This document shows, one piece after another, positions 1 to 64,000 of a stretch of 64,000 nucleotides of DNA. This DNA is from Candidatus Poribacteria bacterium (GTDB lineage: Bacteria; Poribacteria; WGA-4E; WGA-3G). Position numbers and translations under genes: made by a program. The first letter of the stretch is position 1. Each line of letters opens with the position of its first letter. The stretch covers positions 460,801-524,800 of the forward strand of contig CBDHCS010000003.1 of NCBI GenBank assembly GCA_965261125.1. Reading direction: 5' to 3'. The notes under the pieces are model-generated. The model made no database searches. It had not been told where the DNA came from and was given only the letters and a program-made list of their open reading frames with translations.

Positions 1-304
1 ATAAAACCTAAATGTCTGTTTTCGGAACTGAGTAAAGTGCTGCAGCTCATCAAACTCAAAGATAAAGTGATAGGGTTCTGGAAAATAGGCATCCGGTGTA
101 AGGAATCCATCAGCTTTTGCTGATGTTCCCTTCCAGTCTCCCCCAAATTCATCGTAGAGCTCCATTAGCATATCGTAATAATCACCAAAATGTTCACGAC
201 TCGGTTTGTTACGAAGCCAATCAAACTGCGCGCGTTTCTCTGCTGCAGTCCCTAAAGCCTCTTCCACAAGTGCAATAATACCGACTTCTAACCGCATACG
301 CTGT

Positions 305-1111
305 TTATACAGATTCGGTGTCTAAATCTTTCAAGGCACGCTCGGCTAAAGGAGCCGTTAAACTTGCAAGGTAATCTCTGTCACGTTGTAGTGCCTCTAA
401 TTTGTTGTCACCCTGTACAAATTCTACCTGAATGTAGCCATCATAACCGGCACCACTAAGTGTCTCAACTATCCTGCTATAGTCAACGACACCATCCGCG
501 ATTGCACATGCTTTTCCATTTTCATCAAAATTCTGTGCATGTACGTTGACAACGTGCGGTGCAAGTTTTTGCGCAGCATCATGAGGTTCATCAGCATCAA
601 ACCGGGCGAGTGGCTGATAGTAAGTTTTCAGAGAGGGTTGATTCGTAGTCTCAATTATCTCTAAGATACTATCAACAGTGTCTGTTAGATGGTTATTGTG
701 CATCTCCATGCCCAATTTAATGCTTCGAAAATTTGCCCACTGCGCTAAAGTGACAAACCGAAAAAAGATAAGTCGTTTATCAGCGGGAGCAATGGATTTT
801 GAGGGACCTCCACCTGACCAGATTCTAATCAGATCAGTGCCGAGTTCGTGCGCAATTTTAAACGCTTCCTCTAAATGCTTTTGGTGGAAAGTCATCAAAG
901 GATCAACGTAGGACCCAAAAGCAGAAATCTCCAATCCTTTTTGTTGTGCTAAATCTCTAATGTTTTTGATATACGTTTTATCGTATTCCGCTGGTATGTG
1001 CGGCGGCTTTCCCCAAACTTCAACGCCATCAAAGCCGTAATCTGCTGCAATATCAATAACCTCTTCCAACGGTTTATCTTGAAAAGCGATGGAGCATAAA
1101 CCTAATTTCAT
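305..1111 (-). CDS. sugar phosphate isomerase/epimerase (xylose isomerase-like TIM barrel)
   Basis: 268-aa ORF. The translation has the metal-binding H/D/E pattern typical of the AP-endonuclease-2/xylose-isomerase TIM barrel. It is one of five related paralogs in this window (with 1295-2101, 2296-3072, 14422-15342 and the RhaI-like 3324-4541). Confidence 0.75.
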   Translation of the reverse strand: MKLGLCSIAFQDKPLEEVIDIAADYGFDGVEVWGKPPHIPAEYDKTYIKNIRDLAQQKGLEISAFGSYVDPLMTFHQKHLEEAFKIAHELGTDLIRIWSGGGPSKSIAPADKRLIFFRFVTLAQWANFRSIKLGMEMHNNHLTDTVDSILEIIETTNQPSLKTYYQPLARFDADEPHDAAQKLAPHVVNVHAQNFDENGKACAIADGVVDYSRIVETLSGAGYDGYIQVEFVQGDNKLEALQRDRDYLASLTAPLAERALKDLDTESV

Positions 1112-1294
1112 TGTTTTATCCCCATTTGTGTATTTTTATATAGATAGGATACCATAATAAATGCCAGATTGCAAGGAAAGTTGATTGTACGGGTTTTTAC
1201 TTAAAATCCCGCTGATAACGACTTGTGTCAGTTAACATAAAAACAACTATCTAACACAAGTCGTAAATATACCATAATCTGATGCAGGCAATTT

Positions 1295-2101
1295 CTACAA
1301 CGCATCAATCTTTTCCTGCAAAAATTTCACACAGAACGGCACTTGTTCTTCAGAAAGTCCATGCAGCACTACCGCCCCCTCGTAGCCACACTTCTTTAGC
1401 AAACCGAGATATTGATCGTAATCCAGCAATCCTGTGCCAGCAGCGAGATGTCCTGCTTGCCCATCCCTATCCAAATCCTTTGCGTGTGCAAGCGCGATAT
1501 CTTCGCCAAGCAACGCAAACGCCTCGTCAAGCATTTCGCGCATCTTTGGCAACTCACCTTTGTGGAAGATATTCGCGCCATCCATACAAACCTTCAGGTA
1601 AGGAGACTGCATCTCATCAAGCAGGGAGCGCGCTTTCTGTGCCGAGTCAATCACGTTTGAGACTTCCGGTTCAAACGCCAACGTCACCTTGTGTTCCTGA
1701 GCAATTACCAACGCCTTTTCCATAGATTCAACGAGGTCTTTCCATGCAGACGCGGCGTTATTGTCAGGATGAGCACGCCACATACTATGTGGATCGCGAG
1801 AACCGGTGCAAAGTGTAATGACAGATGTACCAAGCGGTTCACACTGCTCTGCAACGTAGCGTAACATCCTTAATCCCGCGCGGCGTTTCTCCACGTCAGG
1901 GTCAATCATGTTGTAAGTGCCAGAAAGTGCTGAGATCATAATCTTCCGAGACTCCAACTCCTTCCGAATTTTAGCAAGGGGTGGGATGCCCGCAGAAACA
2001 TGAAATTGTAAGTGGTGAATACCGTGCGTTGCCACAACATCAAGGGTTTCTGCCATCGTTTCCCGTCGAATTGTTCCCTCCATGAGTCCTATTTGCATCA
2101 A
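1295..2101 (-). CDS. sugar phosphate isomerase/epimerase (xylose isomerase-like TIM barrel)
   Basis: 268-aa ORF with clear family resemblance to the neighbouring TIM-barrel isomerases (LAFEPE, HAKD motifs). Confidence 0.75.
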   Translation of the reverse strand: MMQIGLMEGTIRRETMAETLDVVATHGIHHLQFHVSAGIPPLAKIRKELESRKIMISALSGTYNMIDPDVEKRRAGLRMLRYVAEQCEPLGTSVITLCTGSRDPHSMWRAHPDNNAASAWKDLVESMEKALVIAQEHKVTLAFEPEVSNVIDSAQKARSLLDEMQSPYLKVCMDGANIFHKGELPKMREMLDEAFALLGEDIALAHAKDLDRDGQAGHLAAGTGLLDYDQYLGLLKKCGYEGAVVLHGLSEEQVPFCVKFLQEKIDAL

Positions 2102-2295
2102 TCGCTCCTAATAAAGTAAAAGAGAATTCTCAAATAACAATTGGTAATAAACCTATCCTGAAAAGACAATATATAGTCGAAATTCATCATATCCTCACTT
2201 GACAATGTAACGTTTCAATGATAGCATATTGTTCGTTGAGAAACAAATTTTATCGGCATGAATGTATGCCGCAGACAAAACAGGAAGGGAAAATT

Positions 2296-3072
2296 ATGGC
2301 AAGAGTACCAATTGGTTTAGAATTATTTTCTGTCCGCAATGAGTTAGCAGAAGATGCCCGCGGCACAATAAAAGCAGTTGCTGAAATGGGATATGAAGGT
2401 GTAGAATTCGCAGGTCCACCCCAACATTCGGCTGAGGAGTTGAAAGGTTACCTTGATGAATTCGGGTTAGTCTGTTGTGGATGGCATACACCGTTCAACC
2501 TCGTTCAAGAGAATACCCTCACTGACACGATTGAATTCAACAAGGTCCTTGAAAATCGTTATGTTATCATTCCGGGAATTCCTGGTGAATTGCGTCAATC
2601 GCGCGCAGATTGGTTGAAGTTAGCAGATTTCTTCAATGAACTTGCTGACAAACTGGCACCACACGGCATGGTAACAGGCTATCATAACCATCACGTCGAA
2701 TTCTCACCTATGGATGGCGAAATTCAGTGGGATACTTTCTTCGGTAACACAAACGATGGGGTTGTGATGCAACTGGATATGGGGAATGCTCTCAACGGAG
2801 GTGCCGATCTCGTTGCCATTTTGGAGAAATATCCAGGACGGGCTGGAACGGTGCATCTCAAACCGTATACTCTATCAGAGAATGAAGAAGATGGACATGC
2901 CGGTTTTCGCCCTATTATTGGTGAGGACAGCGTGCCGTGGCAAGAGATTTTCCGCGTCTGTGAAACAACAGGCGGCACACAATGGTATATCGTTGAATAT
3001 GAAAGTGATGCCTTCCCACCTTTAGAGGCAGTGGAACGTTGCCTAAAAGCATTAAAAGAGATGGGCAAGTAA
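2296..3072 (+). CDS. sugar phosphate isomerase/epimerase (xylose isomerase-like TIM barrel)
   Basis: The ORF track starts at 2218. The ATG at 2296 (MARVPIGLELFSV) is preceded by an AGGAAGGG ribosome-binding site. The protein has GYEGVEF and GYHNH motifs of the family. Confidence 0.75.
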   Translation: MARVPIGLELFSVRNELAEDARGTIKAVAEMGYEGVEFAGPPQHSAEELKGYLDEFGLVCCGWHTPFNLVQENTLTDTIEFNKVLENRYVIIPGIPGELRQSRADWLKLADFFNELADKLAPHGMVTGYHNHHVEFSPMDGEIQWDTFFGNTNDGVVMQLDMGNALNGGADLVAILEKYPGRAGTVHLKPYTLSENEEDGHAGFRPIIGEDSVPWQEIFRVCETTGGTQWYIVEYESDAFPPLEAVERCLKALKEMGK

Positions 3073-3323
3073 TTCCAGGGTTATTTAGTTTTAAGAATTC
3101 TTAGTCATTAAGGTTAACTTCAAGTTTAGATTTGAAAATCCTGGTTCAGACAATAAGTGATTCAGGACAGACAATAAGTCCATTGATATATTAACGTCTG
3201 TGATAAATCTGCCAGAAAAATCGAAAACTAAATAACCCTGCTAATTGCATGGTGATCTTTACATAAAAATGGGAAATATGATATAATTGTCCCCAAAATA
3301 TGAACTGTAATCAGGAGACATAT

Positions 3324-4541
3324 ATGAGCAGCAGTCCAGCTTATAACCTGTTAGCCGAAACATTAAAAAAACAGGGAATTCAAGTTGATATAATTAAGGC
3401 ACATCTCAAACAGCAACATATTGAAACACCTTCGTGGGGTTACGGAAATTCCGGTACCAGATTTGGCGTGTTTGAACAGCCCGGCGCAGCAAGAAATGCT
3501 GCAGAACGTTTAGAAGACGCAGCCACAGTACATAGGTTCACTGGTGTAGCGCCTACCGTAGCGCTTCACATTCCATGGGATAAAACCGATGACTGGGAAG
3601 CATTGAAACAGTATGCAGCAGATGTTGGCATCGGAATCGGCGCAATTAACCCAAACGTTTTTCAAGACCAAGTGTATAAACTTGGTAGTGTCTGCAATCC
3701 GGAGGCAGAGGTCCGGCGCCTCGCGATTAACCACATGTTAGAATGTGTTGAGATAATGCAGAAAACAGGATCAGATTTACTCAGTTTGTGGTTTGCTGAT
3801 GGCACTAACTTTCCCGGTCAAGCCAATTTCAGAAAACGTAAGCAGTGGATGACAGAAGCGTTAGGTGAGGTTTACGATGCACTTCCCGATGCTACCCGCA
3901 TGCTGATTGAGTATAAGTTCTTTGAACCTGCATTCTATCACACCGATTTAGCGGATTGGGGCACCGCTTATCTGATGGCAACAAAACTGGGACCGAAAGC
4001 ACAAGTCCTCGTTGACCTCGGACATCATCCGCAAGGCACAAATATTGAATTCATTGTTGCGTCCCTAATTGACGAAGGTAAACTTGGCGGATTCCACTTT
4101 AACTGCCGAAAATACGCGGACGATGACCTGACGGTAGGGTCTATCAATCCACAAGAACTTTTTCTAATCTATACCGAACTTGTCGCCGCGGAACTTGATC
4201 CTGATACGGAAACCGACATCGCCTATATGATTGACCAAAGCCATAATTTGAAACCGAAGGTGGAGGCGAGCATCCAATCGGTATGCAACTTGCAAAAAGC
4301 TTATGCAAAGGCGCTGTTAGTTGACCGCGAGGCGTTGGCAGCAGCACAAGACGCAGCGGACTTGGTGGAAGCAGAAAGCATCCTCCAACGGGCATCCGAA
4401 ACAGACGTGAACCCATTACTTGAGCAGGTGCGCTTGGAGATGGGACGAGACCCGCATCCATTAACAGCATACCGAAAGAGTGGTTACTACGAGAAGATTA
4501 GTAAAGCACGCGTCGGTGGTGAAAGCCAAGGCTGGGCATGA
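3324..4541 (+). CDS. L-rhamnose isomerase-like sugar isomerase (P. stutzeri/Streptomyces-type, TIM barrel)
   Basis: About 405 aa. An AGGAGA ribosome-binding site precedes ATG 3324. The length and motifs ([22 protein letters not shown]) match the ~430-aa non-E. coli L-RhI family as I recall it. Confidence 0.6.
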
Positions 4542-5212
4542 ACACAGAACACCTAAAGAAAATTGCTGCAGAAAAAGCCACAGAGGAGGTTCGAGACAGG
4601 ACGGTTGTCGGATTAGGGACCGGCTCTACCGTCTACTACGCGCTTTTAAAGCTTGGAGCGATGGTTCGAGATGGTCTTAATATCATTGGAATTCCAACCT
4701 CTGATGGCACAGAGAAAATTGCCACAGAACAAGGCATTCCCCTCTCAACACTTGCGGTTCATCCTACAATAGAATTAACAATTGACGGTGCTGACGAGGT
4801 AGATGCACATCTGAACTTGATTAAGGGCGGCGGTGCAGCCCTGGTTAGAGAAAAGATTATCGCAAACGCCTCTCAACGAATCCTGATTGTTGTTGATGAA
4901 AGCAAGGTTTCTCGTGTGCTCGGTACTTCGTTTGCCCTACCGGTAGAAATTGTACAGTTCGGGTGGGAAGCAACACAGCGCGAAGTTGATAAAATCTGTG
5001 GAAAATCAGATATCCGGAGTGGAATTGAAAACCCACTGATTACGGATAATGGAAACTATATCTTGGACTGCCACTTTGATGGAATCCCTGACCCAGAAAA
5101 GGTTGAGTTGCAACTAAACAATGTCCCTGGTGTCGTTGAGAACGGTATTTTTGTGAACCGCGCGGACAAAGTTATCATCGGCACGCCTTCTGGTATCCAA
5201 TACATGGAGTAG
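4538..5212 (+). CDS. rpiA: ribose-5-phosphate isomerase A
   Basis: 224 aa with canonical RpiA motifs GLGTGST, DGADEVD and KGGGAAL(V)REK. Its ATG overlaps the stop of the upstream gene in an ATGA junction. Confidence 0.92.
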
Positions 5213-5217
5213 CATCA

Positions 5218-6042
5218 ATGACCCGACATCTAATCTTGTTTTTTTTCCTATTCACTGCTTTCTTGACGCTATCCGTTCCTGTTACCAGTGAGATATTCAC
5301 GGACAGTGGATTGATGGATATCCCAACAGGTGAAGTGCTAAAACACGGTATATTCGGAGTAGGGGTATATGCCCCTTTCCAATGGACCACACATTTCAAA
5401 CGGGATCCTGTTGCGTTCCGTGTCAACTTCGGGATGTTTGATAGAATTGAGCTTGGCGCATCACACATACTCCCGCAGGCCAATGATGCCTCGCGTTCCT
5501 TCTTAGGACACCTAAAAGCACAGCTTTTAAATGAAACTGGAAAAATACCGAATGTAGCAATCGGTATTGACAATCTCGGAGATAACGTTATACAAGAGTG
5601 GAATACCTATCATGCTAATTCAGCATATCTTGTAATCAGTAAGACCTTCAATTTACCGCGAATTCACCTTATTTCAGGACATATCGGTGTTGGTAATCAC
5701 CGGTTCGCGTTTGATGAAAGCCCAATCGGATTGTTCGCAGGTGTAAGCACAGAACTTTATCCTGCTTTTGTAAGAGGAGATATTGGTATTAGTCTGGAAT
5801 TTGATGGGACAGGTATAAATGCCGGTGTGCGGCATACTGCCGATAGTGGACTTCAGATCGCGCTCGGTGCTGAGACGTTGAATAAAATAGAAGATATCCG
5901 TTATCTTGTCTCTATCTCTTGGTCAAATGCAAAAATGATGGAACAGATTGACGGTGCAAAGCGGCTTGCCCGACAAGCAGCTAAACTTGCAAGTCAGGCA
6001 AAGAGTAAACCTACGAAAGAAGAGGGGACATCAGAACAGTAG
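5218..6042 (+). CDS. secreted hypothetical protein with Lys/Ala-rich C-terminal tail
   Basis: The N-terminus is a hydrophobic signal peptide (LILFFFLFTAFLTLSVPVTS). No recognisable catalytic motif. Confidence 0.55.
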   Translation: MTRHLILFFFLFTAFLTLSVPVTSEIFTDSGLMDIPTGEVLKHGIFGVGVYAPFQWTTHFKRDPVAFRVNFGMFDRIELGASHILPQANDASRSFLGHLKAQLLNETGKIPNVAIGIDNLGDNVIQEWNTYHANSAYLVISKTFNLPRIHLISGHIGVGNHRFAFDESPIGLFAGVSTELYPAFVRGDIGISLEFDGTGINAGVRHTADSGLQIALGAETLNKIEDIRYLVSISWSNAKMMEQIDGAKRLARQAAKLASQAKSKPTKEEGTSEQ

Positions 6043-6057
6043 ACACATTTTTCTCAC

Positions 6058-6954
6058 CTACTGTTTTGCATCAATAGATTCCATTACATTTTGTAACAAT
6101 TTGAGCAATTCCGAAGATAGATCCTGCGGTGGCACGAGGATAATCTCAATCCTGCGGTTTTTCGCCTTCGCTTCCGCTGTTTCTGCTGTGTCTATCGGTT
6201 GATAGAAGGCATATCCTGTTCCCGATAAACGCTCTGGATTGATCTTGGCATTTTCTTGCAAGTACTTCACCGCAGAAATTGATCGGTCTGTAGAAAGGTC
6301 CCAGTTCCGTAGTGCCGAACCCGCTATCGGGTTGTTGTCTGTATGCCCTTCAATGCGGATAGCGTAATCCGAATAATTTGGGTTTAGTAACACCTCTTCT
6401 GCAATTGCGTCAAGGAGTGCTTTTCCCTCTTTACTAAGGGTTGCGCTACCTGTTTCAAACAGAATTTTCCCTTTGACATCAAGCGTTAATCGTCCCGCTT
6501 CATCCAGCACAGCACCCACTGTATCTTTAAATCTTTCCTGAATAGCAGCAATTGAACGTTGTGATTGGTCGCGAATCCGCTGTAATTCAGATTCAATCTC
6601 ATTCAATTTTGCGCGGAGACTCTCTTTTTCGCGTTCAAGATTACTTTTATCTTGCTGGAGTTTGTTCCGTTCAGCAGCAATTTTTCGCGCCGCTTCGCTT
6701 GCATTTTCTAATATTTCTTTCGTTTGGTTCAGTTCTGTCTGTGTCTCTCTTAGTGTTTTCTCAGTTTCAGTTAACTTCTTTTCCAAACCTGTCTTTGCAG
6801 TTTCAGTTGTCTGTAATGTTGTTTGCGTGGTAGACAGATCTGCTTCTGTCTGCTTAAGTTTCTCAGAAGTAGAATAGAGCAGAACCCCCAGAACAATGGC
6901 AGCAACAACAGCAACGACTATAGATATGATTGAAATGATCCCTTTTGTACCCAT
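6058..6954 (-). CDS. OmpA/MotB-family membrane protein with long coiled-coil
   Basis: An AAGGAG ribosome-binding site lies 7 nt before the ATG at 6954 (MGTKG). The protein has an N-terminal TM helix and a heptad-rich region rich in Q, E, K and L. Its C-terminal OmpA-like peptidoglycan-binding motif reads IEGHTDN...NWDLSTDRS...NRRIEI. Confidence 0.8.
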   Translation of the reverse strand: MGTKGIISIISIVVAVVAAIVLGVLLYSTSEKLKQTEADLSTTQTTLQTTETAKTGLEKKLTETEKTLRETQTELNQTKEILENASEAARKIAAERNKLQQDKSNLEREKESLRAKLNEIESELQRIRDQSQRSIAAIQERFKDTVGAVLDEAGRLTLDVKGKILFETGSATLSKEGKALLDAIAEEVLLNPNYSDYAIRIEGHTDNNPIAGSALRNWDLSTDRSISAVKYLQENAKINPERLSGTGYAFYQPIDTAETAEAKAKNRRIEIILVPPQDLSSELLKLLQNVMESIDAKQ

Positions 6955-6955
6955 T

Positions 6956-7252
6956 TTATTCTCCTTGTAGGTTGAGTATGACATCAAATGTATCGTTTTT
7001 TGATGTCTTATTCTTTTTAGTTATACCGCATACTATGCAACGGTGGATTAGAACATAGTCCGCTTGTTTCATGGTGAACCCTATCGGTTCCATTAGTCCC
7101 TTACAAGTTTCAGCGCGATCACCCGGATTGACATCTACGTGTTGACTCCAGAGACATTCCGGGCAATGATTGGTGTAGCCATCTCCTTTCACGAATATTC
7201 CGCAATTTCCACAGGTAAAATCTTCAATGTGACGTTGGAATTTTTTGTTCAA
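6956..7252 (-). CDS. RNHCP-domain zinc-ribbon protein
   Basis: 98 aa with CGNCG...TNHCPECLWSQHVD...PGDR...HRCIVCG, which matches the RNHCP domain signature. Confidence 0.7.
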   Translation of the reverse strand: MNKKFQRHIEDFTCGNCGIFVKGDGYTNHCPECLWSQHVDVNPGDRAETCKGLMEPIGFTMKQADYVLIHRCIVCGITKKNKTSKNDTFDVILNLQGE

Positions 7253-7303
7253 GTGAAAACCTCCAGCTTACGCCGCTCGCTGTTGCGGTTACTCTTAATT
7301 AAT

Positions 7304-9328
7304 TTAGGAATTTATAAAGGGTTTCACATCCCACAGCAGGATAGTACCATCAAAACTACCACTCGCCAAAAGCTTCCCGTTTGGTGAAAACGTCAGTATT
7401 TCAATATCTGTTGTATGTCCCCAGAAGGTGTGTATGTTTTCACCAGTAGCAACGTCCCACAATCGTATTGCCATTTTTTCTATTCCCTTTTGCCACCAAG
7501 TGCCAGATGCAAGGTAACGTCCACAAGGTGAAAAGGAAAGTGCAAAAGGTTTTAGACTGTCCTCGGGTTGTGAAATTGTGTGCAGTAGCGTCAATTCTTC
7601 AGCACACCACAAGAGAAGTTTGCCAAACATTCCACCAGCAATTACGCTGCCATCTGGAGAAAAAGCTAATGCCATAGTTGTAAATGGTTTTTCTAAGGGT
7701 AACTGGGCTATTTCTACATCTACCTCAACATCCCAAAGACGTACAGTTTTATCACTTGATCCACTCACGATCCTTCTTCCATCTGATGAAAATGCTAACG
7801 CCCAGACGTGATCTGTATGTCCTCTGAAATGTCTCGGTTTTTCATTGTGTTGAATATCCCAGAGATAGATTACCCCACCTTTACCACTAAAAGCAATGCA
7901 TTCTTCTGAAATTGCAAATGTATCATTTCCTAACTGCGTAGGAGGCGTGAATTCAGCGATCAGAATCCTGTCTGTTTTATTTATTTTATACACCTTGTAG
8001 ATGTTGGGGGTCCAGTTAACAGCGAGTATGTCCCCTCCGGGTAAAAAAGTAAAAGACTTGAAGATTTCATTAAATTCATTCTGAATTGATATTCTCTGTG
8101 TCTGATTGCTTTTTATATTCCACAACACGATATCTCTTCCCATAATGCCTTGCACCGCAAGTGCCTCTCCATCGGTAAATTGGACATTACGTGGAAAACA
8201 GAGCGGTTCACTAAGTGTTGAAAAGGTGTGTGTGTTTTCAGATTTCGTTCGCTTATCAGATAAGGTGTGGGCAATCACTAACTTCAGGCATTTAGAAAAC
8301 CATTTATAACCAATACTCTCTTTTTGTTGTTCATAAGTCTGTAATATTTTACGTTCTTCTACGTTCCATACTACAATAGTGCTACCGGTAAACACGGTCG
8401 CAAGAAGAGTCCCGTCAGGCAAATAAAAAGGTTGTCCATAGCCATCATAAGTTTTCTTGAGCACACCCTGTGTTAAATCCCTTATGTATAGTGTCCTACT
8501 TCGATCACTTGATGCCAAGAACTGACCACAAGGTGAAAATCTAATAGTCCTCACCAATTCCTTATGTTCCGTAAAGTGAGCGACGCGTTCACCTGTTACT
8601 ATATCCCACACTAAAATATCACTTGCATAGCGAACAGGTGTGGTATCAGGTATTTTGTGCAGATTCTCACACGCCAACAAGCGGCTGTCCGGGGAGAAAG
8701 CAAAATTCCTCCCTATAAACTTAGCCGTGATTGATCCTGCCATTGGGTTCCACAAATAAGTTTGACTTCCTATTGTGGCAGCAACGAGTTGCCCATCCGG
8801 AGAAAATTGGAGTTTGGAAATATGGTTTGTCTGCCTATCATTTGACTCATGCTCCATTTGTACGATGCATTCACCTGTATGAACATCTAATATTTCTACA
8901 TTACCATCACGATTTACGATGGCAATCCAACAGCTGTCTGGAGAAAATGTTAGATGTTTACAAATTGTATGTTTTAGCGTTTGTGTTATACACTCACCAT
9001 TCTGAATGTCCCGCACTTTAATGAAACCGTCCCAATTGGCAAAAGCAATCAGTTTACCATCAGGTGAAATATCCACGGTAGAAATCATTCCCCGTTCCGT
9101 TTCCCATAACGCAATAGGAGACATTGAAGAAATTTCATACCACCAGAGTCCCATACGTGTGCCTACAGCGAAATATGTATTATCAGGAGAAAGTGCTATC
9201 TCACTATTACCGCTATAGTCTTGAAATCCTTTTCCCAGACGAGCAAACGCACCTTTTGGTAATGCCCATGTTGTTCCTGTTAGGTCATCTGGGGTGAAAT
9301 TCAGTGGTGCAGGTTTTGGATTTTGCAT
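7304..9328 (-). CDS. WD40-repeat beta-propeller protein
   Basis: 674 aa with many FSPDG...LAS...W(D/N) WD repeats. The N-terminus MQNPKPAPLNF...TGTTWALPKGAFARLGKG is nearly identical to that of the downstream paralog. Confidence 0.85.
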   Translation of the reverse strand: MQNPKPAPLNFTPDDLTGTTWALPKGAFARLGKGFQDYSGNSEIALSPDNTYFAVGTRMGLWWYEISSMSPIALWETERGMISTVDISPDGKLIAFANWDGFIKVRDIQNGECITQTLKHTICKHLTFSPDSCWIAIVNRDGNVEILDVHTGECIVQMEHESNDRQTNHISKLQFSPDGQLVAATIGSQTYLWNPMAGSITAKFIGRNFAFSPDSRLLACENLHKIPDTTPVRYASDILVWDIVTGERVAHFTEHKELVRTIRFSPCGQFLASSDRSRTLYIRDLTQGVLKKTYDGYGQPFYLPDGTLLATVFTGSTIVVWNVEERKILQTYEQQKESIGYKWFSKCLKLVIAHTLSDKRTKSENTHTFSTLSEPLCFPRNVQFTDGEALAVQGIMGRDIVLWNIKSNQTQRISIQNEFNEIFKSFTFLPGGDILAVNWTPNIYKVYKINKTDRILIAEFTPPTQLGNDTFAISEECIAFSGKGGVIYLWDIQHNEKPRHFRGHTDHVWALAFSSDGRRIVSGSSDKTVRLWDVEVDVEIAQLPLEKPFTTMALAFSPDGSVIAGGMFGKLLLWCAEELTLLHTISQPEDSLKPFALSFSPCGRYLASGTWWQKGIEKMAIRLWDVATGENIHTFWGHTTDIEILTFSPNGKLLASGSFDGTILLWDVKPFINS

Positions 9329-9365
9329 AGCATTCGTTCTTTAACAGATTCAAAATCAATTTTTA

Positions 9366-11456
9366 TTAGTCTTGAGTAGGGATGAAGGGCTTTACATCCC
9401 ACAGTAGAATTGTACCATCATCCGCTCCACTTGCCAGAATTGTGCCGTCAGGAGAAAAGTCAAGTGACTGCACGTCTGTAGTATGTCCCCAGAAGGTCTT
9501 GATATTTTCACTTGTGGCAACCTCCCACAACCTGATTGCCATTTTCTCCATTCCCTGCTGCCACCAAGTCCCCGATACAAGATACTTGCCACACGGTGAA
9601 AAGGTGAGTGCATACGTCCGTCGGCTGTTTTCAGATTGTGGTATCGTACGTAACGTCGTTAGTTCCTCAGCACACCACAAGCGAATCTCGTCGTCCATTC
9701 CGCCGGCAATTATCTTACCACACGGTGAAAACGCTATCCCTTCAGTGCAGCGAGGCTCATCCAGAGGAAGTGGCGCAATTTGCTCACCTGACTCAACATC
9801 CCACAAGCGAATGGTGTCGTCGCGCGCCCCGCTCACTAACCGCTTGCCATCCAGTGAAAACGCCAGTGATGTAACGTAATCCGTATGCCCAGTGAGCAGT
9901 GTTGGCTTCCCTGGATCGTGGAAGTTCCATACATAAACCGTGCCTTCTCTACTCCCCGCTGCAAGCCGATCGCCAGTGGGAGCGAACACTTTGTGACGCA
10001 CCCACTGTGAAGGTTCCTTAGGTGCTGTGAACTCAGCGACAGGTTCGTCCGGATTACTGGCATCCCATACTTTGGTCTCATTGTGGAGACGGGTGCCCAG
10101 TATCCTTCCACAAGGCAAAACAGTGTAAGTATGAATATTTTTCCCCTTCATTAACGTTTCCTGTGGACACTTCTGGGCAACATCCCATAATTCAATACCT
10201 GGGTAATCGCGGGTACTTACGAGTGTTTGGTTATCCAACCAAGCCACCTTAGGATAGGGCCACGGGAAATGAGGTTCACAAAGCGTTGGGAATGTTTGGG
10301 TCTTGCCATCTGTCTCTTTGTTGGACAGCGCGTAGGCGACAGCCAACTGTGGACATCTGAAAAACCATATCGCACCAACGCTCCCCGTCAAGAGTTCAAT
10401 CGTTTGTAGTTTTTCACGGGGTTCTACACCGCAGATATCAATGGCTACTGCCGCTTTCTCATAGCGAAATGCGGCAGTCAGTAGCTTCCCCTCTGATGAG
10501 TAGAATGGAAGTCCCCAATCTGTTTCAGAGTCGGTATAAGCCTTCTTTTGTATACCTTTTGTGACATCCCACACGCGTAGACTTTTATCTCTACTACTCG
10601 ACACAAGAAATTCACCACACGGCGAAAAGGTTACAGTATTCACCCAATCACTATGCCCTATGAAGTGAGCAATGCGTTCCTTTGTTTCCACATCCCACAC
10701 CGAAACACAGCGATCAACACGCCCTTCATTGCTAAGAGAATCATCAGCAGATGCGCCTGCCAGCAGACGACTATCTGCTGAAAAGGCAAAATTTCTTCCT
10801 GCAAACTTGATAATTGCCTCACCCGTCTCTGGATGCCACACGTAAGTTTGCGTCCCTTCTGTGTCAGGATTCAGAACCTGTCCGTCGCGCGAAAGTTTAG
10901 GATTTCGTGCTGTAGCAGCGAGACAGCTACCATCTGGCGAAAATTCGAGTTGGGAAATATCATTTGATTGGAATTCGTGCGCGCCCCGATCCATCTGTGC
11001 AATACACTCACCGCTATGGATATCTAATACCTTCACGACCCCTTTCATCGCTGCAATCGCAATCCACTTGCCGTTCGACGAACAGGCAAGTCCACCAAAA
11101 GCGTCTTGACCTTCTATCTGTGTGATACATTCGCCGCTTTGAATATCCAGTCCCTTGATAATACCATCCGCAGTAGAGATGATAAGCCATTTGCCATCAG
11201 AGGAAAAATCGATGGAATTAACCATTCCCCTTTTCGTTTCCCACAATGAAATCGGAGACATTGAGGCTATGTCATACCACCAAAGCCCCATGAGGGTTCC
11301 AACAGCGAAAAACGTGCTATCTGGAGATAATTTAACATCTCCTTCATTCACATCACCTTTGCCAAATCGAGCAATCGCACCTTCTGGCAATGCCCAGGTT
11401 GTTCCTGTGGCATCACCTTGCACAACATTAAAGGGTGCAGGTTTTGGATTTTGCAT
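9366..11456 (-). CDS. WD40-repeat beta-propeller protein (tandem paralog)
   Basis: 696 aa of WD repeats. It shares the N-terminal MQNPKPAP...ARFGKG motif with 7304-9328. Confidence 0.85.
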   Translation of the reverse strand: MQNPKPAPFNVVQGDATGTTWALPEGAIARFGKGDVNEGDVKLSPDSTFFAVGTLMGLWWYDIASMSPISLWETKRGMVNSIDFSSDGKWLIISTADGIIKGLDIQSGECITQIEGQDAFGGLACSSNGKWIAIAAMKGVVKVLDIHSGECIAQMDRGAHEFQSNDISQLEFSPDGSCLAATARNPKLSRDGQVLNPDTEGTQTYVWHPETGEAIIKFAGRNFAFSADSRLLAGASADDSLSNEGRVDRCVSVWDVETKERIAHFIGHSDWVNTVTFSPCGEFLVSSSRDKSLRVWDVTKGIQKKAYTDSETDWGLPFYSSEGKLLTAAFRYEKAAVAIDICGVEPREKLQTIELLTGSVGAIWFFRCPQLAVAYALSNKETDGKTQTFPTLCEPHFPWPYPKVAWLDNQTLVSTRDYPGIELWDVAQKCPQETLMKGKNIHTYTVLPCGRILGTRLHNETKVWDASNPDEPVAEFTAPKEPSQWVRHKVFAPTGDRLAAGSREGTVYVWNFHDPGKPTLLTGHTDYVTSLAFSLDGKRLVSGARDDTIRLWDVESGEQIAPLPLDEPRCTEGIAFSPCGKIIAGGMDDEIRLWCAEELTTLRTIPQSENSRRTYALTFSPCGKYLVSGTWWQQGMEKMAIRLWEVATSENIKTFWGHTTDVQSLDFSPDGTILASGADDGTILLWDVKPFIPTQD

Positions 11457-11471
11457 TGTCCTTCTCTTTGA

Positions 11472-12716
11472 TTATAGTTCAGCACGCGTCATAAAAATCG
11501 CATAGATAGCAGAAGTCCGCACCAGATCAGGAATATACACACGTTCATTTATGGCATGTCCACCTTCACCCCGCGGCCCGTAGCCAATTCCCGGCAAACC
11601 TGTGTGGACAAAATAGTGCAGGTCAGTAAACCCCGCAGTACTCTTAAATTTCGGTTGATTGAAACGGACAGTCCGCACTGCATCAGCAAAACCTTGCGCT
11701 AAAGGGGAATCAGTATCCGTTAAACACGGTTCAATTCGTAAAATTGCTCGGACCTCTGCTTTTAAATCTGGATAATATTCACACGCACCCGAAATTGCTT
11801 CTCGTAAGTCAAGTTCTGCAAACTCAAGTTTTTCATTGGGTGTAATCCGCCTGTCAATTGAGAAGGTGAGATGTGCTGGAACAGTGTTGACCTTATCCCC
11901 TTCAGTGCCACGGAACGTTCCACCAATGTTCATAGTCGGATAACGTTCACTGTCATCCAGCAGTTTAAACGCGCGTTCTGGTGACTTCAAATTCCGTTTT
12001 ACCCGTTGCAACGCTAATACAAGTTCTGCTGTTTTCTCAAAGGCGTTTACTCCTTTATCTGGTTGAGACCCATGTGCCGCTTTTCCGTGAACGTCAATTT
12101 CCAGCCAAAGCACCCCGTTATGTCCGTTGCCGATGTTCATTTCCGAACCCCCTTCACAGTTGACAACATAGTCAGCGTTGACCAACTCCTTCTCTACAAT
12201 ATATCCAGCGCCTAACTGCCCACCTGTCTCCTCATCACAAGTGAACGAGCACTCAATGTTAAACAACGGTTCAGCACCACTCTCCTGAACAGCCTGAATT
12301 GCAAAAAGCAGTGCAGCGATGGCATCCTTCATATCATCCGCTCCACGCCCATAAAGCCATTCCCCTTCAATCTTTCCGCTGAACGGATCATCGAAACGCC
12401 ACTCCCCCGAAACCGGCACGACATCGTAATGGGCGTTAAAATGTACCGTCTTTTCTGCCCCAACATCCCAGCGTGCAATCAGGTTCAGCCGTGGATGGCT
12501 TGAGGCATTTGAAATAATTTGTTCAGCACGCTGTTTGGGAACTTTTACGATTTTTGTTTTCATTCCCAACGCCTGGCATTTTGCTTCAAGTAGTTCAACA
12601 ATCTTAGTATAATTCTCACCTGGTGGATTGACGGTTGGAATTCTGACGAGTTCTTGCAGCAACCCACACAACGAATCTTGGTTGTCCTTAATATAGGTTT
12701 GTACGGACATTATCAT
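11472..12716 (-). CDS. M20-family metallopeptidase/deacylase (ArgE/DapE-like)
   Basis: 414 aa with an HxD...D...EE...H metal-ligand layout (HYDVV, GADDMK, CDEETGG). Confidence 0.8.
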   Translation of the reverse strand: MIMSVQTYIKDNQDSLCGLLQELVRIPTVNPPGENYTKIVELLEAKCQALGMKTKIVKVPKQRAEQIISNASSHPRLNLIARWDVGAEKTVHFNAHYDVVPVSGEWRFDDPFSGKIEGEWLYGRGADDMKDAIAALLFAIQAVQESGAEPLFNIECSFTCDEETGGQLGAGYIVEKELVNADYVVNCEGGSEMNIGNGHNGVLWLEIDVHGKAAHGSQPDKGVNAFEKTAELVLALQRVKRNLKSPERAFKLLDDSERYPTMNIGGTFRGTEGDKVNTVPAHLTFSIDRRITPNEKLEFAELDLREAISGACEYYPDLKAEVRAILRIEPCLTDTDSPLAQGFADAVRTVRFNQPKFKSTAGFTDLHYFVHTGLPGIGYGPRGEGGHAINERVYIPDLVRTSAIYAIFMTRAEL

Positions 12717-12725
12717 TTCTCCTGT

Positions 12726-13139
12726 TTACGATACAACCGCTTGGTCACCAGCAGATAAATGCCCAACCGTTTCACCGGTCTCTGTAAAGGTGCGTGTTAC
12801 GTCAACAGAGGCATAAGTCCACAAAATCTTCATCGGTGCTTCACTTTCATTCCAAAACCTGTGCGGGATGCCAGCAGGAACAAACGTTGTGTCAAATACA
12901 TTCATTGTGAAGACTTCACCGTCAACCTCACAAGTGGCTTCACCTTCAAGAATTGTCACAGATTCATCGCAATTGTGGTAGTGGCGTGCGATTGCTGCAC
13001 CAGGTTCAAATATCGTTATGCCGTTGGTAAGCGATGTGGAATCAAGCCACTTCCCTGCTAATGGTACCGTTTTGACACCGGTACCGCGATCAATAGGCTT
13101 CTGTTTATCAAAATCAATTATATGTGCTTTTGTGCTCAT
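12726..13139 (-). CDS. cupin-domain protein
   Basis: 137 aa with an HYHNCDESVTILEGE ... H cupin metal motif. Confidence 0.7.
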   Translation of the reverse strand: MSTKAHIIDFDKQKPIDRGTGVKTVPLAGKWLDSTSLTNGITIFEPGAAIARHYHNCDESVTILEGEATCEVDGEVFTMNVFDTTFVPAGIPHRFWNESEAPMKILWTYASVDVTRTFTETGETVGHLSAGDQAVVS

Positions 13140-13244
13140 TCTGGTAAATCTCTTTCAGTTTGGATTTGTTATAGTTTCACATAAATACACAATAATTTCA
13201 ACAAGTAATTGTGTGGTAACAAACCTCTCATTATGGCTATTTGC

Positions 13245-14417
13245 TTATTTGCAAACCAAATGACGCACATTTGCAAATCCATCTAACGCATGTTCTATAT
13301 CAGAATCTGTGTGCGTTGCCATCACGGTAACACGTAGACGGCTTGTACCTGCTGGGACAGCAGGCGGACGAATTGCAGGTGCAAACACATCCTCTGCAAG
13401 CAACGCTTCAGCGACATCTGTTGCGCGTTGTGGTTCTCCTATTATCACAGGCAAAATCTGTGTTTCGCTCGGCAATAGGGTATATCCTAAATCCGTTAAC
13501 GCTGTTTTCATGGTTTCTGCATGGTTCAGGAGATGGCACCGCAAATTCCTTGAAGAACGCATAACATTGAGTGCCGCGTCAGCTGCTGATAACGTTGCTG
13601 GTGGCAGTCCAGTCGTAAAAATAAAGCCGCGCGCTCGGTTGATGAGTAAATCAATCAACACCCGATGCCCGGCGACATATCCTCCTAAACCGCCTATCGC
13701 TTTGCTGAGCGTCCCCATCTGAATAATATCTTGCCCTTCTAATCCGCAGTGTGCTACGGTGCCGCTTCCATCCTTTCCTAAAACGCCAAATCCGTGTGCG
13801 TCATCTACCAACAGCATCGCATTATATTCCTTAGCAAGTTCGTAAATATCCGGTAGCGGTGCAATATCCCCATCCATACTGAAAACACCGTCTGTCACAA
13901 TGAGTCTCCGCCTAAAATCCGAAGACTCTGCTAATAACGTCTTTAGATGTTCCACATCGCAATGTCGGTATACCTTTTTGGTAGCGCGACTGAGACGGCA
14001 TCCGTCAATGATACTTGCATGGTTAAGCGCATCGCTTAAGATGAGATCACCTTCGCCCGCAAGCACAGGAATGATGCTTGTATTCGCCGCATAGCCTGAG
14101 CTAAAAACAAGTGCTGCTTCAGTTCCTTTTGTTTTCGCTAAGTTTGCTTCCAAAGTTGTGTAGAGTTCGCTGTTCCCTGAAAGCAGACGGGATCCGCTTG
14201 CACCAGCACCATAAACCATCGCTGCAGAGGCTGCTGCGGACATAACCCTGGGATGTGTGCTTAACCCCAAATAGTTGTTTGATCCGAGGTTCACAACATA
14301 GTTTCCATCAAGAGTAATTACGCCTGTCGGCGGACTCATCACAGTGCGGAGGTGGCGCAGCAATCCTGCTTGTTCAAGTTCTGTGTATTCTGTTTGTAGC
14401 CAGTCGTGGTAGTTCAT
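13245..14417 (-). CDS. class II aminotransferase, 8-amino-7-oxononanoate synthase / 2-amino-3-ketobutyrate CoA ligase-like
   Basis: 390 aa with a PLP-lysine motif (GTLSKAIGGLGGY) and an HG..G loop of the alpha-oxoamine synthase family. BioF cannot be distinguished from Kbl on sequence alone. Confidence 0.75.
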   Translation of the reverse strand: MNYHDWLQTEYTELEQAGLLRHLRTVMSPPTGVITLDGNYVVNLGSNNYLGLSTHPRVMSAAASAAMVYGAGASGSRLLSGNSELYTTLEANLAKTKGTEAALVFSSGYAANTSIIPVLAGEGDLILSDALNHASIIDGCRLSRATKKVYRHCDVEHLKTLLAESSDFRRRLIVTDGVFSMDGDIAPLPDIYELAKEYNAMLLVDDAHGFGVLGKDGSGTVAHCGLEGQDIIQMGTLSKAIGGLGGYVAGHRVLIDLLINRARGFIFTTGLPPATLSAADAALNVMRSSRNLRCHLLNHAETMKTALTDLGYTLLPSETQILPVIIGEPQRATDVAEALLAEDVFAPAIRPPAVPAGTSRLRVTVMATHTDSDIEHALDGFANVRHLVCK

Positions 14418-14421
14418 CTCG

Positions 14422-15342
14422 TCACCCGATGAACTGTCTCAAGAAGATATGGCTCTGCCTTAAGGCGCGTTGTCGTGTCTCTAATGTTTCCTCGTACGCA
14501 CGATCCTCAATCTCAACACAGACCGAACCATCATAACCTGTATCGCTTAAAACAGAAAAAAAACTGCCCCAGTCCACATCGCCAAGTCCCGGCAGTTTTG
14601 GTGTATGATACGCCAGCGGCGTTGCAAGAATACCAACCTCATCAAGTCGTTCCCTATCTAACCGTACATCTTTCGCATGCACATGGAAAATGCGACCAGC
14701 AAAGGTAACAAGCGGTTTTAAGTAATCCATCTGAAGCCATATAAAATGGGATGGATCAAAGTTGAGTCCAAAATTCTCGGATGGAATTTCTTCAAACATC
14801 CGTTCCCAAATCGATGGAGAATAGGCAAGGTTTTGCCCCGCGGGCCATTCGTCTTCAGTGAAAAACATCGGACAATTTTCAATACCGATACGGATACCAT
14901 GGTCTGCAGCAAATTGAATTAGGGGTTTCCACACCTGCACAAACCGTTCCCAATTGCCGTCTATTGTCCGTGTCTGATCCCTACCGATGAACGTGTTTAC
15001 AATGTCTACCGATAAACGTTTCGCTGCCAATATTAGTTGTTTAAGGTGTTCGCTATAGATATTCGCTTCTGTTTCATTAGGTGTCAGCGGGTTCGGATAG
15101 TAGCCTAAACCACTAATCGTTATCCCCGCATCCGAAACACATTGTAGAATGTCATCTGCTTCTGCTTCGGAAAGGGACGCTACATCAATATGTGTAACGC
15201 CTGCATAACGTCTTTCCGCTTTTCCTTTGGGCCAGCACATCAACTCAACGCAATCGTAGCCTGTGTCGGCAGCAAATTGGGCAACCTCTGCCAATGTCTG
15301 ATCAGGCAAAATCGCACTTACAAATCCGAGTTTCATATACAA
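14422..15342 (-). CDS. sugar phosphate isomerase/epimerase (xylose isomerase-like TIM barrel)
   Basis: 306 aa with TIM-barrel family motifs. It lies 4 bp upstream of the aminotransferase-like gene. Confidence 0.7.
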
Positions 15343-15508
15343 CCTCCATATTGCTTTTTAAACATTATACTACGCATCAGACAATTTTTGGAGATTTTTG
15401 AATCCCGAAATAGAAATTTACACCGCTCCGTATCTCTTTACACATCAGTTTGTCTACAAAAACTTTACACACCCAAGAAAAACATTATGCGGACAGGGAT
15501 AGAGCAGA

Positions 15509-17458
15509 CTACTGATTAAGAACTAAAGTAGTTAAATCCCACAAAAGAATTGTGCCATCGGCACTGCCACTCGCAAGCGTTTCCCCATCGGGTGAGTACG
15601 CAAGACTATTCACAACATCCGTATGTCCCATATAAGTATCCAGTAGTTTTCCTGTTTGCACGTTCCAAAAGTAAATTGCACCATTGTCTCCACAAGCGAT
15701 CAAACTACCATTTGGAGAAAATGCAACAGAAAATATTTTCTTTGCTTGTCCTTTAAGAGTTCCTAACAATTCGCCTGTCTGACTGTTCCACAAGCGGAGT
15801 GTCCCATCGTGACTTCCGCTGGCAAATATGCTGCCATCGGGTGAATATGCCACCGCATAAACACTTCCTGTGTGGTCAGCAAGGGTTTTCAGTGAATTCC
15901 CAGTTTGCACATCCCACAATCGGACTGTCTTGTCGCAGCTGCCTGTGGCGAGGCTGCCTCCATCTGGAGAAAACGCTACGGCGCAAACACTGTCTGTATG
16001 TCCAGTGAATGTCAACAGCAAATCGCCAATAAGATACAGTTCACCTCTGCGGACTTCCCATAAGCAGGTTGTGTTGTCATGGCTGCCAGTGGCAAGCATG
16101 CAACCGTCCGGAGAAAACGCGACTGAAGATATATTTTCTTTATGTCCAACGAAGGATCCAAGGAATCTTCCGTTTTGAGCATCCCATAATCGCGCTTTTT
16201 TTGTATCCTCTGCACTTGCGAGTATTTTACCGTCCGATGAATATGCGACTGCAAGTACATTTTGTTGTGGACGACGAAAAATTTCCCAGGAATATGTGAT
16301 AGTTGTTTGGATTTCACCGGCCTCTGAGTTTCGCATAAGAATTTCGGTCCCATAGCTACTCGCGAGTGTGTTGCCATTTGGAGAGTAAGCCACAGAATAA
16401 GTGCGTTGAGAAGGATGACGTGTTCCAACTGTTTTTTGCGGAGGACGTGTTCCTTCTGTTTTTTGGGTAGAAGAACAATGAAGGGTATGATCCGAAATCG
16501 TTTCTAAGATTTTGCCAGTGTTTACTTCCCAAAACCGAATCGTGCCAATCTCACTTGCACAAGCAATCGTTTCGCCATCGGGTGAAAATGCTACAGAAGA
16601 GGGCCAAGAATTTACATCTACCTCAAGTTCAAACCTTTTCAGCAATTGTCCAGTGCCAACATCCCAAAGACAGACATCATCACCATGTATTCCAGTAGCG
16701 AATGAGCGTCCATCAGGAGCAAATGTAATAGGTGAGAAATCACCCATCCAACTTTCGGCTTCACACGTTTTCAGTTTTTTACCTGTGTTAGCATCCCAAA
16801 AATTAATTTCTCCACAGCTATCTCGACTAATGAGCATGCTGCCATCAGGGCTGTACACAATATATTCTACCCAATCAGTCCCTTCAGTAAAGTGTTTTAG
16901 CAATTCACCTGTTTGTGCATCCCAAACCCAAATTCCACCTTTTCCACCAAAAGCTTCACTGCTGGCAATTGTATTTCCATCTGGCGAAAAAACTGCTGAA
17001 AAAACGCTCTCCGTATGCTCCTCAAGTTTTGCTAACTGTTGTCCCGTTTGTAGATTCCAGAGCCCAATCGTTTTGTCGTCACTTGCAGTGGCAAGCCTTT
17101 CACCATCCGGACTGAAGGCAACAGCGTTGACAGTCTCCGTATGCCCAATGAAAGTTGCTTTGTGTTCCCCTGTATTGGCATCCCACAAACGTGCAGTCTT
17201 ATCATCACTCGCGGTTGCAAACGTTCCCCCATCCGGACTAAATACTATTGAATTGACTGGACCTGTATGTCCCGTTATCAGTTCAAGGGGTTTGCATGTT
17301 TCCACATCGTAAATCCAGACTCCTATTGTGCTGGCAACGGCGAGCCGTGTGCCATCCGGAAAAAATTTTATTTCATTTATCCCTCCTTTGCCAATGCGTT
17401 TTTTGGCACCTGGGGGAAGTTTCCACTGTGTGTAGTGTTGCAGATTTTGCATGTTCAT
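15509..17458 (-). CDS. WD40-repeat beta-propeller protein
   Basis: 649 aa of WD repeats. The N-terminus has KLPPGAKKRIGKG. It is a paralog of 21428-23423. Confidence 0.85.
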   Translation of the reverse strand: MNMQNLQHYTQWKLPPGAKKRIGKGGINEIKFFPDGTRLAVASTIGVWIYDVETCKPLELITGHTGPVNSIVFSPDGGTFATASDDKTARLWDANTGEHKATFIGHTETVNAVAFSPDGERLATASDDKTIGLWNLQTGQQLAKLEEHTESVFSAVFSPDGNTIASSEAFGGKGGIWVWDAQTGELLKHFTEGTDWVEYIVYSPDGSMLISRDSCGEINFWDANTGKKLKTCEAESWMGDFSPITFAPDGRSFATGIHGDDVCLWDVGTGQLLKRFELEVDVNSWPSSVAFSPDGETIACASEIGTIRFWEVNTGKILETISDHTLHCSSTQKTEGTRPPQKTVGTRHPSQRTYSVAYSPNGNTLASSYGTEILMRNSEAGEIQTTITYSWEIFRRPQQNVLAVAYSSDGKILASAEDTKKARLWDAQNGRFLGSFVGHKENISSVAFSPDGCMLATGSHDNTTCLWEVRRGELYLIGDLLLTFTGHTDSVCAVAFSPDGGSLATGSCDKTVRLWDVQTGNSLKTLADHTGSVYAVAYSPDGSIFASGSHDGTLRLWNSQTGELLGTLKGQAKKIFSVAFSPNGSLIACGDNGAIYFWNVQTGKLLDTYMGHTDVVNSLAYSPDGETLASGSADGTILLWDLTTLVLNQ

Positions 17459-17504
17459 CTCCTCCCAATCTCTATTTTTGATGTGTAGTAAAACCTATAA
17501 TTAT

Positions 17505-17635
17505 TGGGACACTTCTGTAGCGCAAACTGTTAGTTGCGTCCCATCGGCACAAACTATAGTGAAGCTTAGAAATAAATAGACACTTTCAACCGACTGCTGG
17601 CGAGGTTTCCTAACCTCGCTGGTGCAGAAGTGTCC
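17505..17635. repeat. inverted-repeat-bounded element (GGGACACTTCTG ... CAGAAGTGTCC) containing the tcct-loop hairpin
   Basis: The two terminal 11-12-mers are reverse complements. A related left end occurs at ~62826. Confidence 0.5.
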
Positions 17636-17695
17636 AATTAATTCTAAAATTCACTGTAAATGAATATTAAATAAATATTTCGGGTACTTTCTTTA

Positions 17696-17750
17696 GTCCC
17701 GTGAATCAACGCCAAATACGCGTTTGGTATTTGGCGTTGATTCACGGGAC
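17696..17750. repeat. perfect 23-bp-stem hairpin (GTCCCGTGAATCAACGCCAAATA-cgcgtttgg-TATTTGGCGTTGATTCACGGGAC)
   Basis: Exact reverse complementarity was checked base by base. Related AATGC-CAAA...TTTGGCATT hairpins occur at ~20928-20951 and ~28321-28350. Confidence 0.8.
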
Positions 17751-17841
17751 TAATTAGGACAAACACAATAACCATGCGTATTGATAAGAGTTCATAATAA
17801 TGTAGACGTTTCTTAAGTTGACACATAAGGGTTCCGTTTCT

Positions 17842-17980
17842 GCACAACCTAAATGAAGATTAATTTATTAATTCGGTAATTTCCCATATCTACACAAGTC
17901 ATGTGCAAGCCTCTGCTGGCGAGGTTTCCTAACCTCGCCAAATTACCGATTTATTTTCTTAAACTTCATACAGGTTGTGC
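17842..17980. repeat. MITE-like element, copy 1 (~139 bp; ~40-bp imperfect terminal inverted repeats GCACAACCTAAATGAAGATTAATTTATTAATTCGGTAATTT; central GCGAGGTTtcctAACCTCGC hairpin)
   Basis: The left end and the reverse complement of the right end align. A second copy lies at 62872-63068. Confidence 0.7.
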
Positions 17981-18025
17981 TACAGAAATGAAATGTCTAA
18001 GTAATTATATGCTTTACTATAATCT

Positions 18026-20599
18026 CTACTTCGTTAAATCCCATAAAATTACTGTGCTGTCTCTACAGCAACTCGCGAGCGTTTTGCCATTTGGAGAAAA
18101 GACTATAGAATTAATACCACTTATATGCCCCTTTAAAGTTTTCAGAAGTTTTCCTGTAGCAACATCCCACAAAAGTATTTCATCCTGAACACCTACACTT
18201 GCCAGCGTGTTGCCATCTGGTGAAAGGACAGCATAAACAATATAATAATCTTTTGCTTTTAAGTGTGTGATAGATTTTTGCTCTGCAGTTGTAACATCCC
18301 AAAACTTGATTTTCCCGGCGTCGTCTGCGGTTACAAGGATTGTCCCATCAGGGGAAAAATCTATAGAATTAACATCAACATCTGCTTTCATTTTTATAGT
18401 ATTCAACAGTTCACCCGTTGCAACATCCCGAAAACGAATTGTTTCATCGTCTTCGATACTGGCTAAAATCTCTCCATTGGGTGAAAATAAAACTGTGCTA
18501 ACATGCGGTGCATGCTTTTTAAAGGTTTTTAAGTGTTTTCCCGTGTGGGCATTCCACAATCGGATTGTCCCGTCCCAACTTCCACTTGCAAGGGTTTGTC
18601 CATCTGGACTAAAGGCTACCGAGGATACGCCATCTGTATGTCCTTTGAGAACTCCTCTTTTTTTCCATTCGCTAACATTCCATAGTACCGTTTTATCCAT
18701 AGTTCCACAAGCGAGTGTCTCCCCATCTGAAGAATACGCGATTGCCCTTATTGACCCTTTCACAGAAAGTGTTTTTGTGGAAAGTGTTTTTATGAGTTTT
18801 TGCGTTTCTAAATCCCAAATACGTACGATATTGTCTAAACTTGCTAATGTCCTCCCATCAGGAGAGTATGCTACAGAACTGACAACATCAGAATATCCGG
18901 TGATTGTCTTTTCAAGTTCACCAGTATTCACATCCCAGAAATATATTTCATCACAGGTTTTAACGGCAAGTGTCTGTCCATCTGGTGAAAATAGAAAACC
19001 AGTAACCCACTCTGCATGTCCAGGCATTTTGAGATCATGTAATAACTCTCCTGTGTCAGCATCAAATAGTAGGACTGTTGCTTCTCCATAATCCTCACTA
19101 CATGCAAATATTCTTCCATCCGGAGAATACTGCACAACCTCAAGCTTTCTATCCTGTTTTATTGTTTTCAGTTGCTCACCGGTATGGGGGTTCCACAGTC
19201 GGATATTTTCATCGGAATTAACACTCACAAGTGTTCTCCCATCTTTTGAAAAGTCAATAGAAAAAGCATTTTCTGTCCAAGTTGTGAGTATGCGCAAAAA
19301 TTCGCCAGTCCGTGCATTCCATAGACAGACATTGTTATCTCCTCCTTGACTGACAAGGACCTCTCCATCTGGAGAATACTTCAGAAAATCGACAATATTT
19401 GCGTGTGCTGCGAAGGTTAACTGTAGTTCAGCAGTGGTAACATCCCATAAACGGATTACTTCATCATTACCGCCACTTGCAAGTGTGCTACCATCTGGAT
19501 TGAATGCTAACGTCTTGATTGGAGCTGTATGTCCTATGAGAGTTGATTTTAATTCACCTGTGTCACCATCCCATAAACAGATGCCGTCTTCACCAGGACC
19601 TGCCAGTGTTTTCCCATCAGGACTGAAAATAGGGAAAATAGGAGAATCTATCCCCTCTGTAAGTACAGCTTTAGATTCACCAGTGACTGCATCCCATAAA
19701 CGAATAGTATCGTCTCCGCGGTATCCTTTACTTAAACTTGCCAGTGTCTTCCCATCAGGACTGAAAACAACGCTACGGGCATAATACGTATGTCCAGTTA
19801 CATAACCAGTATGTCCAGTTAACAGATTGATTTCCTCACCGGTTGTGACATCTATCAACCAGATACCGATTGTACTTGCTAAAGCAAGGCGGGTGCCATC
19901 TGGCGAATAAGCAAAATCAAATACATAGCCTTTCCCGAACCGTGTTATTGCGTCTTTCGGTAGATAGTTTTCAATATAATTCTCAAGATTGTGCGATCGA
20001 ACGGATTCTAACAACATAATATCTCCTTGTTGCGGTTCAACGCCAAACTCCTTACGCAGGAGTGAGCGAACTTCTCTTAATCTTGTTTTGACTGTGCCTA
20101 TAGCTAAGTTAAGTTCGTGGGCAATGTCTTTGACACTCCATGATTCAAGGTAGTACAGGACCGCGATGGGACGTACCCGATGTGGAAGGTGATGCACCGC
20201 CTCTCTGGCATCTGCGCGTAATTGTGCTGCCTGATAACGTGTAGGGGCATCTTGGTCAATATGTTCGGCTAAATCCGCATCGCTTTGTGGGATTTCGTCT
20301 TGTGAACGGCGATGAGAAGAATAATACCTATTGCACGCGTTATATGCAATGCGTCGCAGCCACGCACCAAAACTATCTATTTTCCGGAGACCCCCTATGT
20401 TTTCCCACACTGCCATCCAGATGTCAGTCCGAATTTCTTCCGCATCCCGGTGTTGCCTTGATTTTGAGACAACGATACGCCAAATACGTGGTGTCCAACG
20501 GGACATAAGTTCCGCAAATGCCGCTTCATCGCGGTTTTGTACAAGACATATCAATTCATCGTCTTCAAGGTCACTGAGATCTATCAAATCATTGTTCAT
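18026..20599 (-). CDS. ECF-type sigma-70 factor fused to C-terminal WD40 propeller (soluble)
   Basis: The N-terminus has sigma-70 region 2 (FAELMSRWTPRIWRIV...) and a region 4 helix-turn-helix (DIAHELNLAIGTVKTRLREVRSLL). It is followed by YLPKDAITRFGKG plus more than 12 WD repeats. No TM segment is present. Confidence 0.85.
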   Translation of the reverse strand: MNNDLIDLSDLEDDELICLVQNRDEAAFAELMSRWTPRIWRIVVSKSRQHRDAEEIRTDIWMAVWENIGGLRKIDSFGAWLRRIAYNACNRYYSSHRRSQDEIPQSDADLAEHIDQDAPTRYQAAQLRADAREAVHHLPHRVRPIAVLYYLESWSVKDIAHELNLAIGTVKTRLREVRSLLRKEFGVEPQQGDIMLLESVRSHNLENYIENYLPKDAITRFGKGYVFDFAYSPDGTRLALASTIGIWLIDVTTGEEINLLTGHTGYVTGHTYYARSVVFSPDGKTLASLSKGYRGDDTIRLWDAVTGESKAVLTEGIDSPIFPIFSPDGKTLAGPGEDGICLWDGDTGELKSTLIGHTAPIKTLAFNPDGSTLASGGNDEVIRLWDVTTAELQLTFAAHANIVDFLKYSPDGEVLVSQGGDNNVCLWNARTGEFLRILTTWTENAFSIDFSKDGRTLVSVNSDENIRLWNPHTGEQLKTIKQDRKLEVVQYSPDGRIFACSEDYGEATVLLFDADTGELLHDLKMPGHAEWVTGFLFSPDGQTLAVKTCDEIYFWDVNTGELEKTITGYSDVVSSVAYSPDGRTLASLDNIVRIWDLETQKLIKTLSTKTLSVKGSIRAIAYSSDGETLACGTMDKTVLWNVSEWKKRGVLKGHTDGVSSVAFSPDGQTLASGSWDGTIRLWNAHTGKHLKTFKKHAPHVSTVLFSPNGEILASIEDDETIRFRDVATGELLNTIKMKADVDVNSIDFSPDGTILVTADDAGKIKFWDVTTAEQKSITHLKAKDYYIVYAVLSPDGNTLASVGVQDEILLWDVATGKLLKTLKGHISGINSIVFSPNGKTLASCCRDSTVILWDLTK

Positions 20600-21048
20600 A
20601 AACAGATTTCTAATTCGGTTTTAATATAAAGAGGCAGGTTTTCAAGGAGAGGGTTTAAAAAAATGCAAAAATTATATTTTTCGGAAGAATTACCAGTCTT
20701 AAAGGGCATCTTATGAATAGGATCTATTGGGTTGTCTCTGTCCAACTTATATTAACAGGACTTACGCAAATTCAAGTATCCCTGTTTAGAATTTTGTCCT
20801 TTCACGGATATTAACCCTGATTTTTTGTCCTTTTCAAGGTTTTACCCCCCTTTATCCCCCCGCAAGCGGGGGGAATGCGTGAGTCCTGATTAAATTACCG
20901 GGATTTATCTTTTTCCGGACGGTGAATCAATGCCAAATGCGCTTTTGGCATTTAGGCGGGTGCGGTTTCCTAACCAATTCAGAATACCGAACGCGTATTC
21001 TGACATACCCATAGGCATCAACTTAAGGAATTTTGATTTTGAGTCCAT

Positions 21049-21277
21049 CTCTTCAGTCCCGTAGGGACGATATGTTTATAGAATTATGTTCAACTACCTC
21101 TTCAGTCCCGTAGGGACGATATGTTTATGGACCTGTTATTGGCATCTACATATCGTTCCTACGGAACTCAAGAGGGGTGGTGACAGCGTTTTTCTATAAA
21201 CATATCGTCCCTACGGGACTAAGAGAATAGGGATAACACGTGCTACTATAAACATATCATCCCTACGGGACTAAAAG
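21049..21277. repeat. array of five ~30-bp repeats (CTCTTCAGTCCCGTAGGGACGATATGTTTAT) with 17-22-bp spacers: two forward copies, then three reverse-complement copies
   Basis: Copies at 21049-21080, 21098-21128, 21148-21174 (divergent), 21196-21225 and 21248-21277. Each contains a GTCCC-gta-GGGAC mini-palindrome. Confidence 0.8.
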
Positions 21278-21427
21278 TCGGGACACTCTCAATCCTAATG
21301 CCTATTGAACCGGGTTTATAGAACAAGAAATATTGTCTTAAATTGACATTTATGGCAATTTGTCTATTAGAAATGGTACTACAAACTGAATAGGGATAAT
21401 GGAAATGGAGATATCAGCACAAATTAG

Positions 21428-23423
21428 TTATTGATCACGGACCAATTTTGTGAGATCCCACAACAGAATTGTGCCATCAGAACTCACGCTTGCAAGCGTT
21501 TCACCATCTGGAGAAAACACAACAGCGTTGACGCTCTGTGTATGTCCGATAAGGGTTTGAAGACGTTCCCTCGTTTGTGCACTCCAGAGGTGGACAGCGT
21601 TGTCGTTTTCAGTCCCACTTGCGAGTGTTTCCCCATTTGGAGAATATGCCAAAGAAGTTACTTGTCCTGCTTCTTCAATTGGCGGAAGCATCAAATCGCC
21701 TGTATTAGCGTTCCATAATCGGATAGTGCCATCCGCACTTCCACTGGCAAGTGTTTTGCTATCTGGGGAATACACTACATCAGTAACAGACTCTTCATGT
21801 CCTGTGAGTGCCCTAAGATGCGTGCGGGTGTCTATGTACCAAAGTTGAATTGTTTTGTCATGGCTGCCACTTGCAAGTGAAGTGCCATCAGGTGAAAATG
21901 CCACTGCAGTGACTCTGTCCGTATGTTCGGTAAAGGTTGCCAAACGTTCACCAACCGGATATAATTCACCTGAACGAATTTCCCATAAACAGACCATATT
22001 GTCTTCACTACCGTCTTTCTTGACAGCATTTCTGGGGCCTCTTCCTCCCACCTCCGCTGGCAAGCGTCCTGCCATCGGGCGAAAACGCTACGGAAGAAAC
22101 CTGATACTTATATCCGTCAGTAACCCTGTCCTTATGCCCCTTAAAACTGCCGAGGAACCGTCCGCTCTGCACGTCCCACAAACGCGCTTTCATAGAAGTA
22201 CCACCAGTTGCAAGTAGCTTTGCATCGGAAGAATATGCAATTGAATGGACATCACAACTCGGTTCTTTGATCGTTTTTAGATGTTCACCCGTCTGTGGAT
22301 TCCACCATTGGATTTTGGACTCACCCCCACAAGCAAGTGTGTTACCATCAACGGAATATGCCACAGAATAAATTTTTGAGGAAGCATGTCCGGCTATCGT
22401 TTTTATTAAATCACCAGTAGCAGCATCCCAGAACCCTATCGTGCCATCGTCACTTCCACTTGCAATTGTCTTTTCATCAGGGGAATATGTCACAGAATTG
22501 ACCGTGTCAGCATGCCCCATGCTTTTCAAAAGTTTTGCCATGCTAACATCCCAAATATCAACTCTGTCCCAATAACTACCTGAAATGAGAGTGCGTCCAT
22601 CAGATGAAAACTCCATAGACTCAAAATTACCTATCCACTCTGTGTGGCTTTTTAGGAGTTTGGCTGTTTCTACATCCCAAAATTGAAGTGGACCTTCACC
22701 ACCGCAAGCCAAAATCTTGCAATCATGTGAAACTGAGACAGCATTGAAATTCTCTTCAATTAGAACATCTTTTAAATGATCACCGGTTTTTGCATCCCAG
22801 TACTCGATATAGAATTCGTATTTGTCCCAATTTCCGATTGTGAGGATCATCGTTCCATCAGGAGAATATGTCATCGCCAACACTGGAGAAGCATCAGACT
22901 TTATAGTTTTCAGAAGCTCTCCGGTTTGCGCGTCCCAAATATGTGTATTCCACAGATCACAGTGACTGGCAAGTGTTTCCCCAGTAGGGCTAAACGCAAT
23001 TAAATTAATACCGTCTTTACGGCTACTGTTGTCTTTCTGTCCAATACAGGTCGCTTTATGTTTACCTGTACTTGTGTCCCACAATCGAATAGTGTAATCT
23101 TCACTACCCGTGGCTAAAGTTTTACCATCAGGACTGAAGGCTATTGACTTAACCGGGGCTGTGTGTCCTGTAAGCAGGTCAAGTACTTCTCCTGTTTGAA
23201 CATCATAAATCCAGATACCGATAGAAGTCGCGACTGCCAGCCGTTTGCCATCAGGAAAATATTTTATCTGATGTATTCTGCCTTTTCCGAGTCGTGCTTT
23301 GACACCTGCAGGTAAGCCTAAGCGGGTATGGTTTTGAGAGAAAGCGGTTGCAGACAAAAAAATTAACAGATAGAATGTAGAGATTAGCGGTCCAAAAGTC
23401 AGAACGATGTTTAATATTTTCAT
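21428..23423 (-). pseudogene. WD40-repeat protein with N-terminal signal/TM, disrupted by a 43-nt frameshifting insertion (~22010-22052)
   Basis: Two overlapping ORFs (22008-23477 and 21428-22075) rejoin into an in-frame LASGSEDNMVCLW repeat if 43 nt are removed. An AAGGAG ribosome-binding site precedes ATG 23423 (MKILNIV...). Confidence 0.65.
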
Positions 23424-23477
23424 ACAATTTAAACTCCTTTGAAGATTGTGTCTGTTGTCTATATTATGCAATGGCAC

Positions 23478-26219
23478 TTACTGCGGAACATCCCATAGTA
23501 GAACTGTGCTGTCCCATCCGCCAGTGGCAAGGGTGCGTCCGTCTGGTGAATATCTGATAAAATAGACACCTTCTGACCTATTACTTCTTTTATGTCCGAT
23601 GGCAAAAGTCTGAATAACTTTACAAGTCTCTGCATCACAAAACGATAATTTACCGTCCGAATCAATGCCAACAATTGTACGTCCATCTGGCGAATATGTC
23701 CGAAAGTATGTTTTTTCTTCTGATGTAATGGTTTTCAGCGGTTCATCACTATTCCTATGCCAAAACTGGATAATGCGACTTCCGAAGTCAATGCTTACAA
23801 ACTTTTCCCAGTACGGTGAAAGTACAATTGTGTCCGCCTTAATGTCCTTTACGGTTCCACCGGTAGCGATGTCCCAAAAACGTGTTCCCGAATCACTTGT
23901 ACTGACAAGCATCTTTCCATCAGGTGAAAACGCTAAAGTTCTGACAAAATCGCTGTGCCAATCAAGTATTTTTAAGGTTTCACCTGTAGACACTTCCCAT
24001 AAGTGAATAGCACCGTAAGAGTCTCCACTTGCAAGTATCTGTCCATCAGGACTAAACGCTACCGATTCAGCACCATCCTTGTTGTGTCCTGTGAAAACGC
24101 GTCCGTGTTCACCTGTTTTAGTATTCAAAAGAAAAACCGTATCATATTCGTCCGGTCCACCCCCGCATGCAAGCGTTACGCCATCTGGAGCATAAGCGAT
24201 ACAAGTGATACTAATGGAACCCGGAGAGTAGATCTTTTTTAGTTTGCCAGTGTGCGGATCCCATAATCGCAGACTTGGACCGGTGCTTACAGTAGCAAGT
24301 GTATTTCCATCTGGTGAATATGCCATATCACGAAACATTTCTGCGTAGCCAGTCAATGTTCGTATCGGATCAGTGGTAGCCACATCCCAAAACCGAATTG
24401 TACCGTCACTGCCTGCATTTACCAATGTCCTACCATCCGAGGAGAACACTATATGATGGGTTGTTTCTGGTGGACTTTTAATAGTTTTTAGACGTTCGCC
24501 TGTAGCTACGTCCCAAAACTGAATCATATCATCTTTGTAGTTGTTGCTGACAAGTGTTTTTCCATCGGGGCTAAACATTACTGAATTAACGCCACCGGAA
24601 TCTGTTGTAGCAGTTAAGGTTGTCTTAAGCTGTCCGGTATGATATTCCCAGAATCGAATTATCCCATCCTCTCCGGCACTTGCTAAAGTTTTGCCATCAG
24701 GTGAATATGCGATGGAATAAACATCTCCCTTATACCCAGTAATTGAGCGAAGGAATTCTCCAGTGTGTGCATCCCACAGATGAATCATTTCATCCATGCC
24801 GTGGCTGGCAAGAATTTCACCATCTGGCGAATACATCACTTCGGAGACACTACCTGCATGTCCAGCAAAGACAAGAAGTTGTTCACCTGTAGCCACATCC
24901 CACAAACGAATTGTTTCATCTTCACTCCCACTTGCCAGTGTTTTCCCATCAGGATTAAACACTACCGAACTAATACCTTCAGTATGTCCAGTGAGTGTCG
25001 TTCTTAGCTGTCCGGTTTGTGTATCCCACAATAAAATTGTGTTGTCGCTGCCATCGCTTGCTAAAAGTCGGTTATCAGGACTAAAGGCGACTGTTGAAGC
25101 ACTTTCCATGTGTTCTGTGAGTAGGTTAAGTTCTTTACTGGTGTGTGCATCATAAATCCATATACCGATGGTGCCTGCTGCAGCAAGCATTGTACCATCT
25201 GGGGAATACGTCATATCAAATATGTGTCCTTTTCCGAGGCGCGCTTTCGCACCTTCAGGCAATTTCCACTTTGTAGAATCTTGAACAAGGTTATTTTGCA
25301 TAGATGATTTTCCTTTTGCTAATCCGTCATTACTGTTTTTGTCGGAGACAGCATCGCTTCCAACCCGATTTTGCACATCAGGTTTTGATTTGATATTAGG
25401 GATTATCGGTGTCTCAACGATTTCAATTGTGGCTTCAGATTGTGCCTCAAAACTATATGGCAACTGAAACTGAGTGAGGTATTGATTACTCGCGCCTATC
25501 AGTAAAATAACTAATATTAGAGATGAACCTAAAGCACCCAGCGGCAACAACGGTTTACCCACTGAAGGGGATGTCTGTTTTACCTTGGCGATGTCCTGCA
25601 TGATATTTGCAGTTAGATCGGGAGATAACGGAACAGTGCCGAGGGTTTCTTGAATCATGGAAACTTCTTCTCTTAGACGTTTCCGTGCGCGGCTCAACCG
25701 ACTTTTAACCGTGTTCGGTGAAACACCTAAAAATTTGCTAATCGCTTCGCAAGTCATCTCTCCGAGGTAGTGGAGTATTACGACCGTGCGTTCACTTTCT
25801 GGCAGCTTTTCCAAAAGTTTTTGCACGACTTCACGGCGGCGCTCAACTTCCGCCTCTTCACGCTGTTCCGAAATATAACACGTGTATGCTGTTTCTTCTA
25901 ATGTTTCTTGACTCGTCGCTTCAAGGGATTGCACCGGCTGTTTTTTCTTTCGCAGCCACGCGATGCATTGTCTATTAGCGATCACATACAACCATCCGGT
26001 AAATTGGTTCGAGTCTTTCAGAGTTGGCAGTTTTTTGTATACCTGTAGGAAGATGTCTTGTGTAATTTCTTCAGCAATATGGAAATCGCCTATTTTCCGC
26101 CATACAAGCGCGTGAACACTTTTTTGGTATTTTTGGACTAAGGCACTAAAAGCCGCCTCGTCACCGGATAAGATTTTATGAATCAATTCAGCATCGCTTT
26201 TCTTCATTAGGGACCTCAT
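23478..26219 (-). CDS. ECF-type sigma-70 factor fused via TM helix to WD40 propeller
   Basis: The protein has sigma-70 region 2, a region 4 (VSPNTVKSRLSRARKRL) and a TM segment (PLLPLGALGSSLILVILLIGA). These are followed by KLPEGAKARLGKG and WD repeats. This fused architecture was previously reported for Planctomycetes ECF groups. Confidence 0.85.
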   Translation of the reverse strand: MRSLMKKSDAELIHKILSGDEAAFSALVQKYQKSVHALVWRKIGDFHIAEEITQDIFLQVYKKLPTLKDSNQFTGWLYVIANRQCIAWLRKKKQPVQSLEATSQETLEETAYTCYISEQREEAEVERRREVVQKLLEKLPESERTVVILHYLGEMTCEAISKFLGVSPNTVKSRLSRARKRLREEVSMIQETLGTVPLSPDLTANIMQDIAKVKQTSPSVGKPLLPLGALGSSLILVILLIGASNQYLTQFQLPYSFEAQSEATIEIVETPIIPNIKSKPDVQNRVGSDAVSDKNSNDGLAKGKSSMQNNLVQDSTKWKLPEGAKARLGKGHIFDMTYSPDGTMLAAAGTIGIWIYDAHTSKELNLLTEHMESASTVAFSPDNRLLASDGSDNTILLWDTQTGQLRTTLTGHTEGISSVVFNPDGKTLASGSEDETIRLWDVATGEQLLVFAGHAGSVSEVMYSPDGEILASHGMDEMIHLWDAHTGEFLRSITGYKGDVYSIAYSPDGKTLASAGEDGIIRFWEYHTGQLKTTLTATTDSGGVNSVMFSPDGKTLVSNNYKDDMIQFWDVATGERLKTIKSPPETTHHIVFSSDGRTLVNAGSDGTIRFWDVATTDPIRTLTGYAEMFRDMAYSPDGNTLATVSTGPSLRLWDPHTGKLKKIYSPGSISITCIAYAPDGVTLACGGGPDEYDTVFLLNTKTGEHGRVFTGHNKDGAESVAFSPDGQILASGDSYGAIHLWEVSTGETLKILDWHSDFVRTLAFSPDGKMLVSTSDSGTRFWDIATGGTVKDIKADTIVLSPYWEKFVSIDFGSRIIQFWHRNSDEPLKTITSEEKTYFRTYSPDGRTIVGIDSDGKLSFCDAETCKVIQTFAIGHKRSNRSEGVYFIRYSPDGRTLATGGWDSTVLLWDVPQ

Positions 26220-26514
26220 TATACCATGTGCTTACAGTAATTAATGACGCGATTTAAAAGTTGAAAGGTTGCATGATTGTCATAATTGAAACAAATTTGA
26301 ATTCTTTATCTGAAATATTCTATTTTCACTCCGGTCCGGTTAGGAAACCGAACCAGCTGAATCATGCAGAATGCCGGCCGCGCATGAGGCGTTGATTCGT
26401 AGTGTAAGGAAAAAGCAGAAGAGATAACTGCACGATTTTGTGCAAGCGGCGTTGAAAAAGAAGGGGTATGGAACAGCAGTCTGCTGTCCCATAACATTTT
26501 TTGGACTCTGTATT

Positions 26515-28224
26515 TTAAATCACTCGTTTTACATAGACATAATACGCGCCAAGCGTTAATTCGCCTGTTTTATCAGAGAACTGGGTGTGGAGACGTGTTT
26601 GCCCTGCTTTGAGGTTAAACGTAAAGGTTACGCCAACTGCATCAGGATCAATAGATTGTGCCTCTGACTGATCGCCAATACGGATTTGTGCGGTTTTCAA
26701 GTCTAATGCGCGGCCACCGTTGTAAAGGTCAATTTTCTCACCGGGAATCCCCTCTGTAATAGCTCTGTTTTCCTCACGCGGCCAGCGGCGTAATTCAAAA
26801 CTATACTCCCCATCTTCAGGAATCTCAATTGCCCAATATCCGTTGCATTCCATCCCGTTCCGTATAGACCCTTGATTCCAAGCATTTCCACCGCCGTGCC
26901 AATCATGTGTTGTTATACATGCAAGTTGCTCGTTTTGTGTGCCAACGACAATCGGACACTCTTCATCAAACCGTTCTGAGACTAACGTCCACCATGTCTC
27001 ATAATGCTCGCGTAGTTCTGCAACTACTTCGGGATGGTCACCAACGATGTCTTCTCGTTGTTCGGGGTCTGCTTGGATGTCATAAAGTTCTGTGCCATTG
27101 ATAAGTCGCCATCTTTGTGACATTGTGGCACTCTGTCTCCACTTAACAGGGTTTTCAATCCGTTGTGAATCGGTAACAATCACGCGATCTTCCCATTCCA
27201 CCGAGTCATCTTGCAATAACGGTGCAATGCTTTTACCATGGAAACGAGAGGAATCGGACACCTCTAAATCGCAGAGGTCAATTAACGTAGGCAGCAGGTC
27301 GATGTTTGCCGTGAGTTCGTCAACCTCTTTCTTTTGTGAAAAGCCACCTTCTGGCCAATGCATAAAGAGCGGTACACGATGTCCGCCTTCATACGGCGAG
27401 CCTTTTTTGCCGCGCATCCCAGCGTTGTATCCTGACTTGACAAACTGCTGTCCATCCAAATCGCAACCATTAGCAGACCCGTTATCTGTCATGAAGATTA
27501 GGATAGTGTTTTCCTCAAGCGCCAAGACTTTGAGATGATGTCGAAGTCGTGCCATGTTGTCGTCAATGTTGGTAATCATTCCATAAAAACAAGCACGCGA
27601 TTCTGGTTCCCCTTTCCTTCGGTATACCTCGCTATAGGCATCAGGAACACGGAACGGACCGTGCGGCGCATTGGTTGGAATATAGCAGAAAAATGGACGG
27701 TTTTGGTTTCGTTCAATAAACTTCATCCCTTCTTGAAACCAAACATCGGTACAATAACCTTCAAATGGTTGTTCAGACCCGTTGCTAAAGTAGGTATCGT
27801 CAAAATAGTCGTTTCCCCAATAGTCGGGCGTTTGACTGATACCGCCGCCGCCATGATAAAGTGCTTCTTCAAAGCCACGGTCGTGCGGACGGAACGGATA
27901 GTTATCGCCAAGATGCCATTTGCCGAACATGCCGGTTTTATAGCCGTTGCGTCTGAAGATATCTGCCATCGTGACCTCATCGCTTCGCAGAAGTGATCTG
28001 CCTCCGATGGTATGCCACACGCCTGTTGAGTTGCAATAGCGTCCGGTCATGATGCCTGCGCGCGTCGGTGAACAAGTGGGGCCGACATGTAGGTTCCGCA
28101 GTTGCACGCTTTCTCCTGCAAGCGCGTCTAAATTCGGGGTGTTGATAACCGAATTTCCGGTGCATCCTAAATCACCGTAGCCTTGGTCGTCGGTGATAAC
28201 GAAAACTAAGTTAGGTTGTGACAT
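26515..28224 (-). CDS. arylsulfatase-family sulfatase
   Basis: 569 aa with the CSPTR formylglycine motif and GKWHLG. No obvious N-terminal signal peptide. Confidence 0.85.
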   Translation of the reverse strand: MSQPNLVFVITDDQGYGDLGCTGNSVINTPNLDALAGESVQLRNLHVGPTCSPTRAGIMTGRYCNSTGVWHTIGGRSLLRSDEVTMADIFRRNGYKTGMFGKWHLGDNYPFRPHDRGFEEALYHGGGGISQTPDYWGNDYFDDTYFSNGSEQPFEGYCTDVWFQEGMKFIERNQNRPFFCYIPTNAPHGPFRVPDAYSEVYRRKGEPESRACFYGMITNIDDNMARLRHHLKVLALEENTILIFMTDNGSANGCDLDGQQFVKSGYNAGMRGKKGSPYEGGHRVPLFMHWPEGGFSQKKEVDELTANIDLLPTLIDLCDLEVSDSSRFHGKSIAPLLQDDSVEWEDRVIVTDSQRIENPVKWRQSATMSQRWRLINGTELYDIQADPEQREDIVGDHPEVVAELREHYETWWTLVSERFDEECPIVVGTQNEQLACITTHDWHGGGNAWNQGSIRNGMECNGYWAIEIPEDGEYSFELRRWPREENRAITEGIPGEKIDLYNGGRALDLKTAQIRIGDQSEAQSIDPDAVGVTFTFNLKAGQTRLHTQFSDKTGELTLGAYYVYVKRVI

Positions 28225-28406
28225 AATAATAATAATATCTCCTTTATTTTATCTGCCATAAGTGCATCTTGGTGAAATTTAACTACGTAGGTTTAGGTAG
28301 AGCAAGCAAACCCAAAATTAACGCTGTAAATGCGCTTTTAGCATTCAGCGGGTGTCAATTTAGCAGTCCTCTAACCTCGGTAGGTAAGGTTCTCTAACCG
28401 CATTTT

Positions 28407-28500
28407 TTGTCTGAACCAAGATTTACAGGATTGAGAGCATCTACATAAATAAGATTAATCCTAAAATCCGATAATCTTGCAAATCCTGGTTCAGACAAAT
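28407..28500. repeat. inverted pair of AATCCTGGTTCAGACAA-family repeats
   Basis: TTGTCTGAACCAAGATTTACAGGATT at 28407 and AATCCTAAAATCCGATAATCTTGCAAATCCTGGTTCAGACAA at 28459. Other family members are at 3133-3160 and 40141-40318. Confidence 0.65.
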
Positions 28501-28687
28501 AGTGGAACACCGATAATCATTAACTCACTGAGAAAAAGGCACAATAAATTGCGCGACTACAATACTGATATTCTTAAAATCTGTCAAATGCCATGCGCGC
28601 ATTTCGCGTAATCAGTGCAATCTGCGAAAATCCGTGATTCAGAACAGTAATCGAACGGACAAAGCCCTTCTACAAGAAAGAATTACC

Positions 28688-29875
28688 TTATTCCAACGCC
28701 TTCTTAATGCGATCCAATCCACGATTTATCTCTGTTAAAGAGGTAGCGAAAGAGAGACGCAAATTGTTATCCGCGCCGAAGCCATCACCCGGCACAACAC
28801 CAACACCCGCTGAACCGAGCAGATAATCAGTTATATCCATTGACCCTTCAATCTTTTTACCATCAAGTATTCTGCCGTAGTGTGCAGAAAAATCGGGGAA
28901 GATGTAGAACGCCCCTTGCGGTTTAACGTAGCTCACACCGTCTATGTCATCAAAACGTTCACAGATAACATTGCGGCGCTCCTCAAATGCTTTACGCATC
29001 TCCTCAACGGCATCTTGCGGTTCGTTGAGTGCAGCAACCGCAGCTTTCTGTGCAATAGAGGTTGGATTTGAAGTGCTGTGTGATTGGATACGAGACATTG
29101 CTGAAATCGCATCTTCGGGGCCTGCGGTATACCCGATACGCCAACCTGTCATAGAATACGCTTTGGATACCCCGTTGACGACAAAGGTAATCGCTTTCGT
29201 CTCCTCGTTGAATGACGCAGGACTCTGATGTGTTGCACCGTCATAAAGCAATGCTTCATAGATTTCATCTGAGATGAGATACACTTGATTTTCGACTGCA
29301 AGTGCTGCTATCTGTTTGAGCGTTTCCACATCATAAGTAGTGCCAGTCGGATTGCTCGGACTGTTAATCAGTATTGCTTTTGTTTTTGGTGTTATCGCTG
29401 CTTCCACCTGATCGGGTTGCATGCAGAAGTTCTGTTCGGCTGTCGTCTCAATGACGCGTGGAACAGCACCTGCCAATTTAATCTGCTGCGGATAACTTAC
29501 CCAATACGGTGCAGCGAAGATAACTTCATCGTCCGGATCGCATATCGCTTGCATGATGTTATAGAGGGTGTGTTTTGCCCCACACGAAACGATGACTTGA
29601 GATGTTGTATAATCCAGGCCGTTATCTTTTTTGAATTTGTCCACGATTGCTTCTCGGAGTTCGGGAATACCGGGGACGGGTGTGTATTTTGTGAATCCAG
29701 CATTGAGTGCATCAATTGCGGCGGCTTTGATATAGTCAGGTGTATCAAAATCGGGTTCGCCTGCCCCGAATTTGACGACATCTACGCCATCGGCGATCAT
29801 CGCGTTGATTTTCGCGGTGATCGCTAAGGTTGATGATGGTGTTACGTTTAGACTTCGTTGTGATAGTGAAATCAT
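28688..29875 (-). CDS. class I PLP aminotransferase (aspartate/aromatic-type)
   Basis: 395 aa with NGVSKAYSMTGWRIGY around the PLP-lysine and an NPTG motif. Confidence 0.88.
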   Translation of the reverse strand: MISLSQRSLNVTPSSTLAITAKINAMIADGVDVVKFGAGEPDFDTPDYIKAAAIDALNAGFTKYTPVPGIPELREAIVDKFKKDNGLDYTTSQVIVSCGAKHTLYNIMQAICDPDDEVIFAAPYWVSYPQQIKLAGAVPRVIETTAEQNFCMQPDQVEAAITPKTKAILINSPSNPTGTTYDVETLKQIAALAVENQVYLISDEIYEALLYDGATHQSPASFNEETKAITFVVNGVSKAYSMTGWRIGYTAGPEDAISAMSRIQSHSTSNPTSIAQKAAVAALNEPQDAVEEMRKAFEERRNVICERFDDIDGVSYVKPQGAFYIFPDFSAHYGRILDGKKIEGSMDITDYLLGSAGVGVVPGDGFGADNNLRLSFATSLTEINRGLDRIKKALE

Positions 29876-29955
29876 TAGTTCTCCTTACTTTTGGGTTTAT
29901 GCTAAAGTCTCATTTTAGCTCAGCATGTTGATGGCACTGTGCCTCAACATATCAA

Positions 29956-31758
29956 TTATTCTGCACTGATAAACTTCCTCAAATTCTCTAACGTTTTTTC
30001 GGCAATACCATGGATCTTAGTGATATCTTCCACAGAATCAAATTTTCCATGCTTTTCGCGGTACTCAATAATATCTTGTGCTTTTGCTGGTCCGATGCCC
30101 GGGAGCGTTTGAAGTTCTTTAATAGAAGCAGTATTGATATTGAGAAGTTCGGAAATAGGTTTTAGCGGCGGAGGTTCTGGTTCAATCGGATTCTTAACGT
30201 CTGAATTCTGCGGAGGTAGTTTCTCCGAGTCAGATTCCTGGGGCTTTTCAGTTATCTGTTCTCGCAAATCTGCGATTTCACTTTCCAGTTTGGAGTTCTT
30301 ACTGGTGTATTCCTCAAGTTGCTTATCCTTTTCAGTTATTTGCTCTTGCAATGCTTGTTTTTCATTTGCAAGCGTTTCGATTTTATTTCTCAGTTGTGAA
30401 ATGGCTTTGGTGTTATCCTGAATTTGTGTATTTTTTTCAGTTAATCGTGTGTTATCATGTTTCAGTTGGGTGATGATCCTGGTGTTGTCCCGAATTTGCC
30501 TGTTCTTTTCATCTAACTGCATTATCAGAACTGTAAGACAAATACACAAAGCCACACCTAATACACCGGTAATGTATTGCCAAAGACGTGGCGCGGGATT
30601 TGAGGGAATAGGTAGCGGAGTTGGATTCGGATTTGGTTGTTCAGGAAAAGGCTGTGCTTTTTCGTCCCTTACCATCGTCTCAAAGTCAGAACGGGTGATC
30701 TCGGTAAATTTACCTTTTCCAAGATTCTTAAGAAAAGTCCATCCATTAGGGTCTGTATCATCGGCAAATAAACCTAATGTAGTGCCGCTTGCATTGAGAT
30801 AAGATTCTAGCTGATCTATCCCGCTGGTTCCATCATATCCAATGTGTTTGCACTCCGCAATGACAGATAATTTGTTCTTACTATCCTTTAACACAACATC
30901 TGCTCGACCTTGCTTAGCCCCGAATTGGATCGGATATTCCTGTTTTGTAGAAAAATCCTTAAACCTATTGAAATAACGCATGACTGCCCCGACGACAATC
31001 CCCTCATGCTCAACTTGGGCATAATGACACATAGGACACAATTCATAATTGGTGTCATGGCACTGATTACACTGATTACAACGAGTTATTGGCGGGTCTG
31101 CTAAAACCTCCGGAACACGTACTATATCCGCAGAATTGTTAATAATGATCTGATATGTGTTTCTGGCTGAGAAGATTTTGAAATTCCCTTTTACGCTTAC
31201 TTCCTCGCCTTCTGTCAAAGGAAAAGGCAAGTTATTTGCAATTGACGGAGGGAGTGAACATTCAATGCTGTTACTTAGTGTCTCATTTGCTGTTGCGGTT
31301 TTGAGCTTAAAATTAGTCCAACCCGTATTTGCTTCATAGATATCTGAAATTTGCCCTTGTCCTTCTCCCAAATGATCCGCTACGGTATTTTCTAATACCT
31401 CTGTTAGAGCGGCAACAGAAACAGATTGATTTGGTAAGGGATTTTCAGGCAGATTTATATCTGTAACCTTAAACCGATATTCGCTGCTAACTCCATAGAT
31501 AAAAATCTGTCCTTTGATATATACACCACTTCCTTCTGAAGGCAAATCTGTTTGGAGAGATGTTCCATTGTCAAAAATGACACAATCAATTTTTTCATTG
31601 CTATCCTTGATCGTAAAATTGAGCGGGCCATTTTGTATAGATCTGATATTTGAAATTTTACCACGTATCCAGACATCTTGTAGATCAGAATTAGCCTGTA
31701 CAATGTCTATTAAGTGCTGCGTAATCTCGCTAACATTTGACATACATATCCCTTTCAT
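29956..31758 (-). CDS. membrane protein: XseA-like OB-fold + Zn ribbon + PD-(D/E)XK nuclease-like domain, TM, coiled coil, C-terminal ComEA helix-hairpin-helix
   Basis: The start is uncertain: the ORF track extends to 31845, and candidate ATGs lie at 31758 and 31743. The OB-fold segment (WIRGKISNIRSIQNGPLNFTIKD...IDCVIFD) resembles the ExoVII large-subunit N-terminus. A CNQCNQCHD...CPMCH motif and a GRADVVLKD...IAECK nuclease triad follow. The C-terminal ComEA motif reads NINTASIKELQTLPGIGPAKAQDIIEYRE. Confidence 0.7.
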   Translation of the reverse strand: MKGICMSNVSEITQHLIDIVQANSDLQDVWIRGKISNIRSIQNGPLNFTIKDSNEKIDCVIFDNGTSLQTDLPSEGSGVYIKGQIFIYGVSSEYRFKVTDINLPENPLPNQSVSVAALTEVLENTVADHLGEGQGQISDIYEANTGWTNFKLKTATANETLSNSIECSLPPSIANNLPFPLTEGEEVSVKGNFKIFSARNTYQIIINNSADIVRVPEVLADPPITRCNQCNQCHDTNYELCPMCHYAQVEHEGIVVGAVMRYFNRFKDFSTKQEYPIQFGAKQGRADVVLKDSKNKLSVIAECKHIGYDGTSGIDQLESYLNASGTTLGLFADDTDPNGWTFLKNLGKGKFTEITRSDFETMVRDEKAQPFPEQPNPNPTPLPIPSNPAPRLWQYITGVLGVALCICLTVLIMQLDEKNRQIRDNTRIITQLKHDNTRLTEKNTQIQDNTKAISQLRNKIETLANEKQALQEQITEKDKQLEEYTSKNSKLESEIADLREQITEKPQESDSEKLPPQNSDVKNPIEPEPPPLKPISELLNINTASIKELQTLPGIGPAKAQDIIEYREKHGKFDSVEDITKIHGIAEKTLENLRKFISAE

Positions 31759-31850
31759 ATTATCTGATACTACAACTAATTGAAGTACAAAAAAAATTTT
31801 CTTCTTAACGTTATCCCTATTTGTGTTACTTACGAAAAGACTCAATTCCC

Positions 31851-32075
31851 CTATGATGCCAAAATGCGTTTAAATTCATCAAGGTTGGGCACCTGAACTG
31901 CCTCACGTAGCAACTGCTTGAGGGACTGTAATTCTTCAATGTTCTCAAGCGCAGGTTTTAACATTTGCACATCATTAGGTTGAAAGCGTACATCTAACAC
32001 ATTAAGTATATTCTCAATGTTAGCCTTTCTTTCAGCTTTCTCCGAATAGTATTGTATAACAGATGATTGTTGCAT
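31851..32075 (-). CDS. small DUF4351-like protein
   Basis: 74 aa, 5 bp upstream of the nuclease-ComEA gene. The pattern ILNVLDVRF...LENIEELQSLKQLL...LDEFKRIL resembles the DUF4351 C-terminal module of PD-(D/E)XK proteins. This assignment is from memory. Confidence 0.45.
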   Translation of the reverse strand: MQQSSVIQYYSEKAERKANIENILNVLDVRFQPNDVQMLKPALENIEELQSLKQLLREAVQVPNLDEFKRILAS

Positions 32076-32184
32076 GGTTTCCTCCGAATAAATATTACGA
32101 ATATCTTGAAAATCAAAAAACCCCGTTGTTACCCAAAAACGATTTCATATCTCCACAAGCAACTGGTTCTATAACGGTTTATTT

Positions 32185-34155
32185 CTAATTACCTCTCCGA
32201 ATTTCGTCAATCAATTTTTGTACTTCAATAACGGCTCTCGGCGGATTTTGCAATTTCTCACCGATAGACAAAATTAACATATAATACTCGTAAGCGGTTT
32301 GGAGATCACCGATGAGATGTGCGCTTTCAGCAGCATTAAAATAACAAACAGTCGCAGAAGATTCGCACTTTTCAACATCCAGACTCATCTGGGCAAAACG
32401 GTAATTGTCGGCAGCAAAAATGTATGACATACCAGCTTCAATCCATGCGCGTTGCATTTCTAATTGTCGTGCCAGATGAACGTAGTACGCAGCTCCATTT
32501 CTTGCGTTTTTTCTTGCACTCCGTTGTTTTTGTGCAGCTGCGTAAGCAAATCGCGCGCGTGTATAACAATTCGCGACGAGTTCTATTTCGTCCATCCGAA
32601 TAAACCGTCTGGCGTGTCTGTGATAAAAAGCGCCGAGTCTTTTATACTGCCCAAGGCATCCACGGGCGTTTTCTTGTTGCATAAAAATTTGTGCTTGTTG
32701 GTAGATATACGCTGCTTCTTCCTCATGTGGATACTGTATATCTTCGTGAACTTTATCCAATAAAAATTCAGGTGAAGCTTCTTCTATTAAGACACGGTAA
32801 TTGTCTACTTGTTGTGCCTCAGTTTTAGGAAAAGAAATTGTATCTAATTCCCCCTGGTAAACTTCGGGAGGCTCCGGAAAAACTTCAGGTTCAGCCTCGG
32901 TTTCCGATATGCTTAACGTATTAAATAGGTTTGTTTTTTCTGTTTCAGGGAGTGCCTCAATCAGTGCAGCAATCTCCTGAACTGTTGGGGCATTCGGCAG
33001 CGATTTTGCTGTGCTTGCTTCCTTGAAGAGTGTATCTGCTTGGGCAACAAGTTCTGCATCCTGTAGGCAGAGGTCATGTGCCTTATGGAGTTCTCGAAGT
33101 GTGTCATCTATGGCTCCGGTGCGTGCATATTTAATCGCTTCGGTGTAGTGTTGTCTAAGTCGTATCTTAACACGTTCGCGGTTCTCTTTCTCGTCTTTGC
33201 TGCGCATCTCAAAAAAGAGGTTCTGGTTGATAAACTCGGCAACATCAATTTCTAATCGGAAAGTCTTTCGACAACGTTCAAGTGCGCTCGCTAATTCAGT
33301 TGCGGGGGAATTAGCACTTTCTGCAATAAGGACAGAGGCTTGTTGTTCGTATTGCCAGCGGCGAATGCGGTCAAGTTCTTCGTACATTTCAGATGCTGTT
33401 TGGTAACGTTTATCCACATCTCGATGAAGTGCTTTTAGCGAAAAATTCCGGAATTCCTCTGGGCATTTTTCGAGGTTCTCTATTTCACCCGATGCTTTCT
33501 TTCTATCGATTTCATCGGCTTCGCCAGAAAAAGGGAATTGTTTTGTGAGTGCCTCATAAAGCACTAAACCTGTAGCATACAAATCCGCACGAAAATCGTA
33601 AGCACCGTAGTGTTGCTCTGGTGCCATATAGCGTCGGGTACCGGTCATAGTTACAGCGAATTCGGTTGTTTCACCAAAAATACGTGCGATACTAAAGTCT
33701 GCTATTTTTGCTTCTTTTTCGGGAGTGAGTAGTATATTTTGTGGTTTAATATCACGGTGTAGGATATTGTGGGCATGCGCAGCTTTTAAACCGTTGCATA
33801 TATCTAAACCAATATTAAGAACATCATTTAATGTTAAATCTCCTTGTTGAACAAGTTGATTTAGATTAGTTCCATCAATATATTCCATAACTATCCAGGC
33901 AAGGCAGTTATCTTTCCCGGGTTCAACAGTATGGATTGAGACAATATTAGGATGTCCCCATATATTTGACATTGCTTGAAGTTCGGTTAAAAGATAGCGC
34001 ATTCTGTCCGCTGGATAAGCATCTTTGGAAAGTGCTTTGATCGCAACGATGCGGTCCGTCATCTCTTCGCGCGCACGAAAAACAGACGAAAAACTGCCTG
34101 AACTGAGATACTCAAGCAACCTATATTTACCTAATATCAATTCGTTAATCTTCAT
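32185..34155 (-). CDS. Hanks-type Ser/Thr protein kinase with helical/TPR-like C-terminal region
   Basis: The kinase domain has HRDIKPQNILL, DFS, GTRRYMAPEQ, and K in VAIK. About 350 aa of helical repeats follow. Confidence 0.88.
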   Translation of the reverse strand: MKINELILGKYRLLEYLSSGSFSSVFRAREEMTDRIVAIKALSKDAYPADRMRYLLTELQAMSNIWGHPNIVSIHTVEPGKDNCLAWIVMEYIDGTNLNQLVQQGDLTLNDVLNIGLDICNGLKAAHAHNILHRDIKPQNILLTPEKEAKIADFSIARIFGETTEFAVTMTGTRRYMAPEQHYGAYDFRADLYATGLVLYEALTKQFPFSGEADEIDRKKASGEIENLEKCPEEFRNFSLKALHRDVDKRYQTASEMYEELDRIRRWQYEQQASVLIAESANSPATELASALERCRKTFRLEIDVAEFINQNLFFEMRSKDEKENRERVKIRLRQHYTEAIKYARTGAIDDTLRELHKAHDLCLQDAELVAQADTLFKEASTAKSLPNAPTVQEIAALIEALPETEKTNLFNTLSISETEAEPEVFPEPPEVYQGELDTISFPKTEAQQVDNYRVLIEEASPEFLLDKVHEDIQYPHEEEAAYIYQQAQIFMQQENARGCLGQYKRLGAFYHRHARRFIRMDEIELVANCYTRARFAYAAAQKQRSARKNARNGAAYYVHLARQLEMQRAWIEAGMSYIFAADNYRFAQMSLDVEKCESSATVCYFNAAESAHLIGDLQTAYEYYMLILSIGEKLQNPPRAVIEVQKLIDEIRRGN

Positions 34156-34320
34156 AACGATTATTCGCTAAGTTATATCTCGCTTTTAACAAATTTCTGC
34201 GGGGTTTATTGTTTCTGTTTTAAAATTAGCAAAGATAAAATCAACTGTCAACGTTAAAATGGTATTAATACGGTTATATTGCGTGAGCTATGTATAACCT
34301 AAGTTGCTACCTTGTCTTAC

Positions 34321-34430
34321 AATCTGTTAGATTGGGTTTCCTGCCCGGGTGCAAACTGAATTGGGACGAAATCTTGCGAAAAATGGATCATGCTCTATAA
34401 AAAACGGTGGTTTGCACGCCGAAAATCTTG
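34321..34430 (+). ncRNA. candidate non-coding element A (paralog of 53423-53540)
   Basis: About 110 bp beginning AATCTGTTAGATTGGGTT and ending AAAAACGGTGGTTTGCACGCCGAAAATCTTG. It aligns at about 75% with the copy at 53423. It lies in the 5' region of a + strand gene. Confidence 0.35.
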
Positions 34431-34669
34431 TAGGTGGTAATTTGAGTTATAACAGAAGATGTGTACAAGTAGAAAATGATGCATGCTTCAATTCTATTAA
34501 CTTAACCTATTCCTGCAAAATTGTCAAGTGTTTTCGAAATGTCAAAGGACAACCGCAAAATTCTGTTGACAGATTGTGAGACTCTACTATAAGATAAAGC
34601 CTATAAGCAACTATAGATACGTGCCCCGCTATCCAAAATCTGTTTTCGGGGCTTAGAAGGAGCATTACA

Positions 34670-35548
34670 ATGCCCAAACGGGTTAATAAAGCGATTGAAT
34701 TGTTAGAAGTGGATCAGCCGGTTTTCTATACAGGAAGTCACACAACTTCAGACTTGAATTATGATGCAGGGCGCGCGATGGCAAAAACGTGGGCTGACTA
34801 CATCAACATCGGTATGGAACACGGTTGTTTTGATCTGTCCGGATTAGATAGTTACATGCGCGGGCTGGCAGATGGTGGTCCCACAAATAGCGGACACAAA
34901 ACACCCGCAGTGATCGTTGAGTTACCGGTAGATGGCATAAGTGCAGATGTAATTCGCGCGAACGGATGGCAGATGCGACAACTACTGGCACGCGGTGTGC
35001 ATGGGCTACTGCTCTGTCACGCAGAATCACCGGAGGCAGTCAAAGCGTTTGTAGAGGTATGCCGTTATCCATTCCAAACAATCGGCGTAGGAACGCAATT
35101 GGATGTCGGTAGACGCGGTTCAGCCGGACAAGGACCTGCCTCGCATATCTGGGGTGTTTCTGTCGACCAATATCTTGATACTGCTGACCCTTGGCCTCTG
35201 AATCCAGACGGTGAACTGCTCCTCGGTTTGAAATTTGAAAATAAGCGCGCATTAGCCAACGTTGAAATGACTGCTCGGGTACCAGGAATCGCCTTTGCGG
35301 AATGGGGTCCGGGTGATATGAGCATGTCATTTGGCTATAAACATCAACCGAACCCACGCCCACAGGAATTGCAGGACGCGAGAGATCGCGTTTTTGCAGC
35401 ATGCCAATCGGCAGGTCTAAAGTTTTTGGAAAGCGCATCGCCAGAGACGATTGAGGCAAGTATTGATGCGGGCGTGAGAATCTGTGGCTCAGGTGAAGAA
35501 ACTGCACGTATCGGACGCGCTTATGCTGGCAGGACTATGCTTGTCTAA
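34670..35548 (+). CDS. HpcH/HpaI-family aldolase-like protein
   Basis: 292 aa with a GAAGGAG ribosome-binding site. The IGMEHG motif parallels the ID(M)EHG catalytic region of 2-keto-3-deoxy-acid aldolases. Confidence 0.55.
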   Translation: MPKRVNKAIELLEVDQPVFYTGSHTTSDLNYDAGRAMAKTWADYINIGMEHGCFDLSGLDSYMRGLADGGPTNSGHKTPAVIVELPVDGISADVIRANGWQMRQLLARGVHGLLLCHAESPEAVKAFVEVCRYPFQTIGVGTQLDVGRRGSAGQGPASHIWGVSVDQYLDTADPWPLNPDGELLLGLKFENKRALANVEMTARVPGIAFAEWGPGDMSMSFGYKHQPNPRPQELQDARDRVFAACQSAGLKFLESASPETIEASIDAGVRICGSGEETARIGRAYAGRTMLV

Positions 35549-35584
35549 TTGAACTGAAAAACCTTCTAAAATATGAGGTCCACT

Positions 35585-36319
35585 ATGGCATTAACAGAAC
35601 AAGAAATGTTAGCAGAATTGCGTAAATACGATACACCGTCAATAACAAATGTTGTGGCTACTTATCCGGGGAATCCACTTTGTCTTGGGCTTTATAATCC
35701 GTGGACAGAAAACTGGTACACAGATACCACTATCCGTTGTATGTATCCTGAGTTAGGTGCAATTGCAGGATATGCGGTGACGTGTGTTTACGGCTTACCC
35801 GATCCGAACTATTCCGAACTCTCTTTTATGGATGTGGTTGATGCGTTAGATGCATCTAAAAAACCGACAATTCTGGCGTTGCAGCAAAAATTTCCACCTG
35901 AATTGGCAAACAAAGTAGGGTTAGCAGGTGGCAATATGACAGCTGCAATGAAGTCTCTGGGGTGTTTAGGTGTAATTTCAAACGGTCCTTCGCGAGACAT
36001 TGATGAAATTCGCCCAATGGAATTTCAGTATCTGTTGAGTGGGATTTCGCCTGGGCACGGTGCGATGGCAGTCCAATCTGTCAATGTTCCAGTTTCTATA
36101 GCAGGAATGGATGTGGCACCAGGTGAGATTATCCACATGGACGAAAACGGGGCATGTAAGTTTCCAGGAGATAAGTTGGAAGCAGTGTTGACAAATGTCA
36201 AGGCTTTGTTGAAAGAGGAAGGTGACCGAATTGGGCAGTTGTTATCAGGTCCAAAAACGGCAAAACAGGTTCGGGCAATTTTTAGTGGGCATTCTTACGC
36301 TGAAGATGAGGATGAATAG
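35585..36319 (+). CDS. RraA-family protein (putative 4-hydroxy-2-oxoacid aldolase / demethylmenaquinone methyltransferase-like fold)
   Basis: About 245 aa. It has a Gly-rich GLAGGNMTAAMKSLGCLGVISNGPSRDIDEI segment and a GEIIHMDENGA motif typical of the family. Confidence 0.55.
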   Translation: MALTEQEMLAELRKYDTPSITNVVATYPGNPLCLGLYNPWTENWYTDTTIRCMYPELGAIAGYAVTCVYGLPDPNYSELSFMDVVDALDASKKPTILALQQKFPPELANKVGLAGGNMTAAMKSLGCLGVISNGPSRDIDEIRPMEFQYLLSGISPGHGAMAVQSVNVPVSIAGMDVAPGEIIHMDENGACKFPGDKLEAVLTNVKALLKEEGDRIGQLLSGPKTAKQVRAIFSGHSYAEDEDE

Positions 36320-36470
36320 GACACAGTAGGTTAGGTCCTCCCGCTTCCCGCAAACACATTCCCGGTAGGTGAGGTTTCCTAACCTCGCTGGTTCACGATG
36401 TCCAGATAATTGTAAAATCAACTATAGATACTTCTGAGTAGCGAAAACGGATTTATAAATAAGGTGAAAA

Positions 36471-37568
36471 ATGAGAAGTTTTGGAACACGCGGACGCGTT
36501 TATCCCGACAAGCACTATGTTGTGTCGCGTACTGAAGAAATTAGGGATTTTATCAATCGCATTAAGGATGGAAGGTACATTGTCCTCTTTGCACCGCGCC
36601 AAACAGGCAAAACTTCCTTTTTCCGATTCGCTGCTGAGGCACTCACAACCAAAGATCAAAACTATTTTCCAGTTCAACTAAATTTTGAAGAGTATAAAAA
36701 CCTCGATGATACAAGCTTTTACTCATCCTTCCACAGAGAATTGTGCAGAGAACTTGAGAGGGGTATTCAAAGACGCGGTGAGGTTCCTTCTACCGCATTG
36801 GAACAATTATTGACCGAACCAAGAATAACCGATCATATTTCAATGCGATACTTTTTTGAAAACCTTACAAATTTTCTGAATTTGCATTACAAAATGGATA
36901 CGAAAGTTGCCCTCATCATTGACGAATTTGATGGCATTCCACAATCCGTTGTGAGTGATTTTCTTCATTCGCTCCGCCACATCTATTTATCTGACGAACT
37001 GCAATGCCCACACAGTGTTAGCATTGTCGGGGTTAAGAGTATTACGCAACTCAACTATGATCGTTCCATCTCACCTTTTAATGTCCAAGATGAGTTCAAC
37101 TTACAGAATTTCAGTTTGCAACAAGTAGACGAATTGCTCTCGCAATGGACAGATGAAGTAGGGCAAGCGTTTGACTCAGAAGTCATCGCAACACTCCATA
37201 AACAGACAGCCGGACAACCGTTCCTCGTCAACCGTTTTGCACAGATTCTCACAGAGGAATTAGACATCCCGAAAACAGAAACAATACGGATGGAACACTT
37301 TTTAACTGCCCATGAACAGATGCTTGAAGAGCAGAATACCAACATCCAGCATCTTCTAACAAATGTTCGTAGAGACCGACGGTTTGAAAAACTACTCATG
37401 AGAATTACCTCCTATGAAAGAGGACTGCCGTTCACCCTTGATAACGAAATCATCAATGAACTTGTTATGTACGGTGTAATTAAAAAAGGCGATGACAGAA
37501 TGTGTGAAGTAGCCAATCCTATTTATCAACACCGAATCATGCAAGCATTTAAACCGAAGAAGGCATGA
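36471..37568 (+). CDS. P-loop AAA-type ATPase, uncharacterised
   Basis: 365 aa with an AAGGTG ribosome-binding site, Walker A (APRQTGKTSF) and Walker B (ALIIDEFD). Confidence 0.65.
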   Translation: MRSFGTRGRVYPDKHYVVSRTEEIRDFINRIKDGRYIVLFAPRQTGKTSFFRFAAEALTTKDQNYFPVQLNFEEYKNLDDTSFYSSFHRELCRELERGIQRRGEVPSTALEQLLTEPRITDHISMRYFFENLTNFLNLHYKMDTKVALIIDEFDGIPQSVVSDFLHSLRHIYLSDELQCPHSVSIVGVKSITQLNYDRSISPFNVQDEFNLQNFSLQQVDELLSQWTDEVGQAFDSEVIATLHKQTAGQPFLVNRFAQILTEELDIPKTETIRMEHFLTAHEQMLEEQNTNIQHLLTNVRRDRRFEKLLMRITSYERGLPFTLDNEIINELVMYGVIKKGDDRMCEVANPIYQHRIMQAFKPKKA

Positions 37569-37609
37569 CAGTTTGAATTTACATCATTCCTGTACCTCAG
37601 GAAAAACCT

Positions 37610-38881
37610 TCATCGGTTTCCTGATTCTGAGGAAGTGTGTCGTGCCTGCCATAGCCACCAGAGTATCGCTGGAATCAACGGAAGGGCAGTCATTCCCCAT
37701 AGAACAGTCTGCACGCCAAAGGTATCCAGCATTGCCCCGACAGTCGCTGCAGCGATTCCGCCCATAAGCGTGAAAAGAGCAAACTCAGTGCCAAAGATAC
37801 GTCCTCGTATCTCGTTAGGCGCACGTTGAAGGAGCAGTTGCGTTGAAAATACCCAAGCGATTCCGCCACCAACACCTCGAATGAACCCTCCAAGGACTAC
37901 AGTTGTTAGACTCAAAAGCGGTGCAGCAATCGCGAGTCCAACTGAGCCAATAAGATAACCGAGACTGATACTTCGGCGAAGCGGTTTGTCACGGTCACCT
38001 GTCCAATATCTTGCGACAATAGGTCCTATCCCGCTGCCAACACCTCCCATGCAATACATCACACCTAAGCTAATTGCGCCATCAATACCGATGACAAAGT
38101 GCGATTTTGCAATCTCAACCTGTGCCACCATAAATCCAGAATACAAAAGAAGTGCTATGGCAGCTTTATGCAGTGCAATGAAGAAAATATCGGGGTGTCT
38201 TGACATGTAGCCGAGTGCTGAAAACTTAGAGCGTCTACCTATCTCCGATTCTGATTCAGAAATGTTCGGCAGTTTAATCTGGAATAGAAGTGCAGCTGAA
38301 ACGAAAAAGGTTAATCCATCAATTATAAAGGCAGTATGCACGCCAAATAGCCCTGCTGTAAATCCACCGATAGCGGCACCAAGCGCAAGCATCACAGACC
38401 AAGTTGTAGCACTCAACGCATTGGCTGTGCCAAGTTCGCGGCGTGAGGTAACATCCGGTAGAATCGCACTACGGGCAGGACTGAAAAAACCGCTTACAGC
38501 AAATAAAAGCATGGTGAGAACATAGAGAAGCAAGATATCCTTTTCGGTTTTAACAAAGAGAAACCCGAAAAGAAGTAGCCCTCGGATGATGTCGGTGATG
38601 ATTAAGATACGCTTACGGTTGAAGCGGTCCGCGCATATCCCAGCGAGCGGTGCTATAAAGAAAGGGGCAAGCATCCGTATCGTAAACAACACCCCTAATG
38701 CTAATCCCGATTCAGTGAGGTTGTGAATCAGGATAGCAGACGCAATGATATTAAACCAATCGCCCAAGAGACTGACAACCTGTCCTGCCCAAAGCCAACG
38801 AAAGTTTGAATTCGTGAGGAGAAGTTCAAAATAACCGACAAGTTTTTCCTGTTTTGTGGTAGCTTCTTCTTTGTTAGACAA
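37610..38881 (-). CDS. MFS transporter
   Basis: 423 aa with about 12 hydrophobic helices and a D-R-x-G-R-K/R-like loop (ADRFNRKR). Confidence 0.85.
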   Translation of the reverse strand: MSNKEEATTKQEKLVGYFELLLTNSNFRWLWAGQVVSLLGDWFNIIASAILIHNLTESGLALGVLFTIRMLAPFFIAPLAGICADRFNRKRILIITDIIRGLLLFGFLFVKTEKDILLLYVLTMLLFAVSGFFSPARSAILPDVTSRRELGTANALSATTWSVMLALGAAIGGFTAGLFGVHTAFIIDGLTFFVSAALLFQIKLPNISESESEIGRRSKFSALGYMSRHPDIFFIALHKAAIALLLYSGFMVAQVEIAKSHFVIGIDGAISLGVMYCMGGVGSGIGPIVARYWTGDRDKPLRRSISLGYLIGSVGLAIAAPLLSLTTVVLGGFIRGVGGGIAWVFSTQLLLQRAPNEIRGRIFGTEFALFTLMGGIAAATVGAMLDTFGVQTVLWGMTALPLIPAILWWLWQARHTSSESGNR

Positions 38882-39218
38882 CTATAATCCCTGATATGTA
38901 GAACTTTCACTTAGACTTTGATATAAAAAACGGAAAGTTGGATAGGACAGATACAATTTTATAACTCAAGTTGCTACAGCACAAGCGGTAGGCGAGATTT
39001 CCTAATCTCGCTGGTGTCCAATGTTCAAGTAATTCTAAAATCTACTATATTTTACGGAAACAGAATAAAATGCTCCAGTTGAATAACAACCAGAGCATTT
39101 TGTTTTACCGAATAAGTTAACCTAATTTGCCACATAGTAGCACAAACTTTTAGTTTGTGCATATTAATCCGCAGACTGAATGAAGATTAATTTATTAATG
39201 TGGTTACGGCAGTAGGTT

Positions 39219-40115
39219 CTAACGTTTTTTCTTCAGATCACCCCAGACCGTTGGCAATTTCTGAATAGGTTCAACACTTAGACCAATACCAGATTCATAA
39301 TTGCGGATCACTTCTTCATGCGTAAGGGCCCGATCATAAATCCGCACATCATCAAAAACGCCTTGAAAAAAGCCTAATACATCCTTACCGTTATCATTCA
39401 CAGCACCGAGAAAAATAGGTAGTGTATAGGGTTTGTTATTTTTAACGAATCTACAAGAATCAAATCTCGGATAAATTTTCTCACTATCAAGATAGAGAGC
39501 CTTTTTATAACAGGACTCACCAACTATATGCCTTCTCTGATCCAACTCTTCTTGATTAGATATCCAAGTTGTAAAAACAATGTGGTGCCACTCACCATCT
39601 GAAACGGGTTGATACCATCCAGAGGAAATGCCACCACACCCATTCCCCGATTTTATAGCATTATGTTTATACATATAATCTTCTTTGGTCTCATATACGG
39701 TGTGTCCTACTTTTGGCAAAGTATTAATGAGGATTCCATAACCCATGTTATTATTACCACCACATTCATTGACTTTATAGATTGCACTCCAGTGTTTCTT
39801 ATGGCTTGTTTTAAACCATGCTTCAAAAGTATATGGACCGATTCGACTTCCAAAATTGCCTACGTTTGGCAAACTCACATAATCCCCAACACCATCTAAT
39901 TCAAGTCCTTGTTTTAGGTATCCACCGACTATTTTGGGGTTTCCCACAATCGTTGCATCGTTTTCACCCCAAACATCCTCTACTGTTTTATCGTTAATAT
40001 TGGTTCGATCAAAAGTCCAATAACTCACGAGCTCATCTGTTACGATAGTCTTTGCAGATACATTGACAGTGAGCGTCCAACCAAGGACTGTGAATAGTAA
40101 CATGAGCCTTTTCAT
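39219..40115 (-). CDS. secreted LamG/concanavalin-A-like lectin domain protein
   Basis: An AAGGAGG ribosome-binding site precedes ATG 40115 (MKRLMLLFTVLGWTLTVNVSA signal peptide). The LamG-like core reads YWTFD...LELDGVGDYVSLP...FEAWFK. Confidence 0.7.
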   Translation of the reverse strand: MKRLMLLFTVLGWTLTVNVSAKTIVTDELVSYWTFDRTNINDKTVEDVWGENDATIVGNPKIVGGYLKQGLELDGVGDYVSLPNVGNFGSRIGPYTFEAWFKTSHKKHWSAIYKVNECGGNNNMGYGILINTLPKVGHTVYETKEDYMYKHNAIKSGNGCGGISSGWYQPVSDGEWHHIVFTTWISNQEELDQRRHIVGESCYKKALYLDSEKIYPRFDSCRFVKNNKPYTLPIFLGAVNDNGKDVLGFFQGVFDDVRIYDRALTHEEVIRNYESGIGLSVEPIQKLPTVWGDLKKKR

Positions 40116-40140
40116 AATAATGCCTCCTTTACTGGCAGAA

Positions 40141-40318
40141 TCTGAACCAGGATTTTCAGGATTATCGGATTTCCAGGATTGTTGTGGGATATATGATTTT
40201 GATTGGATACACCTCAATGATTTATGAATCCATTGTATTTCTCTTGGAAATGCCCGTTATCTATGCAGATATTCTAATCCTGTAAATCTGCTAATCCTGT
40301 CCATCCTGGTTCAGACAA
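40141..40318. repeat. inverted pair of AATCCTGGTTCAGACAA-family repeats flanking ~95 bp
   Basis: TCTGAACCAGGATTTTCAGGATTATCGGATTTCCAGGATT (40141-40180) and TAATCCTGTAAATCTGCTAATCCTGTCCATCCTGGTTCAGACAA (40275-40318). Confidence 0.65.
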
Positions 40319-40322
40319 AATA

Positions 40323-41312
40323 TCAATCTGAATACGCCTTTTTGAGTTCACCCCACCGCACTGATTGCTTGCCCGCCGGAGAGACAGCATAAGCACCGCT
40401 AACCCAATCTTCACCCCATTTATCACCGGGACCATGCGTCAACTGCCTGATGTGCTTCGTTGCAATATCATACCGATAGAGTTGCTCAAAATGATTTGGC
40501 TTGTCCCAATGCGCGAAATCAATCGCACTGAAAAGCACTGACTTGCTCCTATTCATCCAAGCAACAGAACCAGGTGTCCAATTTTTCGGAATAGCCAACC
40601 TCCGGGGAGTGCTACCATCCGCGTTGCGTATAATGTATCGGTATGTGCCTGCATGACGAAGCAGTCCATCCTTTTTGTGCAGGTCTGTTTCGGTATACAG
40701 AATATGTCGACCGGTTGGTGACCACCTCGGGCTATAGGGAACCATAGTTTTATTTAGGGGTATCCAAGGGCGAGCGTCTGTGCCATCGACGTTCATTATC
40801 CAAAGGTTGAATTCCTCCCACTGAAATGCTACTTCATTCAAAAATATAATTTGCTTTCCATCAGGCGACCAATCGATGTCACCCGTTCTGATGTTGGAAA
40901 TCTGTTGGGTATCACCGCTTTCAATGTCTATCACATGAAGACCTCTTAGACTCCTACTGACGAGAAGTTTTTTGCCATCCGGTGAAAACGCTAATCCTCT
41001 ATCACTCCCTTGGTGGCTCGTGAGTTGTCGGACATTCGTGCCATCAGCGTTCATGATGAACGTGTTACGGGTAACCCTGTTTGACGGGTCAGTGTCCTTC
41101 ACAAAGGCGATCTGTTGTCCGTCTGGAGACCAGCGCAATAATCCCACCAATTCTGGATAAGAGATAATTTTTTTTATATTTCTGCCATCATCATTCATAA
41201 CATAGATATGATATTCTCTGTCTTGGTAGGAGCAAAAAGCGATTTTCGCACTTGCAGCAGCTGTAAAGAATAAGGTAAGATTTAAGCATAGAATTATTTG
41301 AAGTACGCGCAT
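40323..41312 (-). CDS. secreted TolB-like PD40 beta-propeller protein
   Basis: An AAGGAG ribosome-binding site precedes ATG 41312 (MRVLQIILCL... signal peptide). Repeated SPDGK(K/Q) PD40 repeats follow. Confidence 0.7.
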   Translation of the reverse strand: MRVLQIILCLNLTLFFTAAASAKIAFCSYQDREYHIYVMNDDGRNIKKIISYPELVGLLRWSPDGQQIAFVKDTDPSNRVTRNTFIMNADGTNVRQLTSHQGSDRGLAFSPDGKKLLVSRSLRGLHVIDIESGDTQQISNIRTGDIDWSPDGKQIIFLNEVAFQWEEFNLWIMNVDGTDARPWIPLNKTMVPYSPRWSPTGRHILYTETDLHKKDGLLRHAGTYRYIIRNADGSTPRRLAIPKNWTPGSVAWMNRSKSVLFSAIDFAHWDKPNHFEQLYRYDIATKHIRQLTHGPGDKWGEDWVSGAYAVSPAGKQSVRWGELKKAYSD

Positions 41313-41791
41313 TGTTGTTCTCCTTGATTGATATTGCTGTTTTCCTAACATATTTCTAAAGTTTGAACAATTTATATCTGCCTTATGCTGAGTTTTCAAG
41401 TCCTTTTCTATTTTTCTGTGAGTTTCACACATTGGGGAACTCCGAGGAAAATGCTGCACACTAATGGGTCGTGCTTCCCGCCCCGCTGAAAGAAAATTGT
41501 CCAAACTATAGTAACATACATGCAATTTATGTGCCATTCCGAAACCGCTGAATGCTTAGAGATTTTGTCCTAAAAAAGGAAACCCCTGCACAATAACGTG
41601 CAGGGGGTGTTCATGCTGCACAAAATGGGGCATTAGGTTTCCCGCTATATGTCTGAACCAAAGGAGCTGAATACCACGCGCGCATTTAGTGTTGATTCCG
41701 ACCTTGGGTAAATATTGAAAAAAACGCGAAAACTGCATGGCAAGACGGATTTATACGTAATTTTATTCCAGAGAGACACTACGCTCAAATA

Positions 41792-42973
41792 TTAAACCAC
41801 TTCCATCCATACCCCCGGAACAAATCCCGGATACTTTCCTTCACTAAACGCCGGATAATATTCACCCTCTCCACTGAAATCGTGGATTGTCTCTCCGCCA
41901 TCCGCATTGGGAATATGTACTCTGCACGTATAATCACTTTGGTGGAACAGCTGCTGCGGTGTCGGTGCAGATTTTTCAACGCGATATGATACCAATGCAT
42001 CTTCATCCACTGAAACGCCCAATCCAGGTGAGTCAGGAACGTTGATCGTCCCATCAACGACTTCAAGTCGTGTTTCAAGCAGGTCCGATTCCCACAACTC
42101 ATGGCACGTAATCGCTGGCAATTCAGCTTGCGAAAGCACAGCACCAAGATGCACACAATATGCCGTTGTAATGCCTGTGCCGACCATCTGTAGCCAGAAC
42201 GGTTGTTCAAACGAAGCACAGAGAGCGTTGGTACGCAGCAGTGAATTGACACTACCTCCGACAACAAACCCGCCACAACAACGCGCATGCAAACAGGATT
42301 CATTGTAATGCTCTACGATACGTTTTTGAACAGCCTCTTGCAACCTTGCCGCACCTTCAATATCTGTTCCGAGGTAGAACGGACTTTCGTAGATCGCAAC
42401 ATTCGGATGTTCATCTAACTTCTGTAAAACGGGAATAGCGTTATCCGCTGTTAGCAGGAAGCCGTTGAAGTCAATATCAAGTTTGTAGTCTGCTGGTACT
42501 GCGTTGCCGACTGCATCAACTTGTGCAAAGATGTCTCGCCAAGGTCTCGCTTTGAGTTTGGCAGATGTATAACCTCTTTTGACAGATTCCTGCACTTCTG
42601 CAACCCAATCCTCTGGCGGCATGTCAATGTCCCACCATGAAATCGGACACTTTTCACGCACCTTCGGACCAATCAGGCCAGATACAGGGACACCAACCGT
42701 TTTACCGACAGCATCATATAGTGACATCTGAATGCCAAACCCGACACCATCATCGTTCATACACGCAAATGGATTTTGTCCTACTAATCGTTCAATATTA
42801 CCTGATTCATCCGATAAGTTTTCACCATATCCCACAACCCCATTGCTAAGTTCAACGCGATAAACGTGAACTCGTTCTCCGTGCGTTGCTGCTCGGTGCA
42901 TGTGCCGACTGACACGATCACAATAGAATGGAACATTCAACGTTATTGTTTCAAGATGTTTGATGCTAAGCAT
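41792..42973 (-). CDS. enolase-superfamily enzyme (mandelate racemase/muconate-lactonizing family; sugar-acid dehydratase-like)
   Basis: 393 aa with a strong AGGAGG ribosome-binding site. KLDIDFNGF and downstream D/E ligands fit the MR/MLE barrel domain. Confidence 0.65.
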   Translation of the reverse strand: MLSIKHLETITLNVPFYCDRVSRHMHRAATHGERVHVYRVELSNGVVGYGENLSDESGNIERLVGQNPFACMNDDGVGFGIQMSLYDAVGKTVGVPVSGLIGPKVREKCPISWWDIDMPPEDWVAEVQESVKRGYTSAKLKARPWRDIFAQVDAVGNAVPADYKLDIDFNGFLLTADNAIPVLQKLDEHPNVAIYESPFYLGTDIEGAARLQEAVQKRIVEHYNESCLHARCCGGFVVGGSVNSLLRTNALCASFEQPFWLQMVGTGITTAYCVHLGAVLSQAELPAITCHELWESDLLETRLEVVDGTINVPDSPGLGVSVDEDALVSYRVEKSAPTPQQLFHQSDYTCRVHIPNADGGETIHDFSGEGEYYPAFSEGKYPGFVPGVWMEVV

Positions 42974-43249
42974 GTTGTGCCTCCTAATTTTTAGATTGTT
43001 GTGAATTGTAGCATATTCTCAAAATAATCGGTTAAGAAATTTGAAGAAAACCGAAGAAAGCTACAACAAAGGAAAGAGAATCTAAATCTGTTTTACCGTA
43101 AGAATCACAACGCGCCTTTGAAAATATTAACACACCCGTATGTTCTATATCAGTTGACATGCCTCCTATTTGTTGGTATAATTTCAAGTATGTATCCAAT
43201 ATTGAAGTACATTTACCTTGTTATATTTTTTGGAGGCGATAAGCACGTT

Positions 43250-44113
43250 ATGCCAAAAATTTCTCCTTTTTTTGTCTCAAATGAACTGTTAGATCAACCT
43301 GAAAAACTCCGTGAACGAGCTCAGCAAGATGGCTATCTCTTTTTTCATCAGTTAATTGATGAAGAATCCATATACAACTTGCGCAGGGATTTCTTAGAGA
43401 TTTGCCACAGACATGGATGGGCGCAAGGCGGTGCAACACTGATGGAAGGTATACGCACGGGTGGACCATTTATGGAAGGTGATGATGGATATTGGCCCGT
43501 GTTAGACGAATTCCAATCTCTTGAATCGTTTCATGCGTTTGCACATCATCCTGCAGTTTTGGATATGTGCGACAAATTGTTTGGCGAAAAGACACTGGTG
43601 CATCCGCGGAATATCGGAAGAATTATGTTCCCAGAAAACACAAAGTATACAACCCCTGCACATCAAGACTTTATCCATATACGAGGCACAGAAGAGACCT
43701 ATACAGGTTGGATTCCACTGGGTGCGTGTCCTGAATATATGGGCGGATTATCTGTTTTAGCTGGATCCCATCGGTCTGGGATTTATCCCGTGAAGCCAGC
43801 GTTAGGCGCAGGCGGGCTCGGGATTGACACCGATCCGTTAGAAGCGAACGGATTGCACTGGGTTGGCGGAGATTACAAGATAGGTGATGCTATTTTCTTC
43901 CATAGCCATACCGTTCACAAAGCACTGCCAAATCAGTCACCTGATCGCATACGCTTATCAGTGGATTATCGGTATCAAGGTTGCTCACAAGCTGTTACAG
44001 AAGGTTCACTTTTACCACATTTCAATCGGATGCCGTGGGATGAGATTTATAATGGATGGGAATCCACACAATATCAGTATTATTGGAATAATTTTGATCT
44101 TAATCGGGTGTAA
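43250..44113 (+). CDS. phytanoyl-CoA dioxygenase (PhyH)-family Fe(II)/2-oxoglutarate oxygenase
   Basis: The start is taken at MPKISPFF (ATG 43250), inside the longer ORF-track call that begins at 43118. The HxD...H facial triad is HQDFIHIRG ... HSHTVHKALPN. Confidence 0.65.
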   Translation: MPKISPFFVSNELLDQPEKLRERAQQDGYLFFHQLIDEESIYNLRRDFLEICHRHGWAQGGATLMEGIRTGGPFMEGDDGYWPVLDEFQSLESFHAFAHHPAVLDMCDKLFGEKTLVHPRNIGRIMFPENTKYTTPAHQDFIHIRGTEETYTGWIPLGACPEYMGGLSVLAGSHRSGIYPVKPALGAGGLGIDTDPLEANGLHWVGGDYKIGDAIFFHSHTVHKALPNQSPDRIRLSVDYRYQGCSQAVTEGSLLPHFNRMPWDEIYNGWESTQYQYYWNNFDLNRV

Positions 44114-44193
44114 TAATTGATGAAAATGCGCGGATATTGCTACTAATAGTTGAAGATTATTATTATCAACAGGCACAGGAAAAAGGCATAATT

Positions 44194-44640
44194 ATGCGAA
44201 ATACTATACTTTCATTTATAGGTTTAACTATCTTGACCGCAGTAAATCTTATGGGATGCAACCGAGAGATAATTGAATTGATGCCGATCAAAGATGTTGA
44301 GATAATCACAACAGCAATAGACCTACCGGAGGCTCCGGACGTTTTTGCCATTTCCGTTTTGGTTATTGGAACACTATCAGCGGATAACTGTATTGAAAAC
44401 TATCAAATAGAGCCTGGTATTATGCCTCATGTATTTGATAGATACCCAATTTATTCAGATGGAGACACAATTTTCATTGAGATCAAACAGACGATAATGG
44501 GAGGGAACGTTCTGGGAGGAAATGCTCATTGTGATCTAGCAAGTCCATATTATATTGATATGATTTTTCTTGGATACTGTAAACCAGGGGAATATACAAT
44601 TGATGTGAACGGATACACTGAGACATTTAGTGTTGTATGA
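44194..44640 (+). CDS. putative lipoprotein
   Basis: Signal peptide plus lipobox-like LMGC at the N-terminus (MRNTILSFIGLTILTAVNLMGC). Confidence 0.5.
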   Translation: MRNTILSFIGLTILTAVNLMGCNREIIELMPIKDVEIITTAIDLPEAPDVFAISVLVIGTLSADNCIENYQIEPGIMPHVFDRYPIYSDGDTIFIEIKQTIMGGNVLGGNAHCDLASPYYIDMIFLGYCKPGEYTIDVNGYTETFSVV

Positions 44641-44908
44641 TGTGTTGGTCTATAGTGTCTCTTGTTTGTCTTGCAAAAAGGATTAGGTGCACTTGAACCT
44701 AATTGAAGAAATAGTTAGTTCAATATAAATGTCGGACGCACATTCATCAAGCGCAATTTATCGCAACTCTCACATTCAATATGTCTAATAAATCACAGAA
44801 ATGCAACATCATTATTTAGAATTGGTATAATATTCATTACACCTTTCATTTTATGTACTGTTTGAACATAAGCAAAAAAACACAAAATACATCAAGGAAC
44901 AACGACCT

Positions 44909-45988
44909 TTGTCTAAAAGAATTCTCTTTCTCATAATTGCATTTAGTATAGTTATAGCATTACCATCCTATGCCGAGAATTACACAGGTGATTTTCTGAC
45001 AAACGGCATCGGGGCACGCGCCCTTGGGCTTGGCGGCGCTTATGTTAGCATCGCTGACGATGCTACTGCTACCTACTGGAATCCCGCGGGAATAGCAGGC
45101 GTTCCGCAAAAGTATCAAGTCTGTATGATGCATGCGACACGCCGCTCTGGATTAGGGGCATTTAGTTATGTCAGCAGCATCGGAAAAATATTACCACAAC
45201 TGACGCTCGGTCTGTCATGGATTCGCGCTGGTATTGACGACATCCCTATCTATTACGATGTGCCAGCGTTTGATCCCGCAATTAGTGCTGACCAACGCAA
45301 AAACGACCCGAAATACCGACCACGAGAAGAGGACTTCACACCTTCGGGGTATCTTAACGATAGTGAAAACGCTTTTGTGCTGTCCCTTGCAACACGTTTA
45401 GCCATCAGTCAATCGTGGTGGGATAACTTCGGTAGAGATTCTGTTCCACCTGAATTTCTGTTCGGTCTAAATGTGAAGGGAATCTTTCAGAATTTCAACG
45501 GGGTGGGTGATCTTGACGAGGTTACTTCCGTGTTCTCAACTTACGGAAGTCGCGGATACGGTTTTGATGCGGGTATGTTAATACGTCTACCAGATATGAA
45601 TGCACTTTTCGGTTTGGAAAATGCAGGTGGATTTGCTTTCGGTATGAATCTCCAAGATATATCACAGACAACTTTGACGTGGAACACCTTACCCGCTCTC
45701 AAAGAATCAATACCAGCAAATTTCAATATAGGTCTTGCATATTTTACCAAACTTCTTTTCAATCGAGAATTAATTCTCTCCTATCAATGGCAAGAACGTT
45801 ATGGTGGACAAACACATCTCGGCATAGAATATCATCTCAGCCCTCCGTTAGCACTGCGCATTGGTTACCGCGACACTCGGTTGACAAGTGGAGTCGGTAT
45901 CCAGCTCAAAAAGTTTCGACTTGATTACGCGCTGCTTCTTGGCGATCTAATTAATACACATTTTTTGAGCGTGCTGTGGACTTTTTAA
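44909..45988 (+). CDS. FadL/PorV-like outer-membrane beta-barrel protein
   Basis: The start codon is TTG. After a signal peptide comes the N-terminal GARALGLGGAYVSIADDATATYWNPAGIA motif of the FadL/TodX/PorV superfamily. The protein ends in C-terminal aromatic residues. Confidence 0.6.
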   Translation: MSKRILFLIIAFSIVIALPSYAENYTGDFLTNGIGARALGLGGAYVSIADDATATYWNPAGIAGVPQKYQVCMMHATRRSGLGAFSYVSSIGKILPQLTLGLSWIRAGIDDIPIYYDVPAFDPAISADQRKNDPKYRPREEDFTPSGYLNDSENAFVLSLATRLAISQSWWDNFGRDSVPPEFLFGLNVKGIFQNFNGVGDLDEVTSVFSTYGSRGYGFDAGMLIRLPDMNALFGLENAGGFAFGMNLQDISQTTLTWNTLPALKESIPANFNIGLAYFTKLLFNRELILSYQWQERYGGQTHLGIEYHLSPPLALRIGYRDTRLTSGVGIQLKKFRLDYALLLGDLINTHFLSVLWTF

Positions 45989-47215
45989 TCAGATTTTGGG
46001 TTGGATAAATCTGGTTGACTTCTAAGGAATATCACCAGTGGGGATACCATCAACGGCACTATCACTAACCAATCCAGCACAATAGGTAATCCGTACTTAT
46101 CAGCCAAAGCACCGACAATTAAATTTAATAATCCACCCACTCCCCACGATGCACCCATCATAAAACTTGATGCGATATTCTCATGCCCGCGCAGCATCAT
46201 TTGTGCTAAGATAATGTTAATTGTTACTGAGCTCGTAAGGGCCACGTTACCTAAAAAAAGAAGCACAAGGAAAGCGGCGCCGTTGGTATGAAGTGAGGCG
46301 TAGAGCAGTGGCGGTGCAACGACAAGTGAAATCAGCAGCAAGACCAGCGTATTCACCCTGCTTAGAAACCAACCATTTCCCAGGATACCCACTGAACCGG
46401 CAAAGATATAGAGCGCAAGAACTAATGACCGCTTTTGGTCAGAATAGTCCAGATCATCAAGGTAAATAGAGAGAAAATTTTCTAATCCGGCAATTGTAAG
46501 TGTTCGGAGCGATGCAATAACAAATAGCATAATGAGAGGCAAGAGGTAAGGTCGAGCGACTCTCCAAAAAGATTCACGTATGGAATTGGCATTATCTGAT
46601 AATACGCGTGCAGATGCGGTTAAATCAAGTTCGTGTTCAAATTTCAATACAAACGGAATAAATAGTGCGACAAGGACCCCTGGTATCATCTCCCAGACTA
46701 AATGGCTTAACCCAAAACGGTATGGAATGTATAAGAGGACTAGCGGCCCAAGGGCGCGACCAATATTGCCACCTGTGAGAAAAATAGAAATACCCATTCC
46801 TCTTGTTTCTGCGGCAAGTGCGCCAGCATAAGTCGTCGCTTGTGGATGAAATGCGGCAACACCTGTACCTCCAATGGCTAACAACAGGTACAATATAAAT
46901 GGTGAAGGTGCCACTACCACTAGACTTAATCCCACTGCAGTCAAAGCAACACCGAATGTTAGGAAATGGACTGTCCGCACCCTATCCGAAAGCCAACCGA
47001 AGAGTATCTGTCCGAGAGAACTGAAAATGTAAAAAAGTGCAATAAGGATACCTGCAAAACTGTTCTTTGCAGTTGCTGGGGCTAATCTGCTTGTCAACTT
47101 TGGAAGAATATGCGATAAGAGTGTTGCGTAAGAATCAAGGACGGTATGTGTGAATGTGAGAAAGAAAAACTGGTTACGTGTGGATGAATTCGAAGGGTCC
47201 AAGTCATTTTTCATA
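45985..47215 (-). CDS. MFS transporter
   Basis: Multiple TM helices. The likely start is the ATG at ~47215 (MKNDLDPS...), not the ORF-track extension to 47379. Confidence 0.75.
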
Positions 47216-47449
47216 GTATTGAAAATTACAATTATTAAATATTTTATAGGCACGCCAGTGAAATTAGCCGTTGGTATTCGGGCAATGTCTACATAATTCA
47301 GATTATTCTGTAGTTTCAGTTGTGATTCTTCTGTATTAACTCTGCACATCTGATTAGTCAAACTGTATACTAATACCAAATCAACTTAATTAGAGATTCC
47401 TAAGAGAGTCAGTATTGCGAGGTACAGAAACCTCACAATACAAGTCAGG

Positions 47450-47914
47450 TTAATTTGGCATTAGATCAATTCTCGCGTTTAAATGTGCATATCCTCCTGA
47501 ATCTTTAGAGATTTCCTGAGAGATATTAGTCACTTTTACATCAACTTCGTCACCCTGAGTGAGATTATCGGATATTTTTGAAGTATGGATCATTCCTGTA
47601 ATCCCTTCTTCTATCTCAACGAAAACTCCAAACTTTTGCAATTTTGTAACATAACCGGTAACTATTGTGCCGATAGGGTAATTCTGTTCTAATTGATTAA
47701 AGTTTTTAGAACTTAGCGTTATCTCATTTCTTTCACAATTAATATCAATAACTACTACTTCAACAATATCTCCAATTGAAAATACTTCTGCGGGATGATT
47801 TACGCTTTTCCAATCCAATTCGGATCTGTGAATGAATCCATCAACGTCATCGTTGAGGACAATAATCGCACCAGAATCAGTGATCCTAGTGATTTTCCCT
47901 TTGACTTTTTGCAA
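47450..47914 (-). CDS. tandem S1 RNA-binding domain protein
   Basis: 154 aa with two S1-like OB segments (GKITRITDSGAIIVL...GFIHRSEL and GTIVTGYVTKLQKFGVFVEIEEGITGMIH). Confidence 0.7.
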   Translation of the reverse strand: MQKVKGKITRITDSGAIIVLNDDVDGFIHRSELDWKSVNHPAEVFSIGDIVEVVVIDINCERNEITLSSKNFNQLEQNYPIGTIVTGYVTKLQKFGVFVEIEEGITGMIHTSKISDNLTQGDEVDVKVTNISQEISKDSGGYAHLNARIDLMPN

Positions 47915-47985
47915 AACCTCAAAGATATCGTATAACTCAAGTTCTGATTCTTCTGATGTAAAAGATTCGTTATTAAGATCGTCTT

Positions 47986-49038
47986 CTAAATCAATGTTAG
48001 TAACACCAGTCTCTTGCTAACTGAAACAACTTCGGATGAATGATTTAATGTTTCGCTATTGTTACTGATAAATTCATCGCGAATAGTTACTACTTTGTGT
48101 TTTTCTTTATGGGCATCGATCCACTCAAGAACCTCGACCATGTGGTATAAGCAGGTCCTGGTGTATTCTGGATCAATATCCTCTGTGTCAGTATGTACAA
48201 CTAGGTTTCGAGATTCACCTATCAGTCCTATTCTACTCCGAACATCCCTGTTGGGATCGAAATGGGAAGCAAAGGCACATTCCCATCTTGCTCTGAATAA
48301 GTGGGGGACACTCACAATATCTATGTCAGATTCGGTTTTGACTCTCTTTTCTCCGTTTTTAATTGGAGTATTCTTTAGTTTATTCGCCATAAAACTTCGT
48401 ATCGCAGGAAAATAGTTCTGATAGATAGCCAAATAAAGTACGTGTTGGTTGGGAAATTTTACCGTATTGATATCTGAAGAATCCGATTTATGTTTCAGTG
48501 CATCAGGTTTATCAACATTCGATCCGCTGGTAGATTCCAAGTCCGAGGTTTTCCCTTGATCAACGTGCCCATTACCTTGATGATTTTCACGTAGTCTCAA
48601 TGATTCGGAGATTTCCTTTACATCCGATAGAAGATCATCTTCACGCGGCTGTTCCCTCACTACTTTGAAGCCGAAATGTTCTCCTATAACTGACAAAGTG
48701 TCATAGTCTAAACGTTGATCAACTTCTGCTGGCACATTTAATTCCCTTAAAGACTTAATCAAATCTATTAGTTGTAATTTAAGTAATGATGCTAGTGAAC
48801 CGATTGTAGATCCTTCTAAAATCTGCAACGGAGCTTCGGACGATTTCTCTCTTTTTGATGCGATTTTAACTTCTTTTTCTTGTTTAGGGGCTAAATTGGA
48901 TTCAACTGACATAATTGTTTCTGGATCTAAAGTAGACATGTGGTTTTTTACGTTAACGCCTGAGTCGATTAATTTCTTAATGAGTATTTTACTACTTAAT
49001 CCATGTTTTTTTGCCAATTCATAAACTCTCATATTCAT
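47986..49038 (-). CDS. protein with two IF2-N-type domains and C-terminal HEPN-like (Rx4H) domain
   Basis: An AAGGAG ribosome-binding site precedes the ATG. Residues 3-40 (VYELAKKHGLSSKILIKKLIDSGVNVKNHMSTLD) match the IF2_N signature. A second IF2 N2-like segment follows (TIGSLASLL...IKSLRELNVPAEVDQRLDYDTLSVIGEHFGFKV). The C-terminus has ESRNLVVHT, an R-x4-H HEPN motif. Confidence 0.6.
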   Translation of the reverse strand: MNMRVYELAKKHGLSSKILIKKLIDSGVNVKNHMSTLDPETIMSVESNLAPKQEKEVKIASKREKSSEAPLQILEGSTIGSLASLLKLQLIDLIKSLRELNVPAEVDQRLDYDTLSVIGEHFGFKVVREQPREDDLLSDVKEISESLRLRENHQGNGHVDQGKTSDLESTSGSNVDKPDALKHKSDSSDINTVKFPNQHVLYLAIYQNYFPAIRSFMANKLKNTPIKNGEKRVKTESDIDIVSVPHLFRARWECAFASHFDPNRDVRSRIGLIGESRNLVVHTDTEDIDPEYTRTCLYHMVEVLEWIDAHKEKHKVVTIRDEFISNNSETLNHSSEVVSVSKRLVLLTLI

Positions 49039-49209
49039 GTATGTTCTCCTTTAGTTTATTTTGTTAGGACCTATGCAATTCCCTGGGATGTGCGGTTAGG
49101 AAACCGCACCTACCGCTTGATAATAGGGGTAATTCCGTGCTATGTGCAAGTCCTGTTGTCTCGGTTTACTTGTTACTTGTATATTTTAGTTTTGTTCAAT
49201 GATCAGAAT

Positions 49210-49467
49210 TTATTTAAAGATAGCAACGACAACAGAGATGATCAGTGCCCCGATGGCACATGCGGTGACTATCCAGCTGCGCATCCCTGCAATCGCACTT
49301 TGCTTGCCTTTGAGTTCTGATATACCGTTCTCAACATCACGAAGTCTTGTATCCATCCCATCTAAACGTTGATTGACTTCTGTAAAACGTTGATTGACTT
49401 CTGCAAAGTCTGCTTTGACTTGATCAAAACCGTCTTTCATCAGTTGATAGAGTTCTTCATTTGTCAT
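49210..49467 (-). CDS. small tail-anchored coiled-coil membrane protein (XhlA-like)
   Basis: 85 aa with a strong AAGGAGG ribosome-binding site. The N-terminus is a heptad coiled coil and the C-terminus a single TM (WIVTACAIGALIISVVVAIF). Confidence 0.6.
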   Translation of the reverse strand: MTNEELYQLMKDGFDQVKADFAEVNQRFTEVNQRLDGMDTRLRDVENGISELKGKQSAIAGMRSWIVTACAIGALIISVVVAIFK

Positions 49468-49572
49468 TTTTCCCTCCTTTGGCTTCTCACCAGTGTTGTC
49501 GGTCGAGATTCAATTCTCGCTGCGACAAGGTTGTTGTAGGTGAGAGTCCCACTCAGTAATTGATAACATATT

Positions 49573-51324
49573 TTACCTTTTTTTAGAGGCTTTGTCAAGA
49601 GCTGTATAAGGTGTTTTCTTCTTTTGAGCCTTCCTTCTTGCGCACCAATACGTAAACTGCCGATAATAATAACCTATATTTTTCGGAATGTTCTCAAATT
49701 CTGGCACGAATTGACACATCCCACCCAGAACAACCAACTGCTCCTTCGCACGCGTCATTGCTACATAAAAGACGCGGCGTTCTTCTTCAAGGACCGTATC
49801 CTTCCGCGGAAACCTACGATCCAACGTGTTGTGAATAAGGATAACCCTCTCCCATTCACGTCCCTTTGCTTTGTGTATTGTTGTCACCTCTACTGGAGGA
49901 GATTCGGGCACACTGGATAATATCTCATCAATCCGATCAACCTCGTAGTTCGTTCTGACAAGGATTGCGGTCTCAACATTCTCGGATATTTTTTCTAATA
50001 GATGTTTTTTGATGGTTTCAGGCGTTGTCTCTATAATGTCTATCTCATTTTTTATCGGATTATAGGAACGTAGGTTTTTCCGAATCCGAGGCTTGTTTCG
50101 TTCAATTATGGCTCTTGCATGCTCAACAATTGTTGACGTGGAACGATAATTACGGGTTATCTCATATTGAACGACATCTGATCGGTTGGAAAATTTCTGC
50201 ATAATTTGGGAATCACCGCCGCGAAAGCTATAAATCGCTTGGTCATCGTCTCCGACCGTAAAAAGATTCTCTGATAACTGCGAAATCAACCGAAAGTCAA
50301 TCGGTGCAATGTCTTGAAATTCGTCAACAAGCACATAAGGGTATCTGTCTTGGTAGGTCTGGCGGATATCTGGATGAGTTTCTAACAGATTTGCGGCGTA
50401 GATAATCATATCCTCAAAATCAACAGCATTCGCTGCTGATTTTTGGTCTTCATATTTCTTTGCAAATTCGCGTGCAACAGGATTTTGTAATGTGTTTGGA
50501 TCAAAAAGCCCGGCTTTAACCTGTCGCTTTGCTCGCATAACAATCTCCTTTATATCGTTGAAACGTTCACGGAGATTTTCAAAATCGGGGTCTCTATCCA
50601 GATGATCAGTGTATTGGACATTAAAGTGTTGGCAGAACATCTCAAGCATAAGTTGATTGCTAAATTGTTCTCGCATCGGGTCTGCTCGGTTGAACACTTC
50701 GCTGCAGTTTTTGTAATATCTAATCCAATGTGCTTCGCGTCTGTTCGCCTCTCTTCCTTCAACCTGTTCCAACACCTTAAAAGTGAACTGCGATTCTCCT
50801 TCAGCTCGAATGGCTTGACGGAGTCGATCATTTGATGAGTGGTCAAAATGTTCACGCCTACGCCGCTCTGGATTTGTTGACTGTCCTATATAACATTTGC
50901 CCGTCTGTTTGTTCTGAATTTTATAGATGGAAACAGTCGTTTTTGACGCTGTCTGCTCAATTTGTTTTCTTTCTTCTGTAATAATTCGATTGATTTCGCC
51001 TGACCAAATTTCGGGACGATGTCCAAATCCTGCACGCTTGTAGTTTGCGGTGACAATGTCTTTCCCAAAAGCGTGGAGCGTACGGATGACTGGCAAAGTC
51101 TCTTTTGACTTTAGCCCAAGGATAATCCGATTTTCCATCTCTTCAACTGCTTTTCTATTGAATGCTATGGCGAGGATTTTTGAGGGAGGAATATTGTGGG
51201 TTCGAATGAGGTTGAGAATACGTGCTGTTACGACTCTCGTTTTACCGCTCCCTGGTCCAGCGACAACGATGGCAGGTCCAGTAAAATGGTTGACAGCTTT
51301 CTCTTGGTTTTTGTCAAGATTCAT
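49573..51324 (-). CDS. compact UvrD-like SF1 helicase with inserted GIY-YIG nuclease domain
   Basis: Helicase motif I is VVAGPGSGKT, motif Ia AIAFNRKA, motif II VLVDEFQD and motif III VGDDDQAIYSFRGG, with TTIHKAKGREWERVIL and YVAMTRAKEQL as motifs V and VI. Between Ia and II lies SIYKIQNKQTGKCYIGQSTN...RRRREH...E...N, a GIY-YIG nuclease signature. Confidence 0.75.
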   Translation of the reverse strand: MNLDKNQEKAVNHFTGPAIVVAGPGSGKTRVVTARILNLIRTHNIPPSKILAIAFNRKAVEEMENRIILGLKSKETLPVIRTLHAFGKDIVTANYKRAGFGHRPEIWSGEINRIITEERKQIEQTASKTTVSIYKIQNKQTGKCYIGQSTNPERRRREHFDHSSNDRLRQAIRAEGESQFTFKVLEQVEGREANRREAHWIRYYKNCSEVFNRADPMREQFSNQLMLEMFCQHFNVQYTDHLDRDPDFENLRERFNDIKEIVMRAKRQVKAGLFDPNTLQNPVAREFAKKYEDQKSAANAVDFEDMIIYAANLLETHPDIRQTYQDRYPYVLVDEFQDIAPIDFRLISQLSENLFTVGDDDQAIYSFRGGDSQIMQKFSNRSDVVQYEITRNYRSTSTIVEHARAIIERNKPRIRKNLRSYNPIKNEIDIIETTPETIKKHLLEKISENVETAILVRTNYEVDRIDEILSSVPESPPVEVTTIHKAKGREWERVILIHNTLDRRFPRKDTVLEEERRVFYVAMTRAKEQLVVLGGMCQFVPEFENIPKNIGYYYRQFTYWCARRKAQKKKTPYTALDKASKKR

Positions 51325-51512
51325 ATTTGATCGTAGGAAAGAATATTTTTGCTTAGTATATCATTAGAGAGCTGTGAAGTCAAAACGTTTATAACTTGAA
51401 TAAAATGGCAGTTGACTTCAACAAACCCACGTGATATAATATTTGAATATAAATTTAGGAAAACCGCAAACATTAATTACACCGGTGATAGTTTGCCTGA
51501 GTAAAACATTTT

Positions 51513-52442
51513 ATGAATTACATCTTTACTTGTATTCTCATCATAACTTCTATCTTCATGTGTATACCTGTTGCAGCCGATAGCACAGACATTCATGAGA
51601 ACGCAGGAACACGCGCGATGACATTTCTCAAGATCGGTGTCGGTGCGAAAGCAATGGGAATGGGAGAGTCCCAAGTTGCTGCAACAGACGATCTTTATGC
51701 TTCATACTGGAATCCAGCCGGTCTCACAAGGCTACAAAAACCGCAACTTGCTCTGATGCATAACGAATGGTTTGCTGGAATCAATCATGAGTTTGTAGGA
51801 TTTGCCATTCCGATTGGAAAAAATACTGTTGGTGCAAGTGCTAATTTCTTATCCTTTGGTGAATTGCAAGGACGCGATCAAGAAGGAAATGAAACAACCC
51901 TTTTTCGGCCTTACGATTTAGCAGTGACACTTTCCTATGCTCGCAGCTTTAGTACGAGGCTCGCTTTCGGGGTAAATGCCAAACTTCTACGAGAACAGAT
52001 TGCTGAAGATAGCGGACGTGGGATTGCATTCGATCTCGGTGGGTTATATGCTTTTGCTAACGTTCCCCTTTCACTCGGTTTTAACGCACAACATATCGGT
52101 CCTCGAGTGCAGTACGTTGAGGACGCGTTTGAACTCCCTTTCACGTTCAGATTAGGCACAGCATATCTATTATGGAACGATGCTGCTGTCCTAACAATGG
52201 ATTTCATTCGTCCCACCGACAACGATAATTCTATCGGGATAGGAGGGGCTTACACGATAGGTAACATTTTGCAACTGCGGGCAGGTTATATATATAAACT
52301 CGGGGGCAACGATTTAGGGGCAACTTCAGGGCTTAGAGGCGGTTTTGGACTGGCTCTCCGAAAATTTCAAATTGATTACGCACTCGTACCATTCGGTGAT
52401 TTGGGACTGACACACCGATTTTCTTTGATTGCCACTTTTTAG
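51513..52442 (+). CDS. FadL/PorV-like outer-membrane beta-barrel protein (paralog of 44909-45988)
   Basis: A signal peptide is followed by the GTRAMTFLKIGVGAKAMGMGESQVAATDDLYASYWNPAGL motif. The protein ends in C-terminal Phe. Confidence 0.6.
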   Translation: MNYIFTCILIITSIFMCIPVAADSTDIHENAGTRAMTFLKIGVGAKAMGMGESQVAATDDLYASYWNPAGLTRLQKPQLALMHNEWFAGINHEFVGFAIPIGKNTVGASANFLSFGELQGRDQEGNETTLFRPYDLAVTLSYARSFSTRLAFGVNAKLLREQIAEDSGRGIAFDLGGLYAFANVPLSLGFNAQHIGPRVQYVEDAFELPFTFRLGTAYLLWNDAAVLTMDFIRPTDNDNSIGIGGAYTIGNILQLRAGYIYKLGGNDLGATSGLRGGFGLALRKFQIDYALVPFGDLGLTHRFSLIATF

Positions 52443-52461
52443 GAATAGACCCGTTTTCGGG

Positions 52462-53178
52462 CTATCGTTGTTTAGCGGCATGAATAAACGCCTCAAATAA
52501 CTTTTCTGCATGTCGACGAAGTTCTGGCTTTTTAAGCATCCGTTCAGGATGATATTGCACACCTATCACAAACCGCTTCGATGGGTTTTCTACTGCCTCA
52601 ATGATGCCATCCTCTGAGTACGCTGTCACAACAAACTCTTCGCCAATCTCGTCTACTGCTTGATGATGGGCTGAGTTCACTAAGGTTTGATGCTCATTTA
52701 CAATTTCGCTTAGCCGGCTATACGGTTTAATCTCAATTGGATGCCGAGAATCCTCTCCAGATTCATCTACCTTATGGTTAAGTGCCTCTCTTGGATATAC
52801 TGCTTCTATATCTTGATAGAGACTTCCGCCCATTGCAACACTCATCACCTGGATACCACGGCAAATTCCGAAAACAGGAATATTGGCTTGCAAAGCTTTT
52901 TGACACAACCGTAGTTCTAAAGCGTCACGAGATCTGCTCACATTATTAACTTCAGGATGCCGTTTCTGAAAAAAAAGAGTCGAATCAATGTCGCCACCGC
53001 CTGGCAATAGAAGCCCATCAATTTCCTCAAGATATTTCGGAATAGATGCCAAATGTTCAGGAATCGATTTTTCCAGTGACGCGAATATGATCGGGTCTCC
53101 TCCAAAATTTACAATTGCATCGGTATAGTTTTCCATGCGGACATTTTTTTTGCAAGTGATGCCGATTTTCAATGACAC
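52462..53178 (-). CDS. class I glutamine amidotransferase, peptidase C26 / gamma-glutamyl-GABA hydrolase-like
   Basis: 238 aa with GGGDID, a catalytic Cys in GICRGIQ and HHQ. Confidence 0.8.
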   Translation of the reverse strand: MSLKIGITCKKNVRMENYTDAIVNFGGDPIIFASLEKSIPEHLASIPKYLEEIDGLLLPGGGDIDSTLFFQKRHPEVNNVSRSRDALELRLCQKALQANIPVFGICRGIQVMSVAMGGSLYQDIEAVYPREALNHKVDESGEDSRHPIEIKPYSRLSEIVNEHQTLVNSAHHQAVDEIGEEFVVTAYSEDGIIEAVENPSKRFVIGVQYHPERMLKKPELRRHAEKLFEAFIHAAKQR

Positions 53179-53370
53179 AGTGAAAATCTCCCTTCAAAAT
53201 TGTTTTGGATATGATTATAGAAATTTGTTATTTTGCTTTATTATAATTTCATCCGTATGCTTCCTTTACAATATAATTATTAGACAAAAGGAGCATAAGG
53301 ATGGATCTATAGGATACATTAGAACAGTATATTATGCAACCGAAAACTAAATAACCTTGCCAACAATCCT

Positions 53371-53405
53371 TTTAACTTGCATCGTCCGACAATACATGGT
53401 AAACT
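53371..53405 (+). promoter_or_regulatory. sigma-70-like promoter candidate TTGCAT-N17-TAAACT (duplicated at 53594-53626)
   Basis: Two copies of TTAACTTGCATC, each followed by a 17-nt spacer and TAAACT, lie upstream of arc. Confidence 0.3.
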
Positions 53406-53422
53406 GACAGACTTTGTAGCAT

Positions 53423-53540
53423 AATCTGTTAGATTAGGTTGCTTATAAGTGAGCAAACTGTCAGTTTGCGGCACGGAATTTCGTAAATAATGAATATTCT
53501 CGCTAAAAAAAAACGGTGTTTGCATGTCCAAAATCTTCTC
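53423..53540 (+). ncRNA. candidate non-coding element B (paralog of 34321-34430)
   Basis: AATCTGTTAGATTAGGTT ... AAAAACGGTGTTTGCATGTCCAAAATCTTC, in the 570-bp divergent region upstream of arc. Confidence 0.35.
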
Positions 53541-53798
53541 CATAGCAACTTGGGTTATATTATAAGGCTATAGGACAGAATATATTTCCGCGATAACTGA
53601 TTTTTTAACTTGCATCTATTTACGAAGTATGTTAAACTAATGGCAATTGTCAAAGTTGAGTCAATTTTTTAGCAAATCTGCCAAAAATCAAGAATTATTG
53701 AATATATTTGCTAACATATCCGGTAAATTCGCAAATTAGTTGGAAATGTGGTAAACTCTATCGTAAAGTCACCCTTTTTGTCTGAGGAGACGTTCAAA

Positions 53799-55698
53799 AT
53801 GAACGATAAAGAGAAATTTAACAACGAAAAAGAAAAGTTCGGTGAGACTGGCGGAAACCGTTATGATCATAAATCTTTTGAAGACGAGGATGAGTTGGAA
53901 CTGGAGGAGGATATTGAGGATGAGACAAATTCCAACTACTCCCAGCGATTTATTAACTCGCACCAGAACCATTATGATCGTGGATCTTTTGAGGATGAGG
54001 ATGAGTTGGAACTGGAGGAGGATATTGAAGATGAGGCAAGTTCTGGCTATTCCTTGCGGTTAATCCATCATATTATCTCAGAAACACCCGTGGAAGACCG
54101 TAGACGGCGTTTGTTAATTGAATTACGCCGCTCAATCATCAATGATGAAGGCGAATTTCGGCAGAGAGTTCGAGCCATTGAACAGGAAGCAGTCCGCATA
54201 CATACTGAGATGGCAGAACAAATTGATAAACTGACCGCGCCAGCAAATCGCATCGGAACACTCCTCGCGATCCCCGAAGACGACACAGCACGCGTCACTG
54301 TTGCCGGATCTGAATACTATGCTAATATTGACCCGCAATTAGAGACAGAAAACCTTAAAAAAGGAATGAGTGTGCTTCTAAACGAGGCTTTTGTCGTTGT
54401 TGGTGAACTCGGCTATACTGAATCAGGACCAATTGCCAAAATTGCCGATGTACTTCCCGATGGCAGGCTTCGCGTTGGGTCTGAACCGAGTCTCCAATCT
54501 GTTATTATTGAACGCGCTACAGATTTGGCAGATGTCAAACTAAAGTCCGGTGACGAAGTCCGCCTTGATGCCAATTTAAAGGTTGCCATTGAACGAATCG
54601 CCTCAAAAGAGCAGAAAGATTATGCACTTGAAGCAGTACCGCAAATTCCATGGACAAAAGTTGGCGGACTTGACGAAACTATTCAGCGGATTAAGGATAC
54701 TATTGAACAACCGATTCTGCACCCTGAACTCTTCAAGCGGTTTCAATATACTGTACCAAAAGGATTCCTTCTCCACGGTCCCCCCCGGTTGTGGCAAAAC
54801 GCTTATCGGGAAAGCAACCGCTTATAACTTAACAGAACGTCTCAAAACAGAAACAGGTGAGGAGATTGAAGGTACTTTCCTTCATATTAAAGGTCCTGAA
54901 ATACTCAATATGTGGCTCGGTGAGTCGGAGCGGAAAGTCAGAGAAATCTTTCAGATGGCACGCGAGAAGCGCGATGAGGGTAAACTTGCATTTGTCTTTA
55001 TTGACGAAGCAGAATCCATTTTGGGAACTCGCCGTGCTATGCGCTCACATAGCATCTCTAATACGCTGGTACCGATGTTCTGCGCAGAAATGGATGGAAT
55101 TGAACCCTTGCAAGAGGTCGTTATCATTTTAGCAACTAATCGTCCCGACTTAATTGACCCAGCTATTCTCCGACCAGGACGAATTGATAGAAAAATTAAA
55201 GTGACACGCCCAAATAAAGAGGCTGCCAAAGATATTTTCGGTATCTATCTAACACCGGACCTCCCCATTGAAATGGAAGATAGTGAGACTACAGACAAAG
55301 AGGTCGTTGATGACTTGATAACACAAGTCATTGATGAAATGTTTCGCGAATCAACAGAAAACCGATTCCTTGAAGTTGCGCTTCGCAGCGGTAGGCGCGA
55401 CATTCTCTACCGCGGTCATCTCTGTAGCGGTGCAATCATTGAGTCTATTGTTCAGAGAGCGAAAGAATCTGCTATGAAACGTGCCATCGCAGCCCCCGAA
55501 ACAGAGACAGGCATTTCGTTAGACGATCTATTAGGCGCACTCAATTCAGAATATAGCGAAAACGACATTTTTCCGCCGACCGAGGCTACTGAGGATTGGC
55601 TTAAACTTCTTGACTATGATCCCGTGAATGTTGTTAAAGTTACGCCTATTCAAACAGAAAAGAGAGAGTCCCAAAAAACACCAAGTCCGGTGATTTAA
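53799..55698 (+). CDS. arc: proteasome-associated AAA ATPase ARC/Mpa, interrupted by +1 frameshift in a C7 tract (54780-54786)
   Basis: A GAGGAG ribosome-binding site precedes ATG 53799. The first ORF ends ...LLHGPPRLWQ. The overlapping second frame continues (GPP)GCGKTLIGKA (Walker A) and then Walker B FVFIDEAES, which reconstitutes one AAA protein. The position 5' of dop-pup-prcBA-pafA fits arc. Confidence 0.8.
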
Positions 55699-55755
55699 CG
55701 CTTAACTTCCGTCGGAGATCTAGCACATACTGCCGAAACTATAGAAGACGTAATA

Positions 55756-57273
55756 ATGCATAGACTTTTTGGAATCGAAACTGAATACGGCATTACACTC
55801 GAAAGTGCTGAACAAATTGATCCGGTCAAGGAATCGATTGAACTGATAAAGAATTATCGGCGCGACCCGTTCTTACCACTCTGGGACTACAACGGCGAAG
55901 ACCCATTTCGAGATGAACGCGGTTTCCGAGCAAAGCACCTCAATAACCATCCTGATGAAGTGGAGGAAGAAAAACGCGACAAAGAGCGATTTGCCAAAGA
56001 ACCGGGGCGTTCTTTCCGAGAGATCAAAAGTGATCGTATCCTTATTAATGGTGCACGGCTTTACAATGACCACGCGCATCCAGAATATTCGACACCGGAG
56101 TGTCAAGACCTGTTTGATCTCGTCGCACACGATAAAGCTGGAGAGAGAATCCTCCAGAAATGTGCTGAAAGACGTAGCCAAGAACTTGGTGAACGTGTCA
56201 TCTTATATAAAAACAATACTGATTTCTACGGACATAGTTACGGATGCCACGATAATTATCTTATGGCTCGCGAAGTGCCTTTTGATTACCTTAAAACTTG
56301 CATTCTCCCGTTTTTCGTTACACGACAAATTTTTGCTGGAGCTGGCAAAATAGGTATTGAAACCGAAGCAGGACTCGCGACACCTGGACATTTTCAACTC
56401 ACACAACGTTCCGACTTCTTTCACGTTGAAGCAAGTGTGGATACGATGCACAAACGGCCTATCGTTAACACGCGAGACGAACCGCATGCTGACCCCGCTA
56501 CATATCGCCGACTTCACGGTATCGTCGGAGACGCAAACATGTCTGAATACGCAACGGCACTCAAGATCGGGACAACTGCTCTTGTTATTGACCTAATTGA
56601 ACAGCGGCTTGTTCCTACGGCATTCGCAATTGCCAATCCTATTGATACCATCAAAACAATTTCGCATGACCAGACGTACCGATGGATGCTACAGAAAGTT
56701 GATGGGAAAATGATCAGTGCAATTGACCATCAACGTGAATATCTTGCGCTTGCACAAAAACATCTTGCACATCAAAATAGTGACACCGATTGGGTCTTGA
56801 CACAGTGGGAGGAGACGCTCGACGCACTTGAAAATGACCCCATGACACTTATAGATCGTCTCGATTGGGTTGCCAAAAAATGGTTGTTGGAAACCTTTGT
56901 TGAATCAGAAGATATTGAATGGGACGATCCTTGGTTGCAAAGCATTGATTTAGAGTACCATAACATCGATCTTGAAGAGGGGTTATTTTACGGATTACAG
57001 ATGCAACGGGTTGTAACGGATGAACAGATTCGGACCGCTATACAGACGCCACCATTGAACACGCGCGCTTATTTCCGTGGCACATCCCTTAACAGATTTG
57101 AAGATGCTATAAAAACTGTCCAATGGGACAGTATTACTTTTGATATTAAAGGCAAACCAGTTACCGTTAACATGAATTCGCTTGCAAACCCTGAACTTGC
57201 ACGAAAATATAATGAAGCTCTTGACCAATCACCAAACCTCCAAACCCTTGTAGAAAAACTTGGTTTACACTAA
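55756..57273 (+). CDS. dop: Pup deamidase/depupylase Dop (PafA/Dop family)
   Basis: 505 aa. The N-terminus MHRLFGIETEYG is the carboxylate-amine ligase signature of the Dop/PafA family. The gene sits immediately upstream of pup, as in actinobacteria, and is longer than its paralog at 59178-60638. Confidence 0.75.
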   Translation: MHRLFGIETEYGITLESAEQIDPVKESIELIKNYRRDPFLPLWDYNGEDPFRDERGFRAKHLNNHPDEVEEEKRDKERFAKEPGRSFREIKSDRILINGARLYNDHAHPEYSTPECQDLFDLVAHDKAGERILQKCAERRSQELGERVILYKNNTDFYGHSYGCHDNYLMAREVPFDYLKTCILPFFVTRQIFAGAGKIGIETEAGLATPGHFQLTQRSDFFHVEASVDTMHKRPIVNTRDEPHADPATYRRLHGIVGDANMSEYATALKIGTTALVIDLIEQRLVPTAFAIANPIDTIKTISHDQTYRWMLQKVDGKMISAIDHQREYLALAQKHLAHQNSDTDWVLTQWEETLDALENDPMTLIDRLDWVAKKWLLETFVESEDIEWDDPWLQSIDLEYHNIDLEEGLFYGLQMQRVVTDEQIRTAIQTPPLNTRAYFRGTSLNRFEDAIKTVQWDSITFDIKGKPVTVNMNSLANPELARKYNEALDQSPNLQTLVEKLGLH

Positions 57274-57338
57274 CCCAGCTTGTTAAAGGGTTATAATCCA
57301 AAAACTGCTTTCGTGAAGCAATTAAGGAGATTTTTCCG

Positions 57339-57536
57339 ATGAGAGACAAGATTGTTTATTTTCCTGAACGCAAACAGAGACCCGTAAAACCGATGGAACC
57401 CGGCGACGGCGGAGACGATAATAACGCTCCCAAACGTCCCGACGTTAATAGACCGGACACACAAGAACTCCTCAAACGTATGCGCCGTGTTGACAAAGAT
57501 CAATCCCGGCGGTATCGTCAGAGAACGGGGGAATAA
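57339..57536 (+). CDS. pup: prokaryotic ubiquitin-like protein Pup (non-canonical)
   Basis: 65-aa ORF filling the dop-prcB gap, with an AAGGAG ribosome-binding site. Its TAA stop overlaps the prcB ATG (TAATG). The N-terminal half is disordered and acidic. The protein ends ...YRQRTGE, a terminal Glu, but TGE rather than canonical GG(Q/E). Confidence 0.55.
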   Translation: MRDKIVYFPERKQRPVKPMEPGDGGDDNNAPKRPDVNRPDTQELLKRMRRVDKDQSRRYRQRTGE

Positions 57537-58366
57537 TGTACCATAAAGGCGACTTTCTTAGCCTTTTAAAAAACGCAGACACCTTGCAAGTTGATGGTGA
57601 AACGCCTACAAAAGCATTAATTCATGGTGCTTTTCAGGTGCCATCGGATGAACAAGTATCCCATGGTACCAAGGTAGAGATACCGGAAGCTACGACGGTT
57701 GTTGCCATGCGTTACAAAGAAGGTATTATTATTGCAGGTGACCGGCGTGCCACTGCTGGTACTGCTGTTGTTCATGACCGTGCTGAGAAAGTCCTTCCTA
57801 TTGACACACATTCTGTTCTTGCCATATCTGGGGCACCAGCGATGGCTTATGAAATAGCGCGTGTCTTAAAACATTCATTCCAATATTTTCGGCGCAGCCA
57901 ACTCCAAGAACTCAGTGTAGAAGGAAAACTGCGAACGCTTTCACGGCTTATTCGTGATAATCTACCCATGGCACTGCAGGGTATCGGTGCGGTTATCCCG
58001 ATCTTTGCTTTGTACGTGCCGCAAACCGACGAATCGGAAAATGGCGGTAAAATTTTCTTCTACGATGCACTCGGTGCACACTTTGAGAACGTGGATTTTG
58101 CAACTACTGGTTCCGGTTCAGTTTGGATACGTGGGGTGTTACGTTACCTTGACAGATGGGGCGAAACCCGTTTGGAAAAGATGGATCAACAACAAGCAAC
58201 CGTTACTATTTTAAGGCTACTTGACACCGCAAGTGAATATGATGCCGCTACCAGTGGATATAACGCAAAAGCCGAAATTTTCCCCACTCTCAAAACTATT
58301 ACGCGGCAAGGGATAGAAACACTCACTGACCAATACTTATCGGAATGTTATACGGAGGTTACTTGA
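57536..58366 (+). CDS. prcB: 20S proteasome beta subunit with propeptide
   Basis: 276 aa. After the propeptide comes ...EA|TTVVAMRYKEGIIIAGDRRATAG, which places catalytic Thr1 at TTVVA. Confidence 0.88.
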   Translation: MYHKGDFLSLLKNADTLQVDGETPTKALIHGAFQVPSDEQVSHGTKVEIPEATTVVAMRYKEGIIIAGDRRATAGTAVVHDRAEKVLPIDTHSVLAISGAPAMAYEIARVLKHSFQYFRRSQLQELSVEGKLRTLSRLIRDNLPMALQGIGAVIPIFALYVPQTDESENGGKIFFYDALGAHFENVDFATTGSGSVWIRGVLRYLDRWGETRLEKMDQQQATVTILRLLDTASEYDAATSGYNAKAEIFPTLKTITRQGIETLTDQYLSECYTEVT

Positions 58367-59136
58367 TGCGCGATCTGCCATATCGTTGGATTGAAGCAAT
58401 TCAGGACCGACGTGATTACATAGAAGACCAACTCAGGCTCGGAAGTCCCGTCGTTGGACTACCTTACGCACAAGGCAGCCTCCTATTGACCGTGAGTAAA
58501 GGTGCACAGAAAATTTTTGAAGTCCATGATAGAATTGCACTCTCCGCTATCGGACATCCCGCTGATATTGAACGTCTCCGAATGCTTGTGACCGATACTG
58601 CAAGCGTTCAAGCCTTTCAGAGCGCGACTGAAGATGTAAACTTGCACAGACTAACCCACTATGTTTTAGCGCATACCTTCAAACAAGCATTTGAAGCAAT
58701 AGTCGGTGAGGCATACATTATAAAAATGCTCCTTGTTGAAATCGGGAATGGTGATGCCGCAACGCAATTTACGCATATTAATTATGATGGTAACGTTAAA
58801 GTCCAACACGAATCATCAGTAATTGGCGGCACCACAGAAATCGAAAACGCTATGCAAGATTATCTCACTGCGGCACAAACCGATGCAAAACCCGATCTTC
58901 CCACTGCACTTCAGTTAGCACTTAAAACTTGGGCAGTCGGTAGAGGGTTAAGCCAACGTTTTGAGGATGCGGATGACAATACCGAAGTGACGGATGAGCA
59001 GATAGACGAAGTCATCAAAACGGAATTAGAAGATGGAGATATTGAGGTGGGTGTGCTTGATTCTACCTTATCTGGAGATACCAAATTCCGGATCCTGACT
59101 CAAGACGAAATTCAGGCAGCGCGCAAAACTACATAA
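58365..59136 (+). CDS. prcA: 20S proteasome alpha subunit
   Basis: The prcB stop and the ATG overlap (ATGA). The start MRDLPYRWIEA resembles the actinobacterial PrcA N-terminus. The ORF track begins 20 nt earlier. Confidence 0.8.
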
Positions 59137-59177
59137 TAACTTCTCATCAAACTGACAGCCGATTAAGGAACAAACCT

Positions 59178-60638
59178 GTGACACAGAGAATAATGGGAAT
59201 AGAAACTGAATTTGGTTGCATGATTCAGTCTCAAGCGATGCAGACACAACGGATCAAAGTATCACCTGAAGGTGTTGCCGCGCGCGTTAGAGACTATGTC
59301 TTCAAAACCCTTGAACTCGGTATTCCCGATCTTCACTATCGTGATTGGGGTGAACCCCCTGGCAACGGTGGTTTCCTCTTCAACGGTGGTAGACTCTATA
59401 TTGACATGGGACACCTTGAATATGCTACGCCGGAATGTGCTAATCTCTTTGACCTCATCGCTTATGATAAAGCCATTGAACACGTCATCACAGCAATTTT
59501 ACATGACACCGGTCTTGCAGCACACGTTGCCTTCTACAAAAACAATATAGACCATTTCACAGGGGCAACTTTCGGATGCCATGAGAACTTTCAGGCACGC
59601 CGCGATATCCCGTTCTACAAAATTATTATCCCAACCTTGCTCCCTTTCTTTGTGACACGACAGATATATGCTGGTGCGGGGAGAGTCGGAGGGTATGATG
59701 ACATCCTCGAATTTGGAGATGGGCAATACAGTGTTGATGATTTTCTCGGATATCAAATCTCCCAACGGGCTGACCACATCGTCACTGAAATCTATGAATG
59801 GATTCAGTTTAGCCGAGCAATTATCAATACTCGCGACGAACCGCTTAGTGATTATACGAAATACCGCAGACTCCATCTCCTCGTCGGAGACTCTAACATG
59901 TCCGAGTATGCGACTGCACTCAAGGTCGGAACAACTGCACTTATCCTTGATGCTATTGAGCAGCACTATGAAATTCATGGCGTAAAACTTCCGATGCCGA
60001 ATCTTGAGCTCGCAGATCCTATCGCTGCTATCAGACATATCTCAAGAGACACTTCTCTTAAATGGGAGGTTGATTTGCAGAACGGTAGCACTATTTCTGC
60101 CATTGATATTCAACGCGAATACCTCAACTTTGTACGGAACGTGTTAACGGAACTTGATGAAACTGCTGAGTGGGTTCTCACAGAATGGGAAACTGTGCTC
60201 AATGACCTTGAAGCAGATTGGACACGCCTTACAACAAGGCTTGATTGGACAGCAAAAAAGTGGTTTCTCGATGCCTTAATCGCCGAAGAGGCGTTGACTT
60301 GGGATGATCCATGGCTAAAAAGTCTTGATTTAGAGTATCACAATATTGACCCTGAAAGCGGTATCTTCTACGCGTTGCAAAGCGAAGGGTGTATGAGACG
60401 GGTCATTACAGACCAACAAATTAGCTACGCTATTAGCAATGCACCTATTGATACGCGTGCAAGGGTTCGCGGATACCTCATGCGAAATCTAAAAAAACAG
60501 AAAATGCCGTGTATTGTTGACTGGCACCACGTTTATGCGGGCCAAACCGAATGTTTTGAGATGAAAGAACCTCTTGACACAAGTATACCTAAAGCACAAA
60601 AATGGCTCCAAATCCTTAAACTTCGGCAGAGAATGTAG
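59178..60638 (+). CDS. pafA: Pup--protein ligase PafA
   Basis: The GTG start gives MTQRIMGIETEFG, a good match to the PafA N-terminus. The protein is 486 aa and lies downstream of prcBA. Confidence 0.8.
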   Translation: MTQRIMGIETEFGCMIQSQAMQTQRIKVSPEGVAARVRDYVFKTLELGIPDLHYRDWGEPPGNGGFLFNGGRLYIDMGHLEYATPECANLFDLIAYDKAIEHVITAILHDTGLAAHVAFYKNNIDHFTGATFGCHENFQARRDIPFYKIIIPTLLPFFVTRQIYAGAGRVGGYDDILEFGDGQYSVDDFLGYQISQRADHIVTEIYEWIQFSRAIINTRDEPLSDYTKYRRLHLLVGDSNMSEYATALKVGTTALILDAIEQHYEIHGVKLPMPNLELADPIAAIRHISRDTSLKWEVDLQNGSTISAIDIQREYLNFVRNVLTELDETAEWVLTEWETVLNDLEADWTRLTTRLDWTAKKWFLDALIAEEALTWDDPWLKSLDLEYHNIDPESGIFYALQSEGCMRRVITDQQISYAISNAPIDTRARVRGYLMRNLKKQKMPCIVDWHHVYAGQTECFEMKEPLDTSIPKAQKWLQILKLRQRM

Positions 60639-60676
60639 ACAATCTTGACAACGAAATGATGAGGTTATAGATTTCA

Positions 60677-61609
60677 ATGAAGCAGATAAAAATTCCCGGA
60701 GTCGACCAAGAAATTTCACAACTGATTCTGGGAACTATGATGTATTCACCTGTAAGTTTCGACCACAGCACCGAGATGCTGGACACATTCTTTGAAGCAG
60801 GTGGAAATGCTTTGGACACTGCGCACATCTATGGAGGCGGCAATAGTGAAAAGTTAATTGGACTTTGGATGAAGGAACGTGGCAATCGGGAAAAGGTGTT
60901 TCTGATAGACAAAGGAGGGCACCCACAAGGTGGTGTGCCACGCCGTGTTTCCCCAGAGTACGTTAAACAGGACCTTGACGAAAACCTTGTCCGCCTCCAA
61001 ACCGATTATATTGACCTTTATATGCTTCACAGAGACGATGCAGAAATTCCGGTCAGCACAATAATTGATTATTTGAATGAAGAGATAACTGTAGGACGTA
61101 TCCGAGCCATTGCCGCTTCTAATTGGGAACCTCAACGCATTATTGAGGCAAATACTTATGCTGAAGAAAACGGGTTAAGCGGTTTCGTCGCTTGTAGCAA
61201 TAACATTAGCCTTGCAGTACCAATGGAACCGATGTGGGGTGGTTGTGTTTGTGTTGACGATGATGCACGCCGTTGGCATGTAGACAGCCAATTCCCGTTA
61301 ATGCCGTGGTCATCTCAAGCACGCGGCTTCTTCAGTGGTGCTTTTACCCCAGAAAACCGAGACAGTGGAGATATGGTACGTGTCTATTACAACGGTGATA
61401 ACTTTGAAAGACTTGCACGTGCCAAACAATTAGGGGAAAAATACGGTTTTTCCGCAATTCAGGTCTCGCTTGCATACTGTGTCAACCTTTCCTTCCCAAT
61501 TTTTCCGATTGTTGGTCCGGCTAACTTAGAAGAGATGGAATCTTCCTTGGGCGCATTGAAACTTCAACTCTCTGAAGAAGAAATTGCCTGGCTAAACCTC
61601 GAAACATAA
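60677..61609 (+). CDS. aldo/keto reductase family oxidoreductase
   Basis: 310 aa with the AKR fold signature (GTMMY, D...Y...K catalytic layout, IDLYMLHRDD). Confidence 0.8.
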   Translation: MKQIKIPGVDQEISQLILGTMMYSPVSFDHSTEMLDTFFEAGGNALDTAHIYGGGNSEKLIGLWMKERGNREKVFLIDKGGHPQGGVPRRVSPEYVKQDLDENLVRLQTDYIDLYMLHRDDAEIPVSTIIDYLNEEITVGRIRAIAASNWEPQRIIEANTYAEENGLSGFVACSNNISLAVPMEPMWGGCVCVDDDARRWHVDSQFPLMPWSSQARGFFSGAFTPENRDSGDMVRVYYNGDNFERLARAKQLGEKYGFSAIQVSLAYCVNLSFPIFPIVGPANLEEMESSLGALKLQLSEEEIAWLNLET

Positions 61610-61810
61610 TAAAAATAGACATACATCCAGCGAATGCCGTCCAAGTAATCGCTGTTGATTTTGTGTGCTGCTAAATAGGAAATTATAATGAAAACTCAAA
61701 TTCTGAAAACAATATTTACCTTTCAACTTCTTTTACTTTTCTATAGTATCAGCGCTTTTGCGCAAGAGAGCTGAGGCGCGTGAAGCAATCCCGCAATCCC
61801 ACGTAGCGGG

Positions 61811-62791
61811 ATGGGTGAAGTCAGTTTGACTGCAGATAACAAAAAATTTCAAGTTTCTTTCAGCACGATGCGATGGTTTGACGCGCAAGGTGGGCACTTT
61901 GAAGATGAAGGAGTTTTCATTGATCCAAGCGGAAGCCGAAAAATAGACACAGTTCCACAACACCGACATCAGGTTACTTTAAACGTATATCGCATTGATG
62001 TTGGGTTAAAATATCAACTCGGACCTCAATGGTCGTTGGAAGCCAATCTCCCTTATGAATCCAAAGTTCAAGAAGCCAGTATTGAGAAACTTGACGGCGT
62101 TAAGTATACTGAAGACGAGTGGAAGGCGATTGTAGAAAATGGACGTATTCATCATCGTGATGACACCTACACCGGTTTAACAGATTCAGAAGTTTTTCTT
62201 GGACATTATAGATTGGGTGTCTTCATAGAAGGTGATTTTTTAATGGGACGCATCGGAACGTCTATCCCATTTGGTAAAACAGAAGAAGACCCATGGAAAC
62301 TTGGAGCTGCTGGTCTTGAGCATCTACACCTCCAATTTGGAACTGGGACGTTTAACCCTATAGTTAATCTGCATTATAATCTGCCTATATACAAAGGGTT
62401 TGCAACGCATACCAGTCTCCGCACAAAATTACCTTTCTACGAGAACAGCAAGACCTATCGTGGCTCCAGAGAATTTACGTACACTGCGGGGTTAAACTAT
62501 CGTTTGAATAAATGGTTTTCTTTCCAAGCAGGCTACCTTGGAATTTATCAATCTTATGCGTATTGGGACGGGGAAATAGACAAAAACACAGGACTCCTTT
62601 TTGGCATGGCATCACTCAGTACATCTATTACAACGCCATTTAATGTCCCGTTATCTGTTACGCTTATGCTACCATTGCATCAAAAAACACTTTATGATGA
62701 CAGCGAGACTTTGGCTGATAGCGAATATGAAGAAATCGATGCGTTTAAATTTGGTCCGCTTGTCTCCTTAACGGTTTTATATTCATTTTAG
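61811..62791 (+). CDS. putative outer-membrane beta-barrel protein; upstream in-frame signal peptide (61688-61771) interrupted by two TGA codons
   Basis: 326 aa of alternating amphipathic segments ending in C-terminal LTVLYSF. The upstream ORF MKTQILKTIFTFQLLLLFYSISAFAQES* is in the same frame. Confidence 0.5.
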   Translation: MGEVSLTADNKKFQVSFSTMRWFDAQGGHFEDEGVFIDPSGSRKIDTVPQHRHQVTLNVYRIDVGLKYQLGPQWSLEANLPYESKVQEASIEKLDGVKYTEDEWKAIVENGRIHHRDDTYTGLTDSEVFLGHYRLGVFIEGDFLMGRIGTSIPFGKTEEDPWKLGAAGLEHLHLQFGTGTFNPIVNLHYNLPIYKGFATHTSLRTKLPFYENSKTYRGSREFTYTAGLNYRLNKWFSFQAGYLGIYQSYAYWDGEIDKNTGLLFGMASLSTSITTPFNVPLSVTLMLPLHQKTLYDDSETLADSEYEEIDAFKFGPLVSLTVLYSF

Positions 62792-62871
62792 GCGTTTCAC
62801 GAGTCATATAGTCCAAAGGACAATTAGTGGGACACTTCTGTAACGCACCCTGTTAGGTTGCGGACTAATAT

Positions 62872-63068
62872 GCACAACCTATATGAAGATTAATTTATTA
62901 ATTCGGTAATTTTCTATCCGTCCGAGGCAAGTGTACTCCCCCGCTGGCGAGGCGGGGAATGCCTAAAGACGAATGCGCCTATGGCATTCGCGATGATTCA
63001 TACCGTTGATTTCTTCCTAACCTCGCCAAATTACCGAAATATTTTCTTAATCTTCATACAGGTTGTGG
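62872..63068. repeat. MITE-like element, copy 2, carrying a nested ~61-bp palindromic insertion (~62953-63013) inside its central hairpin
   Basis: Same terminal inverted repeats as copy 1. The central GCTGGCGAGG | TTCCTAACCTCGCC is split by CGGGGAATGCC...GAATGCGCCTATGGCATTCGC...GATTTC. Confidence 0.7.
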
Positions 63069-63166
63069 GACATAAGAGCGATACATTATCAGAAATGGTA
63101 TTATATTTATTTTAGGTTGTTCACAGTGATAATCAACGAAAGCACAAGAGGGTTTATAAAAAATAA

Positions 63167-63601
63167 ATGATAGCACACAGCAGAGGAGTCCAAATCTTTC
63201 AGGGCATAATTAGCATTATCTTAGGCGTTATTAGCATCTTATTGGTTATTGTGTTGCGACAATCCGCATATCCAACCATGACGCTCATCGCCTTTTTTAT
63301 AATTGGCTTGACTCTCATTTTTTCTGGTGATTACCTCATTAACCCTTTTGGTATGCCTGTAGATCCCTTCAAACAACAACTTCTCAGTGAGATGTGTCTT
63401 ATCGCTTACGGTGCGTTTTATGTTAATATTGGCGTATCTCAGTTGTTACAACCACTCTCAAAGTTCAACATTACACACTACTTAGACCCCGTGTGGATAC
63501 GGCGAGGTATAAGCACTATCGGTATACTTTTAATTATTGGTGGAATTTACGGAATTTATCAATTGCGGCACACGGAACTACCCGAACCTCCATCAGAATA
63601 G
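63167..63601 (+). CDS. small integral membrane protein (about 4 TM)
   Basis: 144 aa made almost entirely of hydrophobic helices. Confidence 0.5.
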   Translation: MIAHSRGVQIFQGIISIILGVISILLVIVLRQSAYPTMTLIAFFIIGLTLIFSGDYLINPFGMPVDPFKQQLLSEMCLIAYGAFYVNIGVSQLLQPLSKFNITHYLDPVWIRRGISTIGILLIIGGIYGIYQLRHTELPEPPSE

Positions 63602-63662
63602 CAAATGTTTTGTTGTGGCACATGACGTTTCGTTTAAGCACTGACCAAGAAAAACATGAGAT

Positions 63663-63968
63663 TCAGCGCGCGATGATTACTGCGTAGCGCAATGGTGCCT
63701 CCCCTACGTTTCGTATACCGTGTAACACTTGGCAATCAACATGCACGGCTTCATTGTCACGAACGCGGTGTTTGCGTTCTCCAAATAAGACTTCGCCCTC
63801 CCCAGAAAAAACATAAAAAATCTCTTGCCCATCATGTGTATGTGGCGGATGTGCGCGTTGCCCCGGTTCAACTTCGGAGATGTGTAGATGAAGTTGTTCT
63901 TGGTCTGCTCCAATTTCAAATATGAATCGATCTATACCTTTGATGTCCGTTCTTACTGTTTCTGCCAT
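63663..63968 (-). CDS. cupin-domain protein
   Basis: 101 aa with an HPPHTHDGQEIFYVFSGEG ... H cupin motif. Confidence 0.65.
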   Translation of the reverse strand: MAETVRTDIKGIDRFIFEIGADQEQLHLHISEVEPGQRAHPPHTHDGQEIFYVFSGEGEVLFGERKHRVRDNEAVHVDCQVLHGIRNVGEAPLRYAVIIAR

Positions 63969-64000
63969 TGCGAAACCTCCTTTCTTTGCACTATTCTATC

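Follow-up and report, generated by a model that had tools for sequence, protein, structure and literature searches.

The 583-residue protein and its motor motifs

The window analysed here is a stretch of 64,000 nucleotides. The listing of its open reading frames (ORFs) contains exactly one ORF of 583 residues, the length given in the initial annotation, at 49573..51324 on the minus strand. The features of this gene are as follows.

49573..51324, minus strand: UvrD-like SF1A helicase with a nested GIY-YIG nuclease, 583 residues, complete ORF (ORF list, profile searches and PDB alignment)
51040..51324, minus strand: N-terminal part of RecA-like domain 1A, residues 1–95, with the Q residue and motifs I and Ia (aligned to D. 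radiodurans UvrD residues 13–77)
51238..51261, minus strand: motif I (Walker A), residues 22–29, A22-GPGSGKT-29 (sequence and PDB alignments)
51136..51177, minus strand: motif Ia, residues 50–63 (sequence and PDB alignments)
50941..51039, minus strand: first long helix of domain 1B, residues 96–128, running into the nuclease (AlphaFold helix 110–128)
50680..50940, minus strand: I-TevI-type GIY-YIG nuclease domain, residues 129–215 (PF01541, TIGR01453, phrog_7168, Foldseek, dN/dS)
50425..50679, minus strand: remaining helices of domain 1B, residues 216–300, with the family-specific junction VFNRADP..YSNQL..EMFCQHF (AlphaFold helices 223–233, 251–267 and 282–297)
50140..50334, minus strand: block of motifs II, III and IV (alignment to UvrD, PcrA and Rep), comprising motif II (DEFQD), residues 331–338, 331-VLVDEFQD-338; motif III, residues 355–370, 355-FTVGDDDQAIYSFRGG-370; and motif IV, residues 389–395, 389-ITRNYRS-395 (each from sequence and PDB alignments)
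49900..50049, minus strand: short 2A-type strands and helices, residues 426–475, at the canonical site of the ~170-residue domain 2B, which is absent (UvrD alignment and AlphaFold)
49735..49887, minus strand: motifs V and VI of domain 2A (aligned to UvrD 560–626), comprising motif V, residues 480–491, 480-VTTIHKAKGREW-491, and motif VI, residues 514–530, 514-EERRVFYVAMTRAKEQL-530 (both from sequence and PDB alignments)

In Pfam, the UvrD-helicase family (PF00580) matches residues 3–381 with E 7.9e-63, but this long stretch covers only profile positions 1–269, which implies a large insertion inside the helicase domain. PF13361 is also matched (E 1e-23), and UvrD_C matches residues 475–532. All the SF1A motor motifs (Q, I, Ia and II–VI) are present in canonical order. 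Motifs I and Ia had been placed before the insert and motifs II–VI after it, and these assignments hold when the protein is aligned with the structures of UvrD, PcrA and Rep. The AlphaFold model of the full-length protein matches the same three helicases (Foldseek, E ~1e-18); it is a moderate model, with a pLDDT of 73 and low confidence at residues 360–425 and 500–583. The chain ends about 50 residues past motif VI. A search for contigs that encode the protein gave no exact match. Promoter and terminator scans gave nothing above shuffle expectation.

A GIY-YIG domain nested in domain 1B

The insert is recognised as a GIY-YIG nuclease by several searches. PF01541 matches residues 133–206 with 37.6 bits, against a gathering cut-off of 22.6, and the homing endonuclease family phrog_7168 (E 2.3e-19) is the best profile match among phage protein families. 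The score for TIGR01453, the I-TevI family in NCBIfam, is 53.7 bits, just under its cut-off of 56.05. The signature residues are I133-Y134, Y145-I146-G147, R155, E158-H159, E197 and N212, of which Y134, Y145, G147, R155, E158, H159, E197 and N212 are the catalytic residues. The GIY-YIG signature had already been noticed in the initial annotation, and it is borne out by the curated Pfam threshold and by the invariance of the catalytic residues in 77 orthologs.

The annotation had also left it to structure prediction to show whether the insert folds as a GIY-YIG domain, and it does. An AlphaFold model of the insert only (residues 100–300) has a pLDDT of 85.6, and in a Foldseek search of the PDB the catalytic domain of I-TevI (1mk0 and 1ln0) ranks top, with a TMt of 0.79–0.80, an rmsd of 2.2–2.8 Å and 25% sequence identity; the GIY-YIG domains of UvrC are the next structural matches. 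The fold that defines the GIY-YIG superfamily is β-β-α-α-β-α, and the insert has the corresponding AlphaFold secondary structure, together with the sequence motifs, the central arginine, the C-terminal glutamate and the asparagine of the I-TevI/UvrC branch. No NUMOD or helix-turn-helix DNA-binding module was found by Pfam in the 583-residue protein.

The size and position of the insert need some adjustment. The domain had been taken as a block of about 70 residues, and is in fact about 85–90 residues long. It had been described as lying inside the helicase core; it does lie between motifs Ia and II, but in the accessory domain 1B rather than directly in the RecA core. Domain 1B is itself an insertion in the RecA-like domain 1A, and the nuclease is nested within it: residues 281 onward align to UvrD residues 174 onward, inside 1B, and both the alignment and the AlphaFold model indicate that 1B keeps its own helices, with the nuclease adding approximately 110 residues.

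Domain 2B presents the opposite case. Residues 419–478, about 59 residues leading up to motif V, replace approximately 246 residues in E. coli and D. radiodurans UvrD, and within this section AlphaFold predicts only a β-α-β-α-β arrangement at residues 426–475. It is the near-complete absence of domain 2B that makes the protein short. The earlier view that 1B and 2B are both reduced is thus right for 2B and wrong for 1B, because the insert enlarges 1B and the helices are retained. The four-subdomain layout 1A/1B/2A/2B is not found here: the ~170-residue 2B is missing and 1B is broken by the GIY-YIG domain. We regard it as almost certain that the architecture is that of a UvrD-like SF1A helicase which has a GIY-YIG domain nested in 1B and has lost 2B.

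Conservation and distribution

Both modules are under strong purifying selection. Their catalytic residues are invariant in 77 of 77 orthologs, those of the motor being K28, T29, D334, E335, Q337, D338, Q362, R394, R516 and R525. In the same orthologs dN/dS is 0.089 for the GIY-YIG domain, 0.078 for the remaining part of 1B (residues 216–300) and 0.077–0.104 for the motor segments, so that the value for the insert is the same as that for the motor core.

The family comprises more than 120 clusters (at least 70% identity), every one with PF01541. All taxon-named matches but one are from Candidatus Poribacteria, the exception being labelled Geodia barretti, a sponge. Genome loci were collected as loci that contain the gene; the best 80 of 108 confirmed loci are all from Candidatus Poribacteria, and come from different species-representative genomes except for two (L003 and L004). 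Orthologs are 70–90% identical across the phylum, which is comparable to the adjoining housekeeping genes. [quoted passage not shown] Inheritance is vertical and phylum-wide in Poribacteria.

The ancestry of the insert raises the alternative that it is a selfish homing endonuclease, inserted in frame and tolerated as a parasite that is of no use to the helicase. The TIGR01453 and phrog_7168 scores given above place the insert closest to the homing endonucleases of phages and group I introns, and it is 30–44% identical to viral GIY-YIG genes. Moreover, a GIY-YIG domain inserted in an HsdR subunit was judged possibly irrelevant to function in a 2006 survey of the superfamily (PMC1564403). The features of a mobile element are nevertheless missing. 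The insert lies in frame within the helicase, under selection equal to that on the motor core and with a TIGR01453 score below the cut-off; it is a fixed part of all orthologs and paralogs examined, with no insert-free allele among the top matches of the family, and it shows neither intein or intron features nor NUMOD modules. In the long paralogs described below the domain has been duplicated in tandem, and the decay is asymmetric, affecting the second copy only. A selfish insertion is therefore, in our judgement, very improbable. Helicase nesting occurs in none of the 80 viral GIY-YIG loci listed, none of the phage and plasmid records runs across the junction between helicase and GIY-YIG domain, and collections of phages, plasmids and viral contigs contain no example of the architecture. 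A GIY-YIG domain of homing-endonuclease type has been domesticated inside domain 1B of a UvrD-type motor, and has been kept across an uncultivated phylum of sponge symbionts.

Long paralogs and the S1 gene

Poribacteria also contain more than 100 diversified long paralogs, 35–65% identical and with variable C-terminal modules. They combine the motor with a tandem pair of GIY-YIG domains (the second degenerate), after which come GrpE-like and S1 or TPR modules, with one to four S1 domains accompanying the GrpE-like module. The motor is intact, as is the first nuclease copy in 107 of 112. Long paralogs are often found directly downstream of the short gene, and nine of the long forms tested mapped to this position at 100% or nearly 100% identity. 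A search for homologues of the GrpE module gave three matches only. It was also considered whether the long GrpE/S1 forms come from other phyla, and this was rejected, the named matches being from Poribacteria and nine of the long forms mapping next to the short gene.

One further gene of the window belongs here.

47450..47914, minus strand: gene with two S1 domains (colinear with long-paralog C-termini, same slot)

It aligns colinearly with the final pair of S1 domains in the long forms (36–39% identity), right to the C-terminal end of these proteins, and its position just before the MFS gene is the slot occupied by the long form at loci L005, L013, L015, L056, L066, L077 and L081. The gene has probably been left over from the 3′ end of a long paralog (UvrD, two GIY-YIG domains, GrpE and S1) or split off from one. 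At other loci most of the S1 matches are C-terminal parts of long paralogs. S1 and IF2_N genes were considered as conserved operon partners and rejected, being found at only 8/80 and 1/80 of the best 80 of 108 loci respectively.

The added modules may retarget the same helicase-nuclease core, and the S1 and GrpE fusions hint at RNA-linked or chaperone-linked roles that go beyond a simple model of DNA repair. PcrA and UvrD act in RNA polymerase backtracking and R-loop suppression, and HelD and HelR in RNA polymerase recycling; HelD is UvrD-like, lacks 2B, and has a different functional arm at the position of 1B, and is in this respect a precedent. A possible function would be that of a remodeller acting at RNA polymerase or at RNA:DNA hybrids, with S1 binding the RNA and the nuclease nicking DNA where R-loops or stalled complexes occur. 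The fusion of the core to S1 and GrpE-like domains in the paralogs, the S1 gene kept in the cluster of the window and weak NCBIfam matches of the core to HelD and HelR are all consistent with this. However, these matches are limited to the generic motor, the short form has no S1 domain, and S1 genes adjoin it at only the eight loci just mentioned. PcrA and UvrD carry an RNA-polymerase-binding domain C-terminal to the motor, whereas a general Pfam search, which is not specific for such domains, gave no domain match in this part of the short form. GIY-YIG enzymes, in addition, are DNA endonucleases. We consider such a role for the family improbable.

Genomic neighbourhood

The neighbours within the window are housekeeping genes. 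Among the best 80 of 108 loci, purL-purQ lies upstream in 48–52 of 80, and MFS-OMP lies downstream in about 31–33 of 80. The gene immediately downstream in the window is a recurrent neighbour.

49210..49467, minus strand: 85-residue coiled-coil ORF with a C-terminal transmembrane segment, immediately downstream (recurrent neighbour)

A homologue of this ORF, 66–100% identical, is found directly downstream of the ortholog at 25 of 80 Poribacteria loci (best 80 of 108). It has a weak match to XhlA-like phage families and no Pfam match above cut-off, and is a possible partner of the helicase-nuclease.

It is worth adding that small variable cassettes flank the gene. These contain the XhlA-like ORF and an IF2_N protein with a faint hint of an Apea-like HEPN domain, while HNH-like genes are found at other loci and a PemK toxin and a methyltransferase at L081.

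The fusion of a helicase and a nuclease is a recurrent and common design in defence systems, and the initial annotation had called the present one typical of defence. On that reading the protein would be an effector against phages or plasmids that would recognise foreign DNA and degrade it in the manner of Cas3, RecBCD, Nhi, Hna or DruE, and the variable S1, TPR and GrpE paralogs would be its sensing or regulatory variants. The best PADLOC matches are indeed GajB profiles (E 6.8e-66), and the variable cassettes and the rapidly diversified paralogs together resemble a pattern also seen in conflict systems. The remaining observations point elsewhere. The GajB matches cover only the generic UvrD core, PADLOC gives no defence-profile match among the neighbouring ORFs, and neither GajA (OLD ATPase-TOPRIM) nor any other defence partner is found nearby; Gabija, or another known defence system, was therefore rejected. 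The annotation had also proposed inspecting the neighbourhoods of homologues, and these show a fixed slot of conserved housekeeping synteny across the best 80 of 108 loci. This, a dN/dS of approximately 0.1, the phylum-wide identity noted above and the lack of any phage or plasmid carrier in the collections covered go against the description as typical of defence. Positive support for a defence role comes from none of the lines examined, and we consider the role doubtful. The gene resembles part of the chromosomal core, and not a mobile module directed against phages.

Possible function

On the basis of these observations, we hypothesise that the protein is a self-contained, ATP-driven helicase-nuclease in a single polypeptide. 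Judging from family membership, the RecA-like domains 1A and 2A would use ATP to translocate 3′→5′ along the single-stranded DNA that they bind. In UvrD-type helicases the 1B arm lines the path of the DNA at the junction between single strand and duplex. Here that arm would carry a nicking or cleaving domain of low specificity at the junction, so that the enzyme would cut the DNA that is being loaded on or unwound. Domain 2B is autoinhibitory in Rep, and its loss would leave the motor constitutively competent. In this scheme we infer the polarity, the substrate and the way in which cutting is tied to unwinding.

That the protein works enzymatically as a helicase-nuclease is reasonably probable; for a housekeeping role the chances are a little under even. 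We regard chromosomal DNA processing (in repair, in recombination or at replication forks) as the most likely function, ahead of a mobile anti-phage one, and the statement as a whole, that this is a lineage-specific SF1A helicase-nuclease for chromosomal DNA processing, has in our view slightly better than even odds. A wider proposal would join the short enzyme and the long paralogs into one Poribacteria system, in which the active/inactive GIY-YIG pair, a GrpE-like module for DnaK recruitment or dimerisation, and S1 or TPR domains for RNA or protein sensing would couple the detection of aberrant or foreign nucleic acid, or of transcription state, to DNA cutting. It would constitute a new class of conflict system or of transcription-coupled genome surveillance, and we consider it unlikely.

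Fusions of a helicase and a nuclease play a central part both in DNA repair (RecBCD, AddAB, Dna2) and in immunity (Cas3, Druantia, Nhi). Among the familiar examples, to our knowledge, the nuclease is appended at one end of the motor. If the nuclease acts on the unwound strand, the present protein would be a compact 'unwind-and-cut' enzyme of one chain (~570 residues), in which a new geometry would couple translocation to cleavage, and it might find use as a tool scaffold. It also provides a clean example of a host repair-type protein recruiting a selfish nuclease domain, and the fusion of its paralogs to GrpE, S1 and TPR modules points to connections of chaperones and RNA binding with DNA cutting that have yet to be explored.

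Comparison with known systems

The protein shares with UvrD, PcrA and Rep all the SF1A motifs, the 1A and 2A cores and the helices of 1B, and these are its best matches in both sequence (4c2u, E 2e-41) and structure (Foldseek, as above). It differs from them in having no 2B and in carrying a nuclease of about 90 residues in 1B. No PcrA/UvrD-type C-terminal domain was detected in the 583-residue protein. It was rejected as a canonical ortholog of any of the three, since 2B is missing and the NCBIfam equivalog scores are far below the cut-offs (PcrA 219.9 vs 911.2 bits, Rep 194 vs 951, UvrD 184.3 vs 1144).

The insert has the same fold as I-TevI and the same catalytic constellation (Y, Y-x-G, R...H, E, N). 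Unlike I-TevI it is not free-standing, intron-encoded or intein-encoded, and it lacks the linker, zinc finger, NUMOD and helix-turn-helix; here the helicase stands in for the DNA-binding tether.

GajB of Gabija is, like the present protein, a compact UvrD-like helicase, and its solved structures align to residues 313–459. GajB has no GIY-YIG domain, however, and the match is to the generic motor only; no GajA, OLD or TOPRIM match is present among the neighbouring ORFs.

Literature searches gave no published description of a UvrD-type helicase with a GIY-YIG domain nested in 1B. Two earlier reports were found of GIY-YIG domains with helicase-type motors (Dunin-Horkawicz et al., 2006; PMC1564403). 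In the Tetrahymena Tlr8p / Polinton-type SF1 helicase the GIY-YIG domain follows the helicase and is C-terminal. In the second case it is inserted inside a motor subunit, the SF2 restriction subunit HsdR, and a homolog of 80% identity lacks it. Neither case is of UvrD type with a phylum-conserved nuclease nested in 1B.

RecB, AddA and AdnB, which are also among the structural matches, similarly couple a UvrD-like SF1A motor to a nuclease that cuts the translocated DNA. They act as parts of heteromeric complexes, with a nuclease domain of PD-(D/E)xK type C-terminal to the motor. The present protein has a GIY-YIG domain nested in 1B and no partner subunits identified, and Pfam and NCBIfam find no PD-(D/E)xK domain in it, which sets it apart from the RecB/AddA type. 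As regards the mode of working, RecB, AddA and AdnB are probably its closest analogy.

Domain organisation of the helicase

The only ORF of its kind in the window lies on the minus strand (49573..51324) and encodes a 583-aa protein. Pfam identifies a UvrD/REP N-terminal helicase domain at residues 3–381 (E 7.9e-63), a GIY-YIG catalytic domain at residues 133–206 (37.6 bits against a gathering cut-off of 22.6) and UvrD_C at residues 475–532. The N-terminal match spans just 269 profile positions, and the helicase domain therefore contains a big insertion. In NCBIfam the protein scores far under all of the UvrD, PcrA and Rep equivalog cut-offs, and is near threshold for TIGR01453, a group I intron endonuclease family (53.7 against 56.05 bits).

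A phmmer search of PDB sequences pairs residues 3–67 with 13–77 of D. radiodurans UvrD (motifs I and Ia), residues 281–422 with 174–319 (the end of 1B and motifs II–IV) and residues 472–534 with 560–626 (motifs V–VI). Since this alignment covers motifs I–VI, the motif assignments of the initial annotation stand. The full-length AlphaFold2 model (pLDDT 73) matches UvrD, PcrA and Rep in Foldseek at E ~1e-18.

UvrD has two RecA-like motor subdomains, 1A and 2A, and two accessory subdomains, 1B and 2B. In E. coli UvrD their limits are reportedly (Lee & Yang 2006) 1–89 and 215–280 (1A), 90–214 (1B), 281–377 and 551–647 (2A) and 378–550 (2B), by which the equivalent of 1B here is residues ~96–300. 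The AlphaFold2 models place in this region a long helix (110–128), a β-β-α-α-β-α unit (130–207) and three further helices (223–233, 251–267 and 282–297). Helices on either side of the unit mean that the nuclease is nested within 1B. The accessory domains had been annotated as reduced: for 1B this is wrong, as the nested nuclease enlarges it by ~110 residues, while for 2B it holds. Only ~59 residues separate residue 419 from motif V, compared with ~246 in UvrD in the phmmer alignment, and AlphaFold2 models them as a plain β-α-β-α-β stretch, so that the ~170-aa 2B domain is absent. This accounts for the short overall length of the protein.

The nested nuclease

Residues 100–300, modelled alone using AlphaFold2, gave a mean pLDDT of 85.6, with means of 89–97 in the nuclease block. 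The three best PDB matches found by Foldseek are the catalytic domain of I-TevI (1mk0, 1ln0; target-normalised TM 0.79–0.80, rmsd 2.2–2.8 Å, 25% identity, probability 1.00), and the next are UvrC GIY-YIG domains. The insert thus forms a GIY-YIG fold, and its nesting inside a UvrD-like helicase, as first annotated, is borne out by the Pfam domains, the phmmer alignment and the match to I-TevI. PHROGs profiles group it with phage homing-endonuclease families (phrog_7168, E 2.3e-19). Its catalytic set is Y134, Y145-I-G147, R155, E158-H159, E197 and N212, with an R-to-H spacing identical to that of R27 to H31 in I-TevI.

For analysis of selection, we codon-aligned the window gene with 76 orthologous coding sequences, all intact and taken from species-representative genomes. 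All 77 sequences are identical at the GIY-YIG catalytic positions and at the key positions of the motor. Among the closest 14 genomes, dN/dS has a median of 0.089 in the GIY-YIG segment and is 0.077–0.104 in the motor segments (0.106 overall), and the nuclease is therefore under purifying selection at the level of the ATPase. Because of this constraint, a selfish insertion that is merely tolerated is rejected as extremely improbable. The protein combines an SF1A motor with an I-TevI-type nuclease carried by its 1B arm, both of them intact, and has no 2B; the two modules are jointly under purifying selection.

One short ortholog, at Poribacteria locus L081 (7428–9259), has a frameshift near residues 78–101, because of which the database gene call is 422 aa, with no recorded GIY-YIG match, although the locus still contains the GIY-YIG coding region at 67% identity.

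Distribution

Searching 5.8 billion proteins by word index gave more than 120 clusters at ≥70% identity, all of ~571 aa and all containing PF01541. All named matches are Candidatus Poribacteria, save one labelled as the sponge Geodia barretti, whose sequence presumably comes from a symbiont. When 1.84 billion cluster representatives were searched exhaustively with HMMER, the GIY-YIG-bearing core was common to ~27 clusters, and lower-ranked matches cover the motor part only. One genome per GTDB species was also scanned with the family-specific pattern [RKQ]CYIGQ[TS][TIV][ND], giving 108 confirmed loci, of which the best 80 are all from Poribacteria MAGs. On the basis of these 80, the architecture is likely to be strictly limited to Poribacteria.

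In IMG/VR there are 335 matching stretches, to the GIY-YIG core only (30–44% identity); none of the 80 retrieved has a helicase-embedded GIY-YIG, and records spanning the helicase/nuclease junction are absent from both INPHARED (phages) and PLSDB (plasmids). Two of the viral contigs, L126 (2104–3123 and 5001–5252) and L146 (2500–3162 and 5001–5255), carry a free-standing GIY-YIG gene ~2 kb from a UvrD-like helicase gene, the helicase match in L126 being continuous, without insert. Such closeness could be a setting from which in-frame capture arises.

Genomic neighbourhood

The genes around the helicase are as follows.

49210–49467, minus strand: 85-aa coiled-coil/TM ORF, downstream
47986–49038, minus strand: 350-aa protein with two IF2_N domains, downstream
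47450–47914, minus strand: protein with two S1 domains, downstream
Fourth gene downstream, same strand: MFS transporter
Upstream: PorV-like outer-membrane protein, C26 peptidase and Pup-proteasome genes

Among the best 80 of the 108 loci, the helicase is present in all (they were retrieved by its own pattern). It is followed by an MFS gene in 33 and an OMP-like gene in 31, mostly directly adjoining, and by the 85-aa ORF, directly downstream, in 25 (66–100% identity); an S1 match is found in eight and the IF2_N protein in one. Upstream, purL-purQ and a 143-aa membrane protein occur in 48–52. This arrangement is that of a core gene which is inherited vertically and keeps to one slot, with small variable cassettes alongside. 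No PADLOC model matches the helicase's unknown neighbours in the window. The earlier suggestion of a defence function is thus unsupported, the gene being conserved, in fixed synteny and free of defence partners, and on these grounds we favour a role in chromosomal DNA processing. A role in a conflict system, for which the variable flanking cassettes and the diversity of the paralogs, with their sensor-like modules, would speak, appears unlikely.

Among these 80 loci, L002, the closest relative of the window, is the only one that shares the IF2_N protein at this position, which marks it as a variable cassette. The protein has a C-terminal R-x4-H motif (RNLVVH) and a faint, below-threshold match to Apea-like HEPN (E 0.11), and is a possible RNase-type toxin. 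The 85-aa ORF combines a coiled coil with a TM segment at its C-terminus, bears a weak resemblance to phage proteins of the XhlA/'hemolysin' type (phrog_1193, E 2e-4), and at times sits between short and long paralogs. Just upstream of the helicase, 17–22 loci have a pair of genes of 184 and 144 aa (as in L021, 8566–9569), the 144-aa member with an HNH-like CxxC...H motif; L081 has a PemK-family toxin and an N6/N4 DNA methyltransferase upstream (217–1974 and 6966–7274).

A block of PhyH-like dioxygenase, OMP-like 359-aa protein and MFS transporter, from 43118–44113 (+) to 45985–47379 (-), is syntenic with L081 and many other Poribacteria loci, and anchors the conserved chromosomal position of the cluster. 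Elsewhere in the window, an ARC/Mpa-like proteasomal ATPase (53748–55698, plus strand; OB domains, then an AAA domain) is followed by a PafA/Dop-like gene (55756–57273), and this genome therefore has a Pup-proteasome cluster. The ATPase gene is split into two overlapping ORFs by a frameshift at ~54779–54786, where a tract of seven C inside the Walker A codons (HGPPGCGKT) contains one C too many. A homopolymer sequencing error is the probable cause; otherwise the gene is a pseudogene.

Long paralogs

In remoter relatives, which are 780–1640 aa long, this motor and nuclease core continues into a GrpE-like domain (PF01025, E down to 1e-27) and then into one to four S1 domains; some of these proteins have TPR repeats or an FGE-sulfatase domain. 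Named matches are annotated 'nucleotide exchange factor GrpE [Candidatus Poribacteria]', so these forms also belong to Poribacteria, and a search seeded with one of them drops sharply in score to UvrD helicases lacking the insert. In most long forms the GIY-YIG domain is present as a tandem pair. The first copy has the complete catalytic set in 107/112; the second has lost R...EH and the Glu, and keeps the family-specific junction into the remainder of 1B. It is unusual for a GrpE domain to be fused to a helicase-nuclease. Fusion to S1 and GrpE would fit a role linked to RNA or transcription, which we regard as improbable, more so than a conflict role.

In ~17 of the 80 species (best 80 of 108 loci) a long paralog lies directly downstream of the short gene, some with the 85-aa ORF in between and MFS next. 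The examples are:

L005, 11454–15467
L081, 10001–14908
also L013, L015, L020, L034, L056, L066 and L077

The window has no long paralog. Its S1 gene is colinear with the final pair of S1 domains in the long forms, to their C-termini (36–39% identity), and has the same position before MFS. We read it as a remnant or split-off of a long paralog, whose helicase-nuclease-GrpE part would have been lost in the lineage of the window and L002, with the IF2_N gene now in that slot.

Possible mechanism and comparison with known systems

By analogy with related helicases, the motor would move 3'→5' on ssDNA, and 1B would adjoin the DNA path near the junction. In Rep, 2B is autoinhibitory. The I-TevI catalytic domain alone has little sequence specificity and relies on a tethering DNA-binding module (PMC1564403). 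The most economical model is that helicase and nuclease act in one chain, where the motor would stand in for the DNA-binding tether of the homing endonuclease and bring the nuclease to DNA under unwinding.

Full-text literature searches turned up no account of a UvrD-type helicase with a nested GIY-YIG, nor of GrpE/S1 fusions to such a core. A 2006 survey of GIY-YIG proteins gives only Tlr8p, in which the GIY-YIG lies C-terminal to an SF1 helicase, and an HsdR subunit with an inserted GIY-YIG (PMC1564403). Public annotations read 'UvrD-helicase domain-containing protein', 'AAA family ATPase' or 'nucleotide exchange factor GrpE'. The short form is a lineage-specific, functionally constrained and uncharacterised probable helicase-nuclease: familiar components stand in a new architecture, the fusions seen in its paralogs are odd, and the biology is inferential. 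On the model above it would be functionally analogous to RecB and AddA, but its nuclease differs from theirs in both fold and position.
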